Shown in pieces: positions 1 to 62,425 of a stretch of DNA of 62,425 bases (positions are counted from its first letter, which is position 1; each line of letters starts with the position of its first letter). The notes beneath the pieces are model-generated. The model was not told the DNA's origin. It ran no database searches and saw only the letters and a list, made by a program, of their open reading frames with translations. The position numbers and the translations under genes are program-made. The stretch comes from a virus (lineage: Duplodnaviria > Heunggongvirae > Uroviricota > Caudoviricetes): IMG/VR virus record IMGVR_UViG_2877269240_000007. One strand, written 5' to 3'.

Positions 1-10808: not shown

Positions 10809-10964
10809 TTACTCACCTGAATGTCTTCCCAACCAACGACGTGCGCCAGCTTCGGTTTTAAACGTTTTGCTTTTGGTATACGTTATGGCGGTGAATGTGC
10901 CGTCCTGGTTGGGGAACACGCCGTACACCGGAGATTCGTTGTTGCCAAGATCGATAGTATTCAT
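10809..10964 (-). CDS. YdfA-like small prophage protein
   Basis: 51-aa MNTIDLGNNESPVYGVFPNQDGTF...; first gene downstream of dicA-like repressor as in Qin. Confidence 0.45.
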   Translation of the reverse strand: MNTIDLGNNESPVYGVFPNQDGTFTAITYTKSKTFKTEAGARRWLGRHSGE

Positions 10965-11166
10965 GTTGACCCCATTTCCCCTTAACGCCGGGGTAGCGGA
11001 ACTGTTTGCTGAGAACACCGTGCGGTGTCTTGATGAATAAAATTTAGAATAACCTAAGGAGGGTGATCAAGATTTTTATGTAGAAAAACCTAAGTTTTTT
11101 GATGTAAAAAACACAAGTGTTTGAAAGTTTGTGCTTTTTATTACAGGGTGTGGAGAAAAAAGGGGA

Positions 11167-11574
11167 TTATTTGTTTGCGCTTCTTTTGCGAGCTTTGAGT
11201 AGTTCTTCAAAAAGTTTGTTGAAATTTTCAACTCGAGCACGCATCTCTGACAACAGGGCCTTTTGCTCTGACTCAGGCAGTGCGTCGAACAGTTGAAGTA
11301 ACTCTTTTTGATCTTCTGTCAGAATGGCTGGCTGATTATCCGGGATCGGTTCGCCTGGTTGTTTATCTTCATCCCCAAAAAGAAGCCAAGTCGGTGAGCA
11401 CTGAAGCGCTTGGCTCAGTGCGAATAATCTTTTCCCCGCCGGCTGTGTTTCATCTCTTTCCCATTGAGAAATTGTTACGTGAGCCACTTTGACCAGCTTA
11501 CCTAATGCGGCCTGAGACAGTTTTAATTTTTTACGCCTATGTAAGAGGCGAGCACCGAAGGTTTCGTTTTTCAT
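11167..11574 (-). CDS. dicA: DicA-like HTH (XRE/cI-type) repressor
   Basis: 135 aa; strong similarity to E. coli DicA (...LFALSQALQCSPTWLLFGDEDKQP...FNKLFEELLKA). Confidence 0.85.
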   Translation of the reverse strand: MKNETFGARLLHRRKKLKLSQAALGKLVKVAHVTISQWERDETQPAGKRLFALSQALQCSPTWLLFGDEDKQPGEPIPDNQPAILTEDQKELLQLFDALPESEQKALLSEMRARVENFNKLFEELLKARKRSANK

Positions 11575-11650
11575 ATTAGGGAATTCTAATTTTTCTTGAC
11601 TTAGGTTTCTCTACGGCCTGGTTTCCTTAGGAAAATCTAAGGAGCTCGAT
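11575..11650. promoter_or_regulatory. divergent promoter/operator region between dicA-like and dicC-like genes
   Basis: 76-bp intergenic region between divergent repressor and Cro-like genes with partial dyad TTAGG...CCTTAGG. Confidence 0.4.
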
Positions 11651-11878
11651 ATGTTGAAAATTGATGCTATAGCGTTTTTTGGCAGCAAAACAAAGCTTGC
11701 CAATGCCGCAGGAGTTAGGTTGGCAAGCATTGCTGCATGGGGGGAACTGGTTCCTGAAGGTCGCGCGATGCGCCTGCAAGAGGCATCTGGCGGGGAACTT
11801 CAGTACGACCCCAAAGTTTATGACGAATATCGTAAGGCAAAACGACCTGGGAAGGTGATTCATGAAAATCAGGCATGA
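11651..11878 (+). CDS. dicC: DicC-like (Cro-type) regulator
   Basis: 75 aa MLKIDAIAFFGSKTKLANAAG...; RBS AAGGAG. Confidence 0.8.
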   Translation: MLKIDAIAFFGSKTKLANAAGVRLASIAAWGELVPEGRAMRLQEASGGELQYDPKVYDEYRKAKRPGKVIHENQA

Positions 11879-12284
11879 GCACATCGAATCAGTGCTGTTA
11901 GCCTTGGCAGCCGAAAAAGGGCAGGCGTGGGTCGCTAACGCAATTACTGAAGAATATCTGCGGCAGGGGGGCGGCGAATTGTCTCTGGTACCAGGCAAGG
12001 ACTGGAACAATCAGCAGAATATCTATCACCGTTGGTTGAAAGGTGAAACGAAAGCGCAAAGGGAAAAAATTCAGAAACTGATCCCTGCGGTTCTGGCAAT
12101 TCTTCCGCGTGAGCTGCGTCACCGACTCTGTATCTTCGATACCCTGGAACGCCGTGCATTACTGGCGGCGCAGGAAGCGTTGAGTACGGCAATTGATGCG
12201 CATGATGATGCTGTCCAGGCCGTTTACCGGAAAGCACATTTCAGCGGTGGTGGGTCGCCCGGCGATTCTGTCGTAGTGCATTGA
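11862..12284 (+). CDS. YdaT-like (CII-like) prophage protein
   Basis: 140 aa; follows Cro-like gene as in Rac ydaS-ydaT. Confidence 0.55.
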   Translation: MKIRHEHIESVLLALAAEKGQAWVANAITEEYLRQGGGELSLVPGKDWNNQQNIYHRWLKGETKAQREKIQKLIPAVLAILPRELRHRLCIFDTLERRALLAAQEALSTAIDAHDDAVQAVYRKAHFSGGGSPGDSVVVH

Positions 12285-12361
12285 TTGAAATTAATCGTGC
12301 CGGATTGTTTTGTTCGGTATCAGTTAAATGTAACGCTGCGAGCGTTACAAGGTGAAAACAA

Positions 12362-13145
12362 ATGGCTTCAAACTGGATAAAGCTCGAGGTTATTACGCCG
12401 GATAAGCCGGAAATATTCAGGCTTGCTGAGATTCTGAATATTGATCCAGATGCCGCATTAGGGAAGGTTATTCGCTTCTGGGCATGGGCGGATCAACAAA
12501 TGATAGACGGTAATGCAGATTGTAACGCTCGCGGCGTTACAAAAAGTGCAATAGATCGCATCACTTTTATGTCTGGTTTTGCTGATGCGTTAATTCAGGT
12601 TGGATGGCTGGTCGAAAATGACGGTGGGCTTTCTCTACCTAACTTTGAACGTCATAACGGAAAAAGCTCTAAAAAACGGGCGGTTACAAACGAGCGAGTA
12701 ACAAAAATACGCGAACTGAAACGAAAAGGTAACGCTGCCAGCGTTACACAAACGGATCAAAAAGCGTTACCAGTGGAAGAGGAAGAGGAAGAGGAAGATC
12801 TAAATACTGATCTCCCCCTAAATCCCCCTCGCCAAAAACGAGCGTCTAAAAAATTCGAGCCGGAGGCTATTGAGCTGCCCGATTGGTTGCCGGAAACACT
12901 CTGGCATGAGTGGGTCCGGTTCAGACAGGCATTGCGAAAACCGATTCGAACGGAGCAGGGCGATACGGGAACTGGAAAAATTCCGTCAGCAGGGTTTTAC
13001 ACCTGAGCAGGTGATTCGACACAGCATCGCCAATGAATACCAGGGCCTGTTCGCGCCGAAAGGTGTTCGGCCTGAGACGTTGCTCCGACAGGTTAACACC
13101 GTCTCGTTGCCGGACAGTGCGATCCCGCCAGGCTTCAGGGGGTAA
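12362..13145 (+). pseudogene. YdaU-like replication-associated protein gene, frameshifted
   Basis: N-terminal frame 12362-13006 and C-terminal frame 12870-13145 (...EKFRQQGFTPEQVIRHSIANEYQGLF) overlap; shift near 12950-12965. Confidence 0.55.
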
Positions 13146-13151
13146 CGGACC

Positions 13152-13898
13152 ATGAAAAATATTGCGACAGGCGGCGTTCTGGAACGCATCCGCCGACTGA
13201 CCCCGCAACATGTAACCGCCCCATTCAGAACGGTAGCGGAGTGGCGCGAGTGGCAACTTGCTGAAGGCCAGAAACGTAGCGAGGAGATCAACCGCCTGAA
13301 TCGCCAGTTGCGGGTGGAAAAAATTCTGAATCGCTCAGGCATCCAGCCGTTGCACCGTAAATGCTCGTTTGCGAATTACCAGGTGCAGAACGACGGCCAG
13401 CGATACGCGTTAAGCCAGGCGAAATCCATCGCCGATGAACTGATGACCGGGTGTACAAATTTTGCGTTCAGCGGAAAACCTGATACCGGGTAGAATCACT
13501 TAGCGGCAGCTATCGGGAATCGCCTGCTGAAAGACGGTCAGACAGTGATTGTGGTTACCGTGGCTGATGTTATGAGCGCCCTGCACGCCAGCTATGACGA
13601 TGGGCAGTCAGGCGAAAAATTTTTGCGGGAGCTGTGCGAAGTGGATCTGCTGGTTCTTGATGAAATTGGCATTCAGCGCGAGACGAAAAACGAGCAGGTG
13701 GTGCTGCACCAGATTGTTGATCGCCGGACAGCGTCGATGCGCAGCGTGGGGATGCTGACAAACCTGAACTATGAGGTGATGAAAACATTGCTCGGCGAGC
13801 GGGTGATGGATCGCATGGTCATGAACGGCGGGCGCTGGGTTAATTTTAACTGGGAGAGCTGGCGTCCGAATGTTAGCCATTCGAGGGTTGTTAAGTAG
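13152..13898 (+). pseudogene. DnaC-like helicase loader gene with in-frame amber in Walker A
   Basis: GKPDTG-TAG-NHLAAAIG: the Walker A lysine codon position is TAG (13491-13493); frame continuous to 13898. Confidence 0.7.
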
Positions 13899-13912
13899 TT
13901 TCAGGAGGATTT

Positions 13913-14335
13913 ATGGCGAAACCTTTTACTCCCGAACAGCGGGAAGAACTGAAGACGCGAATTGTGGAACTCGTGCATCAGGACGGTCGGGTCACGATTC
14001 GGCAGTTGTCCGATGAAACAGGTATCAGTCGTGCGTCTGTCGGTCGCTTATGCATAGAACTGGTCGCAAGTGGTGATGTATATAATTCTGGCTACGGCTT
14101 ATTCCCGTCTGAACAGGCTCGCAAGGACTGGCAAAGCGCCCGCAAAAAACTCTCGAGAGTAAAGGTGAGGAAACCGGTTGTTGTTGATCCGGACCTTATC
14201 TGGTCATTACCTGACGGAGAAATACGCCGCTACGACAGGCGCCTGAATATAATCTGTCGCGAGTGCCGGAAGAGCGAAGCTATGCAGCGTGTACTGGCTT
14301 TCTATCAGGGTAATTTTCAGGAGGCGATACTGTGA
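13913..14335 (+). CDS. hypothetical prophage protein (YdaW position)
   Basis: 140-aa ORF with RBS AGGAGG. Confidence 0.45.
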   Translation: MAKPFTPEQREELKTRIVELVHQDGRVTIRQLSDETGISRASVGRLCIELVASGDVYNSGYGLFPSEQARKDWQSARKKLSRVKVRKPVVVDPDLIWSLPDGEIRRYDRRLNIICRECRKSEAMQRVLAFYQGNFQEAIL

Positions 14336-14392
14336 ATGAAATTAGCTATCAGGCTTCAATTACCGCTGGCATTCGCATCAAAGGAGAGGAGC

Positions 14393-14749
14393 ATGGAAAT
14401 AAAACCAGAAGATGAGTTAAGCAATATCGTTTTATTTCCGATAAAAGAGGATGACCCTCGTAATCAGGTTAATTTTCTTTATAAGCCATCGGAAAGACCA
14501 TATTGCCATCACGCCTCTGTACGGGTTGACGAAAAAGAGCGTCAGGTCCGCTGTAAAATCTGCGGTGCGGTTGTGGAGCCGTTTGACTGGATGCTCTCTG
14601 TGGCAAAAAGAGAAACCAGACTGGCAGATGATGTAAGGCTATTGCGCCAGGAGGAACAGGAAAGGCGGAGAAATATAGAAAAGCTGATACAGATTGAGCG
14701 TAACGCGAAAGCGCGGATACGCAGGGCGACAAAATCCAGAACTGAATAA
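14393..14749 (+). CDS. hypothetical zinc-ribbon-like prophage protein
   Basis: ATG with RBS AAGGAGAG; CHH...CxxC motif. Confidence 0.45.
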   Translation: MEIKPEDELSNIVLFPIKEDDPRNQVNFLYKPSERPYCHHASVRVDEKERQVRCKICGAVVEPFDWMLSVAKRETRLADDVRLLRQEEQERRRNIEKLIQIERNAKARIRRATKSRTE

Positions 14750-14896
14750 TTAAATTTAGCACTGTTAAAAATTTAATCCTTAACCGGAGGGATTTCTGCA
14801 CCCTCAAATCATCAGGAGACCGCCCGAAAGGGCGGGGAGCAGTCACACATCTGTTTCCGATAGCCCCGTTCTAATGCTACACTCTTTGATATTTTT

Positions 14897-15583
14897 ATGA
14901 CCTCAATAAACATATTTATGACAGTTGCTGATTTCAAACGGCCCAAATTGGAGCTCCCAAACGGGGCAAACAAACTACTACTGCACTCTTGCTGTGCTCC
15001 ATGTTCCGGTGAGGTGATGGAGGCGCTTCAGGCCTCGGGAATCGACTACACCATCTTTTTCTACAACCCGAACATTCATCCTCAGAAAGAGTATTTAATT
15101 CGTAAGGATGAGAATATTCGCTTTGCTGAACAACACGGCGTGCCGTTTATTGATGCTGATTACGACACAGACAACTGGTTTGAACGAGCCAAAGGAATGG
15201 AATGGGAGCCCGAACGAGGGATCCGTTGCACCATGTGTTTTGACATGCGTTTTGAGCGGACAGCGCTGTACGCCGCTGAAAATGGTTTCAGTGTGATCAG
15301 CAGTTCACTGGGCATTTCACGCTGGAAAAATATGCAGCAGGTTAACGACTGTGGGCGGCGAGCCGTCGCGCATTATCCGGGCATGGTGTACTGGGATTAT
15401 AACTGGCGCAAGCAGGGCGGCTCGTCCCGTATGATTGAAATCAGCAAGCGCGAAAAATTCTATCAGCAGGAATATTGTGGCTGTGTGTATTCTCTGCGCG
15501 ATACCAATCTACACCGCAAATCTCAGGGACGCCCTCTTATCAAAATTGGTCAACTCCACTACGGTAAAGAAGAGAAGGAGTGA
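14897..15583 (+). CDS. queH: QueH-like (DUF208) epoxyqueuosine reductase homolog
   Basis: [11 protein letters not shown] motif and downstream conserved Cys residues; start uncertain (14897 or 14918). Confidence 0.55.
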
Positions 15584-15810
15584 TTTTATGGGGCACCTTT
15601 CTGATTGATTTCATATTGGCGAGGTAAGTAGAATGACTGCGGGTGCTTGAGGCTATCTGCTTCAGGCATGAACACCAAAAGGCAGATAGAGAAAAGCCCC
15701 AGTTAACATTACGCGTCCGGCAAGACGCTTAACATTAATCTGAGGCCAATTTCATGCTTTGCACATGTAGGTTAGCCTCTTACATGCCGAAAGGCAAGGA
15801 GAAGCAGGCT

Positions 15811-15966
15811 ATGAAGCAGCAAAAGGCGATGTTAATCGCCCTGATCGTCATCTGTTTAACCGTCATAGTGACGGCACTGGTAACGAGGAAAGACCTCTGT
15901 GAGGTACGAATCCGAACCGGCCAGACGGAGGTCGCTGTCTTCGTAGACTACGAATCCAGGAAGTAA
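15811..15966 (+). CDS. hokD: Hok/Gef-family type I toxin (HokD/RelF-like)
   Basis: MKQQKAMLIALIVICLTVIVTALVTRKDLCEVRIRTGQTEVAVF...; overlapping upstream mok-like frame from 15754. Confidence 0.85.
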   Translation: MKQQKAMLIALIVICLTVIVTALVTRKDLCEVRIRTGQTEVAVFVDYESRK

Positions 15967-16043
15967 GAGTGACCGGGTGGGGAGCTGATCCCATCCCCGC
16001 CCACCTCTGATGTGTCAGGCATCCTCAACGCACCCGCACTTAA

Positions 16044-16087
16044 CCCGCCCATCGCTGTGATCTCTCAGCGTTTCGGCGGGTTTTTTG
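16044..16087 (+). terminator. intrinsic terminator downstream of hok
   Basis: CCCGCC...GGCGGG stem followed by T6. Confidence 0.4.
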
Positions 16088-16215
16088 TTGTTTATTTCCG
16101 GTGAATTTGATTCGCGCACCTTCGCAGATAGAATCGACTCACTTAAGTAGCGCGCAGGGAGAAGAGGGATGGACCCCGAACAGGGGAGAGCTATTTATCT
16201 GGAAGGATTCTGAAG

Positions 16216-16503
16216 ATGAAAATCGAAGAATTGCGTGAAATTTTTAGTGAAAATGGCCTCTATGCTGTGCGCGTTGAGAATGGAGCGATTGTCAGCCATT
16301 GCCGCATTAGATGTTTGCAATCTCAACAAAGGAAGAGCGGTGCTGTGTTATTTTATTTTTGTAATGGACTTCTGACGGACGGTTTTATTTTGCGTGAGGA
16401 CGAATTTGTCACATCATTACGGGTTTTGAAAAAGATTGGTTTTAAGGCTGGTTTTCTGCTTTTGCTGAAGAATAAACTCATCTACAATCTTGAGCAGGAT
16501 TGA
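16216..16503 (+). CDS. hypothetical prophage protein
   Basis: 95-aa ORF. Confidence 0.4.
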   Translation: MKIEELREIFSENGLYAVRVENGAIVSHCRIRCLQSQQRKSGAVLFYFCNGLLTDGFILREDEFVTSLRVLKKIGFKAGFLLLLKNKLIYNLEQD

Positions 16504-16953
16504 ACTCCTGCTGTGTAACACCGTGCCACCGGAGAAAGCCGATGGCACATATACAACTGGTCAAACAAACCTCTTCCGGATTACTTCTCCCGGCGACGCC
16601 GGAGAGTTGCGATTTTCTGCATCAAATCAAAATAGGTGAGTGGATACACGCAGACTTTAAGCGTGTGCGTAACTACGCATTCCACAAGCGTTTTTTCAAA
16701 CTCCTGCAACTGGGTTTCGTTTACTGGACTCCGGTCGGTGGGGCGATCACGCCTCGCGAACGAAAACTGGTGTCCGGTTTCGTTGATTACCTGTGTGAAT
16801 CAGTAGGCCGGGAACATACGCCAGCTCTGAGCGAAGCGGCAGAGCAATATCTGAATACAGTTGCGACACGCAGAACCCGTGATACGGCATTGCTAAAGTC
16901 GTTTGAGGCTTGAGGTGTACTGGCAATAGCGGACACTACCATTTGTTCTTTTT

Positions 16954-17772
16954 TTAAGCAGTCATCTGATGATATTTTTCCCTGAAGGCTGCCGGGGAGA
17001 TATTCCCCAGACGAGAGTGACGACGCTGACGATTGTAGAAAATCTCAATGTATTCCCGTATTACTGAGATGGCTTCATCCCGGTTATTAAAACGATAGTG
17101 GCTCAGGCTCTCATTTTTCAGCGTTCCCCAGAAGCTTTCCATCGGAGCGTTGTCGTAACAGTTACCTTTACGCGACATTGATGTTTTCAGACCAGACTGC
17201 TCCTGTATGACCCGGTAATCGTATGCGCAGTACTGTGAACCTCGATCAGAGTGGTGGATTAGCCCGGCAGGTGGGCGCTGGCTCCTGAGCGCCATAAACA
17301 GGGCTTTACCTGTCAGCTCTTTTGTCATGCGCTCTCCCATGGCGTAGCCGACAATTTCGCACGTATAAACATCTTTGATGCCAGCGAGGTACAACCATCC
17401 CTCCTGTGTGGCAACATACGTCAGGTCCGCCACCCAGACCTGATTTGGTGCTGTAGGAGCGAACGTCTGGTTCAGCAGATTTGGCGCAACTGGCAGATTG
17501 TGGTTCGGGTTCGTAGTCGCTCTGAACTTGCGTTTCTGCTTACAGCGTAGCCTCAGCTCCTTACGAAGACGTGCCAGTCGGTCACGACCAACGATGATGC
17601 CATTCTCTGCCAGCTCCGTCTGGAGCCGCCGGGTTCCATATGTTTCGCGAGTGCGGATATGTGCCACCTTAATCTCCAGTTTTAGCCGCTCATCACTTTG
17701 TTTTCTGTCTGAGGGTTCATGCTGTACCCAGTTGTAATAACCGCTCCTGGATACACCAAATACCTGACACAT
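16954..17772 (-). CDS. IS600 OrfB
   Basis: 272 aa. Confidence 0.85.
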   Translation of the reverse strand: MCQVFGVSRSGYYNWVQHEPSDRKQSDERLKLEIKVAHIRTRETYGTRRLQTELAENGIIVGRDRLARLRKELRLRCKQKRKFRATTNPNHNLPVAPNLLNQTFAPTAPNQVWVADLTYVATQEGWLYLAGIKDVYTCEIVGYAMGERMTKELTGKALFMALRSQRPPAGLIHHSDRGSQYCAYDYRVIQEQSGLKTSMSRKGNCYDNAPMESFWGTLKNESLSHYRFNNRDEAISVIREYIEIFYNRQRRHSRLGNISPAAFREKYHQMTA

Positions 17773-17807
17773 CGCTTCAATGGGAAATTGTTGTCGCCAT
17801 TGTTCGA

Positions 17808-18110
17808 TTAACGCGTATTTTTCAGCGACTCCTGTGCAAAATACGCTGTTGCTTTTTTTAATATATCTCGCTCAAGGCGAGCTTCATTTAACGCCTTACG
17901 CAGTTGCAGAATTTCAGATTCCAGTTCAGCCACCGTGCGGGAACCAGGAGTACCGAGCCCTTTTCTGGCGGCGGTAACCCATTGTCCTAAAGTGCCTTCA
18001 GGAAGGGATAATCGGGAAGCGCCTTCACTGATCGAAAGTTGATTTTCAAGAACCGTTCTGACAGCTTCGGCTTTGAACTCTTTAGAGTAACGTTGGGTTT
18101 TTCTGCTCAT
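17808..18110 (-). CDS. IS600 OrfA
   Basis: 100 aa. Confidence 0.85.
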   Translation of the reverse strand: MSRKTQRYSKEFKAEAVRTVLENQLSISEGASRLSLPEGTLGQWVTAARKGLGTPGSRTVAELESEILQLRKALNEARLERDILKKATAYFAQESLKNTR

Positions 18111-18407
18111 TATTAGCTCCTTCTGATGCCATTCTATTTCAGGAAGGAGTGTCCGTTAAACTCAGGCTACCTCAGCTTTCCGCGAGTGGGTAGCCATTCA
18201 GGCCGGATTTTACACCGAGCATTTTTATCCGGACGGTAGCCGTGGGTGTCGGGCGAAATCTATCGCGTTTGCGAATATGGACGAAACCGAGTTTCAGCAG
18301 GTTTATAAATCTGTACTGAATGTGCTGTGGAACTGGATTCTGTTCCGTAAATTTTCCTCTCCGGAACAAGTCGAAAATGTGGCCGCGCAGCTGCTGGAGT
18401 TTGCGTA

Positions 18408-18698
18408 ATGGTGGATTTACTTAAAGCGGCGCGGGGGCAGATGTGCACCGTCAGAATTCCTGGCTACTGCAATCACGATCCGGAAACGTCTGTGCTGGCG
18501 CATTACCGACTGGCGGGAACGTGCGGAACAGCGATAAAGCCACACGATATGCAGGCAGCGATTGCCTGTAGCTCGTGCCACGATTTAATCGACGGGCGGG
18601 TAAAAACCAGCGATTACACCAAAGAAGAATTACGCCTGATGCATGCAGAAGGTGTTTTTCGCACACAAGAAATCTGGAGAAAGGAGGGATATTTATGA
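18408..18698 (+). CDS. ybcO: YbcO-like (DUF1364) zinc-binding prophage protein
   Basis: MVDLLKAARGQMCTVRIPGYCNHDPETSVLAHYRL...ACSSCHD; matches DLP12 YbcO pattern. Confidence 0.65.
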   Translation: MVDLLKAARGQMCTVRIPGYCNHDPETSVLAHYRLAGTCGTAIKPHDMQAAIACSSCHDLIDGRVKTSDYTKEELRLMHAEGVFRTQEIWRKEGYL

Positions 18699-18881
18699 TT
18701 TACCCAACGAATACAGGAAAAAGCGGAGAACACCTTCGTCTCACCACGCTGGAAAGTGTCTGGATTCAGGGAAAACTACGTATGTGGGGGCGCTGGTCGT
18801 ATATTGGTGTGAAGTGGCACACTGAATTTGGCCACCTGAACAGAGGTGATATGCTCACCTCAGAACAACACAGGTGCTCCA

Positions 18882-20050
<1,169 letters not shown>

Positions 20051-20579
20051 CCACTTCAGTGGCGGTAAGACGGGGAATATGTTTAACCTGATGTTGACCT
20101 CTAAAAAGCTGACAAAAACGGCAATTAACGAGGCGCTCCGGAGGATGAAAAAAGCAGGTCTGAACAAGTCTGAACTTGAGGCTTTTTTGCGGGATATGAT
20201 TAACGGTAAGCAAAAGAGCTGGCTGGCGCATTGTACTGATGCAGAGGCGTTATGTATTGATCGGGTCATAAGTGAGGTGCTGGCAGAGCATCCAGGATTG
20301 ATTAGCGTCCTTCGGCAACGGTATGAGGGGCGGGGGATGACCAAATGCAAAATGGCTGAACTGCTGAATGATGCACACCCGAAATGGAGTTTAAGAACCT
20401 GTGAAAGACGCATTGAGCATTGGCTAAAGGTGGCAGAATTTATTTTGTACAAACCAATGGTTATGGCTTTTGGTATAGAGAAAAAAGTTATTGCTTTTTG
20501 ACGTAAAAACTGCTTCAATTCTTGTACGCTTCGCAAAGCTGTACCGCGAGGCGAATAGCAGACATGGACATTTGAAAGA

Positions 20580-20607
20580 GCCCGCTTTATGCGGTTTTTT
20601 TTATACC
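20580..20607 (+). terminator. possible intrinsic terminator before tRNA cassette 1
   Basis: CCCGC-TTTAT-GCGG plus T8. Confidence 0.35.
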
Positions 20608-20690
20608 TGAAAAACGGCACAGGACGTTAAACGTGCTGGTGATCAGATGAGTTTGCAGATGTGATGACATATGGTTATTATTCTGCCTCC

Positions 20691-20767
20691 GGCCCTTTAG
20701 CTCAGTTGGTCAGAGCGAGCGACTCATAATCGCCAGGTCGCTGGTTCAAGTCCAGCAAGGGCCACCA
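20691..20767 (+). tRNA. tRNA anticodon CAU (Ile2/Met-type, ileZ-like)
   Basis: cloverleaf with anticodon loop CTCATAA; resembles E. coli ileX. Confidence 0.8.
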
Positions 20768-20768
20768 A

Positions 20769-20845
20769 CCACCACTAGCTCATCCGGATAGAGCATCAAC
20801 CTTCTAAGTTGACGGTGCGAGGTTCGAGTCCTCGGTGGTGGGCCA
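20769..20845 (+). tRNA. tRNA-Arg (UCU)
   Basis: acceptor CCACCAC/GTGGTGG, anticodon loop CTTCTAA. Confidence 0.8.
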
Positions 20846-20847
20846 GC

Positions 20848-20922
<75 letters not shown>

Positions 20923-20925
20923 TAT

Positions 20926-21000
<75 letters not shown>

Positions 21001-21680
21001 GCGAGATTTGAGACGAAGGTTGTTATTTGCACTGACACAATATTGTGTGGGAATGTCTGACTCCTTACCATCTCCTGTTCTGTGATGTTGTTTTGTTGCA
21101 GTTCCAGTGCTCTTTTTTCAGCACCAGAATGGTGCATTGTCGGTCAGGTTACGTAGTGAACCTCTGGCAGGGGACTGATAATGCATCATTCTGGTGTTGT
21201 AAATATCTCTTCGGACAACTTACAAAATATTCTAAGCAAACCCCGGGAACACACTCTTAACTGCCTTGGTTGGCGGTTTTTTGTACAGTGCTCGGTATGT
21301 GTGAGCTGGAAATCAGATTTTGCATGGACTGGAATCATGCTGTTATTTAGGGGCGAAGAACTGGCTTTTTCTTCCGCCTTCTCACCAGTAACGATTAGAA
21401 AAATAATGAAATGCCCCCTCCGGGGAGGAGGACCGTAGAAAAAAGGACCCGCCAGCAAAAACATTGGGGATGAACAGCTTTCGCTACTCAGATTGCTGGC
21501 GGGTAAAGTTCCTCATGAATTAAGAATGCTACGCGATCTTTTTTAATGGAAATGAAAATTATTGTCAATTAGTCGTGCGTGTTTTTTCATACAATATTGG
21601 TAAAGGTGATTCAGGCCATCAGAGTTTTGCTGATGGCCTTTTTTCTTTCCGATAGCACAGGTCTGTCGGGGGGGCGGGAT

Positions 21681-21770
21681 ATGTATCAGATGGAAAAAAT
21701 ATCAACAGGCATTGCCTACGGCACCTCCGCCGGCAGTGCCGGCTACTGGTTTTTGCAGTGGTTGGATCAG
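21681..21770 (+). pseudogene. holin gene 5' fragment truncated by IS600
   Basis: [30 protein letters not shown] matches N-terminus of the intact holin at 32116; IS600 begins at 21771. Confidence 0.6.
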
Positions 21771-21813
21771 TGAGGTGTACTGGCAATAGCGGACACTACC
21801 ATTTGTTCTTTTT

Positions 21814-22605
21814 TTAAGCAGCCATCTGATGATATTTTTCCCTGAAGGCTGCCGGGGAGATATTCCCCAGACGAGAGTGACGACGCTGACGATTGTAGAA
21901 AATCTCAATGTATTCCCGTATTACTGAGATGGCTTCATCCCGGTTATTAAAACGATAGTGGCTCAGGCTCTCATTTTTCAGCGTTCCCCAGAAGCTTTCC
22001 ATCGGAGCGTTGTCGTAACAGTTACCTTTACGCGACATTGATGTTTTCAGACCAGACTGCTCCTGTATGACCCGGTAATCGTATGCGCAGTACTGTGAAC
22101 CTCGATCAGAGTGGTGGATTAGCCCGGCAGGTGGGCGCTGGCTCCTGAGCGCCATAAACAGGGCTTTACCTGTCAGCTCTTTTGTCATGCGCTCTCCCAT
22201 GGCGTAGCCGACAATTTCGCACGTATAAACATCTTTGATGCCAGCAACATACGTCAGGTCCGCCACCCAGACCTGATTTGGTGCTGTAGGAGCGAACGTC
22301 TGGTTCAGCAGATTTGGCGCAACTGGCAGATTGTGGTTCGGGTTCGTAGTCGCTCTGAACTTGCGTTTCTGCTTACAGCGTAGCCTTAGCTCCTTACGAA
22401 GACGTGCCAGTCGGTCACGACCAACGATGATGCCATTCTCTGCCAGCTCCGTCTGGAGCCGCCGGGTTCCATATGTTTCGCGAGTGCGGATATGTGCCAC
22501 CTTAATCTCCAGTTTTAGCCGCTCATCACTTTGTTTTCTGTCTGAGGGTTCATGCTGTACCCAGTTGTAATAACCGCTCCTGGATACACCAAATACCTGA
22601 CACAT
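21814..22605 (-). CDS. IS600 OrfB (9-aa deletion variant)
   Basis: 263 aa. Confidence 0.8.
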   Translation of the reverse strand: MCQVFGVSRSGYYNWVQHEPSDRKQSDERLKLEIKVAHIRTRETYGTRRLQTELAENGIIVGRDRLARLRKELRLRCKQKRKFRATTNPNHNLPVAPNLLNQTFAPTAPNQVWVADLTYVAGIKDVYTCEIVGYAMGERMTKELTGKALFMALRSQRPPAGLIHHSDRGSQYCAYDYRVIQEQSGLKTSMSRKGNCYDNAPMESFWGTLKNESLSHYRFNNRDEAISVIREYIEIFYNRQRRHSRLGNISPAAFREKYHQMAA

Positions 22606-22640
22606 CGCTTCAATGGGAAATTGTTGTCGCCATTGTTCGA

Positions 22641-33029: not shown

Positions 33030-33563
33030 ATGAGCGCAAAAATCAAATACGGCCTGTCGGCTGCTGTTCTGGCGCTGATTGCCGCAGGCGCGTCTGCTCC
33101 CCAGATACTTGACCAGTTTCTGAACGAAAAAGAGGGTAATCACACAACGGCATACCGTGATGGTTCTGGCATATGGACCATCTGTCGTGGTGCCACAATG
33201 GTGGATGGTAAGCCTGTCATACCGGGAATGAAGCTGTCGAAGGAAAAATGTGACCAGGTTAACGCTATTGAACGTGATAAGGCGCTGGCATGGGTGGAGC
33301 GCAATATTAAAGTACCTCTGACCGAACCCCAGAAAGCGGGTATAGCGTCATTTTGCCCCTATAACATTGGCCCCGGTAAGTGTTTCCCGTCGACGTTTTA
33401 TAAGCGGCTGAATGCCGGTGATCGTAAGGGCGCATGCGAGGCGATTCGCTGGTGGATAAAAGATGTTGGGCGCGATTGCCGCATACGTTCAAATAACTGC
33501 TATGGACAGGTTATTCGTCGTGACCAGGAAAGCGCATTAGCCTGTTGGGGGATAGATCAATGA
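33030..33563 (+). CDS. R: phage lysozyme / SAR-endolysin
   Basis: 177 aa; N-terminal signal-anchor [15 protein letters not shown] followed by GH24 lysozyme motifs. Confidence 0.85.
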
Positions 33564-34027
33564 GCAGAGTCACCGCGATTATCTCCGCTCTGGTTATCTG
33601 CATCATCGTCTGCCTGTCATGGGCTGTTAATCATTACCGTGATAACGCCATTACCTACAAAGAGCAGCGCGACAAAAACGCCGGAGAACTGAAGCTGGCG
33701 AACGCAACCATTACTGACATGCAGCAGCGCCAGCGTGATGCTGATGCACTCGATGCTAAATACACGAAGGAGTTAGCTGATGCGAAAGCTGAAAATGATG
33801 CTCTTCGGCGCAAGCTTGATAATGGTGGTCGGGTGCTCGTCAAAGGAAAATGCCCTGTGCCATCCTCAGCCGAAACCTCCAGCGCCTCCGGCATGGGCAA
33901 TGATGCCACCGTCGAACTCTCTCCAGTTGCTGGACGAAACGTTCTCGGTATCCGGGACGGAATCATCAGCGACCAGACAGCATTGAGAATGCTTCAGGAG
34001 TACATCAGGACTCAGTGCCTGAAATAA
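33560..34027 (+). CDS. Rz: Rz i-spanin
   Basis: [23 protein letters not shown]... N-terminal TM plus coiled coil, lambda Rz-like. Confidence 0.8.
33780..33986 (+). CDS. Rz1: Rz1 o-spanin lipoprotein (embedded in Rz, +1 frame)
   Basis: [21 protein letters not shown] lipobox, proline-rich. Confidence 0.7.
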
Positions 34028-34229
34028 ATTTTTTTGCAAATCACAAAGTCCATTTAATGAGCCTCGCACTTGCGGGGCTTTTATATGTCCGCAGTAAACC
34101 GCGCATCGCAGCGCGTAACAATCCCGAGTCTTTCAGAAAGCTGAGCCTGAGAACTGCCGTATAGGTGAGGACCTCTCGGGGACGGCTTTTCTGTGCGAAC
34201 AGGCTCAACTTTCTAAAGGAAATACCGAC

Positions 34230-34409
34230 ATGAACAAATCATTAACCGTTCTTCCTTCTGGCGAATACCCGACCATGAGCAGTCTTGAGATGGTGGATTA
34301 CATTAATGCTGATCGGAAATCCAAAGCGGAGGCGGAGGGGCTTGCGTTCCCCTGTAAGAAATATCGCAAACTCGAACACCGCAGTTTCATGAAGAAAGTA
34401 CCCAGGGTC
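34230..34409 (+). pseudogene. hypothetical gene 5' fragment truncated by IS600
   Basis: 60-aa ORF whose stop codon is supplied by the IS600 terminus at 34410. Confidence 0.4.
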
Positions 34410-35468
34410 TGAGGTGTACTGGCAATAGCGGACACTACCATTTGTTCTTTTTTTAAGCAGCCATCTGATGATATTTTTCCCTGAAGGCTGCCGGGGAGAT
34501 ATTCCCCAGACGAGAGTGACGACGCTGACGATTGTAGAAAATCTCAATGTATTCCCGTATTACTGAGATGGCTTCATCCCGGTTATTAAAACGATAGTGG
34601 CTCAGGCTCTCATTTTTCAGCGTTCCCCAGAAGCTTTCCATCGGAGCGTTGTCGTAACAGTTACCTTTACGCGACATTGATGTTTTCAGACCAGACTGCT
34701 CCTGTATGACCCGGTAATCGTATGCGCAGTACTGTGAACCTCGATCAGAGTGGTGGATTAGCCCGGCAGGTGGGCGCTGGCTCCTGAGCGCCATAAACAG
34801 GGCTTTACCTGTCAGCTCTTTTGTCATGCGCTCTCCCATGGCGTAGCCGACAATTTCGCACGTATAAACATCTTTGATGCCAGCAACATACGTCAGGTCC
34901 GCCACCCAGACCTGATTTGGTGCTGTAGGAGCGAACGTCTGGTTCAGCAGATTTGGCGCAACTGGCAGATTGTGGTTCGGGTTCGTAGTCGCTCTGAACT
35001 TGCGTTTCTGCTTACAGCGTAGCCTCAGCTCCTTACGAAGACGTGCCAGTCGGTCACGACCAACGATGATGCCATTCTCTGCCAGCTCCGTCTGGAGCCG
35101 CCGGGTTCCATATGTTTCGCGAGTGCGGATATGTGCCACCTTAATCTCCAGTTTTAGCCGCTCATCACTTTGTTTTCTGTCTGAGGGTTCATGCTGTACC
35201 CAGTTGTAATAACCGCTCCTGGATACACCAAATACCTGACACATCGCTTCAATGGGAAATTGTTGTCGCCATTGTTCGATTAACGCGTATTTTTCAGCGA
35301 CTCCTGTGCAAAATACGCTGTTGATTTTTTTAATATATCGCGCTCAAGGCGAGCTTCATTTAACGCCTTACGCAGTTGCAGAATTTCAGATTCCAGTTCA
35401 GCCACCGTGCGGGAACCAGGAGTACCGAGCCCTTTTCTGGCGGCGGTAACCCATTGTCCTGAAGGCAC
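34410..35468 (-). mobile_element. IS600 partial copy (27-bp deletion variant; orfA 5' end and left IR missing)
   Basis: right IR at 34410; homology ends inside orfA at 35460-35468 where IS629 begins. Confidence 0.85.
34453..35244 (-). CDS. IS600 OrfB (9-aa deletion variant)
   Basis: 263 aa. Confidence 0.8.
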   Translation of the reverse strand: MCQVFGVSRSGYYNWVQHEPSDRKQSDERLKLEIKVAHIRTRETYGTRRLQTELAENGIIVGRDRLARLRKELRLRCKQKRKFRATTNPNHNLPVAPNLLNQTFAPTAPNQVWVADLTYVAGIKDVYTCEIVGYAMGERMTKELTGKALFMALRSQRPPAGLIHHSDRGSQYCAYDYRVIQEQSGLKTSMSRKGNCYDNAPMESFWGTLKNESLSHYRFNNRDEAISVIREYIEIFYNRQRRHSRLGNISPAAFREKYHQMAA

Positions 35469-35510
35469 TGAACCGCCCCGGGTTTCCTGGAGAGTGTTTT
35501 ATCTGTGAAC

Positions 35511-36393
<883 letters not shown>

Positions 36394-36397
<4 letters not shown>

Positions 36398-36720
36398 TTT
36401 TTCCAGAGGCGGTCGAACTCCGCCTTCGCAAAATAAGCGGAAGCCTGGCGAAGGATATCGTTACTGCGGCGCAGTTCACGATTTTCACGCTCCGGCTCTT
36501 TCAGACGCTGACGTTCAGCGGTGGTGAGCCCTCCATCACCGCCCCCGGTATCCCGCTCATGCTGGCGACCCCAGACACGCAGAGTCTCCGGCGTACAGCC
36601 AATCTTTGGAGCAATGGAACAAATTGTCGCCCATTGTGAGTCATATTCGCCCTGACTTTCCAGAACCATACGGACTGCCCGTTGACGGACTTCGGGGGAA
36701 AAACGAGTATTTTTAGTCAT
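36394..36720 (-). CDS. IS629 OrfA
   Basis: 108-aa [31 protein letters not shown]... Confidence 0.85.
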
Positions 36721-36776
36721 CCTGTTTACCTCTTTCTCAGGAAGTTTAGTCTCCAGGATTCCCGGGGCGGTTCACA

Positions 36777-37858
36777 CTTTAGGACAATGGGTTACCGCCG
36801 CCAGAAAAGGGCTCGGTACTCCTGGTTCCCGCACGGTGGCTGAACTGGAATCTGAAATTCTGCAACTGCGTAAGGCGTTAAATGAAGCTCGCCTTGAGCG
36901 AGATATATTAAAAAAAGCAACAGCGTATTTTGCACAGGAGTCGCTGAAAAATACGCGTTAATCGAACAATGGCGACAACAATTTCCCATTGAAGCGATGT
37001 GTCAGGTATTTGGTGTATCCAGGAGCGGTTATTACAACTGGGTACAGCATGAACCCTCAGACAGAAAACAAAGTGATGAGCGGCTAAAACCGGAGATTAA
37101 GGTGGCACATATCCGCACTCGCGAAACATATGGAACCCGGCGGCTCCAGACGGAGCTGGCAGAGAATGGCATCATCGTTGGTCGTGACCGACTGGCACGT
37201 CTTCGTAAGGAGCTGAGGCTACGCTGTAAGCAGAAACGCAAGTTCAGAGCGACTACGAACCCGAACCACAATCTGCCAGTTGCGCCAAATCTGCTGAACC
37301 AGACGTTCGCTCCTACAGCACCAAATCAGGTCTGGGTGGCGGACCTGACGTATGTTGCCACACAGGAGGGATGGTTGTACCTCGCTGGCATCAAAGATGT
37401 TTATACGTGTGAAATTGTCGGCTACGCCATGGGAGAGCGCATGACAAAAGAGCTGACAGGTAAAGCCCTGTTTATGGCGCTCAGGAGCCAGCGCCCACCT
37501 GCCGGGCTAATCCACCACTCTGATCGAGGTTCACAGTACTGCGCATACGATTACCGGGTCATACAGGAGCAGTCTGGTCTGAAAACATCAATGTCGCGTA
37601 AAGGTAACTGTTACGACAACGCTCCGATGGAAAGCTTCTGGGGAACGCTGAAAAATGAGAGCCTGAGCCACTATCGTTTTAATAACCGGGATGAAGCCAT
37701 CTCAGTAATACGGGAATACATTGAGATTTTCTACAATCGTCAGCGTCGTCACTCTCGTCTGGGGAATATCTCCCCGGCAGCCTTCAGGGAAAAATATCAT
37801 CAGATGGCTGCTTAAAAAAAGAACAAATGGTAGTGTCCGCTATTGCCAGTACACCTCA
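36777..37858 (+). mobile_element. IS600 partial copy (orfA 5' end and left IR missing), inverted relative to 34410-35468
   Basis: homology starts at CACTTTAGGACAATGGG inside orfA; right IR ends 37858. Confidence 0.85.
36997..37815 (+). CDS. IS600 OrfB
   Basis: 272 aa, with L-to-P change (KPEIKV). Confidence 0.8.
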   Translation: MCQVFGVSRSGYYNWVQHEPSDRKQSDERLKPEIKVAHIRTRETYGTRRLQTELAENGIIVGRDRLARLRKELRLRCKQKRKFRATTNPNHNLPVAPNLLNQTFAPTAPNQVWVADLTYVATQEGWLYLAGIKDVYTCEIVGYAMGERMTKELTGKALFMALRSQRPPAGLIHHSDRGSQYCAYDYRVIQEQSGLKTSMSRKGNCYDNAPMESFWGTLKNESLSHYRFNNRDEAISVIREYIEIFYNRQRRHSRLGNISPAAFREKYHQMAA

Positions 37859-38166
37859 AACTACTCATTGCCAGATGGGAACTGACCGCAGAACAGGCTG
37901 TCGCACAGCAGTTAAAAAATCAGGTGTCAAAAGGAAATCTTATCGATACCGGATTTTGTATTTTTGCCCTTAGTAAGCTGGCGATGGCTTTATCCAGTAC
38001 GCTTGACTCCATTCCTTTGTCCATGCAACGACAGTTCCCGGATTTAACGCCGCGTCATATTGATCATCTGAAAATCCTTATTGCTAAGGGAGCGAATCAG
38101 TGCGCGCGTGCGGGGGATAAATTACCGGATTTACTCGATGAATATATCAGAACAACAACTGAGTAA
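37859..38166 (+). pseudogene. nu1: terminase small subunit (Nu1-like) 3' fragment
   Basis: ...FCIFALSKLAMALSSTLDSIPLSMQRQFPDLTPRHIDHLK... matches lambda Nu1 C-terminus; N-terminal DNA-binding part replaced by IS600. Confidence 0.7.
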
Positions 38167-40066
38167 TATGATGGTGGCAGTCACTATCGCACTGCAGCCA
38201 CTGGTCAGGGTATTGCCGGTGACGGCTGTAGAATGGGCCGATCAAAATTATTACCTGCCTAAAGAATCGTCATACGGTGAGGGGGAATGGAAAACGCTGC
38301 CGTTTCAGGTCGCCATCATGAACTGCATGGGCAATGACGAGATTCGTACAGTTAACCTGATTAAATCTGCCCGTGTTGGTTATACAAAAATGGTGCTTGG
38401 TGTGATCGGGTATTTTATTGAGCACAAATCCCGCAACACTCTTCTTTTTCAGCCGACGGACTCAGCTGCTGAAGATTTTATGAAGTCTCACGTGGAAGCA
38501 ACAATTCGTGATGTTCCTTGCCTGAAAAAACTTTCTCCCTGGCTGGGCCGGAAACACCGGGATAATACGCTCACACTGAAGCGTTTTTCCTCTGGTGTGG
38601 GGTTCTGGTGTTTGGGTGGTGCTGCTGCCAAAAACTACCGTGAAAAATCTGTCGATGTGGTCTGCTATGACGAACTCTCCTCGTTTGAACCGGATGTGGA
38701 AAAAGAAGGTTCGCCAACACTGCTTGGCGATAAACGTATTGAAGGTTCGGTATGGCCAAAATCCATACGCGGTTCAACGCCAAAAATTAAAGGCTCCTGT
38801 CAGATTGAAAAAGCTGCGAATGAATCTGCGCATTTCATGCGGTTTTATGTCCCTTGCCCTCATTGCGGGGAGGAGCAGTATCTGAAGTTTGGCGATGATG
38901 CGACGTCGTTTGGCCTGAAATGGGAGAAGGGTAAACCGGAAACGGTGTATTACCTGTGTGAACATAATGGCTGCGTGATCCGTCAGTCTGAACTTGATCA
39001 GACCGGGGGGCGCTGGATTTGTGACAATACCGGGATGTGGACGCGTGACGGTCTGACGTTTTTCAGTGCTTCGGGTAATGAAATTCCGCCGCCGCGCTCC
39101 ATCACTTTCCATATATGGACGGCGTACAGTCCGTTCACCACCTGGGTACAGATAGTCTGTGACTGGCTGGATGCACTGAAAGATCCCAACGGCGTGAAAA
39201 CTTTTGTGAACACCACGCTGGGCGAGACCTGGGAAGAGGCCGTGGGCGAAAAACTCGATCACCAGGTACTGATGGATAAGGTTGTGCCTTACACGGCAAC
39301 GGTGCCTGTCCGGGTGGTTTATCTGACGGCGGGCATTGACTCGCAGCGAAACCGTTTTGAGATGTATGTCTGGGGGTGGGCTCCGGGAGAGGAAGCCTTT
39401 CTGGTGGATAAAATCATCATCATGGGACGTCCTGATGAGGAAGAGACGCTGTTACGTGTGGATGCGGCGATCAATAAAAAATACCGCCATGCAGACGGTA
39501 CCGAAATGACCATTTCCCGTGTCTGCTGGGATATCGGGGGGATCGATGGCGAAATCGTGTATCAGAGGTCAAAAAAACACGGTGTTTTCCGGGTACTGCC
39601 GGTAAAAGGTGCCTCTGTCTATGGCAAGCCGGTGATCACCATGCCGAAAACCCGCAATCAGCGGGGTGTGTATCTGTGTGAGGTGGGGACGGATACCGCA
39701 AAAGAAATTCTCTATGCCCGAATGAAGGCCGATCCCACCCCTGTGAATGAGGCCACATCGTATGCCATCCGCTTTCCTGATAATCCGGAGATTTTTTCGC
39801 AGACAGAGGCACAACAACTGGTGGCGGAGGAACTGGTGGAAAAGTGGGAAAAAGGAAAGATGCGTCTGTTGTGGGATAACAAAAAGCGGCGTAACGAAGC
39901 GCTGGACTGCCTGGTGTATGCCTATGCGGCATTACGTGTGTCCGTGCAACGCTGGCAACTTGATCTGGCTGTGCTGGCGGCATCCCGCAAGGATGCAACT
40001 GCACAACCGACCCTTGAAGAACTGGCAGCGAAGCTGTCCGGAGGAGTGAATGGTTACAGTCGCTGA
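38138..40066 (+). CDS. A: terminase large subunit (lambda gpA-like)
   Basis: 643 aa colinear with lambda A (...AVEWADQNYYLPKESSYGEGEWKTLPFQ...). Confidence 0.9.
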   Translation: MNISEQQLSNMMVAVTIALQPLVRVLPVTAVEWADQNYYLPKESSYGEGEWKTLPFQVAIMNCMGNDEIRTVNLIKSARVGYTKMVLGVIGYFIEHKSRNTLLFQPTDSAAEDFMKSHVEATIRDVPCLKKLSPWLGRKHRDNTLTLKRFSSGVGFWCLGGAAAKNYREKSVDVVCYDELSSFEPDVEKEGSPTLLGDKRIEGSVWPKSIRGSTPKIKGSCQIEKAANESAHFMRFYVPCPHCGEEQYLKFGDDATSFGLKWEKGKPETVYYLCEHNGCVIRQSELDQTGGRWICDNTGMWTRDGLTFFSASGNEIPPPRSITFHIWTAYSPFTTWVQIVCDWLDALKDPNGVKTFVNTTLGETWEEAVGEKLDHQVLMDKVVPYTATVPVRVVYLTAGIDSQRNRFEMYVWGWAPGEEAFLVDKIIIMGRPDEEETLLRVDAAINKKYRHADGTEMTISRVCWDIGGIDGEIVYQRSKKHGVFRVLPVKGASVYGKPVITMPKTRNQRGVYLCEVGTDTAKEILYARMKADPTPVNEATSYAIRFPDNPEIFSQTEAQQLVAEELVEKWEKGKMRLLWDNKKRRNEALDCLVYAYAALRVSVQRWQLDLAVLAASRKDATAQPTLEELAAKLSGGVNGYSR

Positions 40067-40253
40067 ACTGCAGGCGCTGCGTCAGGCGCGCCTTGATTTA
40101 TTAACCGGTAAACGGGTTGTGTCGGTACAGAAAGACGGTCGCAGGATCGAATATACGGCAGCGTCCCTGAATGAGCTTAACCGTGCGATCAACGATGCGG
40201 AGTCGGTTCTGGGTACGACCCGACGCCGCCGACCGCTGGGAGTGAGGTTATGA
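40050..40253 (+). CDS. W: head-tail joining protein gpW
   Basis: 67 aa ...LTGKRVVSVQKDGRRIEYTAASL... Confidence 0.8.
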   Translation: MVTVAELQALRQARLDLLTGKRVVSVQKDGRRIEYTAASLNELNRAINDAESVLGTTRRRRPLGVRL

Positions 40254-41843
40254 AACGAACGCCTGTCCTGATTGATGTGAACGGCGTTCCGCTTCGTGAG
40301 AGTCTCAGCTACAACGGAGGCGGCGCAGGATTTGGCGGGCAAATGGCAGAGTGGTTACCACCGGCGCAGAGTGCCGATGCGGCCCTGTTGCCTGCATTGC
40401 GTCTGGGGAATGCCCGGGCAGATGATCTGGTGCGCAATAACGGTATCGCGGCTAATGCGGTGGCCCTGCATAAGGATCATATCGTCGGGCACATGTTTCT
40501 TATCAGCTACCGTCTGAACTGGCGTTGGCTGGGGATGCGGGAGACCACGGCAAAAAGTTTTGTCGGGGAGGTGGAAGCAGCCTGGTCGGAATACGCAGAA
40601 GGAATGTTTGGCGAGATCGACGTGGAAGGGAAACGCACGTTTACGGAATTTATCCGTGAAGGGGTGGGCGTGCATGCCTTTAACGGCGAAATCTTTGTGC
40701 AGCCGGTCTGGGATACGGAAACCACGCAGTTATTCCGTACGCGTTTTAAAGCCGTGAGTCCGAAACGGGTGGACACGCCAGGACACGGTATGGGGAACCA
40801 CTTTCTGCGGGCCGGGGTTGAGGTCGATCGGTATGGGCGGGCGATTGCGTACCATATCTGTGAGGATGATTTTCCGTTCTCTGGTGCCGGACGCTGGGAG
40901 CGGATCCCGCGTGAGCTTCCCACCGGGCGTCCGGCCATGCTGCATATTTTTGAGCCGGTGGAGGACGGGCAGACCCGTGGGGCCAATCAGTTTTACAGCG
41001 TAATGGAGCGGATGAAGATGCTGGACTCCCTGCAGGCCACGCAGCTTCAGTCGGCCATTGTGAAGGCGATGTATGCAGCCACAATCGAAAGTGAACTTGA
41101 TACCGAAAAGGCATTTGAATATATCGCGGGGGCACCGCAAGGTCAGCAGGATAATCCGCTTATTAATATTCTGGAGAAGTTCACCCGCTGGTATGACACG
41201 AATAACGTGACGCTGGGCGGTGTTAAAATTCCGCACCTTTTTTCCTGGCGATGCGCTGAACCTGCAGACAGCGCAGGATTCAGACAATGGATTTTCGGCG
41301 CTTGAACAGGCGCTGCTGCGGTATATTGCAGCCGGTCTTGGCGTTTCCTACGAACAGTTGTCCCGTGATTACTCGAAGGTCAGTTACTCAAGTGCCCGTG
41401 CCTCCGCCAATGAGTCGTGGCGCTATTTTATGGGGCGGCGAAAATTTATTGCGGCCCGGCTGGCCACGCAGATGTTTTCCTGCTGGCTGGAAGAGGCGCT
41501 TCTTCGGGGGATTATTCGTCCGCCACGGGCGCGTTTTGATTTTTACCAGGCGCGTTCAGCCTGGTCACGGGCAGAGTGGATTGGCTCCGGAAGAATGGCC
41601 ATTGACGGGCTCAAGGAGGTCCAGGAATCGGTGATGCGCATTGAGGCCGGACTGAGCACGTATGAGAAAGAACTGGCACTGATGGGCGAAGATTATCAGG
41701 ACATTTTCCGCCAGCAGGTCAGGGAATCCGCAGAGCGCGAAAAAGCCGGACTCTCACGTCCGGTGTGGATAGCCCAGGCGTATCAGCAGCAGATAGCGGA
41801 GAGTCGCAGGCCGGAAGAGGAGACAACATCACGTGAGACGTAA
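40250..41843 (+). pseudogene. B: portal protein gpB gene with +1 frameshift in T6 run
   Basis: lambda B-like ORF split at 41238-41243 (CCTTTTTTCC); both halves colinear with lambda B. Confidence 0.85.
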
Positions 41844-43338
41844 TCTTTCACATATTATCGCTGCGGCATTCAATGAGCCGCTGCTTCTGGAGCCCGCCTA
41901 TGCGCGGGTTTTCTTTTGCGCGCTCGGGCGTGAGATGGGCGCAGCAAGCCTTTCGGTACCGCAACAGCAGGTACAGCTTGACGCTCCCGGGATGCTGGCT
42001 GAAACGGACGAGTACATGGCCGGAGGCAAACGACCTGCCCGTGTTTACCGGGTGGTGAACGGTATTGCTGTACTGCCGGTGACCGGCACGCTGGTACACC
42101 GGCTGGGTGGCATGCGGCCATTTTCCGGAATGACTGGCTATGACGGCATTGTCGCCTGTCTTCAGCAGGCAATGGCGGACACTCAGGTACGGGGCGTACT
42201 GCTGGACATTGACAGTCCTGGCGGGCAGGCCACCGGCGCGTTTGACTGCGCTGACATGATTTACCGTCTCCGGCAGCTGAAGCCTGTCTGGGCACTGTGC
42301 AATGACACGGCCTGTTCAGCCGCCATGTTACTGGCATCGGCCTGCTCCCGACGGCTGGTTACCCAGACATCCCGTATCGGCTCCATTGGGGTGATGATGG
42401 GCCATGTCAGCTATGCCGGTCATCTGGCACAGGCCGGTGTGGATATCACGCTGATTTACGCCGGATCGCACAAGGTGGATGGCAATCAGTTTGAATCCCT
42501 GCCAGCAAAGGTTCGCCAGGACATGCAGCAGCGCATTGATGCGGCGCGCCGGATGTTTGCTGAAAAAGTGGCGATGTATACCGGTTTATCTGTGGATGCG
42601 GTTATGGGAACAGAGGCCGCCGTTTTTGAAGGTCAGTCCGGTATTGAGGCCGAACTGGCGGATGAATTAATCAATGCGTCGGACGCCATCAGCGTGATGG
42701 CTGCGACGCTGAACACACACGATACAGGAGGCACTATGCCGCAATTAACTGCAACGGAGGCTGCCGCGCAGGAGAACCAGCGAGTGATGGGGATCCTGAC
42801 GTGTCAGGAAGCGAAAGGACGTGAACAACTGGCCACGATGCTGGCAGGGCAACAGGGTATGAGCGTTGAGCAGGCCCGGGCGATTCTGGCCGTGGCGGCA
42901 CCGCAACAATCTGGTGTATCTGCGCAGAGTGAAGCCGATCGCATTATGGCATGTGAAGAGGCGAAAGGACGTGAACAACTGGCGGCAACGCTGGCGGCGA
43001 TGCCGGAGATGACGGTGGAAAAAGCCCGTCCGATTCTGGCTGCTTCACCGCAGGCGAATGCCGGACCCTCACTTCGTGATCAGATTATGGCCCTGGATGA
43101 GGCAAAAGGGGCAGAGGCGCAGGCTGAAAAACTGGCGGCCTGTCCGGGGATGACCGTGGAGAATGCCCGGGCTGTACTGGCGGCAGCCTCAGGCAGGGCA
43201 GAACCGGTTTCTGCATCCACAACCGCCATGTTTGAACATTTCATGGCGAACCATTCACCGGCAGCGGTACAGGGTGGCGTGCCACAGACGTCAGCAGACG
43301 GTGATGCGGACGTGAAAATGCTCATGGCCATGCCATGA
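41833..43338 (+). CDS. C: prohead protease/scaffold gpC (S49 family) with triplicated C-terminal repeat
   Basis: GTG start; lambda C-like N-terminal two-thirds; three tandem ~40-aa repeats at the C-terminus. Confidence 0.85.
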   Translation: MRRNLSHIIAAAFNEPLLLEPAYARVFFCALGREMGAASLSVPQQQVQLDAPGMLAETDEYMAGGKRPARVYRVVNGIAVLPVTGTLVHRLGGMRPFSGMTGYDGIVACLQQAMADTQVRGVLLDIDSPGGQATGAFDCADMIYRLRQLKPVWALCNDTACSAAMLLASACSRRLVTQTSRIGSIGVMMGHVSYAGHLAQAGVDITLIYAGSHKVDGNQFESLPAKVRQDMQQRIDAARRMFAEKVAMYTGLSVDAVMGTEAAVFEGQSGIEAELADELINASDAISVMAATLNTHDTGGTMPQLTATEAAAQENQRVMGILTCQEAKGREQLATMLAGQQGMSVEQARAILAVAAPQQSGVSAQSEADRIMACEEAKGREQLAATLAAMPEMTVEKARPILAASPQANAGPSLRDQIMALDEAKGAEAQAEKLAACPGMTVENARAVLAAASGRAEPVSASTTAMFEHFMANHSPAAVQGGVPQTSADGDADVKMLMAMP

Positions 43339-43374
43339 AGTCAGTGCTGACCATCAATATGAGGTTTTTACAAT

Positions 43375-43722
43375 ATGGTAACGAAAACCATCACTGAACA
43401 GCGTGCGGAAGTACGTATTTTTGCCGGTAATGATCCGGCCCATACCGCCACAGGCAGCAGCGGGATTTCCTCGGCAACACCGGCTCTGACGCCCCTGATG
43501 CTGGATGAGGATACCGGGAAACTGGTGGTCTGGGACGGACAGAAGGCAGGCCATGTGGTTGGCATACTGGTACTGCCGCTTGAAGGTACAGAGACGGTGC
43601 TGACGTATTACAAGTCGGGGACCTTTGCGACGGAGGCCATCCACTGGCCTGAGAGAGTGGATACACACAAAAAGGCGAATGCCTTTGCCGGCAGTGCCCT
43701 GAGTCACGCAGCGCTGCCGTAA
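43375..43722 (+). CDS. D: head decoration protein gpD
   Basis: ...DPAHTATGSSG...TPLMLDEDTGKLVVWDG... lambda D-like. Confidence 0.85.
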   Translation: MVTKTITEQRAEVRIFAGNDPAHTATGSSGISSATPALTPLMLDEDTGKLVVWDGQKAGHVVGILVLPLEGTETVLTYYKSGTFATEAIHWPERVDTHKKANAFAGSALSHAALP

Positions 43723-43779
43723 CATTTTATCAGGTCACTGCGGTAGCCTGACTGATTTCTGAATGAAAGGAACTGATTT

Positions 43780-44808
43780 ATGGGATTGTTTACGACCCGC
43801 CAGTTACTCGGTTATACCGAACAAAAAGTTAAATTTCGTGCGCTGTTTCTGGAGCTGTTTTTCCGCCGTACGGTGAATTTCCATACCGAAGAGGTAATGC
43901 TGGACAAAATTACCGGAAAAACGCCGGTGGCGGCCTATGTCTCCCCGGTTGTTGAAGGAAAGGTGTTGCGTCACCGTGGCGGTGAAACTCGTGTACTGCG
44001 CCCGGGCTACGTTAAGCCGAAACACGAATTTAATTACCAGCAGGCGGTGGAGCGTCTTCCCGGTGAAGATCCGGCCCAGCTGAACGACCCGGCTTACCGT
44101 CGCCTGCGTATCATCACCGATAACCTCAAACAGGAAGAGCACGCCATTGTCCAGGTGGAAGAGATGCAGGCGGTGAATGCCGTGCTGTATGGCAAATACA
44201 CCATGGAAGGAGAGCAGTTTGAAACTGTTGAGGTCGATTTTGGCCGGTCGGTGGGAAATAACATTACGCAGGCAGGAGGGACGGAGTGGAGCGCTCAGGA
44301 CCGCGATACCTTTGATCCGACGCATGATCTGGATGCGTACTGTGATTTTGCTTCCGGCACCATCAATATTGCCATTATGGATGGTAAGGTCTGGCGTCTG
44401 CTGAATGGCTTTAAGCTGTTCCGCGAAAAACTGGATACCCGTCGTGGCTCAAATTCACAGCTGGAAACGGCAGTGAAAGACCTGGGGGCGGTGGTGTCCT
44501 TCAAAGGGTATTATGGTGATCTGGCAATCGTGGTGGCAAAAACGTCCTATGTGGCAGAGGACGGTACCGAAAAACGTTATCTGCCGGACGGCACACTGGT
44601 ACTGGGAAATACGGCCGCAGAGGGTATTCGTTGCTACGGTGCCATTCAGGATGCGCAGGCATTGTCTGAAGGCGTGGTGGCGTCTTCCCGTTATCCGAAA
44701 CACTGGCTGACCGTGGGTGATCCGGCGCGTGAATTCACCATGACGCAGTCCGCGCCGCTGATGGTGCTGCCGGATCCGGATGAGTTTGTGGTGGTGCAGG
44801 TGAAATAA
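43780..44808 (+). CDS. E: major capsid protein gpE
   Basis: 342 aa colinear with lambda E. Confidence 0.9.
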   Translation: MGLFTTRQLLGYTEQKVKFRALFLELFFRRTVNFHTEEVMLDKITGKTPVAAYVSPVVEGKVLRHRGGETRVLRPGYVKPKHEFNYQQAVERLPGEDPAQLNDPAYRRLRIITDNLKQEEHAIVQVEEMQAVNAVLYGKYTMEGEQFETVEVDFGRSVGNNITQAGGTEWSAQDRDTFDPTHDLDAYCDFASGTINIAIMDGKVWRLLNGFKLFREKLDTRRGSNSQLETAVKDLGAVVSFKGYYGDLAIVVAKTSYVAEDGTEKRYLPDGTLVLGNTAAEGIRCYGAIQDAQALSEGVVASSRYPKHWLTVGDPAREFTMTQSAPLMVLPDPDEFVVVQVK

Positions 44809-44859
44809 TCCGTGAGCGGGAGCTAAATGCTCCCGTTTTTCATTCAATCAGGAGCGGGT

Positions 44860-45246
44860 ATGGCTACGAAAGAAGAAAACCTGAAACGTCTTTGTGAGCT
44901 GGCTGAGAGGCTGGGGCGTGAACCGGATGTCTCCGGTAGTGCGGCAGATATTGCGCAGCGAGTGGCGGAACTGGAGGAAGAGCTTGGAGATGCGGGGGAG
45001 GTCGCAGAGCCGGATACGTACTCACCATCGAAAGATGATCCGACCGCGCATAAAGGCGAGTCAGTTCCTGAACAGCCAGGCATTGTTACCGGAGACGAAA
45101 CGGGGCAGGTTACGGTGGTGGCACTGGCGACACTGCATACAAAATGTAATGGTTCAGTGATATTTGTTTCACCGGGAACGTCGTTTCGTGTTTCTGCTGA
45201 GGTGGCTGCCAGCATGGCGGCAGGTGGTCTGGCAAAAAGGCAGTAA
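44860..45246 (+). CDS. FI: DNA packaging protein FI
   Basis: ...TVVALATLHTKCNGSVIFVSPGTSFRVSAEVAASMAAGGLAKRQ lambda FI-like. Confidence 0.8.
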   Translation: MATKEENLKRLCELAERLGREPDVSGSAADIAQRVAELEEELGDAGEVAEPDTYSPSKDDPTAHKGESVPEQPGIVTGDETGQVTVVALATLHTKCNGSVIFVSPGTSFRVSAEVAASMAAGGLAKRQ

Positions 45247-45257
45247 CAGGAGATGTC

Positions 45258-45635
45258 GTGGACGGTTTCGATAATCTGTTTGATGCTGCGCTTGCCGGTG
45301 TCAATGAAGTCATTCTCCGTGATATGGGGATCAGCGCCGTCATTACGTCCGGAGAACTTGAGGGGACACACCTGACAGGGGTTTTTGATGATCCCGAAAG
45401 TATTTCTTTTGTTGCCGGGGGGATCCGGCTTGAGGATTCCTCACCGTGCCTGTTTGTGAAAACGGCAGATATATCGCAGTTACGCCGTCAGGATACGTTA
45501 ACTATCGGGGATGATTCTTTCTTTGTGGATCGTATTACTCCGGATGACGGGGGATGCTGTTATATCCGGTTAAGGCGGGGCAGTCCTGCCCCACAGAATA
45601 ATGCCAGAATGAGGCGATATGATGAAGGGACTTGA
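45258..45635 (+). CDS. FII: head completion protein FII
   Basis: GTG start after RBS AGGAG; ...DGFDNLFDAA... lambda FII-like. Confidence 0.8.
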   Translation: MDGFDNLFDAALAGVNEVILRDMGISAVITSGELEGTHLTGVFDDPESISFVAGGIRLEDSSPCLFVKTADISQLRRQDTLTIGDDSFFVDRITPDDGGCCYIRLRRGSPAPQNNARMRRYDEGT

Positions 45636-46206
45636 GAATGCCATCCGCAATCTGAACAGCCTCGATACCCGCATGGTGCCACAGACCAGCGCATGGGCGG
45701 TAAACCGTGTGGCGGCAAAGATTGTTTCTGTCGCCACACGGCAGGTTGCGCAGAATACCGTTGCCGGGGATAACCAGGTGAAAGGTATTCCCCTGAAAAC
45801 GGTCAGGGAGCGTGTCAGGCTGCTTAAAGCCAGCCCCTCAGGAAAAATGTATGCCCGCATGCGTGTTAACCGGGGTAACCTGCCCGCCATTAAGCTGGGT
45901 ACCGCACAGGTCAGACTGGCCCGCTCCCGGCATGGCAGCAACTCACGTCATCGTGGCAGCGTACTGAAAGTGGGGAAATACCTTTTCCGGGATGCGTTTA
46001 TTCAGCAACTGGCGAATGGTCGCTGGCATGTGATGCGGCGTATTGACGGCAAAAATCGTTACCCCATTGATGTGGTGAAAATCCCGATGTCCGGACCGCT
46101 GACACAGGCATTTGAAGATGCCCGCGACCGCATCATTGCTGCGGAAATGCCGAAACAGCTGGGGTATGCCCTGAAACAACAACTGAGGTTACATCTGAGT
46201 AAATGA
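45619..46206 (+). CDS. Z: tail completion protein gpZ
   Basis: lambda Z-like (...NGRWHVMRRIDGKNRYPIDVVKIPM...). Confidence 0.8.
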   Translation: MMKGLENAIRNLNSLDTRMVPQTSAWAVNRVAAKIVSVATRQVAQNTVAGDNQVKGIPLKTVRERVRLLKASPSGKMYARMRVNRGNLPAIKLGTAQVRLARSRHGSNSRHRGSVLKVGKYLFRDAFIQQLANGRWHVMRRIDGKNRYPIDVVKIPMSGPLTQAFEDARDRIIAAEMPKQLGYALKQQLRLHLSK

Positions 46207-46604
46207 ACCGACACACACAAATCCGTCAGAGCGTGCTGGCACGCCTTCGGGAACAGTGTGGAGACAGCGCCACGTTTTTTGACGGGCTTCCGGCATTTAT
46301 TGATGCGCAGGAACTGCCTGCCGTGGCGGTGTGGCTGAGTGATGCTCAGTACACCGGAAAAATGACGGATGAAGATGACTGGCAGGCTGTTCTGCATATT
46401 GCCGTCTTCATCCGGGCACAGGCACCGGATTCAGAGCTGGATATGTGGATGGAGAGCACCATTTTCCCGGCCCTGAATGATGTACCGGCACTTTCCGGAC
46501 TCATCGACACCCTGAACCCACTCGGTTTTAACTATCAACGTGATAATGAGATGGCTACCTGGGCGATGGCGGAAATCACGTACCAGATCACGTACACGAA
46601 TTAA
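46203..46604 (+). CDS. U: tail terminator gpU
   Basis: lambda U-like (...ATFFDG...PAVAVWLSDAQYTG...). Confidence 0.8.
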   Translation: MNRHTQIRQSVLARLREQCGDSATFFDGLPAFIDAQELPAVAVWLSDAQYTGKMTDEDDWQAVLHIAVFIRAQAPDSELDMWMESTIFPALNDVPALSGLIDTLNPLGFNYQRDNEMATWAMAEITYQITYTN

Positions 46605-46614
46605 GGAGGTGGTA

Positions 46615-47355
46615 ATGACCACACCAAATCCACTGGCAAAGACGAAAGGTGCGGGGACGACGTTCTGGATGTATACCGGCAACGGCGATGCGTTTGCGAA
46701 CCCTTTGTCGGACACTGACTGGCTGCGTCTTGCGATGGTGAAGGATCTGCAACCTGGCGAAATGACCGCTGATGCAGAAGATGACACTTATCTCGATGAT
46801 GAAGATGCAGACTGGAAAACGACAACCCAGGGGCAGAAATCCGTTGGTGATACTTCGGCGACGCTGGCCTGGCGTCCGGGTGACAGCGGGCAGAAAAAAC
46901 TGGTTCAGTTGTTCGACTCCGGTGAAGTCTGCGCGTTTCGTATCAAATATCCCAACGGCACTGTTGATGTTTTCCGCGGCTGGCTGAGCTCACTGGGTAA
47001 AACCATTGCCTCAAAAGACGTGATGACCCGCACTGTGAAAATCAGCGGTGTGGGGCGTCCGTATCTGGCAGAGGAAGGCACTGAAACCGTGGGTGTTACC
47101 GGACTGACGGTGGCACCGGCATCTGTCAGTGTCAAAGCGGGAGCAACCACCACACTGACCTTTACAGTAAAACCTGACGGGGCCAGTGACAAAGCGATCA
47201 GTGTGCATTCGTCAGATCCTCAGACTGCTTCGGTGACCTTGAGCGGGCTTGTGGCCACGGTGAAAGGCGTGAAGCAGGGCAGTGTCAGCATCGTGGGCAT
47301 GACCTCTGACGGAGAGTTTGTGGCAGTGGCTGCGGTGACCGTCAGCGCACCATAA
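46615..47355 (+). CDS. V: major tail protein gpV
   Basis: lambda V-like with C-terminal Ig-like domain; ATG after RBS AGGAGG. Confidence 0.9.
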   Translation: MTTPNPLAKTKGAGTTFWMYTGNGDAFANPLSDTDWLRLAMVKDLQPGEMTADAEDDTYLDDEDADWKTTTQGQKSVGDTSATLAWRPGDSGQKKLVQLFDSGEVCAFRIKYPNGTVDVFRGWLSSLGKTIASKDVMTRTVKISGVGRPYLAEEGTETVGVTGLTVAPASVSVKAGATTTLTFTVKPDGASDKAISVHSSDPQTASVTLSGLVATVKGVKQGSVSIVGMTSDGEFVAVAAVTVSAP

Positions 47356-47413
47356 CAGGACGATACTCATCATTGCCCCGGTTATCCGGGGCTTTTTGCA
47401 TCCGGAGAACATG

Positions 47414-47800
47414 ATGTTTCTGAAACAGGATACGTTTAATTATGAAAAACAGTCCGTGGTGCTCAGTGAGCTGTCCGGGCTGCAGAGAATTGAATATCTG
47501 ACGTTTGTTCAGCAGCGAACGGCAAAGTTTGATGCACAGGAGGGAGAACTGCCGGAGGCTGAACGACAGATTGCTTTTCTGCGTATGGGAATGGATATCA
47601 ATGCCTGGCTGGTTTCCCGCTCACTGTGGAATGCTGAGCAGTCTCAGGATGTTGAGACGCTTTGCGCATCCATTATGACAACATGGTCGTATGATGCGCT
47701 GGGCGCGGGGGCGGAGAGGGTTCTGTCGCTGAGCGGTATGGGGACCATTGAGAATGCCGGGGATGATGATCATGAGGCGCTGACGCCGGAAAAGTCCTGA
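47414..47800 (+). CDS. G: tail assembly chaperone gpG
   Basis: MFLKQDTFNYEKQSVVLSELSGLQRIEYL... lambda G-like. Confidence 0.8.
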   Translation: MFLKQDTFNYEKQSVVLSELSGLQRIEYLTFVQQRTAKFDAQEGELPEAERQIAFLRMGMDINAWLVSRSLWNAEQSQDVETLCASIMTTWSYDALGAGAERVLSLSGMGTIENAGDDDHEALTPEKS

Positions 47801-48138
47801 CGCGGGAAATGCAGTTTGTCATGCGGCTTGCCCGGGAGTTCCGGCGGGCAGACTGGCGGCGGATGCTGTCGGATATGTCGGCCACTGAGCTTGGTGAGTG
47901 GGGCGATTATTTCCGGATGCAGAGCTTCAGTGATGTGTGGATGGATGCGCAGTTTGCCTCGCTGAAGGCATTGATCGTGAGAATGGTGTCCGGCAGCAGC
48001 GATGCTGCGGTGGCTGATTTCAGCCTTTTACCGGAAGAGAACGGGATACCGGAGCGAACGGACGAAGAACTGATGCATCTTGGGGAAGGTATTTCCGGAG
48101 GTGTGCGTTATGGACCAGATAGCCAACCTGGTCATTGA
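47414..48138 (+). CDS. T: gpG-T fusion chaperone via programmed -1 ribosomal frameshift
   Basis: T frame open from 47776, -1 relative to G; candidate slippery heptamer G GAA AAG at 47788-47794; T part lambda T-like (...GGVRYG). Confidence 0.55.
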
Positions 48139-50848
48139 TTTGGGGATTGATGCGGCAGAGTTTAAAAATGAAATTCCCCGTATCAAAAACCTTCTGAATG
48201 GTGCAGCCAGCGATGCAGAACGGTTTTCTGCCCGTATGCAGCGTTTTATGGAGCGTCAGACTCAGGCGGCCCGGCAGACAATGCAGGCGGCTTCTTCGGC
48301 TGCAACAGCAGCATCAGCCCATGCGCAGACGGTGGAGAAGAATGCACGGGCTCATGAACGCATGGCCCGTGAGGTGGAACAAACCCGTCTGCGCGTGGAT
48401 GCCCTGAATCAGAAAATGCGCGAGGAACAGGCGCAGGCCAGGGCGGCTCAGCTGGGGGTAAGCAGTGCTGCAGAAGTGTATATCCGCAAAATGGAGCGGG
48501 CAGGAAAAGCCACACATTCGCTGGGGCTGAAAAGTGCGGCAGCCCGGCGGGAGCTGGGGGTGTTAATCAGTCAGATGGCGCGCGGCAATTTTGGTGCGCT
48601 GAGGGGATCCGGGATAACGCTGGCTAACCGTGCCGGATGGACAGGCGCACTGATGTCGCCGAAAGGCATGATGACTGGCGGCGTTATTGGCGGACTTGTC
48701 GCGGCGGTCCTGGGTCTGGGTAAAGCCTGGCATGACGGCCGGAAGGAGGGCGAGAAATTTAACCGTCAGCTGGCGCTGACGGGACATTATGCCGGTGTCA
48801 CTGTCGGGCAGTTGTGGAAACTCAGCCGGGCCATATCCGGGAATGGTATCACGCAACATGCGGCAGCCGGTGCGCTGGCACAGGTGGTGGGCAGTGGGGC
48901 ATTTCATGGAAACGATATTGGTATGGTGGCGAAAGCTGCCGCACAGATGGAGCGATCGGTTGGCCAGTCGGTCAGCGATACCATAAATCAGTTTAAGCGG
49001 CTGAAGGATGATCCTGTAAATGCCGCGAAGGCGCTGGACAATGCGCTGCATTTTTTGAATGCCACTCAGCTTGAGCAGATACGCGTCCTTGGGGAGCAGG
49101 GGCGGTCCAGTGATGCGGCCCGGATCGCCATGTCTGCGCTGGCAGAGGAAACCGGTAAACGCACATCTGATATTGATAATAATCTCAATGCGCTGGGTAG
49201 TACGCTGCAAACCTTGTCTGACTGGTGGAAGCAGTTCTGGGATGCGGCCATGAATATTGGTCGTGAAGACTCGCTGGATGCGCAGATTGATGCGTTACAG
49301 GAAAAAATTCAGCGCGCGAAAAAATATCCGTGGACAAACGCCTCCACACAGGTGGAGTACGATCAGCAGCGTCTTAACGATCTTCAGGAGAAAAAACGCC
49401 GGAAGGATTTGCAGGATGCAAAAGCGCAGGCAGAACGGAATTACCAGGAGCAACAGAAACGCCGGAATGCTGAAAATGCCGCGCTGAACCGGATGAATGA
49501 AACGGAAGCTGCACGACATCAGCGGGAAATTGCGCGTATTAATGCCATGCAGTACGCCGACCAGGCTGTCAGGGATGCGGCGATACAGCGTGAAAATGAA
49601 CGTTACGAAAAAGCCATTAAGAAAAATACACGGGCAACCCGTAATGATGAGGCCACCCGGTTATTGCTGCAGTACAGTCAGCAGCAGGCACAGGTGGAAG
49701 GGCAGATTGCTGCTGCCAGACAGTCAGCAGGCATTGCCACTGAAAGGATGACTGAAGCGCATAAACAGCTTCTGGCCCTGCAGCAGCGCATCAGCGACCT
49801 GGACGGGAAAAAGCTGACGGCAGATGAAAAGAGTGTGCTGGCCCGTAAGAATGAGCTGATTCAGGCGCTGACGCTGCTGGATGTGAAACAGCAGGAGCTG
49901 CAGAAACAGACAGCGCTTAACGACCTGAGAAAAAAAACGGTTCAGCTGACCAGCCAGCTGGCAGACAAAGAACGTGCACTGCGTGAGCAGCACAATCTGG
50001 ATATTGCCACTGCAGGTATGGGGGATAAGCAGCGGCAGCGCTACCAGGCACAGTTGCGCATCCGGCAGGAATACCGGCAACAGTTGCAACAGCTTGAGAA
50101 TGACAGTCGCCAGAAAGGCACTTACGGGACGGAGGACTACCGGAGGGCTGAGGAGGTGCTGAAGGGGAGCCTGAAGCGACAACTGAATGAAAACAAACGC
50201 TACTGGCAGGAACTGGAAGTGGCGCAGGGCGACTGGAAAAACGGTGCCATGCGGGCGTTTCAGAATTTTACGGCGGATGCGGATAATGCGGCGGGAACGG
50301 CAGAACAGATGTTTACAGTGGCATTCAGCAGTGCCGGTAATGCACTGGCGACATTCTGTACCACCGGTAAGCTGAATTTTAAATCCTTCACCTCTTCCCT
50401 GTTGTCAGATATGGCCAGAATTATGGCACAGATGGCCATGATGCAGGCGGTAAAGGGCGTCGGTTCTTTATTCGGCTTCACGACTAATGCTGATGGCGGT
50501 GTTTACCAGTCTGCTGATTTGAGTCGCTACAGTGGCACGGTGGTTAACCGTCCGACGTTTTTTGCTTTTGCAAAAGGCGCGGGTGTGATGGGGGAAGCGG
50601 GACCTGAAGCCATTCTGCCACTGCGTCGCGGTGCTGATGGTAAGCTGGGGGTTGTGGCGGATACTGGTGGTTCAGGCATGGTGATGTTTGCCCCGCAGTA
50701 CAACATTGAGATCAATAACGACGGCACGAACGGGCAGATAGGTCCGGCTGCCCTGAAGGTGGTTTATGACCTCGGGAAAAAAGCGGCCGCGGACTTTATG
50801 CAACAGCAGGCCCGTGATGGTGGCCGGTTAAGTGGAGCATACCGGTAA
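48110..50848 (+). CDS. H: tail tape measure protein gpH
   Basis: 912 aa colinear with lambda H; conserved C-terminus ...NNDGTNGQIGPAALK...; ATG embedded in T 3' end as in lambda. Confidence 0.9.
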   Translation: MDQIANLVIDLGIDAAEFKNEIPRIKNLLNGAASDAERFSARMQRFMERQTQAARQTMQAASSAATAASAHAQTVEKNARAHERMAREVEQTRLRVDALNQKMREEQAQARAAQLGVSSAAEVYIRKMERAGKATHSLGLKSAAARRELGVLISQMARGNFGALRGSGITLANRAGWTGALMSPKGMMTGGVIGGLVAAVLGLGKAWHDGRKEGEKFNRQLALTGHYAGVTVGQLWKLSRAISGNGITQHAAAGALAQVVGSGAFHGNDIGMVAKAAAQMERSVGQSVSDTINQFKRLKDDPVNAAKALDNALHFLNATQLEQIRVLGEQGRSSDAARIAMSALAEETGKRTSDIDNNLNALGSTLQTLSDWWKQFWDAAMNIGREDSLDAQIDALQEKIQRAKKYPWTNASTQVEYDQQRLNDLQEKKRRKDLQDAKAQAERNYQEQQKRRNAENAALNRMNETEAARHQREIARINAMQYADQAVRDAAIQRENERYEKAIKKNTRATRNDEATRLLLQYSQQQAQVEGQIAAARQSAGIATERMTEAHKQLLALQQRISDLDGKKLTADEKSVLARKNELIQALTLLDVKQQELQKQTALNDLRKKTVQLTSQLADKERALREQHNLDIATAGMGDKQRQRYQAQLRIRQEYRQQLQQLENDSRQKGTYGTEDYRRAEEVLKGSLKRQLNENKRYWQELEVAQGDWKNGAMRAFQNFTADADNAAGTAEQMFTVAFSSAGNALATFCTTGKLNFKSFTSSLLSDMARIMAQMAMMQAVKGVGSLFGFTTNADGGVYQSADLSRYSGTVVNRPTFFAFAKGAGVMGEAGPEAILPLRRGADGKLGVVADTGGSGMVMFAPQYNIEINNDGTNGQIGPAALKVVYDLGKKAAADFMQQQARDGGRLSGAYR

Positions 50849-51177
50849 TGGAGACGTTTCACTGGAAAGTGCGCCCGGATATGAATGTGGTATCAGAGCC
50901 GAAAGTGGTGACAGTGAAGCTGGGCGATGGTTATGAACAGCGTCGTGCGGCGGGACTGAATAACCAGTTGTCGACTTACAGCGTGACGATACGTGTTCGT
51001 AAAGGTGAACACCCATCTTTAAAAGCCTTTCTGGAACGGCACGGTGGCGTCCGCGCATTTCAGTGGACGCCACCTTATGACTGGAAACTGATCAGGGTGG
51101 TTTGTCGTAAATGGTCGGCAAGCGTGGGGGCGTTATGGGTGACTGTAACGGCCGATTTTGAACAGGTGGTGAACTGA
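50848..51177 (+). CDS. M: minor tail protein gpM
   Basis: 109 aa, lambda M-like. Confidence 0.85.
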   Translation: METFHWKVRPDMNVVSEPKVVTVKLGDGYEQRRAAGLNNQLSTYSVTIRVRKGEHPSLKAFLERHGGVRAFQWTPPYDWKLIRVVCRKWSASVGALWVTVTADFEQVVN

Positions 51178-51875
51178 TGCAGGATATCCGGCAGGAAACA
51201 CTGAATGAATGCACCCGTGCGGAGCAGTCAGCCCGGGTGGAGCTCTGGGAAATCGATCTGACAGAGGTCGGTGGTGAGCGTTATTTTTTCTGTAATGAGC
51301 AGAACGAAAAAGGTGAGCCGGTCACCTGGCAGGGGCGGCAGTATCAGGCATACCCCATTCAGGGGTCGGGGTTTGAACTGAACGGCAGGGGCTGTGCTGC
51401 CCGTCCGACACTGACGGTCTCTAACCTGCACGGCATGGTCACCGGGATGGCGGAAGATCTGCAGAGTCTGGTCGGCGGAACGGTGGTCCGGCGTAAGGTT
51501 TACGCCCGTTTTCTGGATGCGGTGAACTTCGTCAACGGAAACAGCGACGCCGATCCGGAACAGGAGGTGATCAGCCGCTGGCGCATCGAGCAGTGCAGCG
51601 AACTGAGCGCGGTCAGTGCCTCTTTTGTGCTGGCCACACCAACGGAGACGGATGGCGCGGTTTTCCCGGGGCGTATCATGCTGGCGAATACCTGTATGTG
51701 GACTTACCGTTCTGATGAGTGTGGTTACACGGGCAGGGCAGTGGCTGACGAGTTCGACAAACCAACAACGGATATCCGGAAGGACAAATGCAGCAAGTGT
51801 ATGCGCGGGTGTGAGTTGCGCAACAATACCGGTAATTTCGGCGGTTTCCTTTCCATCAATAAACTTTCTCAGTAA
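51177..51875 (+). CDS. L: minor tail protein gpL
   Basis: 232 aa, near-identical to lambda L. Confidence 0.85.
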   Translation: MQDIRQETLNECTRAEQSARVELWEIDLTEVGGERYFFCNEQNEKGEPVTWQGRQYQAYPIQGSGFELNGRGCAARPTLTVSNLHGMVTGMAEDLQSLVGGTVVRRKVYARFLDAVNFVNGNSDADPEQEVISRWRIEQCSELSAVSASFVLATPTETDGAVFPGRIMLANTCMWTYRSDECGYTGRAVADEFDKPTTDIRKDKCSKCMRGCELRNNTGNFGGFLSINKLSQ

Positions 51876-51879
51876 ATCC

Positions 51880-52623
51880 ATGACACAGACAGAATCAGCG
51901 ATTCTGGCGCACGCCCGGCGATGTGCGCCAGCGGAGTCGTGTGGCTTCGTGGTGAGAACGCCGGAGGGAGACAGGTATCTTCCCAGCGAGAATATCTCCG
52001 GTGAGCCGGAGGAACGGTTCCGGATGGCTCCGGAGGACTGGCTGCGGGCACAAATGCAGGGTGAGATTGTGGCACTGGTCCACAGTCATCCCGGTGGTCT
52101 GCCCTGGCTGAGTGAGGCTGACCGGCGGCTGCAGGTGCAGAGTGATTTGCCGTGGTGGCTGGTCTGCCGGGGGGCGATTCACAAGTTCCGCTGTGTGCCG
52201 CATCTCACCGGGCGGCGCTTTGAGCACGGGGTGACGGACTGTTACATGCTGTTCCGGGATGCTTATCATCTGGCGGGGATTGAGATGCCGGATTTTCATC
52301 GCGGGGATGACTGGTGGCGTCACGGTCAGAATCTCTATCTGGATAATCTGGAGGCCACAGGGCTGTATCAGGTGCCGTTGTCATCAGCACAACCGGGCGA
52401 TGTGCTGCTGTGCTGTTTTGGTTCATCGGTGCCGAATCATGCCGCCATTTACTGCGGCGATGGTGAGCTGCTGCACCATATTCCTGAACAACTGAGTAAA
52501 CGAGAGAGGTATACCGACAAATGGCAGCGACGCACACACTCCCTCTGGCGTCACCGGGAATGGCACGCATCTGCCTTTACGGGGATTTGCAACGATTTGG
52601 CCGCCGCATCGACCTTCGTGTGA
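51880..52623 (+). CDS. K: tail assembly protein gpK (JAB/MPN + NlpC/P60)
   Basis: MTQTESAILAHARRCAPAESCGFVV... lambda K-like. Confidence 0.85.
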   Translation: MTQTESAILAHARRCAPAESCGFVVRTPEGDRYLPSENISGEPEERFRMAPEDWLRAQMQGEIVALVHSHPGGLPWLSEADRRLQVQSDLPWWLVCRGAIHKFRCVPHLTGRRFEHGVTDCYMLFRDAYHLAGIEMPDFHRGDDWWRHGQNLYLDNLEATGLYQVPLSSAQPGDVLLCCFGSSVPNHAAIYCGDGELLHHIPEQLSKRERYTDKWQRRTHSLWRHREWHASAFTGICNDLAAASTFV

Positions 52624-53162
52624 AAACGGGGGCTGAAGCCATCCGCGCACTGGCCACACAGCTCCCGGCGTTTCGTCAGAAACTGAGTGACGGCTGGTAT
52701 CAGGTGCGCATTGCCGGGCGTGATGCAGGTGAAACCGAATTGTCTGCCCGTCTTAATGAGCCGCTGGCAAATGGTGCAGTGATCCACATAGTACCGCGTC
52801 TGGTGGGAGCTAAAAGTGGCGGTGTGTTTCAGGCGGTGCTGGGGGCAGCTGTTATGGCGGTTGCTATATGGATGCCGGGGGTAGGAATTATGGCGAGTAA
52901 TCTGCTGTTTTCTCTCGGTGCCAGTATGACGCTTGGCGGTGTTGCACAGATGCTGGCACCGAAAGCCAGAACTCCCCGTACACAGACAACGGATAACGGC
53001 AAACAGAACACCTGTTTCTCCTCACTGGATAACATGGTTGCCCAGGGCAATGTTCTGCCTGTTCTGTACGGTGAAATGCGCGTGGGGTCGCGGGTGGTAT
53101 CTCAGGAGATCAGCACGGCAGACGAAGGGGATGGTGGTCAGGTTGTGGTGATTGGTCGCTGA
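52521..53162 (+). CDS. I: tail assembly protein gpI
   Basis: 213 aa, lambda I-like. Confidence 0.8.
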   Translation: MAATHTLPLASPGMARICLYGDLQRFGRRIDLRVKTGAEAIRALATQLPAFRQKLSDGWYQVRIAGRDAGETELSARLNEPLANGAVIHIVPRLVGAKSGGVFQAVLGAAVMAVAIWMPGVGIMASNLLFSLGASMTLGGVAQMLAPKARTPRTQTTDNGKQNTCFSSLDNMVAQGNVLPVLYGEMRVGSRVVSQEISTADEGDGGQVVVIGR

Positions 53163-53183
53163 TGCAAAATGTTTCATGTGAAA

Positions 53184-53208
53184 CCGCCTGCGGGCGGTTT
53201 TGTCGTTT
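53184..53208 (+). terminator. hairpin terminator-like element between I and J (conserved in lambda)
   Basis: CCGCCTGCGGGCGG followed by TTTTGTCGTTT. Confidence 0.4.
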
Positions 53209-53222
53209 ATGGAGCGTGAGGA

Positions 53223-56200
53223 ATGGGTAAAGGCAGCAGTAAGGGGCATACCCCGCGCGAAGCGAAGGACAACCTGAAATCCACGCAGTTGCTGAGTGTG
53301 ATTGATGCCATCAGCGAAGGGCCGGTTGACGGTCCGGTGGATGGATTAAAAAGCGTGCTGCTGAACGGTACGCCGGTCCTGGATAGCGAGGGGAAGACAA
53401 ACTTTTCCGGTGTTACGGTGGTGTTCCGCGCCGGCGAGCAGGAGCAGACACCGCCGGAGGGGTTTGAATCTTCCGGCTCAGAGACTGTGCTGGGTACGGA
53501 AGTGAAATACGACACGCCGATCACCCGGACCATCACGTCGGCAAACATTGATCGTCTGCGCCTGACCTTCGGTGTGCAGGCACTGGTGGAAACCACCTCA
53601 AAGGGGGACCGGAATCCGTCGGAAGTCCGCCTGCTGGTTCAGATACAGCGTAACGGTGGCTGGGTGACGGAAAAAGACATCACCATTAAGGGCAAAACCA
53701 CTTCGCAGTATCTGGCCTCGGTGGTGGTGGGTAACCTGCCGCCGCGCCCGTTTAATATCCGGATGCGCAGGATGACACCGGACAGCACCACAGACCAGCT
53801 GCAGAACAAAACGCTCTGGTCGTCGTACACCGAAATCATCGATGTGAAACAGTGCTACCCGAACACGGCGCTGGTCGGCGTGCAGGTGGATTCAGAGCAG
53901 TTCGGTAACCAGCAGGTGAGTCGCAATTATCATCTTCGCGGGCGCATTCTGCAGGTGCCGTCGAACTATAACCCGCAGACGCGGCAATACAGCGGTATCT
54001 GGGACGGAACGCTTAAGCCAGCATACAGCAACAACATGGCCTGGTGTCTGTGGGACATGCTCACTCATCCGCGCTACGGCATGGGGAAACGTCTTGGTGC
54101 GGCAGATGTGGACAAATGGGCGCTGTATGTCATCGGCCAGTACTGCGACCAGTCAGTGCCGGACGGATTTGGCGGCACGGAGCCGCGCATCACCTGTAAC
54201 GCTTACCTGACCACACAGCGTAAGGCGTGGGATGTTCTCAGTGATTTCTGCTCGGCGATGCGCTGTATGCCGGTATGGAACGGGCAGACGCTGACGTTCG
54301 TGCAGGACCGACCGTCGGATAAAGTGTGGACCTATAACCGCAGTAATGTGGTGATGCCGGATGATGGCGCGCCGTTCCGCTACAGCTTCAGCGCCCTGAA
54401 GGACCGCCATAATGTCGTTGAGGTGAACTGGATTGATCCGGACAACGGTCATGAGACGGCGACAGAGCTTGTGGAGGACACGCAGGCCATTGTCCGTTAC
54501 GGTCGTAACGTCACGAAGATGGATGCCTTTGGCTGTACCAGCCGGGGACAGGCGCACCGCGCCGGGCTGTGGCTGATTAAAACGGAACTGCTGGAAACGC
54601 AGACCGTGGACTTCAGCGTCGGCGCAGAAGGGCTTCGCCATGTACCGGGTGATGTCATTGAAATCTGCGATGATGATTATGCCGGTATCAGCACCGGTGG
54701 TCGCGTACTGGCGGTGAACAGCCAGACCCGGACGCTGACGCTCGACCGTGAAATCACGCTGCCGTCCTCCGGTACCACGCTGATAAGCCTGGTTGACGGA
54801 AATGGCAATCCGGTCAGCGTGGAGGTTCAGTCCGTCACCGACGGCGTGAAGGTGAAAGTGAGCCGGGTTCCTGACGGCGTTGCAGAATACAGCGTGTGGG
54901 GGCTGAAGCTGCCGACGCTGCGCCAGCGCCTGTTCCGCTGCGTGAGTATCCGTGAGAACGACGACGGCACGTATGCCATCACCGCCGTGCAGCATGTGCC
55001 GGAAAAAGAGGCCATCGTGGATAACGGGGCACACTTTGACGGTGACCGGCGCGGCACGGTGAATGGTGTCACGCCGCCAGCGGTGCAGCATCTGACCGCC
55101 GAAGTCACCGCAGACAGCGGGGAATATCAGGTGCTGGCGCGATGGGACACGCCGAAGGTGGTGAAGGGTGTGAGCTTCCTGCTTCGCCTGACCGTGGCAG
55201 CGGACGACGGCAGTGAGCGGCTGGTCAGCACAGCCAGGACGACGGAAACCACATACCGCTTCAGGCAGCTGGCGCTGGGGAATTACAGTCTGACAGTCCG
55301 GGCGGTAAATGCCCGGGGGCAGCAGGGCGATCCGGCGTCGGTATCGTTCCGGATTGCGGCACCGGCAGCGCCTGTCACTATTGAACTGATACCGGGGTAT
55401 TTTCAGATAACGGTGGTCCCGAAACTGGCTGTATATGACCCGACGGTGCAGTTTGAGTTCTGGTTTTCGGAAAAGCGGATTGCGGATATCAGGCAGGTTG
55501 AAACCAGCGCCCGCTATCTTGGCACGGCGCTGTACTGGATAGCCGCCAGTATCAATATCAGGCCGGGCCATGATTATTATTTTTACGTTCGCAGTGTGAA
55601 CACCGTTGGCAAATCGGCATTTGTGGAGGCCGTCGGTCGGGCGAGCGATGATGCGGAAGGTTATCTGAGTTTTTATAAAGGGTTGATCAATAAAACGCAT
55701 CTCGGCAAGGAGTTGTGGACGCAGATTGATAACGGTCAGCTTGCGCCGGACCTGACTGAAATCAGGACGTCCATTACGAATGTCAGCAATGAAATCACGC
55801 AAACCGTCAATAAAAAACTGGAAAATCAGAGTGCTGCAATCCAGCAGATACAGAAAGTTCAGGTTGATACAAATAATAACCTGAACAGCATGTGGGCTGT
55901 GAAGCTGCAACAGATGAAGGACGGACGCCTTTATATTGCGTGGTATCGGTGCCGGTATTGAGAATACGCCAGCAGGAATGCAGAGTCAGGTGCTGCTGGC
56001 GGCAGACAGGATTGCGATGATTAATCCTGCGAATGGCAACACAAAGCCGATGTTTGTTGGTCAGGGCGATCAGATATTCATGAACGACGTGTTCCTGAAA
56101 CGCCTGACGGCTCCGACCATTACCAGCGGCGGTAATCCTCCGGCATTTTCCCTGACACCTGGCGGACGGCTGACGGCGAAAAATGCCGATATCAGCGGTA

Positions 56201-56703
56201 ACGTGAACGCGAACTCCGGGACGCTCAACAACGTCACGATTAATAAGAACTGTCGGGTTCTGGGAAAATTGTCCGCGAACCAGATTGAAGGCGATCTCGT
56301 TAAAACAGTGGGCAAACCTTTCCCACGGGACTCCCGGGCACCGGAGAGGTGGCCATCAGGGACCATTACCGTCAGGGTTTATGACGATCAGCCGTTTGAT
56401 CGGCAAATTGTTATTCCCGCGGTGGCGTTTCGCGGTGCTAAACATGAGCGGAAGAATAACAATATTTATTCGTCATGCCGCCTGATAGTGAAGAAAAACG
56501 GTGCTGAAATTTATAACCGAACGACCCTGGATAATACGCTGATATATACGGGTGTTATTGATATGCCTGCCGGTCACGGTCACATGACGCTGGAGTTTTC
56601 TGTATCGGCATGGCTGGTAAATGGCTGGTATCCCACAGCAAGTATCAGCGATTTGCTGGTTGTTGTGATGAAGAAATCCACAGCAGGTATCAGTATCAGC
56701 TGA
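53223..56703 (+). pseudogene. J: tail tip/host specificity protein gpJ gene with frameshift
   Basis: lambda J-like ORFs 53223-55961 and 55936-56703 overlap; 1-nt insertion near 55935-55950 (lambda [15 protein letters not shown] vs [15 protein letters not shown] here). Confidence 0.85.
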
Positions 56704-56770
56704 ATTTTATAACCCAGATACGGGCACCAGAAATGGTGCCTTTTTTATTGCAGAAAAGCGAGAGGTAATT

Positions 56771-62425: not shown

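Follow-up and report, generated by a model that had tools for sequence, protein, structure and literature searches.

The window analysed here is a 62,425-nt stretch of DNA. Genes for IpaH-type effectors stand at each of its ends and IS3-family elements are numerous, as would be expected of Shigella. Within it lies a decaying lambda-like prophage of Shigella/E. coli, in which a copy of queH is intact and strongly conserved (Table 1). The earlier note had described this gene as prophage cargo placed between replication-module remnants and hok, and the neighbourhood agrees with that description: upstream, the replication gene is frameshifted and ydaV is split, and hok/sok lies downstream.

Positions 10374–16911 of the window are 99.3% identical to an intact lambdoid prophage adjoining ybhA/modC in E. 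coli FDAARGOS_944. The left part of that prophage reads int, xis, recombination genes, cI, cro, ydaT, a replication protein and ydaV. To the right follow DUF977, a hypothetical ORF, QueH, hokD (the annotation given there to the hok gene), DUF1367, DUF1364 and DUF1133, and after DUF1133 come tRNAs, lysis genes and structural genes. Compared with this intact prophage, the ydaU-like replication gene of the window carries +6 and −11 indels, and its DnaC-like ydaV is split into two ORFs, the 3′ fragment of which matches the IstB_IS21 ATPase. The nin region of the window is broken by two IS3-family elements, both within 3.3 kb of queH. Despite these insertions and the frameshifted replication neighbours, queH is intact, and it differs from the FDAARGOS_944 copy at a single base, upstream of ATG 14918.

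Table 1. Features at and around queH in the window, with positions counted from the first letter of the whole stretch.
Feature	Position	Strand	Basis
Replication-module remnants (disrupted ydaU-like gene, split DnaC-like ydaV)	12362..13898	+	Comparison with intact prophage
DUF977 gene, conserved left neighbour	13913..14335	+	Pfam PF06163, E = 1.1e-33
Zn-ribbon hypothetical ORF between DUF977 and queH	14336..14749	+	Weak Zn_Ribbon_TF match, below Pfam cutoff
Mobile queH cassette, approximate (leader, gene, TGATTTTAT past the stop)	14847..15592	+	Megablast and alignments
TGCTACACT, putative extended −10 element (TG-n-TACACT)	14875..14883	+	Conservation; 34 nt upstream of ATG 14918
Seven-codon in-frame extension, alternative start, probably unused	14897..14917	+	ATG in 85/87 copies
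queH coding sequence, 221 aa + stop, likely start	14918..15583	+	PF02677, PDB 7lc5, start evidence
sok regulatory RNA region of the hok/sok type I toxin-antitoxin	15641..15816	+	Rfam RF01794, 117 bits, E = 2.6e-27
mok/hok reading frame, 70 aa; Hok (MKQQKAML...) in the 3′ 156 nt, ~15811–15966	15754..15966	+	ORF list

DUF977 precedes queH in all prophage types examined. The spacing between the two genes is 580 nt in 11 of the 87 loci and ~200 nt in 63 of them, so the Zn-ribbon ORF is a minority feature of queH prophages. On the other side, the distance from the queH stop to hok is ~170–190 nt in 64/87 loci. An Rfam search of positions 14000–17000 found sok alone and no other known RNA, such as a preQ1 or cobalamin riboswitch upstream of the gene. 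A tie to the prophage's own tRNA genes was likewise dismissed, because these genes (Met/Ile-CAT, Arg-TCT, Thr-TGT and Gly-TCC) include no Q substrate. PADLOC models gave no match for QueH, the Zn-ribbon ORF, the ORF after hok or the DUF1367 fragment, and two weak matches for the DUF977 protein (E 0.002–0.007); with no match for QueH in this search, a defence-system component was rejected as a candidate.

Identity, start codon and leader of the prophage queH

The plus-strand ORF at 14897–15583 comprises 228 codons without an internal stop in the ORF list. Its product matched the Pfam profile PF02677 at E = 1.9e-65 and 220.6 bits (cutoff 23.5 bits), covering profile positions 1–174 of 175, and phmmer against the PDB matched Thermotoga maritima QueH (7lc5) at E = 5e-22. 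The profile search thus upholds the QueH/DUF208 assignment of the earlier note. The 11-residue stretch that the note had singled out is present at residues 27–37 of the 228-aa ORF, and the conserved Cys/His set is complete: H30, C32, C33, C111, C114, C194 and C196 are all kept (228-aa numbering, here and for Cys36 below). These residues, which we take to be the metal ligands, provide the N-terminal His-x-Cys-Cys, the central CxxC and the C-terminal CxC, and they are invariant in an alignment of 10 gammaproteobacterial QueH sequences with that of T. maritima. Which QueH residue binds which metal was reportedly described by Li et al. in 2021. The counterpart of T. maritima Asp13, for which the structure of a D13N mutant is deposited in the PDB, is Cys36 in the prophage QueH (CCAPC versus CCAPD). 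A cysteine at this site is invariant in 29/29 gammaproteobacterial QueH sequences, and Cys36 therefore looks normal for the clade and not like a peculiarity of the phage copy.

An AlphaFold2 model of the prophage QueH reached a mean pLDDT of 76.9 and a pTM of 0.78. Searched against the PDB with Foldseek, its top five matches were all T. maritima QueH (E 6e-11 to 8e-10; target-normalised TM 0.80–0.81), followed by TtuA/LarE-type PP-loop proteins at E ~1e-4. The predicted fold is thus that of QueH, an adenine-nucleotide alpha-hydrolase-like Rossmann core, in a single-domain protein to which no extra domain is attached. A pseudogene or chance ORF is ruled out by the intact reading frame, the full-length profile match and the intactness of all 80 relatives examined. 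No NCBIfam model matched the protein, though PGAP names it QueH.

The longest ORF encodes 228 aa, but the true start is most likely ATG 14918, which would give a protein of 221 aa. This start is favoured because Met8 lies where the N-termini of homologs align, because PGAP annotates this start in an E. coli locus of 99.9% identity, and because the Erwinia chromosomal ortholog lacks an ATG at −21. In addition, the most divergent prophage copy has ATT at the position of ATG 14897, and this position lies just 13 nt past the putative −10 element. The upstream ATG is missing from two of the 87 prophage copies; its presence in the other 85 means that it may occasionally be used. A Shine–Dalgarno sequence was looked for upstream of queH and not found.

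In the leader, TGCTACAC(T) occurs in 87/87 prophage copies; its distance to the ATG is 34 nt in 86 of them and 35 nt in one. In an alignment of seven prophage copies the TGCTACACT block is invariant, and the sequence farther upstream diverges. The same TGCTACACT stands upstream of the chromosomal queH of Erwinia with matching spacing to the ATG, and the two leaders also have in common a similar AT-rich sequence, 'ATAAACrTATTT'. We infer from this conservation that TGCTACACT may work as a promoter. The proposal derives from the conservation of the region rather than from a promoter scan: a two-hexamer consensus scan around queH did not call the TGCTACACT site and yielded nothing convincing. The likeness to Erwinia is most simply read as capture of queH along with its native promoter region.

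The limits of the mobile unit were apparent from two comparisons. Megablast matches in most E. coli genomes start at window position 14847, and among the seven aligned prophage copies similarity starts ~70 nt before ATG 14918 and stops after the stop codon, at TGATTTTAT. The cassette is thus ~750 bp in size, and the genes upstream of it differ among these copies. A scan between queH and hok/sok revealed no terminator-like site in the window allele; the downstream alignment revealed another allele, with a GC-rich hairpin that lacks a clear T-run.

Distribution, selection and origin of the cassette

Among 5,426 complete E. coli genomes, queH is present in 995 (~18%), almost always as a single copy, and absent from 82%; it is chromosomal in 1,014 of its 1,017 places. 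All 5,426 genomes carry queG, and hence so do all 995 genomes with queH. Database entries for Shigella flexneri 5 str. 8401 and S. flexneri 5a M90T contain the 228-aa protein without any difference, and at least 1,000 Shigella and E. coli contigs encode the identical 221-aa protein. Across several lambdoid prophages the slot is constant, after DUF977 and before hok/sok (hokD) or nin genes. The backbones belong to at least three types: Rac-type (racC-kilR-sieB-racR-ydaSTUV ... trkG), Qin/dicB-type and ybhA-site prophages. At some loci the gap between queH and hok holds further cargo, for example a restriction-modification pair (Dcm with an NgoMIV-type enzyme) or Kiwa-like genes. Relative to E. 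coli B-LamR, BL21(DE3) has lost queH by a clean 1,361-bp deletion with 100% identical flanks, and in K-12 the annotation of the closest counterpart of the slot shows hok, relE and relB alone. The queH cassette is accordingly a discrete, variably present, moron-like insertion across unrelated prophage backbones.

Among viral sequences, 191 viral or proviral contigs of IMG/VR carry a relative. A tblastn search of 50,697 curated phage records gave 25 matches, and the only bona fide phage among them with an E. coli-type queH is Escherichia phage HannyBb, in which the gene is annotated 'hypothetical protein'. Since HannyBb alone qualifies among the 25, we rejected QueH as a general phage auxiliary gene. 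The distant match in the faecal contig MT835504 ('UNVERIFIED Bacteriophage sp.'), the one such contig examined, proved to be bacterial chromosome, and the 'Acinetobacter phage MD-2021a' records (328–379 kb) are, judged on their length, unlikely to be true phages.

The closest proteins outside E. coli, at 78–86% identity, are proteins annotated as QueH in Erwinia, Photorhabdus, Providencia, Proteus, Gibbsiella, Pantoea, Ewingella and others. The genomic context was examined in four of these genera, and in each of them queH is chromosomal, in ordinary surroundings that are not those of a phage: in Erwinia between purL and a two-component system with glnB, in Providencia adjoining tmcA, dapE and purC, in Pantoea flanked by a microcompartment operon and a P-type ATPase, and in Photorhabdus adjoining benE and toxin-complex genes. 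The statement of the earlier note that enterobacteria normally use QueG is therefore right for E. coli, where queG is universal, and too broad for the order, in which these four genera have a chromosomal QueH.

Selection on the gene was estimated by pairwise Nei–Gojobori comparison of the seven prophage copies, which gave dN/dS values of 0.025–0.088 at dS up to 0.456. Against the chromosomal orthologs of Photorhabdus, Providencia and Pantoea, dN was 0.13–0.17 and dS had reached saturation, so that capture from any of these three is not of recent date. The 80 copies examined from IMG/VR are intact without exception, and they comprise 18 DNA alleles but no more than five protein variants. The pattern is that of a protein apparently kept functional during long residence in the lambdoid gene pool, decaying prophages included. 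The suggestion of a 'repurposed paralog', also made in the earlier note, finds no support in view of the 78–86% identity, the retention of all ligand residues, the low dN/dS (0.03–0.09) and the Erwinia-like upstream motif. On these sequence comparisons the prophage queH is an ortholog of housekeeping QueH, and a divergent or repurposed paralog is rejected as the main reading.

Comparison with known systems helps to place the gene. With T. maritima QueH (PDB 7LC5/7LC7/9DEU; PF02677, IPR003828) the prophage protein has in common the fold, the His/CC/CxxC/CxC pattern and the length class, at ~31% identity and with Cys36 in place of Asp13; it is encoded on a prophage and not at a chromosomal housekeeping locus. 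The chromosomal QueH of Enterobacterales have the same invariant residues and, in Erwinia, the same TGCTACACT motif. In contrast to the genes of Erwinia, Pantoea, Providencia and Photorhabdus, which lie in ordinary metabolic neighbourhoods, the prophage gene is mobile, variably present and, in E. coli, always accompanied by QueG. QueG (YjeS) carries out the conversion of oQ34 to Q34 that is also predicted for the prophage QueH, in the same genomes, but it is a cobalamin and [4Fe-4S] enzyme of an unrelated family and is core (5426/5426), whereas queH is accessory (995/5426). Lambdoid morons such as hok/sok and restriction-modification genes in the nin region, or bor and lom elsewhere, resemble the queH cassette in being small and autonomous, in having a promoter-like element of their own, in lying between phage modules, in having homologs on bacterial chromosomes and in being variably present. 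Their cargo, however, is of the surface, toxin or defence kind, whereas the queH cassette brings a tRNA-modification enzyme and, in the window allele, has no identified terminator. Phage 7-deazaguanine clusters (FolE/QueD/QueE/QueC with DpdA) likewise draw on enzymes of queuosine/7-deazaguanine metabolism, but they lead to preQ0-derived DNA bases, whereas the prophage here encodes the last, tRNA-specific step only. DpdA/TGT and preQ0-synthesis genes were neither annotated in the FDAARGOS_944 prophage nor present among the window ORFs scanned.

Proposed function and competing explanations

Queuosine at the wobble position influences how codons for Asp, Asn, His and Tyr are read, and QueH needs no B12. 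Aerobic synthesis of B12 is impossible for E. coli and Shigella, which complete queuosine through QueG and import the vitamin, and lysogens carrying queH should therefore be able to complete queuosine where B12 is scarce. The last step, oQ34 to Q34, can be carried out by either enzyme, QueG or QueH (PMC5372724), and QueG requires cobalamin (PMC4646009). According to the passage of PMC6850298 that cites Frey et al. 1988, bacterial tRNA from glucose-salts medium without B12 carries oQ and not Q.

Judged by homology, the prophage gene very likely encodes an active QueH enzyme. We propose that this enzyme would be a catalytically competent, iron-sulfur, cobalamin-independent tRNA epoxyqueuosine(34) reductase, which would convert oQ34 to Q34 on tRNAAsp, tRNAAsn, tRNAHis and tRNATyr. 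The chromosomal source would have been one of the Enterobacterales that use QueH; from it a lambdoid phage would have taken the ~750-bp cassette, promoter-like region included, and the cassette would now circulate as a moron in one fixed early-right slot (DUF977, queH, then hok/sok and nin). In the lysogen, queH would be expressed from its own extended −10 promoter and would duplicate the QueG reaction minus vitamin B12, so that lysogens short of B12 could finish queuosine rather than stall at epoxyqueuosine. In this way the prophage QueH probably lets the host complete queuosine without B12, alongside QueG. Expression in the lysogen and B12-independence are what we infer for the prophage gene, and a fitness benefit to the host is speculative, because oQ and Q may not differ functionally in decoding. 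The explanation as a whole, an active QueH expressed in the lysogen with B12-independence as the selected benefit, seems to us moderately probable.

The earlier note had also suggested 'phage-driven tRNA modification', for which lysogenic conversion through the gene's own promoter is plausible and likelier than a function in the lytic cycle. A lytic role would have queH transcribed from pR with the early-right operon, tuning Q/oQ for NAU-rich phage genes at no benefit to the lysogen. The orientation of queH fits that operon, between replication and nin genes, and means that expression may be confined to induction; a terminator scan gave no site between queH and the genes before it, and the virion-forming phage HannyBb retains the gene. 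Yet queH is intact and under purifying selection in replication-dead prophages, that of the window included, and it keeps the upstream motif known from before the Erwinia chromosomal gene. One lytic cycle, moreover, leaves little time for an effect through tRNA turnover or modification, and curated isolated phages include one carrier only; we consider this role unlikely. A passenger without selected function, riding in a recombination-prone slot by hok/sok while QueG suffices, would fit with queG being universal in E. coli, with queH being found in just 18% of genomes and with its loss from BL21(DE3) without obvious harm, and the adjoining hok/sok could stabilise the region. This neutral account is contradicted by the selection data, namely dN/dS of 0.03–0.09 at dS up to 0.45 and 80/80 intact copies in which 18 DNA alleles collapse to five proteins. 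The promoter-like motif in 87/87 copies and the persistence of queH in a heavily degraded, IS-riddled Shigella prophage also speak against neutrality, which appears quite improbable.

The QueH scaffold might instead act on another substrate, such as a 7-deazaguanine DNA base or the precursor pool, or serve in defence or counter-defence. In various prophages queH is accompanied by restriction-modification (Dcm and NgoMIV-type), Kiwa-like and hok/sok cargo, and 7-deazaguanine chemistry does serve phage DNA modification (PMC6884629). The protein, however, has no PADLOC match and no extra domain, and the intact FDAARGOS_944 prophage offers no DpdA/TGT, QueA, QueC, QueD or QueE as a partner. It is 78–86% identical to housekeeping QueH, keeps the residues that are invariant there and shows no acceleration specific to its lineage, which also argues against a new substrate, and QueH always occurs as a single gene while the defence cargo nearby varies independently. 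Such repurposing strikes us as highly improbable.

Lysogenic conversion could be taken a step further, with the prophage QueH freeing the completion of queuosine from the host's B12 supply and thereby changing the decoding of NAU/NAC codons; this reading is tentative, and we hold it to be rather doubtful. Were it true, the tRNAs of lysogens would bear Q34 and not oQ34 wherever B12 is short (aerobic sites, urine, blood and the cytosol of invaded cells), and Shigella and pathogenic E. coli would show altered expression of virulence genes rich in A/U-ending codons. The prophage would also provide a first example of a temperate phage that reprograms the anticodon modification of host tRNA. Loss of queuosine in a tgt/vacC mutant reportedly lowers Shigella virulence via VirF, as Durand et al. 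are said to have found in 1994.

The identity of the protein is not new, as RefSeq/PGAP and UniProt already list it as 'epoxyqueuosine reductase QueH'. In a full-text literature search, the coverage of which left out the primary QueH papers, we found no paper on QueH in E. coli or Shigella prophages. The enzyme is known; what seems not to have been described before is its mobile context, and the advance lies in context and physiology, not in mechanism. Hutinet et al. 2019 found homologs of QueA, QueG and QueH to be absent from all viruses that they analysed (PMC6884629), and the phage gene pool thus gains a tRNA-specific queuosine gene of which that survey had none. As ~18% of E. coli genomes possess this B12-independent mobile alternative, which is also widespread in Shigella, strains would differ in the B12 dependence of their tRNA modification. 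This affects how tRNA-modification data are interpreted across strains, for example between E. coli B with queH and BL21(DE3) or K-12, and is relevant to the fields of tRNA modification and prophage cargo. The physiological prediction is testable, and E. coli B-LamR and BL21(DE3) form a natural test pair for it. An annotation gap can also be closed: the PHROGs family phrog_3217, labelled 'unknown function' and represented by a profile that begins at Met41, corresponds to QueH.

Two adjacent prophages and decay of the queH-bearing one

The prophage region is bracketed by two IpaH-type effector genes, one at each end of the window; a prophage-flanking position is typical of Shigella chromosomal ipaH genes. 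The window holds two copies of a four-tRNA cluster and hence a pair of adjacent lambdoid prophages. None of the tRNAs in these clusters is a queuosine substrate. The second prophage carries DnaC-like and DnaB-like replication genes at 28116-30391 and lambda-like terminase-to-tail genes at 38081-58849.

Compared with its intact counterpart in E. coli FDAARGOS_944, the replication gene of the queH prophage contains a 6-bp insertion (12772-12777) and an 11-bp deletion (at 12957), and its DnaC-like ydaV is broken into two ORFs (13152-13898). These lesions leave the queH prophage replication-defective. IS3-family insertion sequences, recognized as HTH_Tnp_1 and rve ORF pairs, are numerous in the window. 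Two of them break into the queH prophage, the first cutting the DUF1367 gene at 16911/18175 and the second lying at 18809/20059, and queH is left intact.

Coordinates of flanking, repeated and variable features (window positions unless a locus is named)
Feature	Position	Strand	Remarks
IpaH-type type III effector gene	1-1812	+	LRR_TTSS and NEL E3-ligase domains; continues past window start
IpaH-type type III effector gene	59603-61366	-	LRR_TTSS and NEL E3-ligase domains
Four-tRNA cluster	20691-21000 and 31513-31823		CAT, Arg-TCT, Thr-TGT, Gly-TCC
IS3-family ORF pair	16954-18110	-	HTH_Tnp_1 + rve ORF pair type
IS3-family ORF pair	18846-20050	+	HTH_Tnp_1 + rve ORF pair type
Further IS3-family ORF pairs of the same sizes (examples)	2675-3831, 4378-5582, 21814-22943, 23073-24277
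DNA cytosine methyltransferase and NgoMIV-family restriction enzyme	L010 7872-9882		O157:H7 prophage
Hypothetical protein and KwaB-like Kiwa protein	L014 7896-9535		Strain CREC_5

Sequences flanking queH and its loss in BL21(DE3)

Comparison of the region upstream of an Erwinia-like chromosomal queH (L015, a metagenome contig, 6880-7000) with window 14860-14917 revealed that TGCTACACT, a putative extended -10 promoter motif, is common to the chromosomal and prophage copies, as is an ATAAACrTATTT leader immediately before the ATG. Neither of the two regions shows a Shine-Dalgarno sequence ahead of the start codon, and the shared element may be one conserved for translation initiation or regulation. 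Further upstream, the allele with the Zn-ribbon ORF, and no other, has a perfect GC hairpin at 14820-14835 (CCGCCC-GAAA-GGGCGG), in the stretch that separates this ORF from the queH cassette. It is not followed by a T-run; candidate roles include an RNA stabiliser, an insulator or a recombination scar.

Directly 3′ of queH, the slot holds anti-phage cargo that varies between other strains. In BL21(DE3) (NC_012971.2), queH itself is absent: relative to E. coli B-LamR (L011, 6613-7973), a clean deletion of 1,361 bp, with flanks 100% identical, has taken out queH and approximately 290 bp downstream, along with a methyltransferase fragment and the 3′ end of the DUF977 gene. The two strains thus form a natural queH+/queH- pair inside the E. 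coli B lineage.

QueH in phage resources

In PHROGs, the QueH family (phrog_3217) is filed under "unknown function", and its profile begins at the internal Met41, so that the CCAPC motif is missing from it. As a result, pipelines that annotate phages call QueH a "hypothetical protein", as in Escherichia phage HannyBb (L002, 6001-6687). A faecal contig from human, MT835504.1 (29818-44402), labelled "UNVERIFIED: Bacteriophage sp.", had been scored as a phage QueH match. We rejected it as bacterial chromosome; its QueH neighbours are ABC transporters, argininosuccinate lyase and aspartate-semialdehyde dehydrogenase. Similar matches elsewhere in the phage collection are probably not phage either.
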